Shown here one piece after another: positions 1-64,000 of a stretch of DNA of 64,000 bases. Source of the stretch: an uncultured Prevotellaceae bacterium (lineage in GTDB: Bacteria > Bacteroidota > Bacteroidia > Bacteroidales > Bacteroidaceae). A program made the position numbers and the translations under genes. The stretch is taken from NCBI GenBank assembly GCA_946625675.1, contig CAMOTI010000155.1:3543-67542 (forward strand), in the 5' to 3' direction. The notes under the pieces were generated by a model. The model was not told the DNA's origin, ran no database searches, and saw only the letters and a program-made list of their open reading frames with translations. Each line of letters starts with the position of its first letter. The first letter of the stretch is position 1.

Positions 1-108
1 ATGTCCATCAATCCAGACGTGAAAGATATATTTGAATTCCAGTACGAGGATTTCAAACTTGAAAACTACGATCCTTACGACCATATCAAAGCAACGGTAT
101 CCGTATAA
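1..108 (+). CDS. thyA: thymidylate synthase, C-terminal fragment (5' end lies outside the window)
   Basis: Frame 1 reads ...[25 protein letters not shown]. This resembles the conserved ThyA C-terminus (E. coli ...DFEIEGYDPHPGIKAPVAI). folA follows directly. Confidence 0.8.
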
Positions 109-110
109 AT

Positions 111-138
111 CTGAAAACTGACAACTGAAAACTGACAA
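111..138. repeat. 2 x 14-bp direct repeat CTGAAAACTGACAA filling the thyA-folA spacer
   Basis: Exact copies at 111-124 and 125-138. Confidence 0.9.
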
Positions 139-139
139 C

Positions 140-652
140 ATGATCTCAATCATCGTAGCTATCGACAGCAATAATGCCATAGGAGCAGACAATAAATTGA
201 TTTATTGGCTTCCAGACGACCTCAAACGCTTCAAGAAACTGACGACGGGCAATACCATCATTATGGGCCGTAAGACCTTTGAGTCGCTTCCCAAGGGCGC
301 TTTACCCAATCGCCGTAACATTGTTCTCTCCCGCAATGCAGAACTGCAGTTCCCCGGGGCTGACACTTTTCCATCTTTGAAGGCAGCTTTGGAAGACTGC
401 CGCATTCAGGCGGAGCAGGGCAGGGAGGACGCCAGGGAGGTCTTCATCATCGGGGGAGCATCGGTCTATCGGCAGGCACTGCCTCTGGCCGACCGCCTAT
501 GCCTCACTGAGATTGATGCCACCTCGGATAACGCCGACACATTCTTCCCGGAATTCGACCGCTCCCAGTGGGTTGAGACTTTCCGTGAGGACCACTCAGC
601 CGACGAACTGCATGCCTATCCCTTTTCCTTTGTGGATTTGGTTCGCTGCTAA
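140..652 (+). CDS. folA: dihydrofolate reductase
   Basis: 170-aa ORF with the DHFR signature IGADNKLIYWLPDDLKRFKKLTTGNTIIMGRKTFESLP. It starts 31 nt after thyA. Confidence 0.93.
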   Translation: MISIIVAIDSNNAIGADNKLIYWLPDDLKRFKKLTTGNTIIMGRKTFESLPKGALPNRRNIVLSRNAELQFPGADTFPSLKAALEDCRIQAEQGREDAREVFIIGGASVYRQALPLADRLCLTEIDATSDNADTFFPEFDRSQWVETFREDHSADELHAYPFSFVDLVRC

Positions 653-675
653 TTTTTCTGATTATCAGCAAATAT

Positions 676-721
676 AAAGGTCGCAACTACGTTGGAATAA
701 CGCTAAGTTGCGACCTTTTTT
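676..721 (+). terminator. rho-independent terminator after folA (shared with the convergent dcu gene)
   Basis: 13-bp stem AAAGGTCGCAACT / AGTTGCGACCTTT (676-688 / 706-718) followed by a T-run. Confidence 0.8.
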
Positions 722-755
722 ATGCAATTATGTATGTTGTGATACGATTCAGCTA

Positions 756-2204
756 TTAGAAGAGTATCATAGAGAGAACATATGCCACGAGGGTGGACAC
801 ACATACGCTGACGAGTCCCGGCATCATGAACGAGTGGTTGAGCAGGTATTTGCCAATCACGGTGGTGCCGGAGCGGTCGAAGTTCACGGTGGCGATGTCG
901 GACGGGTAGTTCGGAATGAAGAAGTAGCCATAGACAGAAGGAAGCACACCGAGGAGTACCGGGCCAGGAATGCCGAGCTTGTAGGCCAATGGCAACATGG
1001 CCACGACCACGGCTCCCTGGGAGTTGATAAGTACGGAGACGAGGAAGAAAACGATGGCGATGCTCCATGGATACTGGGCCACGATGGCCTCCAGTCCCTG
1101 CTGCATGGCGTCCATATAGTTGGAGAAATAGGTGTCGGCCAGCCATGCGATTCCGTAGATGGCAACTACGGCCACCATGCCCGACTGCCATACCGGACCT
1201 GCCACGGCCTTCTTGGGGGATGCCTTGCAGAAGATAATCATCAATGCTGCTGCCGTGATCATCACGATCTGGATGACCAGGTTCATCGCCAGCGGTTTGT
1301 CTATGGTTTCTGTCATTCCCTGCAACTCCACTTTGGCTTTCACGAGCTGGTCGGCTGTGAGGCTAACTCCGTCGGACAGCGCAAGCGGTGCGGCGTCTTT
1401 CACTGCCTTCAGCGTCTCATGGTGAGGCAGGAGCGACTGGAACGCAGCGAAGATGACGATGACCACGAGGGCAGCGAGGAAGATGTATACAGCCAGTTTC
1501 GCCGATTTCGGAATTTCTTTGTCGAGCGTGGTGGCTGAGGAACCGTAAATATAGGCTTTCTGCTCCGGGTTCTGCAGCTTGGCTTGGAATTCTGGGTCTT
1601 TGTCCAAGTCGAGGCCGCGTTTGTAGCTGGCGGTCGCTGCTGCCATCAGGCCGCAAAGGCAGGCGGGGATGGATATCATCAGTACCTGGGGAATTGTGAT
1701 GTTGAATCCGTTGGCACCGGAGATGCTGACAAAGGCCACCACGGCAGCGGCGATAGGAGAGCATGTGATGCCCACCTGGCTGGCCACGCTGGCCACGGCG
1801 CAAGGACGTTCCGGACGGATGCCTTTTTTCAGGGAGATGTCGCAGATGATCGGCATCAGCGTATAGACCACGTGCCCTGTTCCAACGAGTACGGTCAGGA
1901 AGAAGGTGCAAAGCGGAGCGAGGAAGGTGATTCGCTCAGGATGTTTCCGTAGCAGTTTCTCGGCCAGCTGAATCAGCCAGTCCATACCTCCGGATGCCTG
2001 CATGATGCCGGCGCAGGTGACGGCGGCGATGATGATGTAGATGACGTCGGTCGGAGGACTGCCTGGTTTCAGTCCGAATCCGAAGACGAGGATAGCGAGT
2101 CCGATGCCGGAGATGGCACCGAGCGCAAGGCTGCCGTAGCGTGAGCCCACCCAAAGTGCGCCCAGCACGATGAGCAGTTGGATTATCATTAGAAATGTAG
2201 CCAT
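756..2204 (-). CDS. anaerobic C4-dicarboxylate transporter (DcuA/DcuB family)
   Basis: 482-aa polytopic ORF. The N-terminal ~160 aa align by eye with E. coli DcuA (GGMDWLIQLAEKLLRKHPERITFLAPLCTFFLTVLVGTGH, CSPIAAAVV). Confidence 0.85.
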   Translation of the reverse strand: MATFLMIIQLLIVLGALWVGSRYGSLALGAISGIGLAILVFGFGLKPGSPPTDVIYIIIAAVTCAGIMQASGGMDWLIQLAEKLLRKHPERITFLAPLCTFFLTVLVGTGHVVYTLMPIICDISLKKGIRPERPCAVASVASQVGITCSPIAAAVVAFVSISGANGFNITIPQVLMISIPACLCGLMAAATASYKRGLDLDKDPEFQAKLQNPEQKAYIYGSSATTLDKEIPKSAKLAVYIFLAALVVIVIFAAFQSLLPHHETLKAVKDAAPLALSDGVSLTADQLVKAKVELQGMTETIDKPLAMNLVIQIVMITAAALMIIFCKASPKKAVAGPVWQSGMVAVVAIYGIAWLADTYFSNYMDAMQQGLEAIVAQYPWSIAIVFFLVSVLINSQGAVVVAMLPLAYKLGIPGPVLLGVLPSVYGYFFIPNYPSDIATVNFDRSGTTVIGKYLLNHSFMMPGLVSVCVSTLVAYVLSMILF

Positions 2205-2241
2205 GGTATATTTTTGTTTTTAGTTGTTAGTCGTATGTTTT

Positions 2242-2290
2242 CCTGGATAGTCCGGAATTTCCGGAAAACCCGGATAATCCGGGAATTCCG
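2242..2290. repeat. degenerate 9-bp word array (CCGGAAWWY) in the spacer between the cmk-like gene and dcu
   Basis: cctggatagt|ccggaattt|ccggaaaac|ccggataat|ccgggaatt|ccg. Confidence 0.85.
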
Positions 2291-2307
2291 CAGAGTAAGT
2301 GCTTGTC

Positions 2308-2943
2308 TCAGAGTTTCAGATACTTTTTGGCGATGTCGAGCAGCAAGTCTGCCGTGCCTTCGATGCCCAGCAGCGATGAGTTGATGCAGATGTCGTACGA
2401 CCGGCTGTCTCCCCAGTTGTTCTCGCTGTAGAAGTTGTGATAGTCCGAGCGAAGCGCGTCGGTCTGCTCAATCAGGTCCTTGGCTGTGTCGGCGGAGATG
2501 TCGTTCCGGTCCATCAGGAACTTCACACGCTTGTCGTAGTCTGCACGGATGAAGATGCTGAGATGGCGCGGATGGTCGCGGAGGATGTACTCGGAGCAGC
2601 GGCCCACGATGATGCAGTCCTCGGTCTCGGCTTTCTCACGGATGATGTCGGACTGGAACTTGAACAGCGACTCATGGCTCATGCTGTTGCGGTAGAGCGT
2701 GCCGTAGGAGGCGAAGGGCGAGGCCAGGGTGCGCATCAGGTAGGAGAAGGTGCCTTTGTGGGGAACCTCGTCTGCTTTCTTGAATACTTTGGGCGATATG
2801 CCGCTTTCCTCGGCTGCCATCTGGATGAGGCTGCGGTCGTAGATGGGGATGTTCAGCTGTTTGGCCATCAGTTCGCCTATGGCCTTGCCACCACTGCCGA
2901 TTTCACGGCCGATGGTGATTACATATTTTGATTTCTCTTCCAT
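2308..2943 (-). CDS. cytidylate kinase-like family protein
   Basis: 211 aa. The N-terminal nucleotide-binding loop ITIGREIGSGGKAIG and the overall size fit the Cytidylate_kin2-type family. Confidence 0.7.
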   Translation of the reverse strand: MEEKSKYVITIGREIGSGGKAIGELMAKQLNIPIYDRSLIQMAAEESGISPKVFKKADEVPHKGTFSYLMRTLASPFASYGTLYRNSMSHESLFKFQSDIIREKAETEDCIIVGRCSEYILRDHPRHLSIFIRADYDKRVKFLMDRNDISADTAKDLIEQTDALRSDYHNFYSENNWGDSRSYDICINSSLLGIEGTADLLLDIAKKYLKL

Positions 2944-2956
2944 AATGAATATGTTT

Positions 2957-2982
2957 GGTTATTTAATGCGGTTATTTAATCG
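2957..2982. repeat. 2 x 13-bp direct repeat GGTTATTTAATSS in the spacer between the MATE gene and the cmk-like gene
   Basis: ggttatttaatgc|ggttatttaatcg. Confidence 0.85.
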
Positions 2983-3007
2983 TGTTGTTAATCTTATGTC
3001 TTATGAA

Positions 3008-4396
3008 TCAGTCCAGCATCTCGGCCGCTCTCAGGCCGCCTTTGTGATGGAACCGCCACAGAACGTAGGCTGAGAAGAGGACGGAGATGAAGTCGGATAC
3101 GGTGATGCTCAGCCACACACCTTTCGTTCCCCACAGTCCGGGGAAGATGAGCAGGAAGGGGATGAGGAAGATGAGCTGGCGGCTCAGCGACAGGAAGATG
3201 CTGGTCTTTGCCATTCCGATGCTTTGGAAGAAATGCCCCACGACGATGGCGAATCCGATGAGGGGTGCCACCAGCTGTATGAGCCGCATACCCTCTACGG
3301 AGAGCTCCGTCAGTTTTGGGTCGTCGGTGAAGAGGCGTATGGGCAGGGTGGGGAAGAACTCGCAGACGATGAATGAGAAAACCATCACGATGGTGGCATA
3401 CAGGATGCAGTAACGCAACACCTTCGTCACGCGGGGGTAGAGTTGCGCGCCGTAGTTGTAGCCGGCTATAGGCTGCATGCCCTGGCAGATGCCCATTACG
3501 ATCATGAGGAACAGGAATGTGATGCCGTTGATGATGCCGTAGGCGGCGATGGCGATGTCGCCTCCGTGGGTCGACAGCCCTTTGTTGATGAGAATCACCA
3601 CCATGCAGGCACAGAGCTGCATGCAGAAGGGAGAAAGACCGATTTTCAGGATGTTCTTCACGATTCTGCTTTTCAGACCATAGATGCCACGGTGTAGATG
3701 GATGAGGTCGTTCTTGTTGCTCATCACAATCCACACGAACGCCAGGGCGAAGACCTGCGCTAGGATAGTTGCGATGGCAGCACCTCGGATGCCCATGTCG
3801 AAGGTGAAGATGAAAAGGGGGTCGAGGATGGAATTGACGATCACAGTGCTGATGGTGGCTATCATCGCGGTGCGGGGATGCCCCGTGCTTCGCAGCGTGG
3901 CGTTCAGGCCAAGATAGAGATGGGTCACGACATTGCCGAGGAGTATCACAAACATATATTCGCGGGCATAACCCACGGTGTTCTCGCTTGCTCCGAAGAA
4001 ATAGAGAAGCTGGTCGATGTAAATAATTCCGAAAACGGCGAGCAGTAATCCCACGATGATGTTGAGCGTTACGACGTTGCCCAGGGTGTGTTCTGCTGCC
4101 TGGTTGTCTTTCTGCCCGAGTTTCACCGACATATAGGTGCTTCCTCCCACGCCCACCATCGCGCCGAAGGCGGCGCTGAGGTTCATGATGGGGAAGGTGA
4201 CGGCCAGGCCCGACAGGGCCAGGGCCCCTTCGTTGGTGTCTGTGCCTATATGTCCGATGAAGATGCGGTCCACGATGTTGTAGAGCGACGATGCGGTCAT
4301 CGCCACTACGGCTGGCAACGCATACTGCATCAGCAGCTTGCCCACGTCTTTGGTGCCTAATTCCTTTGTCCTGTCTATCGTCTTGGTTTCTGTCAT
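3008..4396 (-). CDS. MATE family efflux transporter
   Basis: 462 aa with about 12 hydrophobic segments. The N-terminus GKLLMQYALPAVVAMTASSLYNIVDRIFIGH is typical of MATE/NorM proteins. Confidence 0.85.
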   Translation of the reverse strand: MTETKTIDRTKELGTKDVGKLLMQYALPAVVAMTASSLYNIVDRIFIGHIGTDTNEGALALSGLAVTFPIMNLSAAFGAMVGVGGSTYMSVKLGQKDNQAAEHTLGNVVTLNIIVGLLLAVFGIIYIDQLLYFFGASENTVGYAREYMFVILLGNVVTHLYLGLNATLRSTGHPRTAMIATISTVIVNSILDPLFIFTFDMGIRGAAIATILAQVFALAFVWIVMSNKNDLIHLHRGIYGLKSRIVKNILKIGLSPFCMQLCACMVVILINKGLSTHGGDIAIAAYGIINGITFLFLMIVMGICQGMQPIAGYNYGAQLYPRVTKVLRYCILYATIVMVFSFIVCEFFPTLPIRLFTDDPKLTELSVEGMRLIQLVAPLIGFAIVVGHFFQSIGMAKTSIFLSLSRQLIFLIPFLLIFPGLWGTKGVWLSITVSDFISVLFSAYVLWRFHHKGGLRAAEMLD

Positions 4397-4410
4397 GATC
4401 CCTTTTTACT

Positions 4411-4485
4411 TTCTGGGTGTTCTGGATATTCTAGTTATTCTAGTTATTCTAGAAATTCTAGATGTTCTAGATATACTAGATATTC
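4411..4485. repeat. degenerate 9-bp word array (TTCTAGWTA), 8 units
   Basis: ttctgggtg|ttctggata|ttctagtta|ttctagtta|ttctagaaa|ttctagatg|ttctagata|tactagata|ttc. It starts 15 nt from the MATE start codon. Confidence 0.9.
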
Positions 4486-4514
4486 AATGCTTATTGGGCC
4501 GGATGGCTAAATAA

Positions 4515-4546
4515 ATTTCAAATTTCAAAACTCAAATCTCAAAGAC
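4515..4546. repeat. degenerate 7-8-bp word array (WTYTCAAA) abutting the S9 peptidase stop codon
   Basis: atttcaaatttcaaaactcaaatctcaaagac. It resembles the array at 55821-55858. Confidence 0.75.
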
Positions 4547-6940
<2,394 letters not shown>

Positions 6941-6964
6941 TTTCTTATAGTAGGTGTGTATGTG

Positions 6965-8656
6965 TTATTTGCTTTCTTTTGCTTTGGGGGTGGCGCCGGT
7001 CGTGCCGTCAGCACTTTTTCCTTTGGATTGTGGGGAGGCGCCAGTCGTGCCGTCGGAGGCTGGCTGGCTCCCGGTCTGCTTGAATTTCACATTCTCTGCT
7101 TCGCCCATGGCCACGTCGCGGAACTCCTGTGCGCTGATCTTCACGGGCTCCACCATGAACTCAGGCACGTTGTACGACTTCAGTTGGTAGCGGTAGAAGT
7201 CGGGGTCTTCCTGCGGCAGCTCGAACGGCTTGTGGGCGTTGCCGTTCTTGTCGAAGTAGGAGATGTAGAGCCGGCTGTAGTTGCCGTCGTCTCTCCTCGA
7301 GGCGAACAGGATCCAGCGTCCGTTGCTCGACCATGAGTGGTAGCTGTCGGCTTGCATGCTGTTGGCTTCCTTGAGCGGACGGCTCTCCATGGTTCGCAGG
7401 TCGGTCACGTAGAGGTCTGCGTCGGGGTGCCAGATATGGAACACGCCGTAGTTGCCGAGCCCGTAGAGCACGTAACGGCCGTCGGGGCTGACGCGGGGAA
7501 TCGTGGCGCTCTTGTTCTGAGCGGCGGCGTCGAACACCATCTCTTTCGGACCGAAGGTCTTCGTCTTGCGGTCGAAGGGCTTGCGGTACACGTTATATTT
7601 GATGTCCATGTATTTCTCGATGATTTGGCTTTGTTGGCGTGCCAGCTTGTCGTCCTTCTTGTCTGTCTTGTTGCCATAGACATCCTCGGACTTCGACTCT
7701 ATCACCACCTTCGCTGTGTCGCTGAACTCGAAGTGGGCGGAGCAGTAGTAGAGGGTGTCGCCTTCGGGCGACCACCATGGGAACACCTCGAACTCGGTGC
7801 TGTCGTTCTCTATGTTCGTGATGGTGTTCGACTCGATGTCGTAGAGAATCAGGTCGCTGGCTGCGTCCTGAACTTCGATTTTATTGCGCTCCTTCGTGTG
7901 GAACGACTGTCCCGTGCTGTTCGTGGAGTAGGCGATGAGAGGAAGGGTGGGGTGCCACGAGGGGTAAACGCCTGCACTGATGACTTCAGGTGTCTTCAGG
8001 TTGATTTTCTTTGGCTTTCCGTTGTACACGAGCATCGTACCGCCATGGGCCTGACGCATATGGAACTGCATGTTGTCCGTCTTGTAGTTCTGGTAGGAGT
8101 GGCAGTTGATGCACTGGCCTTCTGCCTCTGTGCTGATGATCATGTTGTTGTAGATGTCTTTCTCCTCGTAGTTCGTCAGGTTGCGCTCGCAGATGCGAAG
8201 CTCCTCATAGGCCACGTACGACGGGTTGATCAGACGGTAGGAGATGTATGGGTCGATATCCTCTTGTGCCACGCTGATGTTGAAGGCCTTGAATGCCGTC
8301 CATGCCCCTTTGTCGCTGGCGAATATCTCCACCCTGATGTCCTTCCCCTTGCTTGAGGCGAGGATTTCTTTCCATTCGTCCTCCGGAATCTGCACTTTAT
8401 TGCCGTCGCCGTAAGTCTGCTGGTTTTCTCCGCCGTAGGTCAGCCGTGCCACCACCTCGTCGCAGTGGTCGGTCACCTTGAAGTTCAGTGGTGCGATGTT
8501 AGGGGGTACAACCACGTCCTTGTAGTCCGGGAAGATGTTGGGCGCTTTCTTCGATGCCGTGGCATTGGCCGGTACCTCCGGGTGTTTGTTCTTGCATCCT
8601 GTCATCGTCAGGCACATCATGCCAACGCCGAATATGATTGTCATTAATTGTTTCAT
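6965..8656 (-). CDS. lipoprotein with TolB/PD40-type beta-propeller repeats and one CxxCH motif
   Basis: Lipobox LTMTGC. PD40-like strands SPEGDTLYY, SPDGRYVLY, SSNGRWILFASRR. Single CINCH at nt 8099-8113. The C-terminal tail has a duplicated DGTTGA(S/T)P. Confidence 0.65.
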   Translation of the reverse strand: MKQLMTIIFGVGMMCLTMTGCKNKHPEVPANATASKKAPNIFPDYKDVVVPPNIAPLNFKVTDHCDEVVARLTYGGENQQTYGDGNKVQIPEDEWKEILASSKGKDIRVEIFASDKGAWTAFKAFNISVAQEDIDPYISYRLINPSYVAYEELRICERNLTNYEEKDIYNNMIISTEAEGQCINCHSYQNYKTDNMQFHMRQAHGGTMLVYNGKPKKINLKTPEVISAGVYPSWHPTLPLIAYSTNSTGQSFHTKERNKIEVQDAASDLILYDIESNTITNIENDSTEFEVFPWWSPEGDTLYYCSAHFEFSDTAKVVIESKSEDVYGNKTDKKDDKLARQQSQIIEKYMDIKYNVYRKPFDRKTKTFGPKEMVFDAAAQNKSATIPRVSPDGRYVLYGLGNYGVFHIWHPDADLYVTDLRTMESRPLKEANSMQADSYHSWSSNGRWILFASRRDDGNYSRLYISYFDKNGNAHKPFELPQEDPDFYRYQLKSYNVPEFMVEPVKISAQEFRDVAMGEAENVKFKQTGSQPASDGTTGASPQSKGKSADGTTGATPKAKESK

Positions 8657-8670
8657 TGCTTTATATGCTG

Positions 8671-9014
8671 GAAAATGATAAAATAATCAAATGTCTAAAT
8701 AAATAGTAAATCGTAAAATCGTAAATTACTTTTCTTCAGATGGTTTACACCCCTGCCGTGTAGAAAAATAATAAAATGATCAAATGTCTAAATAAATCGT
8801 AAAATCGTAAAATCGTAAATTACTTTTCTTCAGCTGGTTTACATCCCTGCCGAGTAGAAAGATAATAAAATATTCAAATGTCTAAATAAATAGTAAATCG
8901 TAAAATCGTAAATTACTTTTCTTCAGCTGGTTTACATCCCTGCCGAGTAGAAAAATAATAAAATGATCAAATGTCTAAATAAATCGTAAATAGTAAATCG
9001 TAAAATCGTAAATA
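8671..9014. repeat. tandem array of about 3.7 copies of a 92-94-bp unit
   Basis: Units start at 8671, 8763, 8857 and 8950 (the last is truncated at the stop codon at 9015). Unit = GAAAAWTRATAAAATRWTCAAATGTCTAAATAAAT(AG)TAAATCGTAAAATCGTAAATTACTTTTCTTCAGCTGGTTTACATCCCTGCCGAGTA. Confidence 0.92.
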
Positions 9015-11141
9015 TCAATACGTGTGTACGCCTCTGGAGAAGTAGTAGAACCACCAGTAGGTGTCGCCGAACTGTGCAAAACATTCCTCACCCACTTTCC
9101 GTGTGAGCGCGTCGCCTTTCAGCTGTCCGCTGTATTGCTGAAGCAGCTGCCCGGTCACATTCTTGAAGCTGGCGTAGCGGTTGACAATCAGGTTTTTGTC
9201 GAACGGCATATGACTTGTGTCCACTTTCTTCTCCAGGTCGCCGAAGAGGTAGGCTGCCTCCTGATAGTGGATGGGCATGGCTTCCTTCTCGTGCAGGTCT
9301 GCATATTTGAAGAAGCGTGGCCAGAAGAGGCTGATGTCCTTCTGGATGAGGGCGAATGCCAGGCATGCCTCCTGGAATTTCGGGTCGCTGAGGTTCATGT
9401 GGCAGAAATAGCTGATGAGGTACACCTCTACGAGTCCCTGGTCGCCGTCAAGCGCGTTTTTGAAGGCATCGTACATAGGCCTGACGCACTTGTACTCATC
9501 CGTGGCCTCGTAAGCCTTTCGGTTGCGTAGCAGTTCCAGACGTTTCTCTGCCCATTCCTTATGGAAGGTGGTAGAGCGCAGGATGTCAATATATTTTGCG
9601 GCCACATTCTCCTCGCCTGCCATCATGGCGCAGCGGATCAGGTTCTTGTAGTCGTCAACGCGGAAGCCGTATTCCACACCATTCTCGATACACCAGCGGG
9701 TGGCGAAGTTGGTCTTTCCGTAGTAGAAGTAGTAGAGCGGTCCGCACGTGTTGCACAGGTTCACGTGGATGGAGTCGCGCTCCAGGTTTCCGAGGATGTC
9801 CTTCGGGTCCTTGTCCTTGTATTTCTCGTCGTCGTATTTCTTCTTCTCCTCAGTCTTCTTGTAGGTCCACACGGTCGGTTGGATGGTGCGGTTGTCGTAT
9901 TTGAACATCATGTTGCCTATGTTGCCGAGATGGAGGAGGGCAATATTCTGGCCCATAATCATCTGGCGGGTGTGCGGCCCCTGCGACTCGCGGCTGGCTT
10001 CCAGTGCTCCTTCCCAGTCGCAGTCGGCGAGCTTGCGGTACATCTTCAGCTCGGTCTGGAAGTTCTTGTCGTCGAAGTGGTTGTAGTTGATCAGCAGGAA
10101 ATAGCCGGCAAGCAGGACTACCGTGGCGATGGCGGCGAATGCAGGGGATTTGCCTGCGTCCCATTTTTTCTTTCCAGTGATGACGTTTAGACTCATCGGC
10201 AGGATATAAGCCAGCGGCACCAGCGCAATGGCGACAAACAAGGACCGTTTGGCTCCTTCGATATACTTGTCGTTCTGGAAGATAGGCAGCATCGCAGTGT
10301 AGATGTCCTCTACTCGTGCCGCTGTGTAGTGCTGGTAGTACATCTTCGGCACGATGATGATGGCGGCCACGGCAAGGATGACGGCCAGATAGCGGCTGAC
10401 GTCCTTCCAGTTCGGCTGCTGGCCCTCTTCCGTTCCGATGAGCTGCTGCAGTGCCAAATAGCCAGCTCCGCAGAGGCTCCAGAATCCGATGAGCGGATAG
10501 AGCCCGACCACATAGAGGGCGATGAGCACGGAGCGGACGTAGCCTTTATAGAGGTTGGAGATGTACATGCCTAACAACATGATGAGGATGGCCACGGTGT
10601 AGGTGAACCAGTAGCCGGGCAGTTTGATGTAGTACATCCAGTAGCCCAGGCATATCTCTGAGCAGAGCAGCAGCACCACGGGGGCCAGTGCGACGGCGCT
10701 CCATCGGTTGCTGATGTGGAACACTTTCAGCGTAAGCAGGTAAATAAGGCCCCACAGTGCTATAAGTATGAGTGAGCCGGCCCAAGGGTAATAGAAATAC
10801 TGGGTGAGATAGCAGCCCAGCCACTGGCTGAAGCCGCCGACCACGCGCATGCGGTCGTCAAAAAACTCTTGGTTGTTCTGCCAGATGGAGTGTTCCTGGC
10901 ATCCGTAGAGGTACTCGCTGTTCAGCACGGCCAGGTAGACAAATGCCACCACTGCGAACAGCAGGAAGCAAACCCATGGAATGAACTTTTCCATCTTCGG
11001 GCTGAACGTGAAGAACGGCTTCTTCTCGCCTCCTTTGTTTTTTGATGACGAAGACGCTGAATGCACTGCCTTGGCTGCCGTCTTCGGTCCTTTCTTGTTG
11101 TTGGACTTCACGTTGCGGAAATCCGTTTTCTTTGTTGACAT
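9015..11141 (-). CDS. large polytopic membrane protein with a soluble C-terminal domain (resembles the Bacteroidetes family I recall as DUF6057; not verified)
   Basis: The ORF is open to 11183, but I prefer the MSTKK start at 11141. It has a basic N-terminus, about 10 hydrophobic segments, and then a ~350-aa Cys/Tyr/Trp-rich soluble region. Confidence 0.6.
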   Translation of the reverse strand: MSTKKTDFRNVKSNNKKGPKTAAKAVHSASSSSKNKGGEKKPFFTFSPKMEKFIPWVCFLLFAVVAFVYLAVLNSEYLYGCQEHSIWQNNQEFFDDRMRVVGGFSQWLGCYLTQYFYYPWAGSLILIALWGLIYLLTLKVFHISNRWSAVALAPVVLLLCSEICLGYWMYYIKLPGYWFTYTVAILIMLLGMYISNLYKGYVRSVLIALYVVGLYPLIGFWSLCGAGYLALQQLIGTEEGQQPNWKDVSRYLAVILAVAAIIIVPKMYYQHYTAARVEDIYTAMLPIFQNDKYIEGAKRSLFVAIALVPLAYILPMSLNVITGKKKWDAGKSPAFAAIATVVLLAGYFLLINYNHFDDKNFQTELKMYRKLADCDWEGALEASRESQGPHTRQMIMGQNIALLHLGNIGNMMFKYDNRTIQPTVWTYKKTEEKKKYDDEKYKDKDPKDILGNLERDSIHVNLCNTCGPLYYFYYGKTNFATRWCIENGVEYGFRVDDYKNLIRCAMMAGEENVAAKYIDILRSTTFHKEWAEKRLELLRNRKAYEATDEYKCVRPMYDAFKNALDGDQGLVEVYLISYFCHMNLSDPKFQEACLAFALIQKDISLFWPRFFKYADLHEKEAMPIHYQEAAYLFGDLEKKVDTSHMPFDKNLIVNRYASFKNVTGQLLQQYSGQLKGDALTRKVGEECFAQFGDTYWWFYYFSRGVHTY

Positions 11142-11198
11142 TGTTTCGTTAGCTGATGATATGCTCGTCAAATTAAGCAACAATGAAATTGCAATATG

Positions 11199-11493
11199 AC
11201 AAAATAAATCGTTAAATCGTATTCCTTTGATTCCAGTCAGCTTAGACTTTCATCGTGTGGAAAAATGATAAAATATCAAAATATCCAACTAAATAGTAAA
11301 TTGATAATTCGTAAATCCGTTTTAGTCAGCTTAGACTTTCATCGTGTGGAAAAATGATAAAATATCAAAATATCCAACTAAATAGTAAATTGATAATTCG
11401 TAAATCCATTCCAGTCAGCTTAGACTTTCATCGTGTGGAAAAATGATAAAATATCAAAATATCCAAATAAATAGTAAATAGTAAATCGTAAAT
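11199..11493. repeat. tandem array of about 3 copies of an 89-bp unit, related to the 8671-9014 array in its A/T-rich half
   Basis: The AGTCAGCTTAGACTTTCATCGTGTGGAAAAATGATAAAATATCAAAATATCCAACTAAATAGTAAATTGATAATTCGTAAATCC units start at 11235, 11324 and 11413. A partial unit precedes them. Confidence 0.92.
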
Positions 11494-11497
11494 CTTT

Positions 11498-12457
11498 TTA
11501 GTTCCACGACCAAGCGTCCGGGTTGTAGTCTTTCTCCACGTTGTCCTCCAGTTTGTCGGTCAAGTTGCAGAAGAAGTCGATATCTGTGAATTTCTCCAGC
11601 TCGTCTATGGACATGGCGTGCTGCTTCATCTGCTGCATGGATGGGTAAGTTGCTGCGTAGCTTCCGTGCTGCTCCAGCAGGAATCCGATGGACTGGTAGG
11701 TGTTGTTCTTGGTTTCGGCAAGGATGGCCATGAAGTAATATTTCGGAACCGCCACCTTCACCGCGTCCCCTTTCACATTGGTCGTCTCGAAATAGCCTTT
11801 GCCCTGGAATCGCTGGCCCTCCTTGATGGTTCCGCCTTTGCAGACGTAGAGCTTCTTGAAGGTGGACGACTTGCTCCAGTTGCGGATGAGCAGCTCGAGC
11901 TCAGCCCAGTAATAGCTGTTGAAGTTGTAGAGCTGGGGCGACATGTTGCTCATGTAGAAAGTCTGCATGTTGGCCTGGGTGGAGTAGAGACGGTCGGCCG
12001 ACGCGCAGAGGTGTCCGCGGGTGTAGCCGCTGCCGCTGTAGGAGGTGGGGGCCAGCTGGCAGGCTGACGGCAGGTTCACGTCGGCACTCCATGCGTCGCT
12101 GCGGCTGCCGCTGCCCACTTTCGTCGTGTCGTCGAAGGTGAAGGCGACCCACCGGCTGTGGCACCATGCCGAGTCGTACTCGAAGCAGTAGTTCATGACG
12201 GTCTTGCTGGCCAGGTCGTTCATCTTCGCCCAGTGGGAGACGAACCGCAGGCCTTTCCCGGTCCTTACGTGTGGCACTTCCAGGCGCATCACGTCGCTGT
12301 TTGTCGCCCTAAGCGCTAAGTTGCTGTTTTTGTTCGACTTGTCTGTCACTTCTGTCGTGCTCTCTCCGTCTCCGTTATCGTCGCTACACGATGCAAGCAT
12401 GCCCGGCATGAGGATGCCGAGCATGACAAGCAGTATCAGATAATATAGCTTATTCAT
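11498..12457 (-). CDS. DNA/RNA non-specific endonuclease (NUC, beta-beta-alpha-Me), lipoprotein
   Basis: Lipobox MLASC. Active-site region GYTRGHLCASADR, then NMSPQ. Both are typical of the Endonuclease_NS family. Confidence 0.85.
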   Translation of the reverse strand: MNKLYYLILLVMLGILMPGMLASCSDDNGDGESTTEVTDKSNKNSNLALRATNSDVMRLEVPHVRTGKGLRFVSHWAKMNDLASKTVMNYCFEYDSAWCHSRWVAFTFDDTTKVGSGSRSDAWSADVNLPSACQLAPTSYSGSGYTRGHLCASADRLYSTQANMQTFYMSNMSPQLYNFNSYYWAELELLIRNWSKSSTFKKLYVCKGGTIKEGQRFQGKGYFETTNVKGDAVKVAVPKYYFMAILAETKNNTYQSIGFLLEQHGSYAATYPSMQQMKQHAMSIDELEKFTDIDFFCNLTDKLEDNVEKDYNPDAWSWN

Positions 12458-12466
12458 TGTTGTGGG

Positions 12467-14665
12467 TTATCGTCTTTTCGCAGTTGGGGTGCCAAAGGTA
12501 TGTCCTTCCCATTCTGCGTATGATGGACTCTTGATACCGCAGACACCGAAATATTTCTCAATGGAACCGTAAATAATTACCTTCTTTCCAAGTGGTGCTC
12601 CCTGGTTGATGAAAAGGCTTAGACCATCGAAAACTGTTTCTCCTTTTATTTTTGTAGGTAAACATTTTTTGTAGTCGCTCTCTTGTGGATTATCAGAAAT
12701 GAGGATTACTGCTTCCTGTTCTTCCGGAACTCCAAAGGTTGCTGAATTCTCATTGAGGTTATTTCCCTTTATGTATCCCACAATATAACCACTTACATAG
12801 GCTTTAGTTTTTGCATCTGGATTATTAGTGAAAATTGCCTGTGCGTCAGCTACGGTATAAGGATAGTGCAACGTTCCGTCGCCTTCTGTGTCCGTCGGAG
12901 AGGGTGTGGGGGTATCGCCGCCGCCTTCGCCTCCGCTGGTCGATCCGTTGAGTGAGTAGAGATATGCCTCCTTTTGTGAGGTCTCGGGCGTGTTGCCACG
13001 GAAGTTCATCAGCTTGCCGCAGAACACCACCTCGTCGCCTACTTTTGGCATCGTGCCCTCTGTGTAGGGCTGGTTGCCGAAGTACAGTGCGCGGTAAATC
13101 TGGAACTGGTTGGTGGTGGTTCCGTCGTCGGAGATGTAGCAGGTGATATTACCAAAGTATTCTCCTGTGTTACTGTTTACACTGTTGTAGTTCTCCTTGA
13201 TGCTCACCACTTTACCTTTCACGTATACGTCCTTGTCGGTCTTGGCGTCTGATGCCAGGGCATTACATACCTTGATGGCTGCCACGCAGTTGTAAGGGCT
13301 GTTGGCGGTTCCGTCGCCGGTGGCCTCACCGGATGGCTCTTCGTTACCGCTGCCTTCCACCACCTTACCGTTCAGTGAGTATAGGTAAGCTTCCCTCTGA
13401 ACAGTTTCCAGAGTGGTTCCGTAGTTGTTGACGAATTTCGTCACTTTACCGCAGATAATTACGTCGTCTCCAACCTTCAACAACTCACCGTCTCCGTCAT
13501 ACTCCTTGTTTCCAAGGTAGAGTGCACGATAAATATAGAACTGTCCGTCGGCAGATCCGTCATCTGAGATGTAGTAGGTTGCGTTACCATAATATTGTCC
13601 GTTTTGATTCTTGGAATCGTAGTTCTCCTTGATGGAGGACACTTTACCCTTGATATATACAACATCGGAACTTTTATTGTCTTCCAAGCTGTTGGCGAAT
13701 TGGTTGGCAGCTACGCTGTTGTAAGGATTTTCCTTCGTTCCGTCTCCGGTTGCTTCGCCTGATGTCGGATCGCTTGGTTTTGACTCCTGGCCGTTCAGAT
13801 AAGCCAGCTGGCTGTCTTGCTTAAATTCCTTTGTTGAACCGTATAATGTGAGTTCACCATAAACAATAACCTCGTCGCCCACCTTCAAATCGTCTTTTTT
13901 GGCGAAGTCTGCACCGCCTAAGCCTTTACCGCGGTAAACCTCGAGCTGTCCGGCAGATGTACCGTCGTCTGAGATGTAATAGGTTAGGTTGTGGTATCGG
14001 TTGAATTGTTCGTCGTCTATATCGTCGACTCTTGATACGATACCTTTTACAAAAACTTTTTTACCAGCATAGTCGCCTTTGTCAATAAAGTCGTTTGCGG
14101 CTGAAACGTTATAAGGATCTTCAAACGTACCACTTCCTGTAGGTTCGGCCTGGCTGTCGAACGGACTGCATTTTTGGTCATTGAGTTGAAGAATCCAACT
14201 GCCCTGAGTCACTTCAGCAGTAGAACCGTAAAGTGTGAGCTGTCCCCATACAATCACGTGGTCACCCACTTTCAAATCAGAAGGACTGTTGAAATTGGCA
14301 CCTGCCAGTCCCAATCCACGGTATATTTCCAGTTGCTGGCGAGCCACACCTTCCTCGTCGATGTCGTTTTCGTCAGCGATATAGTAGGTGAGGTTGTGGT
14401 AGCGGTTGAACTGGTCGGCATCGATATCGTCGATTTGAACAACGATACCTTCAACATATACATTTGAGCTGGAATATGTGCCGGCAGAGATAATTTTCAA
14501 CGCGTCGCTCACGGTGTAAGGATTGTCGGATTTTCCTTCACCTTTCATCGTCATGTCAACCTCTTCAGGACTTAAAACATAATAAGGTGACGGAACATCA
14601 TCACAGGCTGTGAAGAATCCAACTGCCAATAGCGGCAGAATCATTGTTAATAATAACTTTTTCAT
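12467..14665 (-). CDS. surface lipoprotein with four tandem OB-like repeats and a conserved C-terminal module
   Basis: Lipobox FFTAC. There are two type-A repeats (NPYTVSDAL...YYIADE...LKVGDHVIVWGQLTLYGST and DPYNVSAAN...YYISDD...LKVGDEVIVYGELTLYGST) and two type-B repeats (NPYNSVAAN... and SPYNCVAAI...). The C-terminal module ends in IEKYFGVCGIKSP. Confidence 0.6.
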   Translation of the reverse strand: MKKLLLTMILPLLAVGFFTACDDVPSPYYVLSPEEVDMTMKGEGKSDNPYTVSDALKIISAGTYSSSNVYVEGIVVQIDDIDADQFNRYHNLTYYIADENDIDEEGVARQQLEIYRGLGLAGANFNSPSDLKVGDHVIVWGQLTLYGSTAEVTQGSWILQLNDQKCSPFDSQAEPTGSGTFEDPYNVSAANDFIDKGDYAGKKVFVKGIVSRVDDIDDEQFNRYHNLTYYISDDGTSAGQLEVYRGKGLGGADFAKKDDLKVGDEVIVYGELTLYGSTKEFKQDSQLAYLNGQESKPSDPTSGEATGDGTKENPYNSVAANQFANSLEDNKSSDVVYIKGKVSSIKENYDSKNQNGQYYGNATYYISDDGSADGQFYIYRALYLGNKEYDGDGELLKVGDDVIICGKVTKFVNNYGTTLETVQREAYLYSLNGKVVEGSGNEEPSGEATGDGTANSPYNCVAAIKVCNALASDAKTDKDVYVKGKVVSIKENYNSVNSNTGEYFGNITCYISDDGTTTNQFQIYRALYFGNQPYTEGTMPKVGDEVVFCGKLMNFRGNTPETSQKEAYLYSLNGSTSGGEGGGDTPTPSPTDTEGDGTLHYPYTVADAQAIFTNNPDAKTKAYVSGYIVGYIKGNNLNENSATFGVPEEQEAVILISDNPQESDYKKCLPTKIKGETVFDGLSLFINQGAPLGKKVIIYGSIEKYFGVCGIKSPSYAEWEGHTFGTPTAKRR

Positions 14666-14728
14666 ATTGTAGATAGTTTTTTGTTTCGTTGTGGTTATTT
14701 ATATTTATCTTGTTTTATCAACGTCTGG

Positions 14729-16099
14729 TTATCGCTTTTTGGCTGGCGCAGTTCCTATTACTGTGTTGCCCCATGCGGCGTAGGTGGGGGATTTGATTCC
14801 ACAAACTCCGAAATACTTTTCTATGGAACCGTAAATCACTACCTTCTCTCCCAGAATGGCTCCTTGGTTTGTGAAAATGTCCAAACCGTTGCGGAAATCT
14901 CCCTTTGGCAGCTGTACGGGCACGCATTTTGTGTAGTCGGTTTCTTCTGGACTGTCTGCAATCAGAATTTCTGTTTCTTGTGTTTCAGGTACACCGAAAG
15001 TGGCAGTTTCAGCATTTAAGCCGGTTCCGTTTACATAGCCCACAACATAGCCCGTAACGTAGGCTTTGGTAGGAGTTTGCCCTGTGCTTTCATACAGTGC
15101 TTGTGTCTTGGTCACATTGTAGGGAGAGTCCATGGTGCCATTACCGTCAGGACTGGTTTCATCCTCATTGTCTGATGGAACAGTATCATCTCCCTCATTG
15201 TCTGACGGCACAGGGTCAATGTGAATAGAAGGTTTGGCATCCTTTTCTTCACGAAGCGTGAACTGCCATGTGTTGCTGTAGCGGGTCAGGACTGCGGTCA
15301 CATCGAGCAAGCCTGTGGGGATATTCTTTGAGGAAAAGTCTGCAAGTGCGCTTTGGCGGAGTATGAATTTCTTTCCGCCAACGTAAATCGTGTCGTTCAC
15401 ACCGTTGCCGGCGTCGCGGTCGTCATACACAGCATAAACTTTACGCTTGTTGAAACCATGAATCTCGGCATCCTGCACTCTGACAAGCATCGGGCACCAT
15501 TTGTGCATCTGGTCATTGGTGTTGTTTTTTTCAAGCCAGGCTCTGTCGATATCGATTGGTGTCACTTCGTAAGCAGTCTCGTCGAAACCGATAATCTCGA
15601 TTGACTTTGTGGCTCTGAACTTGGGCATGCCGCCTAAGCGTTTATTACCGCCGCTGGTGGTGTAGGGGGTGCCGATTTTTGCCAGGTTGCCGTATGAGCC
15701 TATATATAGCCCTTTCAAGTTCACTTTCACATGAGTGCCTACTGGGTAGGTGCACCATAAAGAATTGTCGTTGATTCCTATGGAGATGCAGTCGTCCCCT
15801 TTACGAACGTAGATTGACTGATAGAGATTGCCGCTGATGTCGTTGGCGCATACATAACCGTCAAATATCATGTCTTCGGTTACTTCAATCCAGCGGTTGC
15901 GGTTCGATTCGTCGGCGATGACGCTTTTAAATTGCTCTTTAAGGGCACCAAGCGTCGTTGTGCAGCCTGTGGCTTCTTGGTCGCTGCTGTAAATGTCGTG
16001 AACAACATCTGGCGTGTCGTAGTCGAATTTGTTGCATGAAGGAAGCAATGCTAATGTCAGGGCCAGACCGCATATATGATGGAATTTGATTGTTTTCAT
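14729..16099 (-). CDS. surface lipoprotein with an OB-like core (DUF5689-like from memory) and the same C-terminal module
   Basis: Start chosen at MKTIKF (16099) because it gives a signal peptide and the lipobox LLPSC; the ORF is open to 16147. The C-terminus ...VVIYGSIEKYFGVCGIKSPTYAAW is paralogous to the C-terminus of 12467-14665. Confidence 0.6.
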   Translation of the reverse strand: MKTIKFHHICGLALTLALLPSCNKFDYDTPDVVHDIYSSDQEATGCTTTLGALKEQFKSVIADESNRNRWIEVTEDMIFDGYVCANDISGNLYQSIYVRKGDDCISIGINDNSLWCTYPVGTHVKVNLKGLYIGSYGNLAKIGTPYTTSGGNKRLGGMPKFRATKSIEIIGFDETAYEVTPIDIDRAWLEKNNTNDQMHKWCPMLVRVQDAEIHGFNKRKVYAVYDDRDAGNGVNDTIYVGGKKFILRQSALADFSSKNIPTGLLDVTAVLTRYSNTWQFTLREEKDAKPSIHIDPVPSDNEGDDTVPSDNEDETSPDGNGTMDSPYNVTKTQALYESTGQTPTKAYVTGYVVGYVNGTGLNAETATFGVPETQETEILIADSPEETDYTKCVPVQLPKGDFRNGLDIFTNQGAILGEKVVIYGSIEKYFGVCGIKSPTYAAWGNTVIGTAPAKKR

Positions 16100-16155
16100 C
16101 TTTTCATTCTTTGTTGTTTCATGATAATCTTTTCTTTTCTCACGCACATATCAAA

Positions 16156-18792
16156 TCAGAAGCGCAGACCAATGGTCAGGAATGCGGTAAACGGATAAGC
16201 GTAGGCATATTTCGAGTTGTATGCGAACTGATAGGAGCGGACTTTTCCGGTCTTGTCGAAGTTGTCATTACGGCTCTGTTCCGAACCACGAAGTTTCATG
16301 TTCCGGTTGTTCGTCACGTTGTTGAGGTTCAGGTTCAGGTTCAGTGTACGGCCATGATGCAGACGGAAGGAACGACCGATTGAAAGGTCACACATAATTG
16401 CGCCGTCAAATTTCTCCTGACTCTTCGGACTGTAGCTGAGGATTTCGCCGTTCTCATCTTTCAGAACGCCGCCTTTCATCTTATCTACCGCCCATGAGGC
16501 TTTGCCGTTGGCATCGAAGGTCTTCGACACATCAGGCATCACGTCGGTCAAACGGAGATAAGGTGAGAAATATATATAGGTGCGCCCATAATAGTTGGCA
16601 CGGGCTTCCAGGAACCACCCGTTTACGTTGTAGCGGGCACCAAGGCTGAGGGCTGTCAGCGGGGTACATCCCACTTTCATGCCGTCGGTCACCACTTTCA
16701 GCTTATGATGATGGATAGGATCCCACCAGTGGGGGCTCTGCTCTGCGTCGGACTTGTCGTAGCAAATCACAGCATCAGCGTTGTTTGTGTATTTGGCATC
16801 GGTAATGGACCCTACGAAATCTACTGAGAACTGGGTGGTAAACCGGTATTCAGCGGTCATCTCCAGTCCGTAGTGTCTTTTCTTAATGCCGGTCATTGTC
16901 AGGTAGCTGTACTCCTGCTTGATGTCGTCGAAGAACTGTGATTGCTCTGTAACATCGTCAAATTGGGTGAGGAATCCTTTAAGCTGACCGCGGAGTTTTC
17001 CGAAATTGAATTTATAGGTGGCTTCCGCAAACACGTCGAACTCGTCTTTGAGGTCGAATGCGAAGGCGTTGCGTGTCTGTACGTTCAGGAAACTTACGCT
17101 CGGAGTCGGAGGACGGAACTCAAATCCACCGCTGATATTAAAGAAATGGTGGGCGCCTGCCGATACTCCTATTTGGGCTTTCATTCCTCCACCCATGAAT
17201 TTTGCGGTGCCGCTGCTGCCTTTTGAGTGCTCTGGTGAACGTCCGTTGCGCATCTTGCCGACACGCTCTATCGTTGTTCCGTTCACATTGGCGTTGAATA
17301 CTCCCGATACGTTATTATGGGTAAAGGAGTAGGAACTCCATAACTGGCCCTTGTTCACGTTGATGTGGTAGTTGTAGCCGAATTTGTCACCTTTCTTGAT
17401 GACTCGGCTCGGATGGTCGAGGTCATTCTGTGATTCGTTGCTGTAGGCACCATAATCACTTGAAGCGAAACGGTCAAGGTCGGTGTGGTAAAGGCTTCCG
17501 AGAAGGTCGTTCATCGTCTTATAGAACATACCGGTGGTGTGGTTCAAATTCAAACCGGCGTTCACTGTGCTATAGCGGTCTATGGTGTGCTTAAGGGTGG
17601 AACCAAGATTCCAGGCGAACTGGTCCTGGTGCGACTCCTCTAAGTAATATACAGCCTCACCGCTTCCGTTTTTCACGCTGTTCTGGTTAATCATGTACAT
17701 CTTGTCCCAGTCTATCTGACGGTTATGTTCCGATGCTTTCCAGTAGTCAACATAGCTGCGCCACTCGCTAAACTCCCATTCGTTCGGAGCCACACCGCTA
17801 TACACGTTGAATATGTTGCTCGGCATATAATGGTAGTAGTCTGGACGGGGGTCTGCGGCGTTGTTCGTACGGTTGATATACGTCTGACCGTATTTTGCAT
17901 AACGTAAAATATTGGTTGTGGTCAGCTTTGTCTCTGGGCTGATGTTCCAATCCCAGGTCAGAATGGCTGTCGGCTCCATGGTTTTACGTACTCGTGAGCT
18001 GCGTTTCTTTCCATTTTGATAACCCCAGAACGGGTTGTAGTAGTGGGAATTGGCAAGCCAATAGGCCTCTTCCGTGGTCCAGCTCGATGTGGCCTGTTCG
18101 GTTGGGGCGAAGAGAAGGGAGAGTGAGAGGTTGTGATAGCGGTTGAAGAAACGCTCCGCTCCGAGGTAGACCGCTGCGGCATGCATATAGGTTCCTTTTT
18201 GCTGGCCTTCCTCGCCGTAGCGGATGTTGGCGGCGCCGGCGAAGGCCCACCCGTTCTTGATGCCGGTGGCATGGGCGAACATCAGACGTCCGATGTAGTT
18301 GCGGTTGGTCAGCGCAAGCGACAGACGGGAACCGGTTCGCATCAGGCTCGGACGGATATTCAAGTTGGCACCGCCGCCCAAATCGTAGTAGTTGATGCCA
18401 TTTTGCTCGAATGTGGTGATTCCCTGTTGGTTGCGGGTCACGTCGGACAGGCCGCCGAAGAGCGAGGAGAAGCTGAACTGCCCGCGGATCACGTCGTTCA
18501 CTTGAGCGCCGTTCACTGTCGTCGTACGATAGCGCTGCTCATAGTTGTGAGGACTGTAGTAGGAATGACCAAACCGGAAGTTGGTCTTCGTCAGGTACAG
18601 GTCGTCATTGTAGGATGCCGTGGACGACGCGCTCTGGGTCACCGTGGACTCCTCGTCGAGGTCAAAGTCCGTGATGCCAAATGCCTCTATGTCGTCGTCA
18701 TCATCTGCAGGAATACTGTCGGTGGGGGTCTGGCCCCAGGCCGACAAGCTCAGATACAGAAGCGGCATGATTAACAATTGTCTCTTTTTCAT
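16156..18792 (-). CDS. TonB-dependent receptor-like outer-membrane beta-barrel
   Basis: 878 aa with a signal peptide and an acidic DDDDD stretch. The plug-like region is VNDVIRGQFSFSSLFGGLSDVTRNQ. Long amphipathic beta-strand composition, and the C-terminus ...TIGLRF ends in an aromatic residue. Confidence 0.8.
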   Translation of the reverse strand: MKKRQLLIMPLLYLSLSAWGQTPTDSIPADDDDDIEAFGITDFDLDEESTVTQSASSTASYNDDLYLTKTNFRFGHSYYSPHNYEQRYRTTTVNGAQVNDVIRGQFSFSSLFGGLSDVTRNQQGITTFEQNGINYYDLGGGANLNIRPSLMRTGSRLSLALTNRNYIGRLMFAHATGIKNGWAFAGAANIRYGEEGQQKGTYMHAAAVYLGAERFFNRYHNLSLSLLFAPTEQATSSWTTEEAYWLANSHYYNPFWGYQNGKKRSSRVRKTMEPTAILTWDWNISPETKLTTTNILRYAKYGQTYINRTNNAADPRPDYYHYMPSNIFNVYSGVAPNEWEFSEWRSYVDYWKASEHNRQIDWDKMYMINQNSVKNGSGEAVYYLEESHQDQFAWNLGSTLKHTIDRYSTVNAGLNLNHTTGMFYKTMNDLLGSLYHTDLDRFASSDYGAYSNESQNDLDHPSRVIKKGDKFGYNYHINVNKGQLWSSYSFTHNNVSGVFNANVNGTTIERVGKMRNGRSPEHSKGSSGTAKFMGGGMKAQIGVSAGAHHFFNISGGFEFRPPTPSVSFLNVQTRNAFAFDLKDEFDVFAEATYKFNFGKLRGQLKGFLTQFDDVTEQSQFFDDIKQEYSYLTMTGIKKRHYGLEMTAEYRFTTQFSVDFVGSITDAKYTNNADAVICYDKSDAEQSPHWWDPIHHHKLKVVTDGMKVGCTPLTALSLGARYNVNGWFLEARANYYGRTYIYFSPYLRLTDVMPDVSKTFDANGKASWAVDKMKGGVLKDENGEILSYSPKSQEKFDGAIMCDLSIGRSFRLHHGRTLNLNLNLNNVTNNRNMKLRGSEQSRNDNFDKTGKVRSYQFAYNSKYAYAYPFTAFLTIGLRF

Positions 18793-19136
18793 ATATGTTT
18801 CGATTAGTTAGTATATCCTTGTTTGGTGGTTGCGTCGCTGATTTTCAGACCTTTTGGGCGAAACGGGATTACCGCTGCTGAAAATGCGTAATATGAATTA
18901 TTGCAAATATACAAATAATTTCTTTAGACTTAACAATATTTTCATAAAATTTGAAAATTTTTTCAAAAATTACTTGTTTTCTAAATAATATTTCCGAACT
19001 TTGCATTATTAAGTCAAATTGTGGGTTCGCCACAAGTGCCATTGGCCGTTTTTTCATGGCGACATGAAGCGGGTCAATATAACTCTTACAAAATAACTAA
19101 AAACTGAATTATTCATACTCTAACACCCATACCCCT

Positions 19137-20234
19137 ATGAAAAACTTGAGATATATCATCGTGCTGGCGGCGCTGACGGCTGTGGCCGGACTCCTCTCGT
19201 TCACGCCCAAGCCGGCTGCAAGGCAGATTATTGTGCCTATCGCATTCTATAATCTGGAGAACCTGTTCGACACCATCCACGACGAGGTGTGGGACACCAT
19301 TGACGGTGTGCCCCGGAAAATCGCGGACAAGAACGACTATGAGTACTTGCCTGACGGGACGAATCATTGGAACTCCATGAAATACTGGGCAAAGCAGAAG
19401 AACATGTCGTATGCCCTCTCTCAGCTGGGCATCGACAAGCAGCCTAACGGACCGGCCATCATCGGCGTGTCGGAAATCGAGAACCGACGGGTGCTGGAAG
19501 ACCTCGTGAAGCAGCCGGCGTTGAAAGACCGTGGATACAAGATCATTCATGAGGAGGGGCTTGACCGTCGTGGTGTGGACTGCGCATTCCTCTACAACCC
19601 CCGTATGTTCAAATACCAGCGGCATAAACTCATACCTTATATATATCCCGGCAACGACACCACTCACGCAACACGTGGATTCCTGCTCGCCACGGGCACC
19701 ATCCTGAAAGAGGAGGTGAACGTCATCGTCAACCACTGGCCGTCGCGTTTCTCTGGATCCTTCTACCGCGAGCATGCGGGTAAGCAGGTGCGAGCTATCG
19801 TGGACTCACTGCAGCGGCAGAATCCGGATGCCAAGATCATCATCATGGGCGACATGAACGACGACCCCGACAACAAGTCGATGGCGGAGGCGCTGGGTGC
19901 CAAGCGCAGCGAGAAAGACTGTGGACCTCAGGACCTCTGGAATCCCTGGTGGGATCATCTGCGCAAGCGCGGAGTCGGCACACTCAAGTACGACGGGGCA
20001 TGGAACCTCTTCGACCAGATTGTCTTCACTGCAAACTTCCTCAAGAACGTGAAGAACGACGGATACAAGACACTCGCATACTACACGCATGAGGTGTTCA
20101 ACCGCGACTTCCTCATCCAGCAGGAAGGGGCATACAAAGGCAATCCTCTGCGTACACATGCTGGAGGAACATGGCTAAACGGTTATTCTGACCATTTCCC
20201 CACCATTGTCTATTTTGCTAAAGAAATAGAGTAG
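19137..20234 (+). CDS. endonuclease/exonuclease/phosphatase (EEP) family protein, secreted
   Basis: Signal peptide. EEP motifs FYNLENLFD, IIMGDMNDDP and a C-terminal GYSDHFP. Confidence 0.85.
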   Translation: MKNLRYIIVLAALTAVAGLLSFTPKPAARQIIVPIAFYNLENLFDTIHDEVWDTIDGVPRKIADKNDYEYLPDGTNHWNSMKYWAKQKNMSYALSQLGIDKQPNGPAIIGVSEIENRRVLEDLVKQPALKDRGYKIIHEEGLDRRGVDCAFLYNPRMFKYQRHKLIPYIYPGNDTTHATRGFLLATGTILKEEVNVIVNHWPSRFSGSFYREHAGKQVRAIVDSLQRQNPDAKIIIMGDMNDDPDNKSMAEALGAKRSEKDCGPQDLWNPWWDHLRKRGVGTLKYDGAWNLFDQIVFTANFLKNVKNDGYKTLAYYTHEVFNRDFLIQQEGAYKGNPLRTHAGGTWLNGYSDHFPTIVYFAKEIE

Positions 20235-20310
20235 GGTTACTTACAAACCCGTAATAAACCCCATTACTGGAACATCTCCAATCTCCACCCTCGCATGAAC
20301 CGCAGGTGAT

Positions 20311-20335
20311 GTAGAGACTCCCCGTGGGGTGTCTA
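20311..20335 (+). repeat. GTAGAGAC-hairpin family, copy 1
   Basis: gtagagactccccgtggggtgtcta (one mismatch in the stem). It lies 77 nt after the EEP gene stop. Confidence 0.75.
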
Positions 20336-20398
20336 AAACGAAACCGTACATAACCTTTAACAGAAACCTCTGGACCGTAAGCAAGAAAGCAGGATAAA

Positions 20399-20454
20399 CT
20401 TCTTGTCTTCTCGTCTTCTCGTCTTCTTTTATTCTCGTTTTCTTGTCTTCTCTT
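20399..20454. repeat. degenerate 8-bp word array (CTTCTYGT) upstream of the 879-aa protein gene
   Basis: cttcttgt|cttctcgt|cttctcgt|cttctttta|ttctcgttt|tcttgt|cttctctt. Confidence 0.8.
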
Positions 20455-20493
20455 AAAACATTATCTACTAATTAATTTATAACTCTCTCTATT

Positions 20494-23133
20494 ATGAAAA
20501 AACAATTACGACTTATTATTTCTCTGGCTCTGCTGGCCTTCTTTGCCACTGGAACCAAAGCTGAGGAGTACGTATGGGACTTCTCTGTCGCTTCCTATGC
20601 GTCTGCATCGGAGGACCAGGTTGCATGGACAAGCGATTATGCCAAACTTGTGGTTGACAAGGCTGAGGCTGGAACGCCTGCCAACAACTATCTGGGTGGC
20701 AGTGTGAATGAGGCTACCGGAAAAACTGTGACCAGTAGCCGGTTTTACACGAACAGTGTGGTGACCATCACACCTGCTGACGGCTATACCGTCACTTCCG
20801 TTGTCTTTGAATGTACAACCGACAACTATGCCAAAGCCCTCAAAGAAAGCACATGGGACAACGCTACTGCTACTATTTCTGAAAAAGTGGTGACTATCAC
20901 ACCCACCGACGGTACCAAGCCTTTCTCTGCTACGATGGGTGGAACCACAGGATCAAGCAAAGTAACCTTGAATTATGTGGCCCCAGGAGGTGTCATTCCT
21001 CCTACACCACCTGTCATCTCACCTGCAACAGGCACATACACTGAGCCGCAGACAGTCACTATCACGGCTGATGAGGGTCTTAAAATCCTTTATTCCCTCG
21101 ACAATGTGACATACAACTATTATTATGGACCTTTCAAAGTTTCTGAAACCACTACTGTTTATGCATGCAGTGAGGATGCAAATGGAAACAAGAGTTCTCA
21201 CGTAGAGAGTACGATCACAATCAAAACTGGCACGGAGGAACCGGTTATTTACTCTGATGAGTTCAAAAATAATAAGGGTGGATTTGAGTTCAGCGACGTG
21301 ACTCTCCCTGAAGGTTTGACGTTTGTGTGGAAAAACAACAATTATGGATGGGTGGCATCTGCTTTCGCGAACAATCAGGCATACGCTGCTGAATCATGGC
21401 TCGTCTCGCCTGCTTTCAAGATCGATGCCGGCAGCCCGGCTACGCTGTCTTTCAGCCACGCATTAAATAAGGGCACGAAAGAAGCCTGCGGACTCTATGT
21501 TTCGGAAGACAAGCAGAACTGGACTGAAATCACCGTGCCTACCTGGCCTGAAGGAACCAACTGGAATTTTATTTCCTCTGGCGACATCGACATGTCAAGC
21601 TATGCAGGAAAGACCATCTATCTTGGTTTCAAATATGCAAGCACAACTTCAAATGCGCCGACATGGGAAATAGAGGAACTGACACTTAAAGGCAAAGGCA
21701 GCTCGGATGTAAACCCTGCAGAGGTGCCGGAATATACTACCATTGCGGCTGCCAAGGCTGCGGCTACCGTCGACCATGTGGATGTTTTGATGAAGCTTAC
21801 AAATGTGACTGTCACCTACGTGAACGGCTCATCGAACTACATCACTGACGGAACCGACGGGTTCCTCCTCTTCGGCTCTTCTCTCGGTCTGAAGACTGGC
21901 GATAATATCGACATCACTGTCACAGGACAGCTCTATCTCTATCACAAGCTGCCTGAACTTGCTGTCTCTAAAGTGGATGAGGTGAAAGTGAACTCGTCAG
22001 ACAATGTGGTGGAGCCGGTTGTGGTTGAGGTTACCGACCTTTTGACCGACTATCTCAAATATTCAAGCATGCTCGTGAAGATTGAATGTACCGGCATCGA
22101 GGAAGAGACCTGGACCGAAAGGCTCGTCACACTTATCCAGGACGGTGAGGAGTGCAAGATGTACGACAACTGGAAAGTGGCCACTGAAATGACCTTTAAG
22201 ACTGACAAGGACTACAACATCACCGGTATTGCCGCTGTACGCGATGAGAACGTGCAGATATATCCGCGTACATCAACCGATATTGAACTGATCACAGAAC
22301 AGGCACTACCGGCTTCCAAATGGATGGACGGAGAAGAGGAGGTTGAGAACATCGAACTCTCGTCTCTTGACGAGGCTTTGGAAGCCAAGTTCGTGACTGA
22401 CTCCGACGGGGAGGTCACCTATGAGTCTTCCGATGAGAGCGTGGCCACTGTTGATGCAGCTGGAAAAATCACATTGGTTGGTCCTGGAAAGTGTGTTATC
22501 ACGGCAAAGACTGCCGAGACCAGCGCATTCCAGGCTTCATCAGCTCAGCTCAACATCAAGGTGATGATTCTTCAGGGTGACGGAACAAAGGAGAACCCGT
22601 ACACCATCGCCGACGTTCAGCTGCTTTACGATGAGACCACACCGTCTGAGCCCGTTTGGGTCACCGGTTATATCGTAGGCTGCGTGAACGGAGCTCTCAG
22701 CAAGCCGGCTTGGACTGCCGACAGCGAGAACATCACGAAGACCAACTTCATCATCTCCGACAACAAAGATGCCGAGAGCGTAGACGAGTGCATCCCGATG
22801 GAGCTGGCAAAGGGCGAGATCCGCGACAACAACAACCTCGTGGATCATCCTGAAAACCTGGGTCAGCAGATGAAGGCGCTTGGCGTCATCACGAAATACT
22901 TCTCCGTATGCGGTATCAAGAGCGTGACCGAGCTCATCATCGGCGAAGAGCAGCAGCCGGAGACGAAGAAGGGCGACGTCAACGAAGACACGAAGGTGGA
23001 TATCTCCGACATCGTGGCTGTCATCAACCAGATTGCCGGCACTGCCACTTACAAGAACGCTGACGTGAACGGTGACGACAAGGTGGATATATCCGACATC
23101 GTGGCCATCATTAACATCATCGCAGGACAATAA
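20494..23133 (+). CDS. multi-domain secreted surface protein (Fn3/CHB_HEX_C-like, MAM/choice-of-anchor-J-like, OB-like, Big_2-like, shared C-terminal module, dockerin-like tail)
   Basis: Signal peptide. Domain hints: PPVISPATGTYTEPQTVTI; WLVSPAFKI...TWEIEELTL; ITGIAAVRDENVQIYPRTSTDIEL; SSDESVATVDAAGKITLVGPGKCVITA. The module ...GVITKYFSVCGIKS is present. The tail carries two DVNxDxKVDISDIVAxIN repeats. Confidence 0.6.
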   Translation: MKKQLRLIISLALLAFFATGTKAEEYVWDFSVASYASASEDQVAWTSDYAKLVVDKAEAGTPANNYLGGSVNEATGKTVTSSRFYTNSVVTITPADGYTVTSVVFECTTDNYAKALKESTWDNATATISEKVVTITPTDGTKPFSATMGGTTGSSKVTLNYVAPGGVIPPTPPVISPATGTYTEPQTVTITADEGLKILYSLDNVTYNYYYGPFKVSETTTVYACSEDANGNKSSHVESTITIKTGTEEPVIYSDEFKNNKGGFEFSDVTLPEGLTFVWKNNNYGWVASAFANNQAYAAESWLVSPAFKIDAGSPATLSFSHALNKGTKEACGLYVSEDKQNWTEITVPTWPEGTNWNFISSGDIDMSSYAGKTIYLGFKYASTTSNAPTWEIEELTLKGKGSSDVNPAEVPEYTTIAAAKAAATVDHVDVLMKLTNVTVTYVNGSSNYITDGTDGFLLFGSSLGLKTGDNIDITVTGQLYLYHKLPELAVSKVDEVKVNSSDNVVEPVVVEVTDLLTDYLKYSSMLVKIECTGIEEETWTERLVTLIQDGEECKMYDNWKVATEMTFKTDKDYNITGIAAVRDENVQIYPRTSTDIELITEQALPASKWMDGEEEVENIELSSLDEALEAKFVTDSDGEVTYESSDESVATVDAAGKITLVGPGKCVITAKTAETSAFQASSAQLNIKVMILQGDGTKENPYTIADVQLLYDETTPSEPVWVTGYIVGCVNGALSKPAWTADSENITKTNFIISDNKDAESVDECIPMELAKGEIRDNNNLVDHPENLGQQMKALGVITKYFSVCGIKSVTELIIGEEQQPETKKGDVNEDTKVDISDIVAVINQIAGTATYKNADVNGDDKVDISDIVAIINIIAGQ

Positions 23134-23157
23134 TCTGAAATAAAAACTAACACAAAA

Positions 23158-23187
23158 AAGGGATGCACCTGTTTGGGTGCATCCCTT
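23158..23187. terminator. bidirectional terminator between the 879-aa surface protein gene (+) and clpB (-)
   Basis: 12-bp stem AAGGGATGCACC / GGTGCATCCCTT with a 6-nt loop. It is flanked by an A-run on the 5' side and T-rich sequence on the 3' side. Confidence 0.8.
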
Positions 23188-23265
23188 TACTGTTGTTTTT
23201 TGTCTGTCTTATGCGGTTGGTCTGATCCGGCAGTGTCCCTGCCGTCTCGTCTTCAGTCGTCTCGC

Positions 23266-25932
23266 TTAATTCCTGAACACCAGTCCTTCAGACTCGGCGT
23301 CCACCACGATTTCGTGCTCGCGGTCCACCTCGCCGGACAGGATCTTCTTCGACAGGTCGTTGAGCAGGTAGCGCTGGATGGCCCGCTTCACCGGCCTTGC
23401 GCCAAATTCAGGGTCGAAACCAGCCTTGCCCAGGAACTTGATGGCGGCATCGGTCAGTCGCATCTTGATGCCGTTCTCCGAGAGCATTCGTGCCACGCCG
23501 TCCACCTGCATCCTGACGATGTCGCTGATCTGCTGCTCGTTCAGCGGGGTGAACATGATGATTTCGTCGATTCGGTTCAGAAACTCCGGACGGATCTGCT
23601 GCTTCAGCATCGTCAGCACCTCTTTTTTGGTCGACTCCATCAGCTCGTCGCGTTTGGTGCGGAGTGTCTGTTCGCTGGCAGCTCCCGACTTCTCCAGATT
23701 GTATAGTCCTTCGAAACGCTCCTGAATCAAGTGGCTGCCCATATTCGAAGTCATGATGATGATCGTGTTCTTGAAGTTCACCGTACGTCCCTTGTTGTCG
23801 GTCAGACGTCCGTCGTCGAGCACCTGAAGCAAGATGTTGAACACGTCTGGGTGGGCTTTCTCGATCTCGTCGAACAGGATGACAGAGTAGGGCTTACGCC
23901 TTACGGCCTCGGTCAGCTGTCCGCCTTCGTCATACCCCACGTATCCAGGAGGGGCTCCGATAAGCCGGCTGACGCTGTGCTTCTCCTGATACTCGCTCAT
24001 GTCGATACGTGTCATCATGCTGTCGTCGTCGAAGAGGTAGTTGGCCAGTGCCTTCGCCAGCTCCGTCTTTCCCACACCGGTGGTGCCGAGGAAGATGAAC
24101 GACCCGATCGGCCGCTTAGGGTCTTGCAGTCCGGCACGGCTACGTCGTACGGCGTCGCTCACGGCGAGGATGGCCTCGTCCTGACCTACCACGCGCTTAT
24201 GCAGCTCTTCTTCCAGGTGGAGCAGCTTCTCGCGCTCGCTCTGCTGCATCTTCGTCACCGGGATGCCGGTCCAGCGGCTCACAATCTCGGCGATGTCGTC
24301 GCTCGTCACCTCTTCCTTCACCATCGCGTCGCCGCTCTGCGTGCGGGTCAGCTCATCGTGGATGGACTGGTTCTGAGCCTCCAGCGACTGGATTTTTCCG
24401 TAGCGGATCTCTGCCACCTTGCCGTAGTCGCCTTCGCGCTCGGCACGGTCGGCCTCGAATTTCAGCCGCTCAATCTCCTGCTTGTTGTGCTGGATCTTGT
24501 TGAGCAGCGACCGCTCAGCCTCCCATTTCGACTTGTATTGCTTCTCCTCTTCCTTGAGGTTGGCTATCTTCTCTTCCACGTCCTTCAGACGCTGGCTTGC
24601 GCCCTTGTCCTTGTCGGTGGATGCTCCTGCCGCGCTGTCAACGTCGCGCTTGATGGCCTCACGCTCGATTTCCAGCTGTTTCAGCTGACGGCTGATGTTG
24701 TCAAGCTCCTCTGGCACAGAGTCGCGCTCCATCCTCAGCTTGGCGGCGGCCTCGTCCATCAGGTCGATGGCCTTGTCTGGCAGGAATCGGTCGGTGATGT
24801 AGCGGTTCGACAGCTCCACCGCGCTGATGATGGCCTCGTCCTTGATACGCACCTTGTGATGGTTCTCGTACCTTTCCTTCAAGCCTCGCAGGATGCTGAT
24901 GGAATCTACCACGTCCGGCTCATCCACCATCACGGTCTGGAACCTTCGCTCCAGCGCCTTGTCCTTCTCAAAGTATTTCTGGTACTCATCGAGGGTGGTG
25001 GCGCCTATGCTGCGCAGCTCTCCTCGGGCCAGTGCCGGTTTCAGGATGTTGGCGGCGTCCATGGCACCCTCGCTCTTGCCGGCTCCCACCAGCGTGTGGA
25101 TTTCGTCGATGAAGAGGATGATGTTGCCTTCGCTCTTCACCACTTCGTTCACCACGCTCTTCAGACGCTCCTCAAACTCGCCCTTGTACTTTGCGCCGGC
25201 AATCAGCGCGCCCATGTCGAGCGAATAGAGCTGCTTGTCTTTCAGGTTCTCTGGAACGTCGCCACGCAGGATCCTGTGGGCCAGGCCCTCCACGATGGCG
25301 GTCTTACCAGTACCTGGCTCACCAATCAGGATCGGGTTGTTCTTCGTTCGACGGCTCAATATCTGAAGCACACGGCGGATTTCCTCGTCACGGCCGATGA
25401 CCGGGTCCAGCTTGCCGCTCCTGGCTGCGTCTATCAAGTTGATGGCGTATTTCGACAGGCTCTGGTAGGTGTCCTCGCTGCTCTGGCTCTGCACTTTCTG
25501 GCCGTTACGCAGCTCGAAGATGGCCTGCTTCAGTGCCTTCTCGCTCACGCCCATGCCTTTCATCATCTTCGACACGCTTGTGTCGACCAAGAATAAGGCA
25601 AGCAGCATGGCCTCGAGCGACACGTACTCGTCGCCCAACTCTTTCGACAGGGTGATGCTCCGTTGCAGCACATCGTTGGTCTCACGGCTTAGATAGGGTT
25701 CGCCGCCGCTCACTTTCGGGAACGACTGCGACTCGCGCAGGATAATATCGGAGAAAGCCTGGGAGTTGATGCCCAGCTTGCTGAACAGGAAGTTCGTGAC
25801 GTTCTCGCCGACGGTCAGGATTCCGCTCATCAGGTGGGCGGGCTCAACGCTCTGCTGGCCGTTGCGCTCCACCAAATTGATGGCTTCTTGAAGGGCTTCC
25901 TGTGATTTGATTGTGAAATTCTTAAAGTTCAT
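23266..25932 (-). CDS. clpB: ATP-dependent chaperone ClpB
   Basis: 888 aa with two AAA+ modules ([15 protein letters not shown] and [15 protein letters not shown]), a middle coiled coil and a Clp N-domain. Confidence 0.97.
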
Positions 25933-26063
25933 AATGTTTCCTCCATTTCTTTTTTTAGTTTCTGACTTCTTTCCATCAAGATTTGTTCCTTTATGTTATA
26001 AATGTCATTTTGGCATTATTTTTCTGTCAAATTGACTGCTTCTCTCGGGGCAGTTTTTATGGT

Positions 26064-26117
26064 TGTCCTAGTTATCATAGTCTCCCTAGTCTCCTTAGTT
26101 TTCCTAGTTATCCTAGT
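26064..26117. repeat. degenerate 9-bp word array (TCCTAGTYW), 6 units, in the divergent clpB / polysaccharide-locus region
   Basis: tgtcctagt|tatcatagt|ctccctagt|ctccttagt|tttcctagt|tatcctagt. Confidence 0.88.
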
Positions 26118-26198
26118 CTGACGATATAAAAATCCAATCTTTTGTCTGCTTGCTTTCACTTTTAACTGATTCGTTTCTTTTTTCTCGCTTTTTTTCCG

Positions 26199-26206
26199 TA
26201 ACTTTG
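26199..26206 (+). promoter_or_regulatory. Bacteroidetes -7 promoter box TAACTTTG upstream of the polysaccharide locus
   Basis: Exact TAnnTTTG match, 109 nt upstream of the ATG at 26315. I saw no clean -33 TTTG. Confidence 0.5.
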
Positions 26207-26314
26207 CAAAGTTTTTGCGTGGACTGTACACGCGACTTAAACTATCTTAGCTTTTTTAGGTTTTTTTACAATAAAAAATGTTAACATACGTTATTATTGT
26301 AAAAGAATAGGAAA

Positions 26315-26977
26315 ATGATGACAAATACGACTGCAATTACAATGAATATAGATAAGAGAGAAGAGACCATTGACACCATCGACAACATGAACGCCTTGCA
26401 AAGAGGACTAAAGCGTTTCGGAGACGTTTTTTTCTCTTTATTCGGCCTTATATGTCTCTCACCGGTGTTCCTCGTCATCTACATCATTCAGAAATTCACA
26501 TCCGAAGGACCTGCCATCTTCTCGCAGGAACGGATAGGTTACAAGGGTAAGCCCTTCAAAATCTACAAGTTCCGGTCGATGATTGTGGCGGCTGAGGAAA
26601 ACGGGCCGGAACTGGCATGCAAGGAAGACAGCCGACTCACCAAATTCGGCAAATTCCTGCGCGAGCACCATCTCGACGAGCTTCCTCAGCTCTGGAACGT
26701 ACTCATAGGCGACATGTCTTTCGTGGGATACAGGCCCGAACGGAAGTTCTACATTGACCAAATCATGCAGCACAACCCTGACTATCAGCTGCTCTACTGC
26801 AGCAGGCCGGGCGTCACATCTTATGCCACCATCTACAACGGATACACCGACACGATGGAAAAGATGCTCAAACGACTTGACTACGACCTTGAATATCTCC
26901 GCACGCGGACAATCATGCTGGACTTCAAAATCATCTTCAAGACCGTCTTCTCCATCGGTAAAGGTGACAAGATTTAA
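26315..26977 (+). CDS. undecaprenyl-phosphate sugar phosphotransferase (bacterial sugar transferase family); initiating enzyme
   Basis: Motifs PFKIYKFRSM and DELPQLWNVLIGDMSFVGYRPE, with a single N-terminal TM segment. The true start may be one of the later in-frame Met codons. Confidence 0.9.
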   Translation: MMTNTTAITMNIDKREETIDTIDNMNALQRGLKRFGDVFFSLFGLICLSPVFLVIYIIQKFTSEGPAIFSQERIGYKGKPFKIYKFRSMIVAAEENGPELACKEDSRLTKFGKFLREHHLDELPQLWNVLIGDMSFVGYRPERKFYIDQIMQHNPDYQLLYCSRPGVTSYATIYNGYTDTMEKMLKRLDYDLEYLRTRTIMLDFKIIFKTVFSIGKGDKI

Positions 26978-27007
26978 GGTATTTGACAATATTCAGACTG
27001 ACAAGTA

Positions 27008-27033
27008 GTAGAGACGCGCCGTGGTGCGTCTTC
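27008..27033 (+). repeat. GTAGAGAC-hairpin family, copy 2
   Basis: gtagagacgcgccgtggtgcgtcttc. It lies 30 nt after the sugar transferase stop. Confidence 0.75.
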
Positions 27034-27076
27034 ATACGTTTAAAAAATCATCAAAAAATACATCAAATTCAACAAT

Positions 27077-29587
27077 ATGAATTCCTTGTACAAGAAATTA
27101 TTTATTCTCATTGCGTTCTTATCGCTCGGCATCCAGGCGTTCGCACAGGTGGGCATGTCCGACGAGCAGCTCATCCAATTCTTGATTGAGCAGAAAAACG
27201 CAGGTGTGTCCGAAAGCCAGCTTGTGCCTAAGCTGCTTGAGAGAGGTGTGAGGATTGAGCAAATCCAGCGAGTCCGCCAGATGTATGAACGACAGAAGAA
27301 CGGGGTCGGCGCAGTAAACGGAACCAACGGACCACAGGCACAGGCAGACCAGCGACAGCGCGGACTGAACCGCGCCGACGACAATAACTTCGTGCAGCCC
27401 AACAATGTCACATCGGAGGAGACGGTGCAAGACGAACTCTCTTTTATGGACATGGACTCCCTCGTGAGGGTAGAAAGACTGAAGAAGGAATTCCAGCAGA
27501 ACCAGATTTTCGGACATAATATCTTCAATAACAAGAATCTTACTTTCGAACCTAGCCAGAATATGCCCACGCCGTCGAACTACCGTATCGGAGCAGGCGA
27601 CAAGGTGTTCGTTGATGTGTGGGGCGCGTCCCAGAAGACCTTCGAGGGAACTGTCTCGCCCGACGGTACCATCACCATCGAAAATGTGGGGCCAGTGAAG
27701 CTGGCTGGACTGACAGTCCGTGAAGCCACGAAGAAGCTGCGCGGTGTGCTCGGACGCTACTATTCATCATCGCAAATCAGCCTCACCCTGGGTGAGACTC
27801 GTTCCATTCAGGTGCAGGTGATGGGTGAGGTCAAAATACCAGGAACATACACGCTCAGCGCGCTCTCCACTGCATTCAACGCACTCTACGCTGCGGGCGG
27901 AATCGGTGAACTCGGTACACTGCGCGATATCAAGGTGATGAGAGGTGGACGACAAATCGCCACCATCGACATCTACGACTTCATTCTCAACGGAGTGCTT
28001 TCGGGCAACGTCCGACTGCAGGACAACGACGTCATCGTAGTAGGCTCATACAAGACGCTTGTCTGCCTTCGTGGAAAGGTGAAACGACCCATGTACTACG
28101 AGATGCGTAAAAACGAGACACTCTCCATGCTCATCGACTATGCGGGAGGTTTCGCAGGCGACGCCTACCGTAAGAACGTGCGACTCATACGTCCAACCGA
28201 CAAGGAATACGCCATCTACAATGTCGACGAGTTCGACATGCCCAGCTTCACCATGCAGGACGGCGACTCGGTTTACGTCGACAGTGTGTTGCAGCGATAC
28301 TCCAATATGGCCGAACTGAAAGGGGCCGTCATGTATCCGGGTAACTACCAAATCAACGGCACCGCATATACCCTCCGCGGCCTCATCGAGGCGGCCAGCG
28401 GACTACGTGAGGACGCTTATGCAGAACGGGTGGTCATCTACCGACAGAAGGAAGACCTCACCACCGAGGCTATTTCAGTCAACCTGAAGAACGTGCTCAG
28501 CGGAGTGGATCCCGACGTGCCACTGAAGAAGAACGACAAAATCGTCGTACAGAGCAAATTGGAACTTATAGGAAGACAGACCATCGAGATTCTCGGAGAG
28601 GTGAACTTCCCAGGTGAATACCTGTATGCCGACAATATGTCCATACGTGATGTCATACTGCAGGCTGGAGGTACAACCGATGCGGCCTCACATGCACGTG
28701 TGGATGTCTACCGCCGTGTCACCAATAAGAACGCCATGCAGGCAACTGACACCATCGCACAGGTGTTCAACCTCGACATGACTGACGGACTCTCGGGAAA
28801 GGACGGAGGATTCGTGCTGCAACCCAACGACAAGGTGATGGTACGTAAGAGCCCTGACTATATGGAGCAGCAGACCGTCACTGTCAAGGGGTGTGTCAAC
28901 TTCGAGGGTACGTTCGCCATGGAGTCCAACAACTACAAACTCACCGACATCATTGCGGCTGCGGGTGGACTCACCGATGTGGGATATGCCAAAGGTGCCA
29001 GACTTGAAAGACGACTCACATACGAAGAACGTAAACAGCGACAGACCGCCCTGCGTGCACAGCAAATCGCACTCTACGAAGAGAGCATGACCAACACGGA
29101 CAAGAACTACGACATGAGCCGTGCGGACTCGCTGCTTACCATGAAGCTCGGACTCGGAAACACTTACTATGTGGCTATCGACCTCGATGCGGCTATGAAG
29201 AATCCGAATGGACCAGACAATATCGTACTCAGAAACGGAGACGTGCTTACTATTCCGCAATATTCAAGTACCGTCAAAATCAGTGGTGACGTCATGTATC
29301 CGTCGTCCATCAACTTCAAGGAGGGAGAGACCCTCTCTTACTACATCGACCGTGCGGGAGGTTACGGAGAAAGCGCCAAGAAGCGAAAGACTTACATCAT
29401 CTATCAGAACGGCTCCGTGCAGATGGCCAAGCGACACTACAAGAAAGCCATACAGCCGGGATGCGAAATCGTCGTCCCGTCGAAGAACAACCCGAACAAG
29501 ATGACCATACAGGAGTCTTTGTCTATTGGTACGACATCAGCTTCCATCGCCACGATGATGGTCTCCATTGCCAATATGCTTAAGTAA
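27077..29587 (+). CDS. polysaccharide export protein (Wza-like, Poly_export plus multiple SLBB repeats)
   Basis: 836 aa with a signal peptide. NYRIGAGDKVFVDVWG motif, followed by repeated soluble-ligand-binding beta-grasp-like units. Confidence 0.85.
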   Translation: MNSLYKKLFILIAFLSLGIQAFAQVGMSDEQLIQFLIEQKNAGVSESQLVPKLLERGVRIEQIQRVRQMYERQKNGVGAVNGTNGPQAQADQRQRGLNRADDNNFVQPNNVTSEETVQDELSFMDMDSLVRVERLKKEFQQNQIFGHNIFNNKNLTFEPSQNMPTPSNYRIGAGDKVFVDVWGASQKTFEGTVSPDGTITIENVGPVKLAGLTVREATKKLRGVLGRYYSSSQISLTLGETRSIQVQVMGEVKIPGTYTLSALSTAFNALYAAGGIGELGTLRDIKVMRGGRQIATIDIYDFILNGVLSGNVRLQDNDVIVVGSYKTLVCLRGKVKRPMYYEMRKNETLSMLIDYAGGFAGDAYRKNVRLIRPTDKEYAIYNVDEFDMPSFTMQDGDSVYVDSVLQRYSNMAELKGAVMYPGNYQINGTAYTLRGLIEAASGLREDAYAERVVIYRQKEDLTTEAISVNLKNVLSGVDPDVPLKKNDKIVVQSKLELIGRQTIEILGEVNFPGEYLYADNMSIRDVILQAGGTTDAASHARVDVYRRVTNKNAMQATDTIAQVFNLDMTDGLSGKDGGFVLQPNDKVMVRKSPDYMEQQTVTVKGCVNFEGTFAMESNNYKLTDIIAAAGGLTDVGYAKGARLERRLTYEERKQRQTALRAQQIALYEESMTNTDKNYDMSRADSLLTMKLGLGNTYYVAIDLDAAMKNPNGPDNIVLRNGDVLTIPQYSSTVKISGDVMYPSSINFKEGETLSYYIDRAGGYGESAKKRKTYIIYQNGSVQMAKRHYKKAIQPGCEIVVPSKNNPNKMTIQESLSIGTTSASIATMMVSIANMLK

Positions 29588-29606
29588 CTCAAACGGACTG
29601 AAAAAA

Positions 29607-31001
29607 ATGAGAAAGAATAAAGATAAAAACATTAAGGAGAACCAACCCTTGGAGCAGACACCTTCCAATGAACAGACTGGAAACATGGAAACTCCAGCAT
29701 TGGCAGATGCGGCTGACGCTGTCGCAGATGAACCCTCCACAACTGAGGTTTCAAACGCAGAAAACAAGCCTGCTGTTGCAGACAGCCACGCTCGTGTCTA
29801 TGTCGACAATGAGGGAGAGCCCTTAGTCCAAGAACAGGAGGAGGAAACCTTGGACAAGCGACAAACGGACTACGCCGACAATGATGCTGATGACGTGGAG
29901 GAATATGACGAGGAAGATGAAGAAGATGATGAAGGAGTCAGAGTAGATGACGATGGAAGACTTGACCTGGTCAAAATTTACAAGACTCTGAAAAAATACT
30001 GGTGGATGATAGCACTGAACTGTGTTATTATCGGCGTCATAGCTGCACTGCTTATTGTGGAGGAACCAAGAACGTATCAGTCTTCTGTGTCGCTTGCACC
30101 TGAGTCTGAGTCATCTCCTACCGGAGGCTCTCTCTCTTCACTTGCGTCTTCTTTCGGTATTGACATAGGTAGTTTCTCTTCTTCCGACGCTATCCGTCCA
30201 GACCTCTATCCTGACTTGGTAGCATCGTCTGATTTTATCTTCGATTTGTTTAAGATTCCTGTCAAATCGCTTGATGGAAACATCTTTACTGACTACTACA
30301 CATACATGAAGAAGTATCAACGCAGCTCATGGTGGAGAAAAGACATGCAGGAGTTCATGAGAAAGTTCAAAGATAAGCCAAACGATCCAAAAGCCATTGC
30401 TGCCGGTGGAAATGGTTTGTCGGCTGACGGACAGCCAACAAGCAATGTGAGACTGCTCTCCTATGATGAACAATCCATCTTGGATGCCATAAAGGGGGCT
30501 GTCACCTGTACTGTCGACAAGCAAACCTTTACTGTGACTATCAATGTGATTGATCAGGATCCCTTGATTTGTGCTACTGTGGCGGATTCTGTGCGTTCAA
30601 AGATTCAGGCCTTCATCACAGACTACCGAACAAAAAAAGCGACAAAAGACTATAATTATTATTATAAACTGCTTGTACAGGCTAAAGATGAATATGAGAA
30701 AGCTTGTGCAGCATACGCAAAGTATGTGGACTCTCATCGTGACATCATTTTGCAAGCCTATATTTCCGAACGCGACCAGCTGGAAAACAATATGCAGCTG
30801 AAACTGAACACATACAATGCTATGCTCACTCAAGCACAGAATGCCAAAGCTAAAATTCAGGAATACACACCTGCTTTCACTGTGCTGGAGAATGCTGTCG
30901 TTCCAGTAAAGCCGTCAGGACCAAAACGGATGCTGTTCGTGCTGGGCTTTGTTTTTATGACATTTATCATCACATCTGTGATGATTGTGATGAAGGGCTA
31001 A
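29607..31001 (+). CDS. chain-length determinant (Wzz-type) protein with an acidic N-terminal extension; no kinase domain seen
   Basis: Start taken at MRKNKDK (29607) because the 29568 start overlaps the upstream gene. It has a Wzz-like TM1 (YWWMIALNCVIIGVIAALLIVEEPRTYQSS), a coiled-coil periplasmic region and a C-terminal TM. The N-terminus carries DADDVEEYDEEDEEDDEG. Confidence 0.7.
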   Translation: MRKNKDKNIKENQPLEQTPSNEQTGNMETPALADAADAVADEPSTTEVSNAENKPAVADSHARVYVDNEGEPLVQEQEEETLDKRQTDYADNDADDVEEYDEEDEEDDEGVRVDDDGRLDLVKIYKTLKKYWWMIALNCVIIGVIAALLIVEEPRTYQSSVSLAPESESSPTGGSLSSLASSFGIDIGSFSSSDAIRPDLYPDLVASSDFIFDLFKIPVKSLDGNIFTDYYTYMKKYQRSSWWRKDMQEFMRKFKDKPNDPKAIAAGGNGLSADGQPTSNVRLLSYDEQSILDAIKGAVTCTVDKQTFTVTINVIDQDPLICATVADSVRSKIQAFITDYRTKKATKDYNYYYKLLVQAKDEYEKACAAYAKYVDSHRDIILQAYISERDQLENNMQLKLNTYNAMLTQAQNAKAKIQEYTPAFTVLENAVVPVKPSGPKRMLFVLGFVFMTFIITSVMIVMKG

Positions 31002-31013
31002 AACTTGCTGGTA

Positions 31014-32546
31014 ATGGATAGAAACAAGCGGACTTTCATTAATGTGTTTGCGCAATATGTGAGGACTGTCATCAACATCTGCCTCTCATTATATACCACC
31101 AGACTGGTTACGCAAGCACTTGGAGAGTCTGATTATGGCCTTTTTATGGTTGTGGCCGGGGTCGTCACCATGCTTGCATTCCTTACGAATGCAATGGTCG
31201 TGACCACTCAGAGGCATCTCTCATTCTTTTATGGAAAGAACAATCTAAGAAAGGTCAAGTCCATCTTTTCTAATACGCTTTTTCTGCACATCACACTTGG
31301 CGTTTTGTTGGTGTTGCTTTTTTTGGCTATGATGCCCTTTCTTATTAATGAGAAGGATGGTTTTCTGAATATTAAGCCCGACAGGATTGAGGTGGCAAAA
31401 TACGTGTTCCTGCTTGCTGTGGCCAATATGTTCATTTCTTTTCTAACCGCACCTTTCAGGGGGTTGTTTATCGCAAGGGAAAATATTGTCTATATTTCTG
31501 TAGTCGACGTTTGTGATGGAATCTTAAAGGTTATACTGGTGCTTTTCATGCTCGTTTCCGATGCGGATAAGCTTTTGCTTTATGCTTTCATTCTTCTTTG
31601 TGTGCAATTACTCAATTTGCTTGCTTTTTCTTTGTTTGCCAAGTATAAATACGAAGAGTGTTCCTTGTTGCCAAAGATTAAGGATGTGAAAGGCGGTGAG
31701 ATAAAACGTATTTTCAGTTTCGCAGGATGGACGATATACAGTACTGCTTGCATCATTTTCAGAACTCAGGGAATAGCTGTTCTTCTGAACCGTTTTTTTG
31801 GTACAGTCATCAATTTTGCTTATGGCATTGCATCACAAGTGGCTGGGTCGGCTGCTTTTCTGGCTCAGGCGATCCTAAACGCCATGAGCCCTCGGGTTAT
31901 AAAGGCTGAAGGGGCAGGCGACAGAGAGGGTATGCTCAGATTGGCTGGAGTAACCAGTAAATTCTGCTTTCTTCTGCTTTCTATGTTTGCCATTCCACTT
32001 TGCTTCGAAATGATGACGATTCTGTCCTTATGGCTTGGAGAGGAGAGAGCGTCCGCTAATACCGTGTTCTTCTGTCAATGTGTGGTGATTGCGGCTATGT
32101 GCGACCAGTTGACGATTGGACTTGGTATCGCTAATCAAGCCATTGGGCGAATCCGAAACTACTCTTTGCTTGTCAATACGACCAAGGTCCTGACTTTGCC
32201 CCTCGTTTGGATGGCATTGACTTTAGAAATGAACGTCAAAGTGGTGATGTTTATTTATATTATCATGGAGTGTGTATGCTTCATATTGCGCCTTTTCTAT
32301 TTGAAGGCTACGACAACTCTTTCAATAGCGGCATATTCCAAACAAGTCTTTCTCAGAGTGATGCCACCAACACTTGCTTTGGTCGTTGTCTGCTTTCTAT
32401 GTACGATATTGCCACATACAAGCTATAGATTTGTCATCACATTCACGGTGGCGGTCATTGTCGATGTGATAGTAATATATTTTGCCTCGCTTGATTCCTC
32501 AGAGAAACAAATTGTCATCAATATTTTTAAGAAGTTAAAAAAATGA
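31014..32546 (+). CDS. oligosaccharide flippase (Wzx / MOP superfamily)
   Basis: About 510 aa with 12 or more hydrophobic segments, and the usual position for Wzx after Wzz. The ATG at 31014 is preferred over the non-ATG start at 31005. Confidence 0.8.
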   Translation: MDRNKRTFINVFAQYVRTVINICLSLYTTRLVTQALGESDYGLFMVVAGVVTMLAFLTNAMVVTTQRHLSFFYGKNNLRKVKSIFSNTLFLHITLGVLLVLLFLAMMPFLINEKDGFLNIKPDRIEVAKYVFLLAVANMFISFLTAPFRGLFIARENIVYISVVDVCDGILKVILVLFMLVSDADKLLLYAFILLCVQLLNLLAFSLFAKYKYEECSLLPKIKDVKGGEIKRIFSFAGWTIYSTACIIFRTQGIAVLLNRFFGTVINFAYGIASQVAGSAAFLAQAILNAMSPRVIKAEGAGDREGMLRLAGVTSKFCFLLLSMFAIPLCFEMMTILSLWLGEERASANTVFFCQCVVIAAMCDQLTIGLGIANQAIGRIRNYSLLVNTTKVLTLPLVWMALTLEMNVKVVMFIYIIMECVCFILRLFYLKATTTLSIAAYSKQVFLRVMPPTLALVVVCFLCTILPHTSYRFVITFTVAVIVDVIVIYFASLDSSEKQIVINIFKKLKK

Positions 32547-33439
32547 TAAATAAATACTTGCGTATTATCAGATACCACTTTTACAGGTTTTTATATCGGA
32601 ATTCTCCACAGAAGTGGGCTGGTGTACTTTATGAGCATTTACTCGGGAAAAAAATTGACTGGGAACATCCCAAAGACATCAACGAGAAAATCAACTGGCT
32701 CAAGTTCAATCATGACACAAGTTTGTGGACGCGATTGTCGGATAAGTACTTAATGAGAGAATACGTGGAAAGTTTGGGATACGCTGATAACTTGCCCATT
32801 CTTTACGGAAAGTGGGACAGGGCTGAGGATATCCAGTGGGAACTCCTTCCTGACTCTTTTGTGATGAAGGTGAATAACGGTAGTGGGGATGTTGTGATAT
32901 GCAAGGACAAGTCTCAGCTGGATATCCCGGCGGTTCAGGCTAAAATGAAGGAATTGCTTCAACTGAAGTTTGGCGACAGGTTGGTCGAGCCTCATTATAA
33001 CAACATAAAACCTTGTGTGATTGCAGAGGAGTTTCTCAACCCTAAATCACAAAATGTGGTGTCCGACGTGTTGGTCGACTATAAGATTTGGGTGCTCAGT
33101 GGGAAGGCTGAATATATCCTGGTTTGTTCTGACAGGACGAAAAGCAGCCTATGCCTTTCGATTTATGACAAGGACTGGAATTTCTATCCGCAATATACGA
33201 TTGAAACCAGCCATTCTACCACAACAACTAATAAACTACCGAAACCACAATCTCTGAATAAAATGCTGGAAATGGCTGTACGGTTAGCAGGAAATGAACC
33301 GCAGGTAAGAGTCGATTTCTATGAGATAGGAGGAAAACCATACGTTGGTGAGTTGACTTTTACATCATGTGCCGGTTTTCATGACTACTATTCTCAAGAG
33401 TTTCTGGATATATTAGGCAGTAAATGTGTGATTCAATAA
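32543..33439 (+). CDS. ATP-grasp fold amidoligase (TupA-like)
   Basis: 298 aa. DINEKINWLKF...DKYLMREYV...FVMKVNNGSGDV...GELTFTSCAGF matches my memory of the ATPgrasp_TupA family. 4-nt overlap with the wzx stop. Confidence 0.75.
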   Translation: MINKYLRIIRYHFYRFLYRNSPQKWAGVLYEHLLGKKIDWEHPKDINEKINWLKFNHDTSLWTRLSDKYLMREYVESLGYADNLPILYGKWDRAEDIQWELLPDSFVMKVNNGSGDVVICKDKSQLDIPAVQAKMKELLQLKFGDRLVEPHYNNIKPCVIAEEFLNPKSQNVVSDVLVDYKIWVLSGKAEYILVCSDRTKSSLCLSIYDKDWNFYPQYTIETSHSTTTTNKLPKPQSLNKMLEMAVRLAGNEPQVRVDFYEIGGKPYVGELTFTSCAGFHDYYSQEFLDILGSKCVIQ

Positions 33440-33513
33440 GGCATCACGTTTCATCTGCCATGACGATTGTCCTAAAGCATGGGAAATAACATATAAATGC
33501 ATGCCGATAATAA

Positions 33514-34341
33514 TTGACTTCAACAGAAAAACATATGACTATGAAAAGAGTAACTGTTGTCATACCCACATATAAGCCAGGGGAATATCTTGAGGATTGC
33601 GTGAAATCTTTTGCCAGGCAGACTCTGGATAAGAATCTCTTTGAAGTCATTATTGTGCTGAATGGGTGCCGGCAGCCCTATGACGACTATATTGTTCATC
33701 TCATTGATCAGTATTCAGACACGTTGAATGTCAGAATGATTCATACGGATACGGCTGGGGTGTCTAATGCAAGAAATATTGGATTAGAACAGTCTGACGC
33801 TGATTATGTTACTTTTATGGACGATGATGACTGGGCAACCGATGACTATCTCGCTCTCTTGCTTGAAAAAGCAGATAATCATTCGATTGTGGTAACTAAT
33901 ATGATAGATTTTTCTGAGGTTGACGGATCGCAGAAAAAAAGTTGGATGGCACAGGCATATGAGAATAACAAGAAAAGGAAGAATGTCACGATTATGTCTG
34001 CAAGAAGTTTCTTTTCGTCGGCATGCGGTAAGTTATTGCCGAGGGAGGTTATAGGGAATTGCAGGTTTAATACGAATTTCAAGCTTGGAGAGGACTCTCT
34101 GTTTATGGCCACCATCTCAAAGAATATTCAGGAAATCAAACTGGCTGAGCAGAACGCTGTATATATGAGAAGGGTCAGGGCCAAGTCGGCAGGACGCTCC
34201 AAACCCAAGTTTATGAGCAGGCTGGCCAATGTGAGCAGACAAGTGGGGGCATATGTCTCAACCTATCTGAAATCGCCCTTCAAGTATAATTTTTTGTTTT
34301 TCCTGTCAAGGATTGTGGCTGTTATCATCCGTTTTAAGTAA
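33514..34341 (+). CDS. glycosyltransferase family 2
   Basis: VTVVIPTYKPGEYLEDCVKSFARQT and a DDDD acidic motif. Alternative Met starts lie a few codons downstream. Confidence 0.85.
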   Translation: MTSTEKHMTMKRVTVVIPTYKPGEYLEDCVKSFARQTLDKNLFEVIIVLNGCRQPYDDYIVHLIDQYSDTLNVRMIHTDTAGVSNARNIGLEQSDADYVTFMDDDDWATDDYLALLLEKADNHSIVVTNMIDFSEVDGSQKKSWMAQAYENNKKRKNVTIMSARSFFSSACGKLLPREVIGNCRFNTNFKLGEDSLFMATISKNIQEIKLAEQNAVYMRRVRAKSAGRSKPKFMSRLANVSRQVGAYVSTYLKSPFKYNFLFFLSRIVAVIIRFK

Positions 34342-35541
34342 GACTGGGTCGCCTTTCGACTTTTCATTGACGATTTCTTTATAGTAATATGCCAATGACA
34401 ATAAAAACATGATAAAGAACACGTGATAGAATTCCATTACCATGATAAACATAAGGGTGGTTATTCCCATCAGTATATAGCTGGCATAAGAGTCAAAGTG
34501 GTTCAACAATCTTTTGATGGCTACCACACATATTGCCAAATACACACCAAGCAGAAGGATACCTCCCTCCAGCAGTTGCCCCAGAATGAAGTCATGAGGA
34601 CCGATGGCCTTGGCATGTAGGTAGGTGGTGAACCACTCCTTGTCCACACATCCATATCCGATGATTGGTGATTCACCTATCAGGGTCACTGACCTGTCCC
34701 ATAGATATGTACGGCCGGTGAAGGTGATGTCTTTACCCAGCACGTCTTCAATTATGTAGACTGCAAATTCGTTGTGATGGATGCCCTCACCATAAAACAC
34801 AATAAAAACCTGAAAAAACAGGAATACGGAGAATAGGCCCACAATGGCCATTTTCCTCAACTTCAGTGAGGGAATAAGGCAGAACAGGGAATACACCAAT
34901 ATGTTGGCGATAGATGTCATAGAGCCCACGATCAGAAGTGTGAAGACTGAGACTATAACGAGTAGCACTGTATTGAAAACCCACCATTTACTGTATCTCA
35001 CGCAGGCGACACTCGCAACAATCGCACACATCATTCTCGCGCCCATCTGATTATAATTTCCACCAAGAAGAAAGGCATCGCCAACTCTTACGGCTTCGAA
35101 CATCCATCCGGGAAACAATACCATTACAGCCAGATTGGCATAGATAATAAAGGAAAATACAAAACCACAGGATTTTATGATGACGGAAATATGGTCTTTA
35201 TAAAAAGCGAAGAGACATAAAGGCAGCAATACCTCAATGGTCATATAAATCACTGTCAGAATATTCATGCCGTTGAAAAGGGTGGATATAAATAAGACGG
35301 CAAAATATAAGATGGTCAATGCACCAAATACGGTTATTTTCTTTTCAGTGAGGTATAGTACACCCAAAAACACGAAACTCAATATGCTTAATCCTAACAC
35401 TGCGTATGACAACATCTGAGTCGCAGGAAACAGATACAATGATACGCAAGCCCTTATCAATAGGACCGCGCACATGCAGAATGGTATCCATTTTATTTCC
35501 TTCAGATATAAATGCATAGAATTACTATCGTTTAAATCCAA
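34306..35541 (-). CDS. O-antigen polymerase/ligase-like membrane protein (Wzy candidate)
   Basis: 411 aa with about 10-12 TM segments and a larger loop, in a polysaccharide locus. Its 3' end overlaps the convergent GT2 gene by 36 bp. Confidence 0.65.
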   Translation of the reverse strand: MDLNDSNSMHLYLKEIKWIPFCMCAVLLIRACVSLYLFPATQMLSYAVLGLSILSFVFLGVLYLTEKKITVFGALTILYFAVLFISTLFNGMNILTVIYMTIEVLLPLCLFAFYKDHISVIIKSCGFVFSFIIYANLAVMVLFPGWMFEAVRVGDAFLLGGNYNQMGARMMCAIVASVACVRYSKWWVFNTVLLVIVSVFTLLIVGSMTSIANILVYSLFCLIPSLKLRKMAIVGLFSVFLFFQVFIVFYGEGIHHNEFAVYIIEDVLGKDITFTGRTYLWDRSVTLIGESPIIGYGCVDKEWFTTYLHAKAIGPHDFILGQLLEGGILLLGVYLAICVVAIKRLLNHFDSYASYILMGITTLMFIMVMEFYHVFFIMFLLSLAYYYKEIVNEKSKGDPVLLKTDDNSHNP

Positions 35542-36426
35542 CTATAATACTAATTTCTTTCCCATTGCCTTGTCAAAAGCATCAGAGAAATAGGGGAAAA
35601 CGCAGCATGCAGGAGAAAAGGTCATTTCACCAAAGAGAATTTTCCCTTCGTATTCATATAAATCAATCCTGACAAACTTGAAGTCTTTCGACAATTCTGC
35701 AGCGATTTCTTTCATCCTGTCAAATTGTTTGGGTTTTGGTATGTCGGAAGGGCCTCTTTTCTCATTTTTGTAATCTACGATTTCATCAATGAAGTTCCAC
35801 TCCATGTCAAAAAGACTTAAAAGAACTCCCATGCTCTCACCCTTTTTGTCGCTCCTGCCAGAACAAACAAGGCAAAACTCGGGCTTGCCGTTGAGACAAT
35901 GGAACTTATAGTCTATAAGTCCGTTCATGTCCTCTATATACTGCTCTGCATAAATTCTTGGAGGAATACTTAAATAATGGGGCTCCATTGAATATGTGCC
36001 GTATGTGGTCTGCAGCCATTTTCTCATTACTCCCTTGCATTCTTCCTCGTCTAACCTGTTCTTGTCCTTGACGATATAGTTCATTCTGCATCCATGGGTG
36101 GCTTTTAATATGAATGTTTCAGGAAGTTTTTTGAAGTCTATCTTGTCAACCGAGTCTGTCGGTTCTAAAATTATGGGAATCAAGATGTCCTTAAAACCTT
36201 TTTGGACTACGTATTTCCTCACTTCTGCTTTGTCTGTACACATTGGGGCTAATGGTGACTGATCATGCAATTCGATATACGATACTTTGTCGGACAGTGA
36301 CTCGGGATTCTTCAAATTGATTTTTCTGTGGAATCTTAGTTTTGAATCAAATTGTTTCGCAGCATTAATCCCTGCTATTTTTGTTATCGCAGAAAGGAGC
36401 CATCCATATATTTTTTTTACATTCAT
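35542..36426 (-). CDS. ATP-grasp fold amidoligase (TupA-like), second copy
   Basis: 294 aa. LSDKVSYIEL...DKAEVRKYV...FILKATHGCRMN...GEMTFSPACCVF is paralogous to 32543-33439. Its stop abuts the Wzy start with no spacer. Confidence 0.75.
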   Translation of the reverse strand: MNVKKIYGWLLSAITKIAGINAAKQFDSKLRFHRKINLKNPESLSDKVSYIELHDQSPLAPMCTDKAEVRKYVVQKGFKDILIPIILEPTDSVDKIDFKKLPETFILKATHGCRMNYIVKDKNRLDEEECKGVMRKWLQTTYGTYSMEPHYLSIPPRIYAEQYIEDMNGLIDYKFHCLNGKPEFCLVCSGRSDKKGESMGVLLSLFDMEWNFIDEIVDYKNEKRGPSDIPKPKQFDRMKEIAAELSKDFKFVRIDLYEYEGKILFGEMTFSPACCVFPYFSDAFDKAMGKKLVL

Positions 36427-36781
36427 ATTCTTTAAACATCAAGTTCACAACACTTTACATCTTTTATGTAAATATTTTTGAGTCCTTGAACAACAATGTG
36501 CTGCTGAAGGCTGAACTTTGCTATTTCTTTTACCATGCTTTGTCATGTCTATAAAGCTGGGAAAAAATACAAAAATCAAAGCAAAGATACAAAAAAAACA
36601 TGAAATGCCAACATTTTTTGCAGGATTATTTATCACATTATTGAATGTTGCCATTTTTATTCCTGGTGTATTGCAGAATGTGCCTGGACTCTTTTTTTTT
36701 TCAATTTTAAGCCCATAATGGCAGTCTGATGAGGAAAAGGTTTGGTTTTTTTTGCCTTTTCTGTTTTTTTTGCAATTTTAT

Positions 36782-36813
36782 TTTGTCATCATGTACTTCT
36801 TTTTGTAACTTTG
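36782..36813 (+). promoter_or_regulatory. Bacteroidetes promoter (-33 TTTG, 20-nt spacer, -7 TAACTTTG) for the GH16 gene
   Basis: TTTG at 36782-36785 and TAACTTTG at 36806-36813. The preferred ATG at 36837 lies 24 nt downstream. Confidence 0.65.
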
Positions 36814-36836
36814 TATTCCACATAATTGAAGTTGTT

Positions 36837-37703
36837 ATGAGTAGAAAAAATACCTTTTGGGCCTTTTTGATAGTATCCCTATTTCTCTTGGGCGGGATTG
36901 TCGTGAAGTTGACGGCATCCGACAACACAATTGTAATCTCTAGTCAACGCCCTTATTCATCGCCTGAGTATCGGCTGGACTGGGAAGAGAATTTCGACGG
37001 GAAAAAACTGGATGAGACAAAATGGAGCAAATGCAAACGCCGCACTAGCCAGTGGAACCGCCACATGTCGAACGAGGACCGTCTGTATCAGCTGAAGAAA
37101 GGGCGTCTGCGCCTTTACTGTATGAACAACACAGGATGGGCGAAGGGGGACACTGCAAGAGTTGTGACTGGCGGCATTACCACAGAGAATAAATACACGG
37201 TTCTTGAGGGAAAGGTCGAGGTTCGCGCGCGTATGTCGAGTGTGATGGGTTGTTGGCCAGCGATTTGGATGGGACACAACAAGAACACTAAGGGAGTGAC
37301 CGACCCGAAATATGCTGAGATTGACATAATGGAGCATTTCAATCTGGACAAGAAGATTCAGCATAACACACACAACGCACACTTGTACAACAGGAAGAAG
37401 GCTAACTCAAGGGAGAGCCTTAAGTTTGTTGATGTGGATCCTGGCAAATGGCACGTATATTCAGTTGAGATTCTGAAAGATGCGTTAGTTTTCAGAGTGG
37501 ATGATAACGTCACGTTTACATATCCTCGTAAGTTGGAGTATGTGTCCGAGGGGCAATATCCTTACACTGTATATCCTGAGTTTTTGATTTTGAGTATGCA
37601 GTGGGGGACGAAGTCTGCAAAATATCTTGACACAAAATCTCTTCCAGCTTATATTGAATTTGATTGGGTGAGAGTGTATAAGCCTAAGAACCAAAGGAGT
37701 TAG
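36837..37703 (+). CDS. glycoside hydrolase family 16
   Basis: Catalytic EIDIME (ExDxxE) preceded by GCWPAIWM. Start taken at MSRKNTFWAF (signal/anchor) just downstream of a consensus promoter. The ORF is open from 36729. Confidence 0.8.
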   Translation: MSRKNTFWAFLIVSLFLLGGIVVKLTASDNTIVISSQRPYSSPEYRLDWEENFDGKKLDETKWSKCKRRTSQWNRHMSNEDRLYQLKKGRLRLYCMNNTGWAKGDTARVVTGGITTENKYTVLEGKVEVRARMSSVMGCWPAIWMGHNKNTKGVTDPKYAEIDIMEHFNLDKKIQHNTHNAHLYNRKKANSRESLKFVDVDPGKWHVYSVEILKDALVFRVDDNVTFTYPRKLEYVSEGQYPYTVYPEFLILSMQWGTKSAKYLDTKSLPAYIEFDWVRVYKPKNQRS

Positions 37704-37769
37704 TTCTTATGCATTTATTCCTATGTACCATCCTTCTGATACGGACGGAATAAAAAAAACTTTGAATAC

Positions 37770-38681
37770 TCAATTTGCGGATTCTGATTTCTGCCTGAGA
37801 CTCTTAAGGTAATCCATGTAGGATTTGAGTTGATCGTATAGTTCTTGGTTACCCTTGCCGAGTTTTAGCTTCAGCCATTCTCGGAAGAGTAACATCCGGT
37901 TGTTACGGATGCGGTTCTTCACGGTTTTTGTTTTCGAGTAACCTTTTTTCTCATTTTGACGTATTGCCACCTCAACCAGCTTCTTTTGATAAGAGAGCGT
38001 TGGCTTTCGCTCGAGGGTCTGATGGATGTATCGAAGGCTGGGGTTATATACCATGTTGGCTCCATGCTTCTGTTTCATCCTGAAGTGGATATCATCCTCT
38101 TCGCCGTACATGAAAACACTCTCATCGAATAGACCGATGGATTCGAAGAGGGATTTACGGATAAAGAAACAACTTCCAGAGAAATGCATGTACTTGGGGT
38201 TGAAATAGTCCCGTCTGTTGGCGAGTGCTGTCATGATGGTGTAGACGTAGCCATTCATCATATAGGTGCAGCTGATGGAATTATGGCTAGGTATGTTCTT
38301 CGTCAGCATTTGTTTCATGCCGTACATGCTGATATTTGGTTGAGCCTCCATGTGCTCTACGGCTGTCCTAAAGACCGGCTGTATCAGCCTGATATCGGGA
38401 TTCATGATGAGGATGATTGGAGCCTCTGCCTCTTTGATTCCAACATTGTTTCCTTGTCCATAGCCACCGTTTCCTTTGGGATTTTTTATCAGCCGGATAT
38501 TACTGGGATAGTCGGTTCTGATTTTCGAAAACATCTCATCTACGAGTTTGCTGTCGTTATCAACAACGATAATCTCGAATTCATCATGTGATAAGTCGGA
38601 TTGTGAATATATAGAATCGAGACATTGGAAGATGTCTTTTTCGGAATTATAAGTTACAATTATGATGGAGAGCCTTATCAT
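37770..38681 (-). CDS. glycosyltransferase family 2
   Basis: LSIIIVTYNSEKDIFQCLDSIYSQ, VVDNDS, and GGYGQGNN. Confidence 0.85.
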   Translation of the reverse strand: MIRLSIIIVTYNSEKDIFQCLDSIYSQSDLSHDEFEIIVVDNDSKLVDEMFSKIRTDYPSNIRLIKNPKGNGGYGQGNNVGIKEAEAPIILIMNPDIRLIQPVFRTAVEHMEAQPNISMYGMKQMLTKNIPSHNSISCTYMMNGYVYTIMTALANRRDYFNPKYMHFSGSCFFIRKSLFESIGLFDESVFMYGEEDDIHFRMKQKHGANMVYNPSLRYIHQTLERKPTLSYQKKLVEVAIRQNEKKGYSKTKTVKNRIRNNRMLLFREWLKLKLGKGNQELYDQLKSYMDYLKSLRQKSESAN

Positions 38682-39715
38682 GCGTCATTTTTGTGTTCTC
38701 GTTCTAATTCGTTTATTTTTTTCTTGATTGCCGTGGAAGTTCTGATAAGGAAAGGCAGGAATGCCAGTTGTCTTGCCCTCTTCCAAGGTATCAGATAATT
38801 CAACATCTGGCAACATTTTACTTTAATGATAAACGATAAAGCTTTTTGTTTATTATATTTTCGGATGCAATTTGCCATGTCGGTGGCAAATTGTTTGTCG
38901 AGTTTTGCTCTTATGACGCTATAATATATCTTCAAGGCTCCTTCTGTGATGTCCTTGTCGTATTTGTGGCCATATTGGGCAATGATGGTGCTGAAAAACT
39001 TGTCTATGGCGTAGATATGACTTTTTTTGTGTGCATCGGAAATTATCCCTGACGAGACTGACGATGAATTGGATACTATTCTGTAGGCATAGTCCGGACG
39101 GACCTGTGCATAGTCGTATTTTAAGCCTTTGAGCAGGGCCTGGAGATTGAAGTCTGCGTCTTGAAGTGACTTGAGGTGGATGTCCCACCTGATGCCGGAT
39201 TTTACGAGGCTGTCGTGGCGGTAAATATTGTTCCAGACAATAAAGGGGAGATTTCTCCGGGCGAACATCTGTAAGTCGTTGTCATAGAGTTTGTGCCCGA
39301 AAACCATTGCGTCGGGGGTTGGGTCGAGTTCACCTTCTGTCAGCCTTCCCGATGGGAAAACCATAAAGTCTAAATCTGGCCTTGACTTGATGGCTTTGAC
39401 GCGGTTCTCAAGGCATGTGGGGGTGACTAGGTCGTCCGAGTCAAAGAAGATGATGAACTGTCCATGAGAATGGTCAAGACCTTTATTCCGGCAGGTCTGT
39501 GGACCTTTGGGCTCGTTGGCCTCTCGCCTTATCACTTTTACTCTGGAGTCTGACTCCTGGTAGGACTGCAGTAAGTTGAGGGTGGCCTTGTCTGAACCGT
39601 CGTCTACAGCGATAAGCTCGAATGCCTTATAGGTGTTTGCAAGGATGCTGTCAATCATCACCTTGGTAGTGTCTGGATGATTGAAGACGGGCATGATTAT
39701 GGACAATTCACACAT
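38678..39715 (-). CDS. glycosyltransferase family 2
   Basis: LSIIMPVFNHPDTTKVMIDSILANTY, AVDDGSD, and FFDSDD. Confidence 0.85.
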   Translation of the reverse strand: MCELSIIMPVFNHPDTTKVMIDSILANTYKAFELIAVDDGSDKATLNLLQSYQESDSRVKVIRREANEPKGPQTCRNKGLDHSHGQFIIFFDSDDLVTPTCLENRVKAIKSRPDLDFMVFPSGRLTEGELDPTPDAMVFGHKLYDNDLQMFARRNLPFIVWNNIYRHDSLVKSGIRWDIHLKSLQDADFNLQALLKGLKYDYAQVRPDYAYRIVSNSSSVSSGIISDAHKKSHIYAIDKFFSTIIAQYGHKYDKDITEGALKIYYSVIRAKLDKQFATDMANCIRKYNKQKALSFIIKVKCCQMLNYLIPWKRARQLAFLPFLIRTSTAIKKKINELEREHKNDA

Positions 39716-39746
39716 ATTATCACAAAGTATGGCTATGCAGGAATTA

Positions 39747-40562
39747 CTATTTCTTTTTCTTCTTTCCTCCCAGCTTCTTCAGCAGTTTCATCGAGTGGTA
39801 TTTGATGCGCATCTGTTTGGCCAGGTAGCTGGGCATGAAGCAGAAATAGAGGTATGAGTAGGCTTTGAACTTGGAGTAGCCGAAGATGCTCTGGTAGACC
39901 TCGGCATTGTATTTGATCAGCGTGTGCTTGCTCCGCGAGATGCTGTTGTCCAGGATGCGGTAGTAGGCCAGCTCGTCGGTGATGCCGTAGGCTATCTTGC
40001 ATTTCTTCAGAATGTTCAGGAACATCGCCCAGTCCTGACGCTTGCGGATGGGGGGCATATAGAACTTGCCGAACTTCGTTGTGTCGTAGATGCCGGTGAG
40101 GCAGCCGATTTTGTTGTCGTGCTTCATGTCCTTCAGCGTCAGCGTGGGGGGCACTTTCACCACGCCCGTCAGTTCCGACTGCTCATTGCAGGTGTAGTAG
40201 CTGCTGTAGCACAGGCAGCAGTCTTTCTCCTGCATGAAGGACAGCTGACGTTCCAGCTTTTCCGGTGCCCAGCAGTCGTCGCTGTCGCAGAAGGCGATAT
40301 AGCGGCCGCGGGCGTGCTTGATGGAGTTGTTGCGGCAGTAGCCGGCTCCGCTGTTCTGATAGAGGAAGAATATCTTGATTTTTTTGTGTTCTGCTGCGTA
40401 GCGCTGAAGGATGGCGCGCGTGTTGTCGCTCGAGTTGTCATCAGTGATAATCAGCTCCCAGTTCGGATAGGTTTGGCTGAGGATGCTTTCTATGCTTTCC
40501 TCAACGAACTTCTCCGAATTGTATGTCGGCATGATGATGGATACGAGCTCTTCTTTGATCAT
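39747..40562 (-). CDS. glycosyltransferase family 2
   Basis: VSIIMPTYNSEKFVEESIESILSQTY, ITDDNSSDNT, and FCDSDD. Confidence 0.88.
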   Translation of the reverse strand: MIKEELVSIIMPTYNSEKFVEESIESILSQTYPNWELIITDDNSSDNTRAILQRYAAEHKKIKIFFLYQNSGAGYCRNNSIKHARGRYIAFCDSDDCWAPEKLERQLSFMQEKDCCLCYSSYYTCNEQSELTGVVKVPPTLTLKDMKHDNKIGCLTGIYDTTKFGKFYMPPIRKRQDWAMFLNILKKCKIAYGITDELAYYRILDNSISRSKHTLIKYNAEVYQSIFGYSKFKAYSYLYFCFMPSYLAKQMRIKYHSMKLLKKLGGKKKKK

Positions 40563-40577
40563 GTTGGTTTGTCTGCT

Positions 40578-41021
40578 TTAGAATTTCTTGAAACTGAGGC
40601 GTAACTCCTCGGTGCTGAGCGTCATCACACGGTGGGTGAGGTGATCGACTTTGAAGGTCTCCGGCTGGTGATTGATGCCGTAAGGACTGAGAACTGACGG
40701 GTCGTCCACGTCCACATTCCCGTTGGTACGGTCGTAGCGCTGCCCTTCAGAGAGTATGAGGGTTCCTTCGGAACGCTGGAACCGGAAGACGTACTCGCGG
40801 TTCGTCGGGTCGTTGTTGTCGCGCACCGTCAGCAGGTCTTTCTGGACGGACCAGAATATGCTGGCGTCTTTAAGATTGTTGACGCCGCCGGTAGTGAGCG
40901 AGTCGATGGTGGTGAGCTTCCAGTAGCCGTCGAGCGCACCGTTATGCGATGTGTCCATCGAACAGCTGGCCAGCACAACCGCTACCATTACAACGGCCAA
41001 ATATGTCAGTTTATTATTCAT
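40578..41021 (-). CDS. small lipocalin-like lipoprotein
   Basis: Lipobox VLASC followed by GALDGYWKLTTIDS, which is typical of lipocalin-like domain proteins in Bacteroidetes. Function unknown. Confidence 0.5.
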   Translation of the reverse strand: MNNKLTYLAVVMVAVVLASCSMDTSHNGALDGYWKLTTIDSLTTGGVNNLKDASIFWSVQKDLLTVRDNNDPTNREYVFRFQRSEGTLILSEGQRYDRTNGNVDVDDPSVLSPYGINHQPETFKVDHLTHRVMTLSTEELRLSFKKF

Positions 41022-41040
41022 GTTTCAAAATTAGTCAATT

Positions 41041-41088
41041 TTTTTCACTTATCCAAATTCTTTTTTCACTATTCACTTTTCACTTTCC
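41041..41088. repeat. TTCACTW word array (7-bp period, degenerate) spanning the methyltransferase stop codon
   Basis: tttttcacttatccaaattcttttttcactattcacttttcactttcc. Confidence 0.7.
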
Positions 41089-41982
41089 TATCTTCTTCTT
41101 CATCCACTTCTTCAGTTTCGCCTTGAACTGTGGCGACACCCACCGCATCATATGTTGCACGATGATGTAAAACCGCCGTTTCGTGTGGTATTTCATCGCG
41201 AATCCGAAACTGTTGAACACCTCCGCGGTTTGTGCCTGCAGTTCGCACACCTCACGTAGGTTCTTGCTGTCGTCATAGAGCGAGGTCGGCACGTCGCCGG
41301 TCTTCGTGATGACGGCGATGACCTCGCCGATGTCGGAGGTCTTCACTTCAATCTTGGAGAATCCATCCAACATCCGGTTGATGTTGTGCCGTTCTGACTT
41401 GTTCCAGATGGTCAGCTCGCCGTTTTCCGTGTCTATGTTATATTGGTGGAATCCGCGGTAGTTCTCGCGTTCTGCCTCGTTGGGGAAGTGCTTCAGGTAG
41501 AGTATCCCGCCCTGTGCCAGACAACGCATACATTCCACGATGCCCTGCACGGGCTGACGGCTGTGGTCCAGCGCATTCTGCACGTGGATGAACGCCACGT
41601 CGCCTTCGGGATAGAAGGCCGAAAGCTGCTCGATGGCGCCGAATTCCACGAGTGGAAAATGCTGTGGGCGTGTCTTGCGGATCACCTTGTTGTAGTAAGC
41701 GGCGAGTGGATCGATACAGTGGAGGTCTATCTCTTTCCCGTGGGCCAGGTTGCCGGTGCAGAAACTGGCGCCTGCTCCCACATCGAGCACTTTGGGACGG
41801 ATCCCATGTGTCTGCTCCCATTCGTCAAGAAAACTCACGATATCGAAGTTTTTCAGCATGATCTCACGCCCATAACGACTCCAGGCATAGAGCCCCTTAC
41901 GGGCACGCTTCACGCCGAACTGACTTCGCCAGAAAGCCTCTTCGTAGGCGATGCCTAATATCCGTTCTTTCAGTGAGTTCAT
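41080..41982 (-). CDS. class I SAM-dependent methyltransferase
   Basis: SAM motif I VLDVGAGASFCTG. Start taken at MNSLKE (41982), which gives an ATGA overlap with the wzi stop. The longer ORF to 42207 is Arg-rich and lies inside wzi. Confidence 0.75.
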   Translation of the reverse strand: MNSLKERILGIAYEEAFWRSQFGVKRARKGLYAWSRYGREIMLKNFDIVSFLDEWEQTHGIRPKVLDVGAGASFCTGNLAHGKEIDLHCIDPLAAYYNKVIRKTRPQHFPLVEFGAIEQLSAFYPEGDVAFIHVQNALDHSRQPVQGIVECMRCLAQGGILYLKHFPNEAERENYRGFHQYNIDTENGELTIWNKSERHNINRMLDGFSKIEVKTSDIGEVIAVITKTGDVPTSLYDDSKNLREVCELQAQTAEVFNSFGFAMKYHTKRRFYIIVQHMMRWVSPQFKAKLKKWMKKKIGK

Positions 41983-43571
41983 TTCTTCCTCCGTTTTCCG
42001 CCGGTCAGCAGTCCTTGCTTCCTGACTGACACGTTCACTCCGAAGTTGTCGCCGATGATGTCGCCGATGTCGAGGCCTACACCCACCGTGGCGGACCATC
42101 CGCGCAGACGGGTGGACAGCGGGCTGTATGTTCCTTCGGCGAGGAAGTTCAGCTGGTGCTCCTTCTGGGAGAACGGTTTCCGGTAGGTGCCGAGGCCTTC
42201 CTCCCATGTGCCGAGCAGACGGTAGCTGATTTCCTTGGTGGGCTGGCCGCCGATGCCGATGTGGAAGGCCATGAACCGGTTGTTCATGAAGCTCACCTCA
42301 CCGTTTTCGTTGAAGATGGGGGAGTAGAACAGGGGATTGCCGATGGCCTCGCCCCAGTGCTCCCAGCCGGGATAGATATGGTGGTTGTAGTAGTTGTCGT
42401 TGCCGCCGATGTGGTCGGACCGCCCTTTGTTGTGGTCGTGGTAGACGGGACCGCTCTGGTATTTCGTGTAGAGATATTCCACGACGAGATTCCTGAACCA
42501 TGTGCCGTCCTTCTGTTCATATTCCAGTCCCAGAAGCATGTCCTTGAAGTCGTAAAGCAAATATTTCCGGCGACTTTTCGAATTCCAGTTCTCACCGCTC
42601 CCGTAGCCGTCGTAGTCCACTTGGAACATGCCCGACTGGTCCTCGAAGTATTTCTCGAAGTAGATGGCGCCTTGCCAGTATTTCTTGTCGCAACTCAGAC
42701 GCAGCAGGTAGCTGCCCAGGTTGTTGCCCTCGGTGTTCTCGAAGGCGGTACCCTGTTCCTGAACCTCACCGCCACCGGGTACAAACGCATGCCAGAAGGC
42801 GGAGAAGCCCTTGCTGTTCTTGATTTTGTTCAAACCTCCTTCGTTGTTAGGCGTGTAGGTGGTGCCTCCGAACTGACAGGCCATCTGCAGACCAGCCTCA
42901 AAAGAGAGGGGGTAGTCGTAGTCGTCGTGGTGGATGCGCAGATAGCCGGCCTTGCTGTGGAAGAGGGCGTTGTCCGTATAGCGGTGGGTGCGGTGGGTGA
43001 AGTCGTGCTGCCAGTTCTTGTCGGTCATCATGCCGTAGGCGATATGGCCTTTCAGCTGAAGCCATCCTTTGGTGTAGGGGATGGTCCACCAGTCTTTCAG
43101 CTCCAGACGCACCTGTGGTACGGGGCGGGCGTTGATGCCGTGGGTCAGACCGCCACTGCTGAAACGACCGTCTTTCATCTCCAGCGGCCGCTCTTTGGCT
43201 CCGATGGTCAGCAAGCCTTTCTTCCACGCGATGTCGGCGTAGAGCTGCTGGATGATGAGGGTGGATGCGTGGTTAGCTGCCACTGCGATGTCGGCTCCGT
43301 AGCCATAGCGCCACTGATAGAGCGAGTCGGCGCTGTAAGGGCGGAACACGCCACCGCGAAGGTAGCCCGAGTTCGTCTCGCCCGAGGCGATGCCATGGCG
43401 GTTGGAGTGCAGCCACAGGGCGGAATGGTCACCACCGCCCACGGTCCCGCTCAGCGTCGCGTCGTAGCTTATGTCGCTGAACAGACGGTTGTCAACGCTG
43501 TCGCGAAGCGCCTGGCCGCGCATGCCGCTGGTCAGCAGGGATAGGGTAGCAAATAGTATAAATTTTCTCAT
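41979..43571 (-). CDS. capsule assembly Wzi family outer-membrane protein
   Basis: 530 aa with a signal peptide and beta-barrel-like composition. The N-terminal region (LWLHSNRHGIASGETNSGYLRGG...) matches my memory of the Wzi family. Confidence 0.7.
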   Translation of the reverse strand: MRKFILFATLSLLTSGMRGQALRDSVDNRLFSDISYDATLSGTVGGGDHSALWLHSNRHGIASGETNSGYLRGGVFRPYSADSLYQWRYGYGADIAVAANHASTLIIQQLYADIAWKKGLLTIGAKERPLEMKDGRFSSGGLTHGINARPVPQVRLELKDWWTIPYTKGWLQLKGHIAYGMMTDKNWQHDFTHRTHRYTDNALFHSKAGYLRIHHDDYDYPLSFEAGLQMACQFGGTTYTPNNEGGLNKIKNSKGFSAFWHAFVPGGGEVQEQGTAFENTEGNNLGSYLLRLSCDKKYWQGAIYFEKYFEDQSGMFQVDYDGYGSGENWNSKSRRKYLLYDFKDMLLGLEYEQKDGTWFRNLVVEYLYTKYQSGPVYHDHNKGRSDHIGGNDNYYNHHIYPGWEHWGEAIGNPLFYSPIFNENGEVSFMNNRFMAFHIGIGGQPTKEISYRLLGTWEEGLGTYRKPFSQKEHQLNFLAEGTYSPLSTRLRGWSATVGVGLDIGDIIGDNFGVNVSVRKQGLLTGGKRRKK

Positions 43572-43593
43572 ATATGCAGCGCGTTATTTGGTG

Positions 43594-43674
43594 TTCGGAT
43601 TTCCGGAATCTCCGGATTTTCCAGATATTCCTGACTTTACGAACTTTTCGGATTTTCTCAGCTTTTCTTCTTTC
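43594..43674. repeat. degenerate 9-bp word array (YCSGAWTTT), 9 units, running into the last codons of yraN
   Basis: ttcggattt|ccggaatct|ccggatttt|ccagatatt|cctgacttt|acgaacttt|tcggatttt|ctcagcttt|tcttctttc. Confidence 0.88.
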
Positions 43675-44056
43675 TCCGGCTGGAATAGCCGTAATCGGTC
43701 ATGTTGTTGTGGACATCGGGAATCATGTGGAGGTCGTAGTCCGTCTCGGATCGGAATACGATGCCTATCGCGTCGATATGCGTGTCGTAGGTGTGCCCGT
43801 AAAAGCGCTTGTATTGCAGTGCGGCACGTCCCACGTGGCGGATCTTCTCCATGTTCACGGCCTGAAGCGGGGCGGCGAAGGTGGTGGTGCGGGTCTTCAC
43901 TTCCACGAAGTGCAGGGCATTGTCCTTAAATGCCACGATGTCTATCTCGCACCCTCCTTTCAGTCGCCAGTTGCGGTGGAGCAGACGGTAGCCCGAATGC
44001 ATCAGATAGTTCGCGGCGAGTTCCTCGCCTATTTCACCCAGCTCCTTGTTTGTCAT
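43658..44056 (-). CDS. yraN: YraN family (UPF0102) endonuclease-like protein
   Basis: 132 aa. GEIGEELAANYLMHSGYRLLHRNWR...GCEIDIVAFKDNALHFVEVKTR is typical of YraN. Confidence 0.85.
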   Translation of the reverse strand: MTNKELGEIGEELAANYLMHSGYRLLHRNWRLKGGCEIDIVAFKDNALHFVEVKTRTTTFAAPLQAVNMEKIRHVGRAALQYKRFYGHTYDTHIDAIGIVFRSETDYDLHMIPDVHNNMTDYGYSSRRKKKS

Positions 44057-44144
44057 GACGTTCTAAAATAGTTGTTGATCTCTTTTATTTCTACTTCAGA
44101 AACTTGAGAAATATAATAAAATAACCAAATAAATAGTTAATTGC

Positions 44145-44255
44145 AAATGTCAATTTGTTCGTCACCTTTGCAAATGGCCAAATAACAAAATAATCAAATA
44201 AATAGTAAATCGTAAATGTCAATTTGTTCGTCACCTTTGCAAATGGCCAAATAAC
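44145..44255. repeat. 2 x 69-bp tandem repeat in the rny-yraN spacer
   Basis: AAATGTCAATTTGTTCGTCACCTTTGCAAATGGCCAAATAAC occurs at 44145-44186 and 44214-44255. The copies are linked by AAATAAATAGTAAATCGT words. Confidence 0.88.
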
Positions 44256-44280
44256 TAAATATCCAAATAAATAGTAAATA

Positions 44281-44358
44281 GGAAAACTTTGGAGCAGCGA
44301 ATACAGAGCCAAGCTTGCTTGAGCTATGTTGAGTCGTGACAAAGTTCATGAAATAAAT
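44281..44358 (+). repeat. 78-bp dispersed element, copy A
   Basis: ggaaaactttggagcagcgaatacagagccaagcttgcttgagctatgttgagtcgtgacaaagttcatgaaataaat. It lies downstream of the rny stop. Confidence 0.92.
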
Positions 44359-44429
44359 AGTCAATCGTAAATAATAAAAATCCCTTTCCCAACCTTCCAC
44401 AAGGCAGGGGAAAGGGATTTATTTGCTAT

Positions 44430-45968
<1,539 letters not shown>

Positions 45969-46086
45969 TTTTATAAGAATTAGTTGTTAATATTTAAAGT
46001 GTTATAAAATAAATTACGCACAATAACCACATCCGTCTCAAGGCGGATGAGTCAATGTGCGTGAAATGTTTTTTTCCGAAAATTGA

Positions 46087-46105
46087 TGCGGGAATGACTC
46101 CCGCA
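46087..46105 (-). terminator. weak hairpin between zapA and rny (possible partial terminator or processing site)
   Basis: 7-bp stem TGCGGGA / TCCCGCA. On the minus strand it is followed by TCAATTTTCGG. Confidence 0.3.
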
Positions 46106-46115
46106 ATCCGGGCTT

Positions 46116-46409
46116 TTATTCGCCCAACGCGTCGGCTATTTCCTTGCTGAGCTCAGAGATGGATTTCTTGTAGGGCTCAACACTCGTGTTGTTGGATATG
46201 CTTACCCCTTTCGTGGCAAGCTCCAACATGACGATGGCTGTATAGTATTTCTCGGAAGGAACAGTAGGGTATTTCTGCTTTACGCTCAGTATACGCTTGT
46301 TGATATGCGAGGCGGCGTCACGATAGAGCTTCTCTTCGTCGGCACTGCCCACGGCCATGGGGAGTTCCACGCCGTCTATGCGTATGCGTATTTTCTGTCT
46401 CTGTTCCAT
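46116..46409 (-). CDS. zapA: cell division protein ZapA
   Basis: 97 aa. IRIRIDGVELPMAVGSADEEKLYRDAASHINKRI is typical of ZapA. It sits upstream of rny, an arrangement common in Bacteroidetes. Confidence 0.85.
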   Translation of the reverse strand: MEQRQKIRIRIDGVELPMAVGSADEEKLYRDAASHINKRILSVKQKYPTVPSEKYYTAIVMLELATKGVSISNNTSVEPYKKSISELSKEIADALGE

Positions 46410-46456
46410 AGGAGTATGGCTTTGAAGGGTGAGTGTGAAAACGAAAAACTATCCCG

Positions 46457-47230
46457 TCATTTCTTTGTGGACGGCTCTTCGTCGGAGAATAGCGGCAGCA
46501 TCCCGAAGTCGGCCCACAGGTCGGGCTCGTTTGCCTTGGGGGAGGCAGGGGATTCCAGTTCCATCGTCAGCGGCTCCGGTTGAGTCTCTGCCGGCTTTGC
46601 TGAATCTGATGGCTGCTCTGGACTTTCCTGCTGTTTCGGTTTCTCCGGTTGTTTCGGTTTCTCCGGTTGTTTCGGCTTCTCCGAATTTTCCGAATTTTCC
46701 GGTTTTTCCGGTTTCTCCGGGCTTTCCGGCTTCTCCGGCTGTTCCAGCTTCTCCGAATTTTCAGGCTGTTCCAGCTTCTCTGGTTTATCCTGTTTTTCGG
46801 GCTTTTCCGGCCTTTCCGGTTTTTCCGGATTTTCCGCGTTTTCCGGTTTCTCCAGATTTTCCGGTTTCTCCAGGCTTTCTGGAATCTCCGGACTTTCCGG
46901 TATCTCCGGCTTCTCGGAAGCGTCTATGTCACCCATTTCGGCACTTAATAGCCTAATGCATTTGTTTACTTCACGCACTAAGCGAGTGATGCGGAGGCGC
47001 CCAGAACGAAGGTCTGTGTCGCTCACCTCTATCATTCGCGCTAGTTTCAGGTTGGAATAGGCTCGCTCTCTCGAACGCAACTCGGACTGCAGACGCTCTA
47101 TCTCCTCTTCTTTTGAAGACAAGAGCACACGAAGGTCCGTCAACTCACTCTGCTGCTTGCGGTAGGCTTTCAGCAACTGGCGGACATCGCTTTCAAACGA
47201 ACGTAACTGTTGCAGGTCGGATGCATCCAT
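46457..47230 (-). CDS. coiled-coil protein with a long PEKPE-type acidic proline repeat (possible ZapB-like partner; function unknown)
   Basis: The N-terminal ~100 aa are heptad-like (LTDLRVLLSSKEEEIERLQSELRSRE). A repeat tract of about 110 aa follows (EKPEIPESPEIPES...PEKPKQPEKPKQPEKPKQ). The conserved-looking end reads DLWADFGMLPLFSDEE. Confidence 0.6.
   Translation of the reverse strand: MDASDLQQLRSFESDVRQLLKAYRKQQSELTDLRVLLSSKEEEIERLQSELRSRERAYSNLKLARMIEVSDTDLRSGRLRITRLVREVNKCIRLLSAEMGDIDASEKPEIPESPEIPESLEKPENLEKPENAENPEKPERPEKPEKQDKPEKLEQPENSEKLEQPEKPESPEKPEKPENSENSEKPKQPEKPKQPEKPKQQESPEQPSDSAKPAETQPEPLTMELESPASPKANEPDLWADFGMLPLFSDEEPSTKK
46628..46916 (-). repeat. coding tandem repeat (9/15/18-bp units built on CCGGAGAAR/CCGGAAAAR) inside CDS 46457-47230
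   Basis: The + strand shows ggtttctccggttgtttcggtttctccggttgtttcgg...ccggtttttccggtttctccgg. This is translated as the PEKPE/PEKPKQ repeats. Confidence 0.9.
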
Positions 47231-47246
47231 CGAGTGGGGGGCTTTC

Positions 47247-47897
47247 CTATTTTTTGTTCATCATGTCCTTGGCCTTCGCCATGTCTTCCTTCGAAGGCTT
47301 CTCACGCTTGGCCAAAACAATGAAGTTGTATACGTATTCCACGGTCCATGGCTCGCTGAATCCCAGCGTCTGCTGGTAGCGGCGGACGGAGTAGGCTGAC
47401 TTGCGCTGGGCCTCGTCCTTCCATGTCTCTTTCGTCAGAACGTCATGCACGGTGCTCGTCACCATGGTTTTCATCGCTTTCTTCAGGAACGAAGGAATGC
47501 GGAAACGCCATTTCAGCATCGTGCCTACGAGCATCACCAGTTCCTGGGAATAACCCTGGAACATCACCATGTAGCTCTGAACGTCTGTAATCTTTTTGCA
47601 GCGTTTCTTCACGCTGGAGTCTATCTCGTTGAAGAATGAGTCGTCTATCTGGTAAAGGTCCTGCATCAGCTGCTTGCAGGCTTTCTTCTCGCCAACGCCA
47701 AGCTTGTTGTTCACCGTAGCCACTTTCAGACTACGCTTGAAGGCAAGCAGGTCGGGAAGCATGCCGATGTTGGAGATGCCCACCTGAGCGGCTATGGCGC
47801 TCTGGAAGTAGACGCGGATAAGCGTCATGAAGTCCTCCATGCCGCCTACCTTCTTCTCCTCTTTCTTCTTACCGAATAATCTTGAAAAAAATCCCAT
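47247..47897 (-). CDS. hypothetical protein
   Basis: 216-aa ORF with normal composition. It is co-directional with the zapA cluster and tightly spaced (16 nt). I recognise no motif. Confidence 0.5.
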   Translation of the reverse strand: MGFFSRLFGKKKEEKKVGGMEDFMTLIRVYFQSAIAAQVGISNIGMLPDLLAFKRSLKVATVNNKLGVGEKKACKQLMQDLYQIDDSFFNEIDSSVKKRCKKITDVQSYMVMFQGYSQELVMLVGTMLKWRFRIPSFLKKAMKTMVTSTVHDVLTKETWKDEAQRKSAYSVRRYQQTLGFSEPWTVEYVYNFIVLAKREKPSKEDMAKAKDMMNKK

Positions 47898-47992
47898 TTT
47901 GTCGTTTATATTGTTTCAATTATGCAAAGGTAAGCATTTTTATTGAATTTGCCAAAATTTTATATGTTTACTTCAACTCGGCAAGCCTATTT

Positions 47993-48031
47993 TGCCCACT
48001 CTGCCCATTTTACCCATTCTGCCCATTCTGC
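47993..48031. repeat. degenerate 9-bp word array (TGCCCATTC), 4 units, abutting the MBOAT stop
   Basis: tgcccactc|tgcccattt|tacccattc|tgcccattc|tgc. Confidence 0.88.
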
Positions 48032-48032
48032 A

Positions 48033-49577
48033 TTAAAAATCAAAATAAATGAATGGCTGTACGTCGGCGGTCTTCATCTGGATGACGATGTAGATCACGA
48101 CAACAAGTAGCAAGGCCTGGCTCACAAGCGGCATACGAGTGATGACGGCTGTCGTCTTGTCGCTCACCTTGGCTGGAAGCAGATGGCTCACGAAACCTGC
48201 CAGCACGAGCAGACCCACTGCCCAGTAGCCCACAACCCACTGGGTGAACACCTGGGGAGAGAAGTTCTCGAATATCTGTGTGAGCATCATCGTGCCGCTT
48301 TCGAAACTCGTCGACCGGAAGTAGACGAGCGAGAACATGAAGACGTGGAACGTGATGAGTTGGCGCGTCAGGCCGGTGAGGCCGCCCTTGCGGTTCATTA
48401 AGTGGTAGGCGGGGTTTTTCTTGCGCCGCCAGTCCATGTACAGTTTCTCAATCACGAGCATCAGGCCCTGGAACACGCCCCACAGCAGGAAGTTCAAGCC
48501 GGCTCCGTGCCAGAAGCCGCCCACCACCATCACCATGCCCACGTTGAAGCACTGGCGGAACAGGCCGTGGCGGTTGCCGCCAAGCGAGATGTACACGTAG
48601 TCACGAAGCCAGAATGAAAGGCTGATGTGCCAGCGACGCCAGAATTCTGTCACACTCTGGGACTTGTAGGGAGCATCGAAGTTCTTGGGGAACGTGAAGC
48701 CCAGCATCAAGGCGATACCGATGGCCATGTCGCTGTAGCCGGAGAAGTCGCAGTACAGCTGGATGCAGTAGGCATAAAGGCCCAGGAGGTTCTCAACACC
48801 GGAATAGAGGTCGGGCTGCTCGAACACGCGGTCCACGAAGTTCACGCTGATGTAGTCGGCTATCACGGCTTTCTTCAGCAATCCGGCCAGAATCAGGAAC
48901 AAGGCGCGGCCGAACATCTGCTTCGACACGAACAACGGCTTGCGGATCTGGGGAATGAAATCCTTTGCGCGGACTATAGGGCCGGCCACCAGCTGGGGGA
49001 AGAACGACACGAAGAACGCATAGTCCAGGAAATTGGTCAACGGCTTCATTTTGCCCCGGTAGGTGTCGAAAGTGTAGCTCAACGACTGGAACGTGAAGAA
49101 CGACACGCCGACAGGCAGGATGATGTCCAGTTTCTCCCAATGACCGCCCACGAGGTCGGCCCAGGTCTGACCGAAGAAGTTCGTGTATTTGAAGTAGATG
49201 AGGATGCCGAGGTCAATGGCAAGGCTCAATCCTAATAGCAAGCGGTTGAGAGGCAGTTTACGTTTCCGCACCTGCTCTTCCGTTATCAGACCTGCACGCA
49301 CGTTGTTGCGGTAGATCAGGTAGGCCAGCAGGAAGTCTGCCAGCGACACAATCAGCAGCAGGTAGAAATAGTAGCCGCTGCTCTTATAGTAGAAGTAGTA
49401 GGAGAAGAGTGTGACGAACAGCAAGCGCATCGTCGTCGTCTTGTCCTTGCCTAACAGGTTGTATATGAGTGTGAATCCGAGAAACAGGAACAGGAAGATG
49501 CCTGTCGAGAATATCATCGGATTATGCGGATCGTAGGCTAACTGATCCAGCACTGATTGCCAGTTGATGTCAAACAT
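48033..49577 (-). CDS. MBOAT family O-acyltransferase (AlgI/PatA/DltB-like)
   Basis: 514 aa, polytopic. Contains the signature TEFWRRWHISLSFWLRDYVYISLGGNR with the catalytic His region. Confidence 0.9.
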   Translation of the reverse strand: MFDINWQSVLDQLAYDPHNPMIFSTGIFLFLFLGFTLIYNLLGKDKTTTMRLLFVTLFSYYFYYKSSGYYFYLLLIVSLADFLLAYLIYRNNVRAGLITEEQVRKRKLPLNRLLLGLSLAIDLGILIYFKYTNFFGQTWADLVGGHWEKLDIILPVGVSFFTFQSLSYTFDTYRGKMKPLTNFLDYAFFVSFFPQLVAGPIVRAKDFIPQIRKPLFVSKQMFGRALFLILAGLLKKAVIADYISVNFVDRVFEQPDLYSGVENLLGLYAYCIQLYCDFSGYSDMAIGIALMLGFTFPKNFDAPYKSQSVTEFWRRWHISLSFWLRDYVYISLGGNRHGLFRQCFNVGMVMVVGGFWHGAGLNFLLWGVFQGLMLVIEKLYMDWRRKKNPAYHLMNRKGGLTGLTRQLITFHVFMFSLVYFRSTSFESGTMMLTQIFENFSPQVFTQWVVGYWAVGLLVLAGFVSHLLPAKVSDKTTAVITRMPLVSQALLLVVVIYIVIQMKTADVQPFIYFDF

Positions 49578-49720
49578 ATGTATATTCAGTGTGGAAATTA
49601 TGCTATTCCCATATTATATATTATCAAATAATATCATTTTTTTTCTATGCCGTCCTGTTTTCTGCCGGGCGAAAAATGGCAAAATAACAAAATATCCAAA
49701 TAAATCGTAAATAGTAAATA

Positions 49721-49798
49721 GGAAAACTTTGGAACAGCGAACACAGAGCCAAGCTTGCTTGAGCTATGTTGAGTCGTGACAAAGTTCATGAAATAAAT
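49721..49798 (+). repeat. 78-bp dispersed element, copy B
   Basis: Same 78-mer as 44281-44358 with 2 substitutions by eye. It ends 8 nt from the SGNH gene stop and lies in the SGNH-MBOAT spacer. Confidence 0.92.
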
Positions 49799-49806
49799 CG
49801 TAAATC

Positions 49807-51213
49807 CTACTCATGTCTTCTGTCGTAGTTCATCTTGCCGTTTTGCAGCACGTCGAAAAACAGTTTCGCGATATGCTCGCCGCCCTTGAAGTTCAGGTGG
49901 GTGAAGTCTTTTGCTGCCATGCCTTGTTTTTGTAATTCGGCTATGGCGCCGTCGCCGCCCAGCGCGTCGCGTAGGTTCCAGAACGCCACGCCGTTGTCGC
50001 TCGCCATCTTACGTTGGTAAGATATCAGGCTTTCCACGCCTCGCATCGTGTGGTAGCGGCCGTCGGCACCGCGTTTGGAGCGGTCGCTCGCTCCGAACAC
50101 AAGGAAGCTGCACTCGGGCAGATAGCTCTTCATCTTTTGTATCACCTTGCTGAAACGCTCCGTGTAGTTGCTGTAGTCCTTGCGCTTCTCCGAAGCCACG
50201 TTCAGTCCGAACTCGTAGATAATCAGGTCGTAGGGACGATATTTGGCGATGGCGGTAAGGAAGTCGCCAGGAATGGTCTCCAGGTTCATGCCGGGGCTGC
50301 CGCGGAGGCTGTAGTTGTCCACGCAGATGCCGTGGCGGCCGTCGAGCGTCATCCCGTAAACAATGCCGGAACCGCTGGCTTGAAGACTCGCCTTTGTGAT
50401 GCTGTCGCCAGGAAGCGTGAAGCACTGAATGCCCAGGTTGTCATGGGTGTTGATGGACTGGGGCTGGCCCCCGTTCAGACTGAGTGACAGGGTCAGCGGG
50501 TTGGTGTTGTTATACCACACGCTCACTACGTCGGCATAGGTCAGGGTCTCAGGATAGTTCTGGTTCTGGCAGGTCAGCGTGAAAGTGGCGTTGGGGCCGG
50601 GTATGAAATAGCTGCTGGCCATGCTCTGGTTTGCGGAGTTGAAGCCGCGCTTGTCGGTTGAGTGGTGCTTCTCCCAGCCGCTGTTGCTGTTGCGGACGGT
50701 GTTGCGGAAACCTTCGCTCACGCACGACACCTCCACGAATCCCACTCCGCGGCCGCCGTATTCGCTCTGGAGCAGGTGGCGGAGGGCGGAGGTCAGGATG
50801 TCGCCTTCGATATACGAGTCGCCGAAAACGGCGATTCTTACCAAGCGGCTCCCGCTCTCGTCAAGTGCCTTGTAGAAGCGGTCCATCTCGCGGTGGACGC
50901 CGGTGGAGTCGGCGAAGTCCTCGATGGCGATCATGCCTTCGGGAATGCTGTCTTTATAGTCTAATTTCACAACCTCGGGAGCAGGACCGGCTATGGCCAT
51001 CGAGTCCACGAATCCCTGAAGGCTGTCTATCATCAACTCTGCCAGCACATTGCCTGCCGAGTCCTTCTCCAGGATGTCGCTAAGCACGTCCACCCGTCGC
51101 ATCGTCTTGTCAAAAATTGTGATACGCGGGAGGAAAAAGAGCAGCGAAAGGAGGAGGAGTGTGATGAGCGTGAGATAAAAAGACTTACGGATATAGTTCT
51201 TTTTGGGTTTCAT
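49807..51213 (-). CDS. SGNH/GDSL hydrolase-fold protein, membrane-anchored (AlgJ/AlgX/PatB-like partner of MBOAT)
   Basis: N-terminal TM anchor. Block I is IAVFGDSYIEGD. It lies immediately upstream of the MBOAT gene. Confidence 0.75.
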   Translation of the reverse strand: MKPKKNYIRKSFYLTLITLLLLSLLFFLPRITIFDKTMRRVDVLSDILEKDSAGNVLAELMIDSLQGFVDSMAIAGPAPEVVKLDYKDSIPEGMIAIEDFADSTGVHREMDRFYKALDESGSRLVRIAVFGDSYIEGDILTSALRHLLQSEYGGRGVGFVEVSCVSEGFRNTVRNSNSGWEKHHSTDKRGFNSANQSMASSYFIPGPNATFTLTCQNQNYPETLTYADVVSVWYNNTNPLTLSLSLNGGQPQSINTHDNLGIQCFTLPGDSITKASLQASGSGIVYGMTLDGRHGICVDNYSLRGSPGMNLETIPGDFLTAIAKYRPYDLIIYEFGLNVASEKRKDYSNYTERFSKVIQKMKSYLPECSFLVFGASDRSKRGADGRYHTMRGVESLISYQRKMASDNGVAFWNLRDALGGDGAIAELQKQGMAAKDFTHLNFKGGEHIAKLFFDVLQNGKMNYDRRHE

Positions 51214-51304
51214 TCTCTTTCTGTTGCAATGTATCTCTTACCTTAAAAAATCGTATAAACAGTCTAAATAGTAGCCTGCTTTTTTCGTTTGCCGAAATTT
51301 TTTG

Positions 51305-51335
51305 CAAAGTTACGAAAAAACGAGTGAAGTGCAAA
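51305..51335 (-). promoter_or_regulatory. Bacteroidetes promoter (-33 TTTG, 19-nt spacer, -7 TAACTTTG) for the SGNH-MBOAT genes
   Basis: On the minus strand, TTTG is at 51332-51335 and TAACTTTG at 51305-51312, about 92 nt upstream of the ATG at 51213. Confidence 0.65.
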
Positions 51336-51401
51336 AGAAAAGCTTGCTTTTATTTTGTATTTCCGAGTGCAAGTAACTTCGGCGAAGCCAAATTACGAAA
51401 A

Positions 51402-51456
51402 AAAGTGATGATAACGTGAGACAAATACTTCTTTTGTCTCACGTTATCATCACTTT
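51402..51456 (-). terminator. rho-independent terminator of the trp operon
   Basis: Perfect 24-bp inverted repeat AAAGTGATGATAACGTGAGACAAA / TTTGTCTCACGTTATCATCACTTT with a 7-nt loop. On the minus strand it runs into TTTTTTTCG. It lies about 80 nt after the trpA stop. Confidence 0.85.
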
Positions 51457-51536
51457 CTGATGTGTATTTACGATTTGCTCTTTACTTCCGCATATATCAA
51501 TCGCAAGTCTTCCCCTCTCTTTCGCTCTTCCTCCTC

Positions 51537-52310
51537 TCAGTTCTTCAGTGCCTCATGTAGCATGTCGATGGCTGCTTTGGGGTCGAGCGTGTTTTCGTAG
51601 AGGCTTACGAACTTCGAACCGATGATGGCGCCGGAGGCATTACGCTGGGCCGCTTCCAGTGTCTGGCGGTTAGATATGCCGAACCCGATCATGCGGGGAT
51701 TGTGAAGCTGCATGGCATTGATGCGCTCGAAATATTGCTGCTTGACCTGGTCGAACGACTTCTGGGCTCCGGTGGTCGCTGCCGAAGAAACCATGTATAT
51801 GAAGCCGTCGGTGTGCTCGTCGATGAAGCGGATGCGCTCGTCGCTTGTCTCGGGGGTGATGAGCATGATGATGCGAAGGTTGTGGCGGTCGGCCACGGGC
51901 TTGAAATCCTCCATATAGTCCTTGAAAGGCAGGTCGGGGATGATCACGCCGTCTATGCCCACTTCGTTGCAACGCGCGCAGAAGGCTTCGAAACCGAAAT
52001 GCATGATGGGGTTCAGGTAGCCCATCAGCAGCAGAGGGATGTCCACTTTCTCACGGATGCCTTCCAGCTGGCTGAACAGCAACTGAAGCGTCATACCGTT
52101 CGACAGGGCTTTTGTCGCTGCGTTCTGGATGACCACACCGTCGGCCATCGGATCGGAGAAGGGGATGCCAACCTCTATCATGTCCACACCGTTGTTCGCG
52201 AGTGTCGTGATGGTCTCCACGGTTCCGTCAAGCGTGGGGTGACCGGCGCAGAAGTATATCGACAGGATGTTCTGCCGTTTCTCGATAAATAACTTGTTGA
52301 TTCTGTTCAT
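51537..52310 (-). CDS. trpA: tryptophan synthase alpha chain
   Basis: 257 aa with a TrpA-like sequence (GVDMIEVGIPFSDPMADGVVIQ). 4-nt overlap with trpF. Confidence 0.93.
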   Translation of the reverse strand: MNRINKLFIEKRQNILSIYFCAGHPTLDGTVETITTLANNGVDMIEVGIPFSDPMADGVVIQNAATKALSNGMTLQLLFSQLEGIREKVDIPLLLMGYLNPIMHFGFEAFCARCNEVGIDGVIIPDLPFKDYMEDFKPVADRHNLRIIMLITPETSDERIRFIDEHTDGFIYMVSSAATTGAQKSFDQVKQQYFERINAMQLHNPRMIGFGISNRQTLEAAQRNASGAIIGSKFVSLYENTLDPKAAIDMLHEALKN

Positions 52311-52927
52311 GTTGTTCGTATTTTGTTGATGAATGTTCTTAGTTTGTCTGTGTCTTTCAAACCTGGCGACAGCTCGAACCGTGAGTTCAGGTCAATGCCG
52401 GCAAAGCTGGGATGGGTGAGGGTCTGGATTTCTTCTGCGTCGTCGGGACCGATGCCGCCGGTGAGGATGAACGGTTTGGTGCCTTCGTATTGCTCCAGCA
52501 GCGACCAGTCGAATTTTTTTCCGCTCCCGCCATAGCCGCTGCATGGGCTTTCAAAGAGGAAATAGTCCACGAACGGGGTATATGCTGTGGTTGCTTTCAT
52601 GTCTGACTTGCTGGATATCCCCACCATCTTGATGAGGCCAAGGTCATGGGGCAGGACTGCACGCAGGCGACTGCAAAACGCTGGACTTTCGTCACCGTGC
52701 AGCTGGACATAATTGAGTCCAAACTCCTCTGTTTTCTGCAAAATCTCCTCCATCGTGCTGTTCACGAACACGCCCACACGCTGGCATTGTTCCGGCAGAT
52801 ACTCCTGACGTTCGCTCACAAACCGGCTGGAGGGCCTGTAGAAGATGAACCCCATCCAATCCACGCCCAGCGCTTCCACTTCACGGATATTCTCCGCATC
52901 TCGCATTCCGCATACTTTGATAATCAT
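52307..52927 (-). CDS. trpF: phosphoribosylanthranilate isomerase
   Basis: 206 aa with the MIIKVCGM start typical of PRAI. Operon context supports the call. Confidence 0.9.
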   Translation of the reverse strand: MIIKVCGMRDAENIREVEALGVDWMGFIFYRPSSRFVSERQEYLPEQCQRVGVFVNSTMEEILQKTEEFGLNYVQLHGDESPAFCSRLRAVLPHDLGLIKMVGISSKSDMKATTAYTPFVDYFLFESPCSGYGGSGKKFDWSLLEQYEGTKPFILTGGIGPDDAEEIQTLTHPSFAGIDLNSRFELSPGLKDTDKLRTFINKIRTT

Positions 52928-52990
52928 TTCTCAGTTGGGAGTTTAGAATGAAGAGTGATTTCTGTCGGGTGTTTTAACATTAACCATTGA

Positions 52991-53120
52991 GCTTCAAACC
53001 AATAGAGTATCCTCATTAAACTTTAAAACTTAAACTTTAAACTATAAATGAAATGGGCTTCAAACTAATAAAGTATTCTCATTAAACTTTAAACCTTAAA
53101 CTTTAAACTATAAATGAAAT
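52991..53120. repeat. 2 x 66-bp tandem duplication that includes the 3' end of trpC
   Basis: The GCTTCAAACYAATARAGTATYCTCATTAAACTTTAAAMCTTAAACTTTAAACTATAAATGAAAT units start at 52991 and 53057. The second copy encodes the trpC C-terminus ...NFIYSLKFKV*. Confidence 0.88.
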
Positions 53121-53898
53121 TCCCAAGTGCCTGGCCTGGGTCGTCATGGCGCATAAACGTCTCTCCGATAAGGAATCCCCTGAATCCGGCCTCGCGCAGT
53201 TCCCGCACTGTCTGTGGCTGGCTGATGCCGCTTTCCGACACGAGCACATAGTCTTTGGGCAGTAGTGATGCCAGCTGGAAGGAGGTTGCTACGTCGGTGT
53301 GGAACGTACCCAGGTGGCGGTTGTTCACGCCCACCATGTCGATGTCGTCGCCCACGTAGTCCAGCTCTGCTTCTGTGTGGATTTCCAGCAGGGTCTCAAG
53401 CCCTAACTCGTGGGCGGTGTGGGCCAATGCCCTGCATTCCTCTTGCTTCAAGTCGCTGGCTATCAACAAGACTATGTCGGCGCCGATCAGCCGGGCCTCG
53501 AACAGCTGGTATTCGTCCACGATGAAGTCTTTCCGCAGAATCGGTGTGTCGCCTACCAGCGGACGGGCTGTCCTCACAAATTCCTGACATCCACCGAAAT
53601 ACTTCTCGTCGGTCAGTATCGACAGGCCGCTTGCGCCGTGGCTGGCGTACGAAGGAGGAATCACGTCGGGACGACCGCTTTCCTTGATCCAGTCTTTCGA
53701 TGGCGAACGCCGCTTGAACTCCGCGATGATGCCGGAGTCTGACTTCCGGAGGCGGTCCGACAGGGAGATGACCTCATGCGCTCCGGCTTCGATGCTGGCC
53801 TCAACCTCTTTATATAGCATGGCTGCGGGTTTCAGCAGCTTTGCCCTGCCTACTTCAATCCGCTTATGCGCTACAATCTCCTCTAATATGTCGCTCAT
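53089..53898 (-). CDS. trpC: indole-3-glycerol phosphate synthase
   Basis: ILEEIVAHKRIEV and IAEFKRRSPSKD motifs. Start taken at MSDILEE (53898); the ORF is open to 53928 through repeat sequence. Confidence 0.9.
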   Translation of the reverse strand: MSDILEEIVAHKRIEVGRAKLLKPAAMLYKEVEASIEAGAHEVISLSDRLRKSDSGIIAEFKRRSPSKDWIKESGRPDVIPPSYASHGASGLSILTDEKYFGGCQEFVRTARPLVGDTPILRKDFIVDEYQLFEARLIGADIVLLIASDLKQEECRALAHTAHELGLETLLEIHTEAELDYVGDDIDMVGVNNRHLGTFHTDVATSFQLASLLPKDYVLVSESGISQPQTVRELREAGFRGFLIGETFMRHDDPGQALGNFIYSLKFKV

Positions 53899-53923
53899 AT
53901 GAAAATAATTAAATTGATTAATA

Positions 53924-53961
53924 GCCAAATAAATAGTAAATCGTAAATGGTAAATCGTAAA
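53924..53961 (+). repeat. CCAAATAAATAGTAAAT + (CGTAAAT)n word block abutting the trpD stop
   Basis: ccaaataaatagtaaatcgtaaatggtaaatcgtaaat. Confidence 0.85.
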
Positions 53962-54957
53962 TCAACTATTGATTTCCACGAATTTCTTGAAGGTGGCCAG
54001 AGCCCGTCCGCTGTCAAGCGACTCGCGGGCCTCGGCTATCGACTCGTCTATGCTCTTGTTGTAGTCCATCACGCTGATTCCGCAGGCAGCATTGGCAAGG
54101 ATCACGCTTTTTTGAGCCTCGGTGCAAGTGCCTTCCAGCACGCTGTCGAAGATTTTCTTGGCGTCCTCAGCGGTGTCGCCACCATAAATATCCTTGGGTT
54201 TCACGTAGTTCAGACCCATGTCCTTCGGCGTGTAGACTTTCTCAAACACGTTTGTAGAGAACTTGAAGCCGCTGGTCAGCGAAATTTCGTCGTAACCGTC
54301 GTAGCTGGTCACCACGCCGAAGTTGTCACCGATTTTCTGGTGGATGTTCGTGTACAGGCGCATCTGGCTCTGGTTGGCGGTGCCGTGAAGGGAGTTCTTC
54401 GGACGGCAAGGGTTCACCAGCGGGCCCAGCAGGTTGAAGCAGGTGGGCACCTGAAGGGCTTTGCGTGTCGGTCCCACGAACTTCATGCCATAGGCGAACA
54501 GGGGGGCATGCAGATAACAGATGCCGGCCTCGTCCAGCGACCGGCGAAGCGTGTCTGTGTCGTCGGTGAACTTCACGCCATGACCCTGAAGCACCGTGCT
54601 CGCACCGCTCACCGATGTGCTCGCCCCGTTTCCGTGTTTCGTCACCTTGTAGCCTGCGCCGGCTATCACGAAGGCGGAACATGTGGATATGTTGAACGTG
54701 TTTTTGCAGTCGCCACCTGTGCCTACGATGTCAAGCGTGTCGTAGTCGTCAAGATCCACGCGCTTGCCCGTTTCAAGTAGGGCGTCGCGGAACCCCAGCA
54801 GTTCGTCCACACTCACACCGTGCATCTGGATGCCCATCAGGAGCGCAGCTATCTGCTGCACGTTGTATTTCTCCTGGGTGATATTGAGCATTATCTCGTA
54901 TGTCTCCTTGCGGTCCAATTCCTTGCCCGCCACCAGTTTCTCTAAATAATTTTTCAT
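53962..54957 (-). CDS. trpD: anthranilate phosphoribosyltransferase
   Basis: 331 aa with DIVGTGGDCKNTFNIS and KHGN motifs. Confidence 0.93.
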   Translation of the reverse strand: MKNYLEKLVAGKELDRKETYEIMLNITQEKYNVQQIAALLMGIQMHGVSVDELLGFRDALLETGKRVDLDDYDTLDIVGTGGDCKNTFNISTCSAFVIAGAGYKVTKHGNGASTSVSGASTVLQGHGVKFTDDTDTLRRSLDEAGICYLHAPLFAYGMKFVGPTRKALQVPTCFNLLGPLVNPCRPKNSLHGTANQSQMRLYTNIHQKIGDNFGVVTSYDGYDEISLTSGFKFSTNVFEKVYTPKDMGLNYVKPKDIYGGDTAEDAKKIFDSVLEGTCTEAQKSVILANAACGISVMDYNKSIDESIAEARESLDSGRALATFKKFVEINS

Positions 54958-54974
54958 TTGTTTATTATTTTATT

Positions 54975-55054
54975 GGAAGTAAAATTGGAAGTAAAAAAAG
55001 GAATAAAAAATAGAAGTAGAAGTGTAAGTAAAAGTGTAAGTAAAAATGGAAATA
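54975..55054. repeat. purine-rich degenerate word array (GGAAGTAAAA / AGTGTAAGTAAAA) in the trpG-trpD spacer
   Basis: ggaagtaaaattggaagtaaaaaaaggaataaaaaatagaagtagaagtgtaagtaaaagtgtaagtaaaaatggaaata. Confidence 0.75.
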
Positions 55055-55096
55055 CCATTGTCTATGGACTTTGCGAACTTAGAAGCCATTAGAATG

Positions 55097-55152
55097 AGTA
55101 AATACACTTTTCACTTTTCACTATTCACTATTCACTTAAAATTATTCACTTA
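55097..55152 (+). repeat. 41-nt dispersed TTCACT element (copy 1) plus extra units reaching the trpG stop
   Basis: agtaaatacacttttcacttttcactattcactattcactt at 55097-55137. It matches 60847-60887 with 1 mismatch. Confidence 0.9.
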
Positions 55153-55713
55153 ATTTTCCATCCAGTTCTTGATGATTTGTTTTCCGTCCTTAGTCAGCAC
55201 GCTCTCCGGATGGAACTGAATGCCCCGGATGTCATACTGCTTGTGGCGCATCGACATGATATATCCTTCCTCGCTTATGCTCGTCACCTCCAGGCACTCG
55301 GGCAGTCCTTCGTAGCGTACCACCCATGAGTGGTAGCGGCCGACTTCCAGTGTGTCGGGCAGTCCTTCGAAGATGTAGTCGTGGTTGGTCACTTTTGCTG
55401 GTGTCGCCACGCCGTGAAACACCTCGCTCAGGTTCGTCAGCTCACCTCCGAATGCCTCGCCGATGGCCTGGTGACCCAGGCAGACGCCCAGAATCGGCTT
55501 CTTGCCTGCATACCGACGGATCACATCGAGCAGCAGACCAGCCTCGCTCGGGATGCCAGGACCGGGAGAGAGGATGATCTTGTCAAACGGCTCCAGGGCA
55601 TCCAGCTCGAATTGGTCGTTACGATAGACGGTCACCTCGCCGCCCAGCTCTTTCACCAGGTGCGACAGGTTATACGTGAAACTGTCATAATTGTCTATGA
55701 TTACTGTCTTCAT
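55150..55713 (-). CDS. trpG: anthranilate synthase component II (glutamine amidotransferase)
   Basis: 187 aa with GVCLGHQ and the class-I GATase motif FHPES. Confidence 0.92.
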   Translation of the reverse strand: MKTVIIDNYDSFTYNLSHLVKELGGEVTVYRNDQFELDALEPFDKIILSPGPGIPSEAGLLLDVIRRYAGKKPILGVCLGHQAIGEAFGGELTNLSEVFHGVATPAKVTNHDYIFEGLPDTLEVGRYHSWVVRYEGLPECLEVTSISEEGYIMSMRHKQYDIRGIQFHPESVLTKDGKQIIKNWMEN

Positions 55714-55741
55714 AATGATTGTCTTAAATTATATGTGAATC

Positions 55742-55797
55742 ATGCCGAATTCTCAAATAGCTCTGTATGTGAGTTATGCCGAATTCTCAAATAGCTC
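55742..55797. repeat. 2 x 22-bp direct repeat ATGCCGAATTCTCAAATAGCTC (34-bp period) in the trpE-trpG spacer
   Basis: Exact copies at 55742-55763 and 55776-55797. Confidence 0.9.
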
Positions 55798-55820
55798 ATC
55801 CCGTTGGTAGAGTAACTATA

Positions 55821-55858
55821 AACTTCAAATTTCAAACCTCAAACCTCAAACCTCAAAG
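55821..55858. repeat. 7-bp word array (CCTCAAA x3 with degenerate flanks) containing the trpE stop codon
   Basis: aacttcaaatttcaaacctcaaacctcaaacctcaaag. Confidence 0.85.
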
Positions 55859-57256
55859 TATCTCTGCCATCTCTATCGCCTTGCGGAGCGCTCCAAGCTT
55901 GTTGTTCACTTCCTGCAGCTCATATTCTTCGTTGCTCTTGGCCACGATGCCGCCGCCGGCTTGAAACCACAGCTCGTTGTTGCGGCTGACGAACGTGCGG
56001 ATGGTAATGGCCTGGTTCAGGCTCCCATGCATGCCGATGAAGCCGATGCAGCCGCCATAGGCGCCACGGTTGTGGGGCTCGTACTCCGAGATGAGCTGCA
56101 TGGCACGGACCTTCGGTGCGCCCGACAAGGTGCCGGCGGGGAATGTGTCGATAAAGGCCTGGATTGGGTCGGCGCCTTCGTCCAGCTCGCCACTCACACG
56201 GCTCACAAGGTGAATCACGTGGGAGTAATACTGCATGTCCTTGTAGAAGTCAACCTTCACGTCATGACAGTTGCGGCTCAGGTCGTTACGGGCCAGGTCC
56301 ACCAGCATCACGTGCTCCGCGTTCTCTTTCGGGTCGTTCTTCAGATACAGCGCGTTCTTCCGGTCTTCTTCTGGGTTGCCCGTACGGCGGGTGGTGCCGG
56401 CGATGGGGTCGATATAGGCACGGCGGCCTTCTATCCGACAGTGGGTCTCGGGGGAGGAACCGAAGATGCGGAATCCGCCGAAGTCGAAATAGAAGAGGTA
56501 GGGCGAGGGGTTGATGCTTCTCAGTGCACGGTAGAGCTTGAAGTCGTCACCCTCATAGCGCTGGACAAAACGGCGTGACAGCACAATCTGGAATACGTCG
56601 CCCCGCAGGCAGTGTTCTATTCCCTTGCGTATGTTCGCCTTGTGGCCTTCGTCGGTCAGAGTCGAGCTACATTCGCCCACGGGGCGGAAGTCGTAGGCAT
56701 GGGCAGGGCGGTTCAGGATGTCGCTCTCCAGTACGTCAAGGTCGTCCTCCTCGCCTTCACCCAGCAACTCGATGATGAGCAGCTCGTTGCGGAAATGGTC
56801 GAAAACGATGATGTCCTTGTAGAGGATGTAAAGCAGGTCGGGGGCGTCGTTGGCCTCGCGGGTCTCGTCCTTCACCTCTATGTCCTCGAAATATCTGACG
56901 GAGTTGAACGACGTATAGCCGTAAAGCCCGCAGTAATTGCTGTGCTCGCCGCTGATGTCGAACGAACGGATGAAGTCGTTGATGGCCTGGGCCGATTGGT
57001 AGTCTTTGCTGACCGGCTTCTCGTCGCGTCGTCCGTCGGGGTATTCGTGGATGGCCATGCCGTGGCTGATGCTCACGCTGCCCATGGGGTGCACACCGAT
57101 AAACGACTTGGAGTTCTCGCCGCCGTGGTAGTCGGAGCTCTCCATCAGTGCAGACTGAGGATAGTCGTCACGGATTTTCATGTAGGCGCTCACTGGTGTC
57201 ACCATGTCTCCCAGCACTCTCTTGCATGCTGTCTGGAATTTGTAAATTCTCTCCAT
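55853..57256 (-). CDS. trpE: anthranilate synthase component I
   Basis: 467 aa with the chorismate-binding C-terminus (GTLSGAPKVRAM, GGGIVA). Confidence 0.93.
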   Translation of the reverse strand: MERIYKFQTACKRVLGDMVTPVSAYMKIRDDYPQSALMESSDYHGGENSKSFIGVHPMGSVSISHGMAIHEYPDGRRDEKPVSKDYQSAQAINDFIRSFDISGEHSNYCGLYGYTSFNSVRYFEDIEVKDETREANDAPDLLYILYKDIIVFDHFRNELLIIELLGEGEEDDLDVLESDILNRPAHAYDFRPVGECSSTLTDEGHKANIRKGIEHCLRGDVFQIVLSRRFVQRYEGDDFKLYRALRSINPSPYLFYFDFGGFRIFGSSPETHCRIEGRRAYIDPIAGTTRRTGNPEEDRKNALYLKNDPKENAEHVMLVDLARNDLSRNCHDVKVDFYKDMQYYSHVIHLVSRVSGELDEGADPIQAFIDTFPAGTLSGAPKVRAMQLISEYEPHNRGAYGGCIGFIGMHGSLNQAITIRTFVSRNNELWFQAGGGIVAKSNEEYELQEVNNKLGALRKAIEMAEIL

Positions 57257-57277
57257 AATTTTTTTTAGTGTCTTTTT

Positions 57278-57358
57278 TTCTGATTATTCTGAGTACTCTG
57301 ATTTCTCCGAGTACTCTGATTACTCCGATTATTCCTGATTATATTTGATATTCTCTGA
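57278..57358. repeat. degenerate 9-bp word array (YTCYGAKTA), 9 units, in the trpB-trpE spacer
   Basis: ttctgatta|ttctgagta|ctctgattt|ctccgagta|ctctgatta|ctccgatta|ttcctgatt|atatttgat|attctctga. Confidence 0.9.
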
Positions 57359-57394
57359 ATATACCATATCCTAAACTAATATCACTCTAAACTC

Positions 57395-58576
57395 TCAACT
57401 CTTAAAATACTTCAAGTAAGTCCCCATGTCCTTGTCGCCTCTGCCGCTCACGGTGAGCACCACCACGTCGTCCTTTTTGAACTGCAACTTAGGCAGTGCG
57501 CCCAGCGCGTGGGCGGATTCCAGTGCGGGGATGATGCCTTCGGTGCGTGTGAGCTCCATTGCGGCGGCCAGGGCTTCGTCGTCGTTCACGGCAAGCACTT
57601 GTGCCCGTCCGGTCTCGTAGAGATTGCAGTGGATAGGTCCTGTGCCGGGGTAGTCCAGGCCGGCAGAGATGCTGTAGGGTTCCACGATCTGTCCGTCCTC
57701 GGTCTGCATCAGCTTGATGCGCGAGCCGTGGAGGATGCCGGTGGTGCCTATCTCCATAGACGCGGCGGTCTGGGCTGTGTCGATACCCATGCCGCCTGCC
57801 TCGGCCAGTACGATCTTCACGTGTTCGTTGTCGAGAAAATGGTAGATGCTGCCGGCTGCGTTCGAGCCGCCACCCACGCAGGCTATCAGGTAGTCGGGAT
57901 AGTTGCGGCCGGTCTTCTCTTCCAGTTGCCACAGGATTTCCTCTGAGATGACGCTCTGAAGCCTCGCCACCATGTCGGGGTAGGGGTGAGGACCCACCGT
58001 TGAGCCTATAATATAGAAGGTGTCGGAGGGGTGGCAACACCAGTCACGGATGGCTTCGTTCGTCGCGTCCTTCAGCGTCATGTTGCCGGAGCGGACAGGG
58101 CAAACCTCGGCTCCAAGCATCTTCATGCGCTCTACGTTAGGACGCTGACGCTTCACGTCGGTGGCTCCCATATACACGGTGCAGGGCATGTCCATCAGCG
58201 CGCAGGCGGTGGCGGTGGCCACTCCGTGCTGACCGGCTCCCGTCTCAGCGATGATGCGGGTCTTGCCCATCTGCTTCGCTATCAATATCTGTCCTAAGGA
58301 GTTGTTGATTTTGTGGGCACCCGTGTGGTTCAGGTCCTCGCGTTTCAGATACAGGCGGCACCCGTATTTCTCGCTCATTCGCTTGGCGAAATAGAGTGGG
58401 GAGGGGCGGCCCACATAGTCGCGGAGCAGCGTGTGGAACTCCGACTTGAACGATTCACTTTCGATGATGGGAAGATAGGCTTCCTTCAGATTCTCTACGG
58501 TCTTGTACAGAATTTCGGGCACGTAAGCACCTCCGTAAGTCCCGTAGAAGCCGTACTGGTCTACTTGATAATTCAT
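57395..58576 (-). CDS. trpB: tryptophan synthase beta chain
   Basis: 393 aa with the PLP lysine motif [11 protein letters not shown], plus GGGSNA. Confidence 0.95.
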
Positions 58577-58620
58577 ATAGTATGGATAATTTTTGTTTGT
58601 GGGGGGTGAAAAAAAGTAAA

Positions 58621-58651
58621 CGGAGCCTGTCGTAAAGTTCGACAGGCTCCG
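58621..58651 (-). terminator. attenuator terminator in the trp leader, just upstream of trpB
   Basis: 12-bp GC-rich stem CGGAGCCTGTCG / CGACAGGCTCCG with a 7-nt loop. On the minus strand it is followed by TTTACTTTTTTT. It ends about 45 nt before the trpB ATG (58576). proS already has its own terminator further upstream. Confidence 0.65.
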
Positions 58652-58723
58652 TGCTTATAATTCTCTCTCTATTCTTATTTCTTGATAGTTATGGCAAATT
58701 AATTTACGGCAGCAACAATCGGC

Positions 58724-58783
58724 TTACGACTTTATCGGTCTTAAGCTCTGCCATCGCCAATATTTGCTGCTATTTACTTGCAT
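58724..58783 (-). CDS. candidate trp operon leader peptide MQVNSSKYWRWQSLRPIKS
   Basis: 19-codon ORF on the operon strand with two Trp codons (TGG CGA TGG; + strand cca tcg cca at 58751-58759). It ends 72 nt upstream of the attenuator hairpin. Confidence 0.4.
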   Translation of the reverse strand: MQVNSSKYWRWQSLRPIKS

Positions 58784-58800
58784 TTTCTTTAAATTTTCTG

Positions 58801-58832
58801 CAAATTAATTACATTTTTCTATCTCCACCAAA
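58801..58832 (-). promoter_or_regulatory. near-consensus promoter upstream of the trp leader ORF
   Basis: On the minus strand, TTTG (58829-58832), a 20-nt spacer, then TTAATTTG (58801-58808; one mismatch to TAnnTTTG). The leader ATG is 17 nt downstream. Confidence 0.4.
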
Positions 58833-58942
58833 TTTTTTCTTACTTTTTTTAATTATATACGCAATATTCATGTTTTATGCGCTCCAAACGGTAAAAATGA
58901 CAATTTATCACGATGTTTTTTCAAATAGAATGAATATTTCCC

Positions 58943-58966
58943 GTAGAGACGCCCCGCGGGGCGTCT
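58943..58966 (+). repeat. GTAGAGAC-hairpin family, copy 3 (perfect 20-nt palindrome)
   Basis: gtagagacgccccgcggggcgtct. It sits next to the proS terminator. Confidence 0.8.
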
Positions 58967-58977
58967 TTTTACTAAAA

Positions 58978-59016
58978 AAGGCTCCAGGAAACCCTTTTTG
59001 CGTTTCCTGGAGCCTT
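58978..59016 (-). terminator. rho-independent terminator of proS
   Basis: 15-bp stem AAGGCTCCAGGAAAC / GTTTCCTGGAGCCTT with a 9-nt loop. On the minus strand a T-run (CCTTTTTTAGT) follows. Confidence 0.8.
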
Positions 59017-59097
59017 TCCATATATTCTTATAACTTAATAGACGTCACCTAATACCCAAATTCAAAAAATATCCAAATAAATCGTAAATCGTCAATC

Positions 59098-59175
59098 GGA
59101 AAACTTTGGAGCAGCGAATACAGAGCCAAGCTTGCTTGAGCTATGTTGAGTCGTGACAAAGTTCATGAAATAAAT
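59098..59175 (+). repeat. 78-bp dispersed element, copy C
   Basis: Identical by eye to copy A. It ends 8 nt from the proS stop and lies upstream of the proS terminator, so it should be part of the proS 3' UTR. Confidence 0.92.
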
Positions 59176-59183
59176 AGTAAATA

Positions 59184-60665
59184 CTAATACGCTTTAGCTA
59201 TCAGCACACGGTATTTGGCTTCCTTGCCGCTCACCATGTCGATGCCAGGTGTCTGCTCCACGCCGTAAGGCACGCAGCGGATTGTAGCCTGGGTGTCTTC
59301 CTTGATTTTGGCCTCAGTCTCAGGAGTTCCGTCCCAGTGACACAGGAAGAAACCACCGTCCTTCACGCGCTCCTTGAACTCGTCGTAGTTGTCGCATTCG
59401 TAGATATGGCTGTCGCGGAATGCAACGGCTTTCTGGTAGATGTTGGCTTGGATGTCATCGAGCAGCTTTTTCACGTAGGCTTCGATGCCGTCGAGCGCGA
59501 CGGTATCTTTCTCCAGCGTGTCGCGGCGCATCACCTCAACGGTTCCGTTCTCCATGTCGCGGGCGCCGAGCACAAGCCTTACAGGAACACCCTTCAGCTC
59601 ATAGTCAGCGAACTTGAAGCCAGGACGTTTGTTGTCGGCGTTGTCGTATTTTGCGCTGATGCCCAATGCCTTCAGACCGTTCATAATCTCTGCTGCCTTT
59701 GCGTCGATATGCGATTGCTGCTCGCCAGTCTTGCTGATGGGGATAATCACCACCTGGATTGGTGCCAGGGCAGGCGGCAGCACCAGGCCGTTGTCATCGG
59801 AGTGGGTCATGATGAGAGCACCCATCAGGCGGGTGCTTACGCCCCACGACGTAGCCCATGCGTATTCAGGCTTGTTGTCCTTGTTGAGGAACTGCACGTC
59901 GAACGCCTTGCCGAAGTTCTGCCCAAGGAAGTGGGAGGTGCCGCTCTGCAGTGCCTTTCCGTCTTGCATCATTGCCTCAATCGTGTAGGTGTCAAGCGCA
60001 CCGGCGAAGCGCTCGGTCTCGCTCTTCACGCCCTGAACCACCGGAACGGCCATGTATTTCTCTGCAAATTCTGCATATATCTTCAGCATCAGTTTTGCGC
60101 GGTCTTCAGCTTCCTCGCGGGTGGCATGGGCGGTGTGACCTTCCTGCCAGAGGAATTCGGAGGTACGGAGGAACAGCCTCGTGCGCATCTCCCAGCGCAT
60201 CACATTGCACCACTGGTTGCAAAGGATGGGCAGGTCGCGGTAGGAGCGGATCCAGTTCTTATAGGTGTTCCAGATGATGGTCTCACTTGTAGGACGGATA
60301 ATCAACTCCTCTTCCAGCTTCGCGTTGGGGTCAACCACCACGCCATCGCCTTCGGCATTGGTCTTCAGGCGGTAGTGGGTCACCACGGCGCACTCCTTGG
60401 CAAAACCTTCCACGTGCTCTGCCTCACGGGAGAGGAACGACTTCGGAATCAGCAAGGGGAAATAAGCGTTCTGAACGCCGGTCTCCTTGAACATACCGTC
60501 CAGGATATGCTGCATCTTTTCCCATATCGCATAGCCGTAGGGCTTGATCACCATGCAGCCGCGCACGTCTGACTGCTCGGCCAGGTCGGCTTTCACCACC
60601 AATTGATTATACCACTCTGAGTAGTTTTCGCTGCGCTTTGTCAGCTCTTTCAGTTCTTTTGCCAT
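59184..60665 (-). CDS. proS: proline--tRNA ligase (archaeal/eukaryote-like class II type)
   Basis: 493 aa. N-terminus [17 protein letters not shown], class II motifs, and the characteristic C-terminal tyrosine. Confidence 0.95.
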
Positions 60666-60690
60666 TTTTGTCTTCTTTTCTAATTTTTTG

Positions 60691-60698
60691 CAAATTTA
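60691..60698 (-). promoter_or_regulatory. -7 box TAAATTTG upstream of proS
   Basis: Exact TAnnTTTG on the minus strand, 25 nt upstream of the proS ATG (60665). No -33 element seen. Confidence 0.5.
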
Positions 60699-60846
60699 CA
60701 CAAAAAAATGGACTTACGGGCTTTGATAATGAAGAAATTTGATTTTTGAGGGCTGAAACCTCTTCTTTGGACTGTCTGGTACTTATTTCAGACAGTTGCA
60801 TTCTTCAATTTGTTTCAACATGATGAGGAAGAGCGTCCTCGTTCGA

Positions 60847-60895
60847 AGTAAATAAACTTTTCACTTTTCACTATTCACTATTCACTTTTCACTTG
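60847..60895 (+). repeat. 41-nt dispersed TTCACT element (copy 2) plus extra units, in the divergent proS / ompA-family region
   Basis: agtaaataaacttttcacttttcactattcactattcacttttcactt. Confidence 0.9.
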
Positions 60896-60901
60896 TTTTT
60901 T

Positions 60902-60932
60902 TTTGCAGTACCAACATTTTTTCTTAAATTTG
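60902..60932 (+). promoter_or_regulatory. Bacteroidetes promoter (-33 TTTG, 19-nt spacer, -7 TAAATTTG) for the OmpA-family gene
   Basis: TTTG at 60902-60905 and TAAATTTG at 60925-60932. The ATG at 60981 follows. Confidence 0.65.
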
Positions 60933-60980
60933 CGCCATATTATGTAGTTTTCTAATTATTAACTTAACACATTTTTAATT

Positions 60981-61727
60981 ATGAAAGTATCTAAAATTAG
61001 CATTTTGACACTCGTCGCAGCTATGTTGCTCTCTGCATGTGGCTCGGTTGGAAATCTCAGCAACACAACCAAGGGTGGTGTGATTGGTGGAACCAGTGGT
61101 GCCGCTCTTGGAGCGCTCATCGGAAACGTTACTGCTCCTAAGCACGGAAATAAGACGTCACGCACGCTCTTCGGCACTGCCATCGGTGCTGCAGTTGGTA
61201 CTGGTGCAGGCCTGCTCATCGGCAACAAGATGGACAAGGCTAAGAAAGCAGCTCAGGCTGTGCAGAACGCAAAGGTGGAGACCACTACCGACTCTCACGG
61301 ATATGAGGCTGTGAAGATGACATTCGACTCTGGCATCCTCTTCGCTTCTGGTAAGGCTGACCTCACCGCTGCAGCTAAGTCTTCTCTCGACCAGTTCGCT
61401 CAGAACGTGCTCATCCCTTATCCTGATGTTGATGTCGCTATTCAGGGACACACCGATAACGCTGGATTCAAGGGTGTGAAGGACCCGGCTGTCAACGCAC
61501 AGAAGAACCAGGAACTCTCTCTCAGCCGTGCTGCTTCTGTACAGTCTTATCTGCTCGGTAAGGGCATTCAGGCTTCTCAGATCAAGTATGTGGAGGGCTA
61601 CGGACAGGACTGCCCGGTGGCTGACAACTCCACTGAATATGGAAAGCAGCAGAACCGCCGTGTGGAGGTGTACCTCTATCCGTCGGAGAGCATGATCAAG
61701 GCTGCTGAGGCTGGAACACTCCAATAA
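60981..61727 (+). CDS. OmpA family lipoprotein (glycine-zipper N-region plus OmpA_C peptidoglycan-binding domain)
   Basis: Lipobox LLSAC. Gly-rich GGVIGGTSGAALGALIG. OmpA_C motifs GHTDNAG, LSLSRAASV and NRRVEVYL. Confidence 0.88.
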   Translation: MKVSKISILTLVAAMLLSACGSVGNLSNTTKGGVIGGTSGAALGALIGNVTAPKHGNKTSRTLFGTAIGAAVGTGAGLLIGNKMDKAKKAAQAVQNAKVETTTDSHGYEAVKMTFDSGILFASGKADLTAAAKSSLDQFAQNVLIPYPDVDVAIQGHTDNAGFKGVKDPAVNAQKNQELSLSRAASVQSYLLGKGIQASQIKYVEGYGQDCPVADNSTEYGKQQNRRVEVYLYPSESMIKAAEAGTLQ

Positions 61728-61751
61728 GCCAAGCTGTCAGCAAAAACAAAT

Positions 61752-61787
61752 ATGCCGGGTCCGACATCTTGCCGGGCCCGGCATTTT
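61752..61787 (+). terminator. terminator after the OmpA-family gene
   Basis: ATGCCGGG ... CCCGGCAT stem (with an alternative inner palindrome TGCCGGGCCCGGCA) followed by TTTTG. Confidence 0.6.
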
Positions 61788-61811
61788 GTAGAGACGACCC
61801 GCGGGGCGTCT
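61788..61811 (+). repeat. GTAGAGAC-hairpin family, copy 4
   Basis: gtagagacgacccgcggggcgtct, immediately after the terminator of the OmpA-family gene. Confidence 0.8.
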
Positions 61812-61887
61812 TCTAACTAACCCAAACACCCGTAGGGACTTACTTTATGTATGTCCGCCATACATCCTGATATCATTCTTCCGCCAT

Positions 61888-62625
61888 ATGTCCTCTAAGA
61901 AAAATAAAAATGAGAACAATCGTTCTGTTTTCGGAAAAATATTGCGGTTTTTCCGGAAACTGCTGAAATGGGCGTTCATCCTTTTCTTCGTCTCCTCCGT
62001 CCTGGCAGTCATCGTCTACAGGTGGGTGCCGGTGAAGTATACCCCGCTCATGTTCATCAGATATATGGAGCGGAAAAGCGAAGGTGGATCCCCCCGCATC
62101 GAGCATGAGTGGGTACCGCTGGAAGAGATGTCGCCCAATATGCCGCTTGCCGTATGGGCAAGCGAGGATCAGAATTTCTTCAATCACTGGGGATTCGATT
62201 TCACCGCCATCGGTCAGGCTATACAGGAGGCAGAGGACGGGAAGCGGCAGCGCGGAGCAAGCACCATCTCCCAGCAGGTGGCAAAAAACGTCTTCCTGTG
62301 GCCGAACTCCACATGGGTGAGAAAGGGATTCGAAGTCTATTTCACTCTCCTGATCGAGCTCTTCTGGTCGAAGCAGCGGATCATGGAGGTATATCTCAAC
62401 TCCATCGAGATGGGCGACGGAATCTACGGCGCACAGGCGGTGGCAAGACTCCATTTCAGGACAGATGCCAAACACCTCTCCCGTGAGCAGTGCGCACTCA
62501 TTGCGGCCACGCTGCCCAATCCGCTCCAGCGCAACAGTGCGCGGCCATCACCAAAAGTCTACAGAAAGCAAAAACGCATTCTCCGCCAGATGCGCAATCT
62601 CGGTGCATATCCCTACGACAGATAA
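61888..62625 (+). CDS. mtgA: monofunctional biosynthetic peptidoglycan transglycosylase
   Basis: 245 aa with an N-terminal TM and the GT51 motifs ASEDQNFFNHWGFD and GASTISQQVAKN. Confidence 0.9.
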   Translation: MSSKKNKNENNRSVFGKILRFFRKLLKWAFILFFVSSVLAVIVYRWVPVKYTPLMFIRYMERKSEGGSPRIEHEWVPLEEMSPNMPLAVWASEDQNFFNHWGFDFTAIGQAIQEAEDGKRQRGASTISQQVAKNVFLWPNSTWVRKGFEVYFTLLIELFWSKQRIMEVYLNSIEMGDGIYGAQAVARLHFRTDAKHLSREQCALIAATLPNPLQRNSARPSPKVYRKQKRILRQMRNLGAYPYDR

Positions 62626-62688
62626 CCGGAATCCCTGAAATCCCCGGAAAATCCGGAAAATCCGGAAAATCCGGCACCTTCGGAAAAC
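62626..62688. repeat. 9-bp word array (CCGGAAAAT x3 exact, with degenerate flanks) starting right after the mtgA stop
   Basis: ccggaatcc|ctgaaatcc|ccggaaaat|ccggaaaat|ccggaaaat|ccggcacct|tcggaaaac. Confidence 0.92.
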
Positions 62689-62713
62689 ATAACCTCTATT
62701 ACCCAAAATCTCC

Positions 62714-64000
62714 ATGCTTCAGCAAATCAACGACTTCATCTGGACCTACCTGCTCATCGCACTGCTTATTCTCTGCGGCCTGTGGTTCACGTGGAAAACA
62801 CGCTTCATTCAGTTCCGGATGTTTGCGGAGATGATCCGCCTGCTCAAAGACAGCGGAACGACTGGAAAAGACTCTGCTTCAGACTCAGAGCATGACAATG
62901 ACCCCCAAAAACCGAAAAAGAAGCATATCACATCTTTCCAGGCATTTGCCGTCTCACTGGCCACACGTGTGGGCACTGGCAACATGGCGGGCGTGGCCAC
63001 GGCCATCGCCATCGGAGGGCCGGGGGCTTGTTTCTGGATGTGGGTCATTGCGCTCATGGGGGCGGCTACGGCCTTTGTCGAGTCCACGCTCGCCCAGCTC
63101 TACAAACGGCAGGATAAGGACTCCTTCATCGGCGGACCGGCATACTACATTTATAAAGGACTGCATTCCAAATGGATGGCATGGCTCTTTGCCATCCTCA
63201 TCACAATCACGTTCGGACTCTCCTATAACTCCATTCAGAGCAACACCATCTGCCACGCCATGGAGCATGCTTTCGGATGGAACCACGTCGTGGTGGGCAT
63301 CGTCATCACCATCCTCGCGCTTATCATCGTTTTCGGGGGAATCCAGCGGATTGCAAAGGTCAGTAGCGTCATTGTTCCCATCATGGCGGTGGGATACCTC
63401 CTGCTGGCTCTCTTTGTCATATTCTCCAACATCACAGCCCTGCCTAAGGTGTTCACTGTCATCATCGACAGTGTGTTTGGATGGAATCAGGCCATTGGCG
63501 GAACGGTCGGGGCGGCTATGATGAACGGCATCAAGCGCGGACTCTTCAGCAATGAGGCGGGAGAGGGCAGTGCGCCCAATGTGGCGGCTACGGCCGACGT
63601 CTCGCATCCGGTCAAGCAGGGACTCATACAGGCGCTCGGTGTATTCACCGACACGCTCGTGGTCTGCTCATGCACAGCCTTCATCATCCTCGTCAGCGGA
63701 CTTTATGACTCCCCGGAACTCAACGGCATTCAGCTCACTCAGACTGCACTCCAGAGTGAGGTGGGGCAGGCGGGGCCGGTGTTCGTGGCTGTCGCCATCT
63801 TCCTCTTCGCTTTCTCCAGCATCATCGGCAATTACTACTATGGGGAGGCCAACATCCGATTCATGACATCAAGCAAGTGGGCGGTCCATATCTACCGCGT
63901 CTTCTCAGCGGGTGTGGTCGTCATGTTTGGAGCGCTGGCTTCGCTCGACACGGTATGGACGCTCGGCGATATCTGTATGGCCATTCTCACGCTCGTCAAC
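62714..64000 (+). CDS. alanine/glycine:cation symporter (AGCS family); 3' end outside the window
   Basis: Open frame from the ATG at 62714 to the window edge. MLQQINDFIWTYLLIALLILCGLWFT... and the signature SLATRVGTGNMAGVATAIAIGGPGACFWMW. It is missing from the ORF track because it has no stop in the window. Confidence 0.85.
   Translation, partial: MLQQINDFIWTYLLIALLILCGLWFTWKTRFIQFRMFAEMIRLLKDSGTTGKDSASDSEHDNDPQKPKKKHITSFQAFAVSLATRVGTGNMAGVATAIAIGGPGACFWMWVIALMGAATAFVESTLAQLYKRQDKDSFIGGPAYYIYKGLHSKWMAWLFAILITITFGLSYNSIQSNTICHAMEHAFGWNHVVVGIVITILALIIVFGGIQRIAKVSSVIVPIMAVGYLLLALFVIFSNITALPKVFTVIIDSVFGWNQAIGGTVGAAMMNGIKRGLFSNEAGEGSAPNVAATADVSHPVKQGLIQALGVFTDTLVVCSCTAFIILVSGLYDSPELNGIQLTQTALQSEVGQAGPVFVAVAIFLFAFSSIIGNYYYGEANIRFMTSSKWAVHIYRVFSAGVVVMFGALASLDTVWTLGDICMAILTLVN

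Follow-up and report, generated by a model that had tools for sequence, protein, structure and literature searches.

The locus described herein, located in a 64-kb window (the whole stretch of DNA that was analyzed) of a rumen Prevotellaceae-like MAG, is likely to be a DNA-utilization locus of the ddb type, which would handle extracellular nucleic acid in the manner of a polysaccharide utilization locus (PUL). DNA utilization has been experimentally shown for ddbABCDEF of Bacteroides thetaiotaomicron, the nucleases of which are active in vitro, the deletion of which abolishes DNA depletion and nucleobase production, and for which an explicit analogy with sus and PULs was drawn (Sharan et al., PNAS 2025, PMC12478041). 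An earlier note on this DNA proposed a PUL-like logic for extracellular nucleic acid, which has been shown or proposed for the homologous architecture of ddbABCDEF, and its remark that it knew of no characterized system with such an architecture is out of date (PMC12478041). Both loci consist of six genes, combine a TonB-dependent-type barrel, with a DUF5689 lipoprotein immediately after it, with two further SPII proteins, one an accessory binder and the other a surface nuclease, and with an SPI nuclease adjoining the barrel operon, and share the PUL-like logic and the lack of SusD. The ddb architecture and the PUL analogy have already been published; the tandem OB repeats, the lack of a third nuclease, the dockerin protein, and the barrel without CarboxypepD_reg are local to the window copy. 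An ORF check of the window recovered all six ORFs, and their coordinates, strands, and Pfam domains agree with the gene set initially read from the DNA, namely, a minus-strand operon and two divergent genes (Table 1), which are flanked by unrelated housekeeping genes.

Table 1. Features of the locus, with positions counted from the first nucleotide of the window.
Feature	Position	Strand	Assignment or basis
Endonuclease_NS nuclease	11498..12457	-	Pfam Endonuclease_NS PF01223, E 9e-43
732-aa OB-repeat lipoprotein	12467..14665	-	Pfam tRNA_anti-codon OB fold PF01336 and C-terminal DUF6359
C-terminal DUF6359 unit	12491-12877 (residues 597-725)	-	Pfam DUF6359, E 1.5e-22
Repeat R4	12935-13318	-	OB-fold unit of the 732-aa lipoprotein
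Repeat R3	13358-13750	-	OB-fold unit of the 732-aa lipoprotein
Repeat R2	13781-14137	-	OB-fold unit of the 732-aa lipoprotein
Repeat R1	14171-14536	-	OB-fold unit of the 732-aa lipoprotein
DUF5689 and DUF6359 lipoprotein	14729..16147	-	Pfam DUF5689, E 1.7e-45; DUF6359, E 5.8e-28
878-aa outer-membrane barrel	16156..18792	-	No significant Pfam match; AlphaFold model and Foldseek
Divergent control region, 344 bp	18793..19136		AT-rich; two -7 boxes
Putative -7 promoter box of the barrel operon	18904-18911	-	TATATTTG; Bacteroidetes-type, pattern match
Putative -7 promoter box of the EEP gene	18996-19003	+	GAACTTTG; Bacteroidetes-type, pattern match
EEP nuclease	19137..20234	+	Pfam Exo_endo_phos_3 PF19580, E 2.6e-97
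879-aa multidomain protein	20494..23133	+	Pfam CHB_HEX_C_1, partial DUF5689, Big_2, DUF6359, dockerin; NCBIfam choice-of-anchor J

Regarding the enzymes, the claim of two unrelated nucleases, one lipidated and of the NUC family and the other of the EEP family, is upheld by the matches to PF01223 and PF19580 and by the lipobox LASC|SDD read from the sequence of the former. The best solved relatives of the Endonuclease_NS protein are Anabaena NucA, EXOG, EndoG, and Serratia nuclease, and its segments TRGH, SNMSPQ, and WAELE align to ARGH, TNMMPQ, and WGNLE of Anabaena NucA. We take the His of TRGH (family pattern (D/T)RGH), the Asn of SNMSPQ as a metal ligand (NxxPQ), and the Glu of WAELE to be the catalytic motifs of the DNA/RNA non-specific endonuclease family (beta-beta-alpha-Me). 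The lipobox and the acidic residues at +2 to +4 suggest a cell-surface or vesicle location for this protein, and it is predicted to be an active surface lipoprotein nuclease and the positional and functional counterpart of DdbF. The EEP protein, with the motifs NLEN, GDMND, and SDH, a Cys-free SPI-type signal peptide, and a weak match to NCBIfam ExeM_NucH, is the DdbB counterpart and presumed to be a periplasmic processing nuclease. The nucleases of the locus are of one SPII surface type and one SPI periplasmic type, and no third nuclease domain was found by Pfam and NCBIfam in the six ORFs. The Bt1 archetype has three nucleases, DdbA, DdbB, and DdbF (PMC12478041), whereas the DdbA position in the window is occupied by the non-nuclease 879-aa dockerin protein.

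The 879-aa protein consists of an N-terminal region without an assignment, CHB_HEX_C_1, choice-of-anchor J, half of a DUF5689, Big_2, DUF6359, and a type I dockerin, in this order, and carries no nuclease domain recognizable by Pfam and NCBIfam. It had been described as a surface protein with an OB-like unit; its multidomain nature and a DUF6359 that is probably an OB fold agree with this description, whereas its signal peptide is Cys-free and of the SPI type, with none of the known Bacteroidota surface-export signals. A full-length orthologue (73% identity) is encoded in related locus L002, and related D5689L-D6359(-dockerin) proteins occupy the same position in loci L005, L007-L009, L011, L012, L058, and L064. 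This protein is presumed to be an accessory binding protein.

The 732-aa lipoprotein (lipobox FTAC|DD, as read from the sequence) contains the four tandem OB-like repeats in two subtypes that the earlier note had recognized. Identity is 57% between R1 and R2, 60% between R3 and R4, and 31-42% in the cross-pairs (BLASTP E 1e-12 to 1e-46), and the protein scored 44.2 bits against PF01336 in two stretches, above the Pfam cutoff of 27. Homologues of this protein carry PF01336, PF13742, and PF00436. In the AF2 model (pLDDT 80), each unit is a helix with five strands, and the top Foldseek matches were CTC1, RADX, RPA70, Cdc13, the anticodon OB fold of LysRS, and SSB, with low whole-chain TM scores because the model is that of beads on a string. 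The repeats accordingly combine a profile score above a curated threshold with a five-stranded barrel, and the fold comparison led to nucleic-acid-binding OB proteins. The description of the protein as built of four OB units overlooked a fifth OB-like unit, the C-terminal DUF6359, which aligned to the OB repeats by hhalign at 87% (E 4e-6) and probably has the same fold. DUF6359 was mainly found together with DUF5689 (24 of 70 representatives). In Bacillus YhcR and Shewanella ExeM/NucH, which are extracellular, PF01336-type OB modules are fused with EEP or other nuclease domains in one polypeptide that has no linked importer, whereas the window locus encodes separate lipoproteins within an importer operon. 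The OB units are rich in aromatic residues with a pI of 4.2-5.0, and the OB and DUF6359 units taken together have a pI of 4.2-5.3 and a net charge of -2 to -11, a strong acidity that is unusual among nucleic-acid binders; nevertheless, these acidic units may bind nucleic acid, and the 732-aa lipoprotein is a putative nucleic-acid capture protein and DdbE counterpart that differs from the ddb protein in its four OB repeats and DUF6359.

Acidic binding modules would also suit a glycan-directed PUL-like system, in which the OB (oligosaccharide/oligonucleotide-binding), DUF6359, CHB_HEX_C, and choice-of-anchor J domains bind carbohydrate and the nucleases are incidental neighbors; CBM_4_9 or BACON domains occur on some DUF6359 proteins, and domain names such as CHB_HEX_C_1 derive from glycosidases. 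We consider such a system highly improbable because the fold search with the repeats led to OB proteins that bind nucleic acid, the enzymes that are consistently co-conserved are nucleases, and Pfam, NCBIfam, and the flanking genes revealed no SusC-type or CAZyme domain, glycoside hydrolase, or lyase in the locus or its flanks. A SusD-like protein was also not found there by Pfam and NCBIfam, in keeping with the importer without a SusD-like partner that had been noted before. The locus follows the logic of SusC/SusD PULs, in which an enzyme and binding proteins at the surface are combined with a lipoprotein-capped TonB-type importer and an enzyme in the periplasm, but differs from them in lacking SusD and CAZymes, in a barrel that is not SusC-like in sequence, and in nucleic acid as the substrate.

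The second gene of the operon had been regarded as encoding a lipoprotein with an OB-like core. A lipobox (LPSC|N) is present if translation begins at an ATG within the ORF (residue 17, near position 16099), which is probably the true start, and the DUF6359 is probably an OB unit, whereas DUF5689 could be linked by sequence neither to OB folds nor to any solved structure. DdbD is a DUF5689 protein that AlphaFold3 places on the TBDT DdbC as a SusCD-like pair (PMC12478041). By analogy, the DUF5689-DUF6359 lipoprotein, which differs from DdbD in its additional DUF6359, is the DdbD counterpart and presumed to be the substrate-binding lid of the barrel in place of SusD.

The 878-aa protein encoded upstream consists of a signal peptide, an acidic disordered segment (residues 21-62), a putative divergent plug (approximately 50-160), and a barrel for which DSSP assigns about 22-24 strand segments in the AF2 model (pLDDT 80.5, pTM 0.81). 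All of the top Foldseek PDB matches were TBDTs, namely, Fiu, PqqU, FhuA, and FecA (E ~1e-32), with target-normalized TM scores of 0.6-0.7 for Fiu, FhuA, and FecA, and the strand segments together with these matches conform to the 22-stranded beta-barrel of a TonB-dependent transporter. The protein matched neither Plug (PF07715) nor TonB_dep_Rec (PF00593) in Pfam, and a profile of its family gave 0 matches at E <= 1 among all PDB sequences. Plug was matched in only 3 of 35 relatives, at E >= 0.03; the Plug-matching segments of the P. massiliensis and Aureibacter homologues could be aligned with residues 65-163 (E 7e-9) and 46-170 (E 2e-14), respectively, and the putative plug region has just two short strands in the AF2 model. 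The putative plug is preceded by a conserved segment resembling F-T-F-T-E-S-Q-L-D (FGITDFDLDEES in the window), but this differs from a canonical TonB box, and a clear one was not found in the barrel protein. According to Pfam and the AF2 model, the CarboxypepD_reg domain of the Bacteroides relatives is absent, and the acidic disordered segment stands in its place. Homologues number more than 2844, some of which are named TonB-dependent receptor. The initial description as a TonB-dependent-receptor-like barrel was therefore correct in terms of the predicted fold and transitive homology only, not at the level of Pfam TonB models; on this basis, the protein is recognized as a very divergent, presumably TonB-dependent, transporter homologue and the DdbC counterpart.

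In the ddb-type reading, extracellular DNA, and probably also RNA, would be cut on the surface of the cell or on vesicles by the lipidated Endonuclease_NS nuclease, and the tandem-OB lipoprotein, and possibly also the 879-aa protein, would hold the polymer near the cell. Considering its invariant adjacency and the published DdbC/DdbD model, the DUF5689-DUF6359 lipoprotein may sit on the barrel as a SusD-equivalent lid and pass fragments in. Oligonucleotides would then be imported by the divergent TonB-dependent-type barrel and trimmed in the periplasm by the EEP nuclease with its SPI signal, which may yield nucleotides for salvage or catabolism. As the only source of C, N, or P, DNA served B. 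thetaiotaomicron poorly (PMC12478041); therefore, "utilization" may not mean a growth substrate.

The synteny survey that had been proposed covered 80 species-level related loci, with denominators that vary by the gene tested, and showed that the genes are co-conserved. The DUF5689 gene was directly downstream of the barrel gene in 75 of 76 loci, the NUC nuclease gene downstream in 43 of 58, the EEP gene divergent and adjacent in 43 of 68, and at least one nuclease gene was present in 42 of 49. The gene set is far beyond chance, and its core is co-conserved across the 80 species-level loci. Loci with the barrel, DUF5689, and nuclease core were also detected in B. finegoldii, Prevotella oral taxon 299, and Aureibacter (Cytophagales), and those of B. 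finegoldii and Aureibacter include EEP genes of the Exo_endo_phos_3 type; the Bacteroides and Aureibacter barrel relatives, annotated as TonB-dependent receptor or CarboxypepD_reg proteins, adjoin DUF5689 and nuclease genes.

The ddb locus is related to BT3560-3563 of B. thetaiotaomicron VPI-5482 (Bechon et al., PNAS 2022, PMC8851478), where genes for a TBDR and a hypothetical protein accompany those for two lipoprotein nucleases and for which its authors described conserved synteny in Prevotella and Alloprevotella. The window shares with it the order of a TBDR, a hypothetical protein, and a lipoprotein nuclease; however, BT3560-BT3563 has been characterized for biofilm formation only, and its third gene is described as a nuclease lipoprotein instead of an OB-repeat protein. 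BT3563 is an extracellular DNase without which bile-dependent biofilms do not form (PMC8851478), and the window locus might mainly serve to remodel the extracellular DNA of biofilms or DNA nets that stem from the host, with the nucleases as effectors and the barrel and binders as accessories, rather than to import it. We assign little probability to this role because it leaves the near-invariant barrel and DUF5689 pair and the second nuclease with its periplasm-type signal peptide unexplained, and because B. thetaiotaomicron needs its locus to deplete DNA and to produce nucleobases (PMC12478041). Remodeling and import are not mutually exclusive.

The ddb locus is also related to transformation genes of Riemerella anatipestifer, in which natural transformation depends on RA0C_RS04915, a CarboxypepD_reg barrel, and RA0C_RS04920, a DUF5689 and choice-of-anchor J protein (PMC8459023), and a ddbB-like nuclease neighbors the pair (PMC12478041). 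Transformation is also reduced by a tonBA mutation that causes no iron defect (PMC8383284). The homologous barrel family, likewise paired with a DUF5689 protein in the window, reaches Cytophagales and Flavobacteriales, and OB arrays resembling ssDNA binders could hold long strands. The window locus may accordingly be an outer-membrane DNA-uptake machine for natural transformation, in which the barrel and DUF5689 protein bring in long DNA for later recombination and the nucleases only process ends. This is unlikely because one of its two endonucleases is surface-lipidated and non-specific, and they would destroy transforming DNA, because no competence genes were found near the locus among the flanking genes in the window, and because the barrel lacks the N-terminal CarboxypepD_reg of Riemerella-type proteins. 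Moreover, the Riemerella partner carries choice-of-anchor J/DUF5017, whereas choice-of-anchor J in the window is on the separate 879-aa protein, and the Riemerella phenotype is transformation, not degradation. It is doubtful, but conceivable, that the barrel of the Prevotellaceae clade, with its CarboxypepD_reg lost and its plug degenerate, amid RPA/CST-like OB arrays, passes long single strands of DNA or RNA through the outer membrane, in which case an SPI-signal protein among these OB arrays might stay periplasmic like ComEA. Such a polymer-translocating TonB-type transporter could support natural transformation in rumen Bacteroidales, and the dockerin would tether a multi-protein nucleic-acid-processing complex.

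Returning to the ddb-type reading, the named subtypes are Bt1, Bt2, Pv1, and Pv2, which are assigned by >50% identity and >75% coverage to one of four reference DdbC proteins (WP_008762511.1 and others) (PMC12478041). The window locus has the DdbC-type barrel as an anchor, the adjacent DUF5689 gene, and SPII and SPI secreted nucleases, with two nucleases instead of the three of Bt1, and its host is a rumen MAG, whereas that of ddb is a human-gut isolate. Its barrel is ~31% identical to the Bacteroides-type barrel of B. finegoldii and ~24% identical to the Phocaeicola-type barrel of P. massiliensis and, thus, is probably below the 50% subtype threshold; no B. thetaiotaomicron or P. vulgatus genome was among the best 80 of 530 barrel matches, the weakest listed identities of which were about 40-41%. 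The locus is probably outside all four named subtypes, and the likely homology of its barrel to B. thetaiotaomicron DdbC rests on the architecture and the Bacteroides relatives at 31% identity.

Both gene sets would be transcribed divergently from a single intergenic region, in which the two -7 boxes stand back-to-back as putative promoters of the barrel operon and the EEP gene. In an alignment of 11 orthologous intergenic sequences, the only conserved blocks contained both of these boxes.

The six genes probably constitute a member of the ddb system, the DNA-utilization locus ddbABCDEF of Bacteroides thetaiotaomicron, and would form a new subtype. The archetype encodes three active nucleases, of which DdbA and DdbF carry lipoprotein (SPII) signals and DdbB an SPI signal, together with the TonB-dependent-type transporter DdbC, the DUF5689 protein DdbD, which was modeled as a surface lid on DdbC, and the SPII protein DdbE, the function of which is unknown (PMC12478041). 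The deletion of ddb abolished DNA depletion and the production of DNA-derived uracil and xanthine in vitro, and lowered uracil and xanthine levels in gnotobiotic mice (PMC12478041). The concept of PUL-like DNA utilization is already published and experimentally grounded, an analogy to the sus PUL having been explicitly drawn by Sharan et al. (PMC12478041), and it is unchanged by our findings.

Our ORF calls agree with the six long ORFs of the earlier note in coordinates and strands, and nuclease, OB, DUF5689, and DUF6359 domains were found by Pfam and NCBIfam, while the barrel remained blank (see the table). The ddb core recurs in the same order, namely, the Exo_endo_phos_3 nuclease EEP (DdbB-like), the barrel (DdbC-like), the DUF5689 protein (DdbD-like), an SPII binder (DdbE-like), and the SPII Endonuclease_NS nuclease NUC (DdbF-like). 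In contrast to the archetype, the window locus has two nucleases instead of three, a non-nuclease, dockerin-bearing protein with an SPI signal at the DdbA position, a DdbE-like protein made of tandem OB folds, an extra DUF6359 on the DdbD-like protein, and a barrel without the CarboxypepD_reg domain. Pfam and NCBIfam detected no SusD-like protein among the locus ORFs, and a PUL-like locus with a glycan target is much less likely because CAZymes and SusD are absent. Anti-phage defence was rejected since every one of the locus proteins carries a secretion signal. The flanking genes are unrelated to the six: one flank carries a DUF6057 membrane protein, a PD40 protein, and DPP-IV, and the other carries ClpB and a capsule-type locus.

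Features of the locus and of compared loci (window positions unless an accession is given)
Feature	Position (strand)	Length	Description
NUC lipoprotein	11498-12457 (-)	319 aa	Fourth in transcription order; Endonuclease_NS, E 9e-43 (Pfam)
OB lipoprotein	12467-14665 (-)	732 aa	Third; tRNA_anti-codon OB fold, 44 bits, and DUF6359 (Pfam/NCBIfam)
DUF5689 protein	14729-16147 (-)	472 aa	Second; DUF5689 and DUF6359 (Pfam/NCBIfam)
5' end of DUF5689 ORF	16099-16147 (-)	16 codons	Opens at GTG; ATG (MKTIKF...) at about 16099 probably the real start
Barrel	16156-18792 (-)	878 aa	First; C-terminus ...GLRF, outer-membrane type; no Pfam match
Acidic segment of barrel	18607-18732 (-)		Residues 21-62; net charge -12, pLDDT < 50
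-7 box	18904-18911 (-)		TATATTTG, Bacteroidetes-type
Inverted repeats	18930-18972		Between the -7 boxes; AT-rich, overlapping, imperfect
-7 box	18996-19003 (+)		GAACTTTG, Bacteroidetes-type
EEP protein	19137-20234 (+)	365 aa	Divergent from barrel operon; Exo_endo_phos_3, E 3e-97 (Pfam)
879-aa protein	20494-23133 (+)	879 aa	CHB_HEX_C_1, choice-of-anchor J, DUF5689 second half, Big_2, DUF6359, type I dockerin (Pfam/NCBIfam)
Type I dockerin	22969-23121 (+)		Residues 826-876, C-terminal; Pfam E 4e-8, above threshold
Capsule-type locus	26315-~38700		Bac_transf initiating transferase, Wza-like Poly_export/SLBB, Wzz/GNVR chain-length protein
'Fimbrillin family protein' gene, Bacteroides finegoldii NZ_OY725948.1	722-2317		Upstream of barrel (locus L081)
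Barrel locus, Phocaeicola massiliensis OY726028.1	8542-12889		Distant barrel relative (locus L084)

A conservation scan of one genome per GTDB species yielded 530 loci encoding a barrel relative, the best 80 of which were analysed, with only those that had enough flanking sequence entering the synteny counts. These 80 derived from rumen, gut, and oral Prevotellaceae, Alloprevotella, Prevotellamassilia, and other Bacteroidales MAGs, the closest being that of a roe-deer rumen MAG (protein identity 89-97%). The core gene set proved to be co-conserved in the synteny survey proposed in the earlier note: DUF5689 directly followed the barrel gene on its 3' side in 75/76 loci, overlapping the barrel end in the remaining one, and 42/49 had one or both nucleases. 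NUC was located downstream of the barrel on the same strand in 43 of 58 loci, EEP was adjacent and divergent in 43 of 68, and OB repeats were present in 24 of 58, such that EEP opposite barrel, DUF5689, a variable binder, and NUC was kept in most of the best 80 of 530 loci. The binder, which is the operon's third gene between DUF5689 and NUC, encodes choice-of-anchor J alone in many of these 80 loci and, in others, OB repeats (from one up to four or more), DUF6359, or combinations of these modules; its product ranges from 390 to ~950 aa, and it appears to undergo rapid domain shuffling. Homologues elsewhere reach 1250 aa and match BACON, SSB-type (PF00436), and ligase-OB (PF03120) domains. The upstream DUF5689-like/DUF6359(/dockerin) protein was restricted to closer relatives. 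The flanks of related loci yielded no additional conserved pathway genes; other recurrent clusters there resemble HisRS, RNase III, FabF, and an ABC-F ATPase, which are housekeeping-type as judged from sequence alone, and one is a spurious antisense ORF. Annotated records also group a TonB-dependent receptor, DUF5689, and EEP in B. finegoldii, barrel, DUF5689, OB protein, and Endonuclease_NS in Prevotella sp. oral taxon 299, and barrel, two DUF5689 proteins, Endonuclease I, and two EEP proteins in Aureibacter (Cytophagales).

Four ddb subtypes have been defined through DdbC identity (PMC12478041), and Bt-type and Pv-type proteins share ~25%. The window barrel has 31% identity with that of B. 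finegoldii and 24% with that of P. massiliensis; these two share 24%, which mirrors the reported Bt versus Pv value. Neither B. thetaiotaomicron nor P. vulgatus occurred among the best 80 of 530 loci, the weakest listed identities of which were ~40-41%, and a homologue search from the B. finegoldii barrel returned B. zhangwenhongii, B. acidifaciens, B. congonensis, and Odoribacter and none of the four reference DdbC accessions. Considering these identities and the absence of both species, the locus, as compared with the B. finegoldii and P. massiliensis barrels, is most likely on the Bt side and, falling short of the 50% rule, not a member of any of the four named subtypes. Sharan et al. related DdbCD to the Riemerella natural-transformation genes RA0C_RS04915/04920 (PMC12478041; genes in PMC8459023), and Riemerella-like DNA uptake for transformation, which is lowered in Riemerella by a tonBA mutation, is a rival reading of the locus. 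Another is a role in biofilms or in the remodelling of eDNA, like that of BT3563; the BT3560-3563 operon encodes a TBDR, a hypothetical protein, and a lipoprotein nuclease, and its synteny is kept in Prevotella and Alloprevotella (PMC8851478).

Returning to DNA utilization, the candidate binders were found to be modular. Repeats R1-R4 of the 732-aa protein (~120-130 aa each) are clearly homologous (BLASTP E 1e-12 to 1e-46), and identities of 57% for R1/R2 and 60% for R3/R4 versus 31-42% for cross-pairs bear out the '2+2' subtypes noted earlier. The C-terminal DUF6359 is a fifth unit that aligns in the same register, and when the OB-repeat profile was compared with the profile of the locus's three DUF6359 units, the probability was 87% (E 4e-6, 104 columns). 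In an AlphaFold2 model (29 homologues, mean pLDDT 80), five bead-like units each consist of a helix followed by five strands, and the best PDB matches were nucleic-acid-binding OB proteins, namely, the multi-OB single-strand binders CTC1 of CST, RADX, RPA70, and Cdc13, the LysRS anticodon OB, and SSB; whole-chain TM scores were low, as expected of a flexible array. Nucleic-acid binding by the OB and DUF6359 units is only plausible, as all of them have an acidic character (pI 4.2-5.3, net charge between -2 and -11), although aromatic residues are abundant. DUF5689 showed no relationship to the OB/DUF6359 repeats by hhalign and its profile had no match among PDB sequences at E <= 10; therefore, the 'OB-like core' ascribed to the second protein of the operon was unconfirmed by sequence, and the sole pointer to a putative OB nature of DUF5689 is the published structural resemblance of DdbD to the p202 HIN domain (PMC12478041). 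DUF6359 is present in 2661 representative proteins, and a Pfam scan of 70 out of 148 representatives revealed mainly DUF5689 as its partner (24/70), and now and then PF01336, SNase, or LTD. The OB make-up of ddb accessory proteins was left open by published work, and the present results provide sequence- and fold-level evidence that OB folds are the building blocks of these 'domain of unknown function' proteins.

Regarding translation starts, the downstream ATG of the DUF5689 ORF is preferred because a well-formed lipoprotein signal (LLPSC) results from it. For the OB protein, the identical database entry P0121 has 725 aa, 7 residues fewer than the ORF, and translation, therefore, probably begins at a downstream Met; a record search found no contigs encoding P0121.

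The two nucleases are mechanistically different, as the earlier note had stated, and both retain their family motifs. In alignments with Anabaena NucA, EXOG, EndoG, and the Serratia nuclease, NUC keeps intact RGH, NxxPQ, and Glu motifs, and SDD directly after its lipobox fits the lipoprotein export signal C(x/xx)(D/E)(D/E) quoted by Sharan et al. (PMC12478041), which would be consistent with surface exposure of this type. The EEP protein possesses NxE, GDxN, and SDH, and is likely periplasmic because its signal peptide is Cys-free; no solved relatives were found by sequence, the sole match being a spurious designed repeat protein.

The TonB-dependent-receptor-like nature of the barrel, proposed in the earlier note, was supported by its AlphaFold2 fold and transitive homology, but not by Pfam, which gave no match whatever, or by a profile of 35 barrel-family members, which found nothing among all PDB sequences at E <= 1; among 35 relatives, Pfam matches to Plug or PF00593 were only sporadic. 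The model (pLDDT 80.5, pTM 0.81, about 22-24 DSSP strand segments) matched only TonB-dependent transporters, including Fiu, PqqU, FhuA, and FecA (E ~1e-32, target-normalised TM 0.6-0.7). Since the profile found nothing, we assign the barrel to this family by fold and transitive homology. Residues 46-170 align to the Aureibacter homologue (29% identity, E 2e-14) and residues 65-163 to that of P. massiliensis (E 7e-9), and both alignments coincide exactly with the Pfam Plug segments of those proteins, which suggests that the barrel has a divergent plug. Residues 1-62 comprise the signal peptide and an acidic disordered stretch, which in this clade stands in place of the CarboxypepD_reg of Bacteroides, Phocaeicola, and Aureibacter relatives. 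A clade-conserved F-T-F-T-E-S-Q-L-D-like segment in this acidic N-terminus, ahead of the plug, may be a TonB box, which is only a guess.

Taken together, the domains, folds, synteny, and published ddb system support the earlier observation and its interpretation as a locus for nucleic-acid capture, digestion, and import. Lipidated NUC would cut nucleic acid at the surface, the OB/DUF6359 proteins would capture it, the DUF5689 lid would pass the substrate on to the barrel for TonB-type import, and EEP would trim it in the periplasm; we regard this best-supported model as a whole with considerable confidence. Domain identities, catalytic motifs, folds, and synteny were shown in the present study, and localisation, binding, transport, and TonB dependence are presumed to follow the characterised homologous system. 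The locus extends ddb from human-gut Bacteroides/Phocaeicola to rumen and oral Prevotellaceae, and this reach, together with the OB folds of the accessory binders, the modular third gene, and the stripped-down barrel N-terminus, is its main point of interest. In the rumen, the locus is a candidate route by which microbial and feed nucleic acids are rapidly turned over.

The divergent gene sets are separated by an AT-rich gap of 344 bp, in which two opposed -7 boxes are the sole conserved blocks, an arrangement consistent with divergent promoters. The inverted repeats between them, e.g., TAAAATTTGAAAA / TTTTCAAAAATTA (85% complementary, spacer of 2 nt), are weakly conserved in relatives and, thus, could be an operator or a chance occurrence in AT-rich DNA.

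The dockerin-bearing 879-aa Bacteroidales protein has an SPI signal without a lipobox or T9SS domain, and dockerin-like ends also occur on the orthologous upstream proteins of two related loci (L002 and L064). In B. finegoldii, the fimbrillin-family protein has an Endonuclease_NS-like C-terminal region that shares 33% identity with the window NUC across 242 aa, and the fimbrillin-family gene that comes next has a match in the 879-aa protein, in its choice-of-anchor J region; the two genes may represent nuclease and binder modules on a fimbrillin-like scaffold. The P. massiliensis barrel (24%) carries a canonical Plug (E 8e-13) and CarbopepD_reg_2 and is followed by a DUF5017 protein, not DUF5689, with no nuclease gene in the 8.5 kb upstream; this locus is possibly the published 'Pv-type'. 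The GC content of the capsule/exopolysaccharide-type locus falls to 0.40-0.43, as against 0.50-0.57 in the rest of the window; this drop suggests that the surface-polysaccharide genes were exchanged horizontally.
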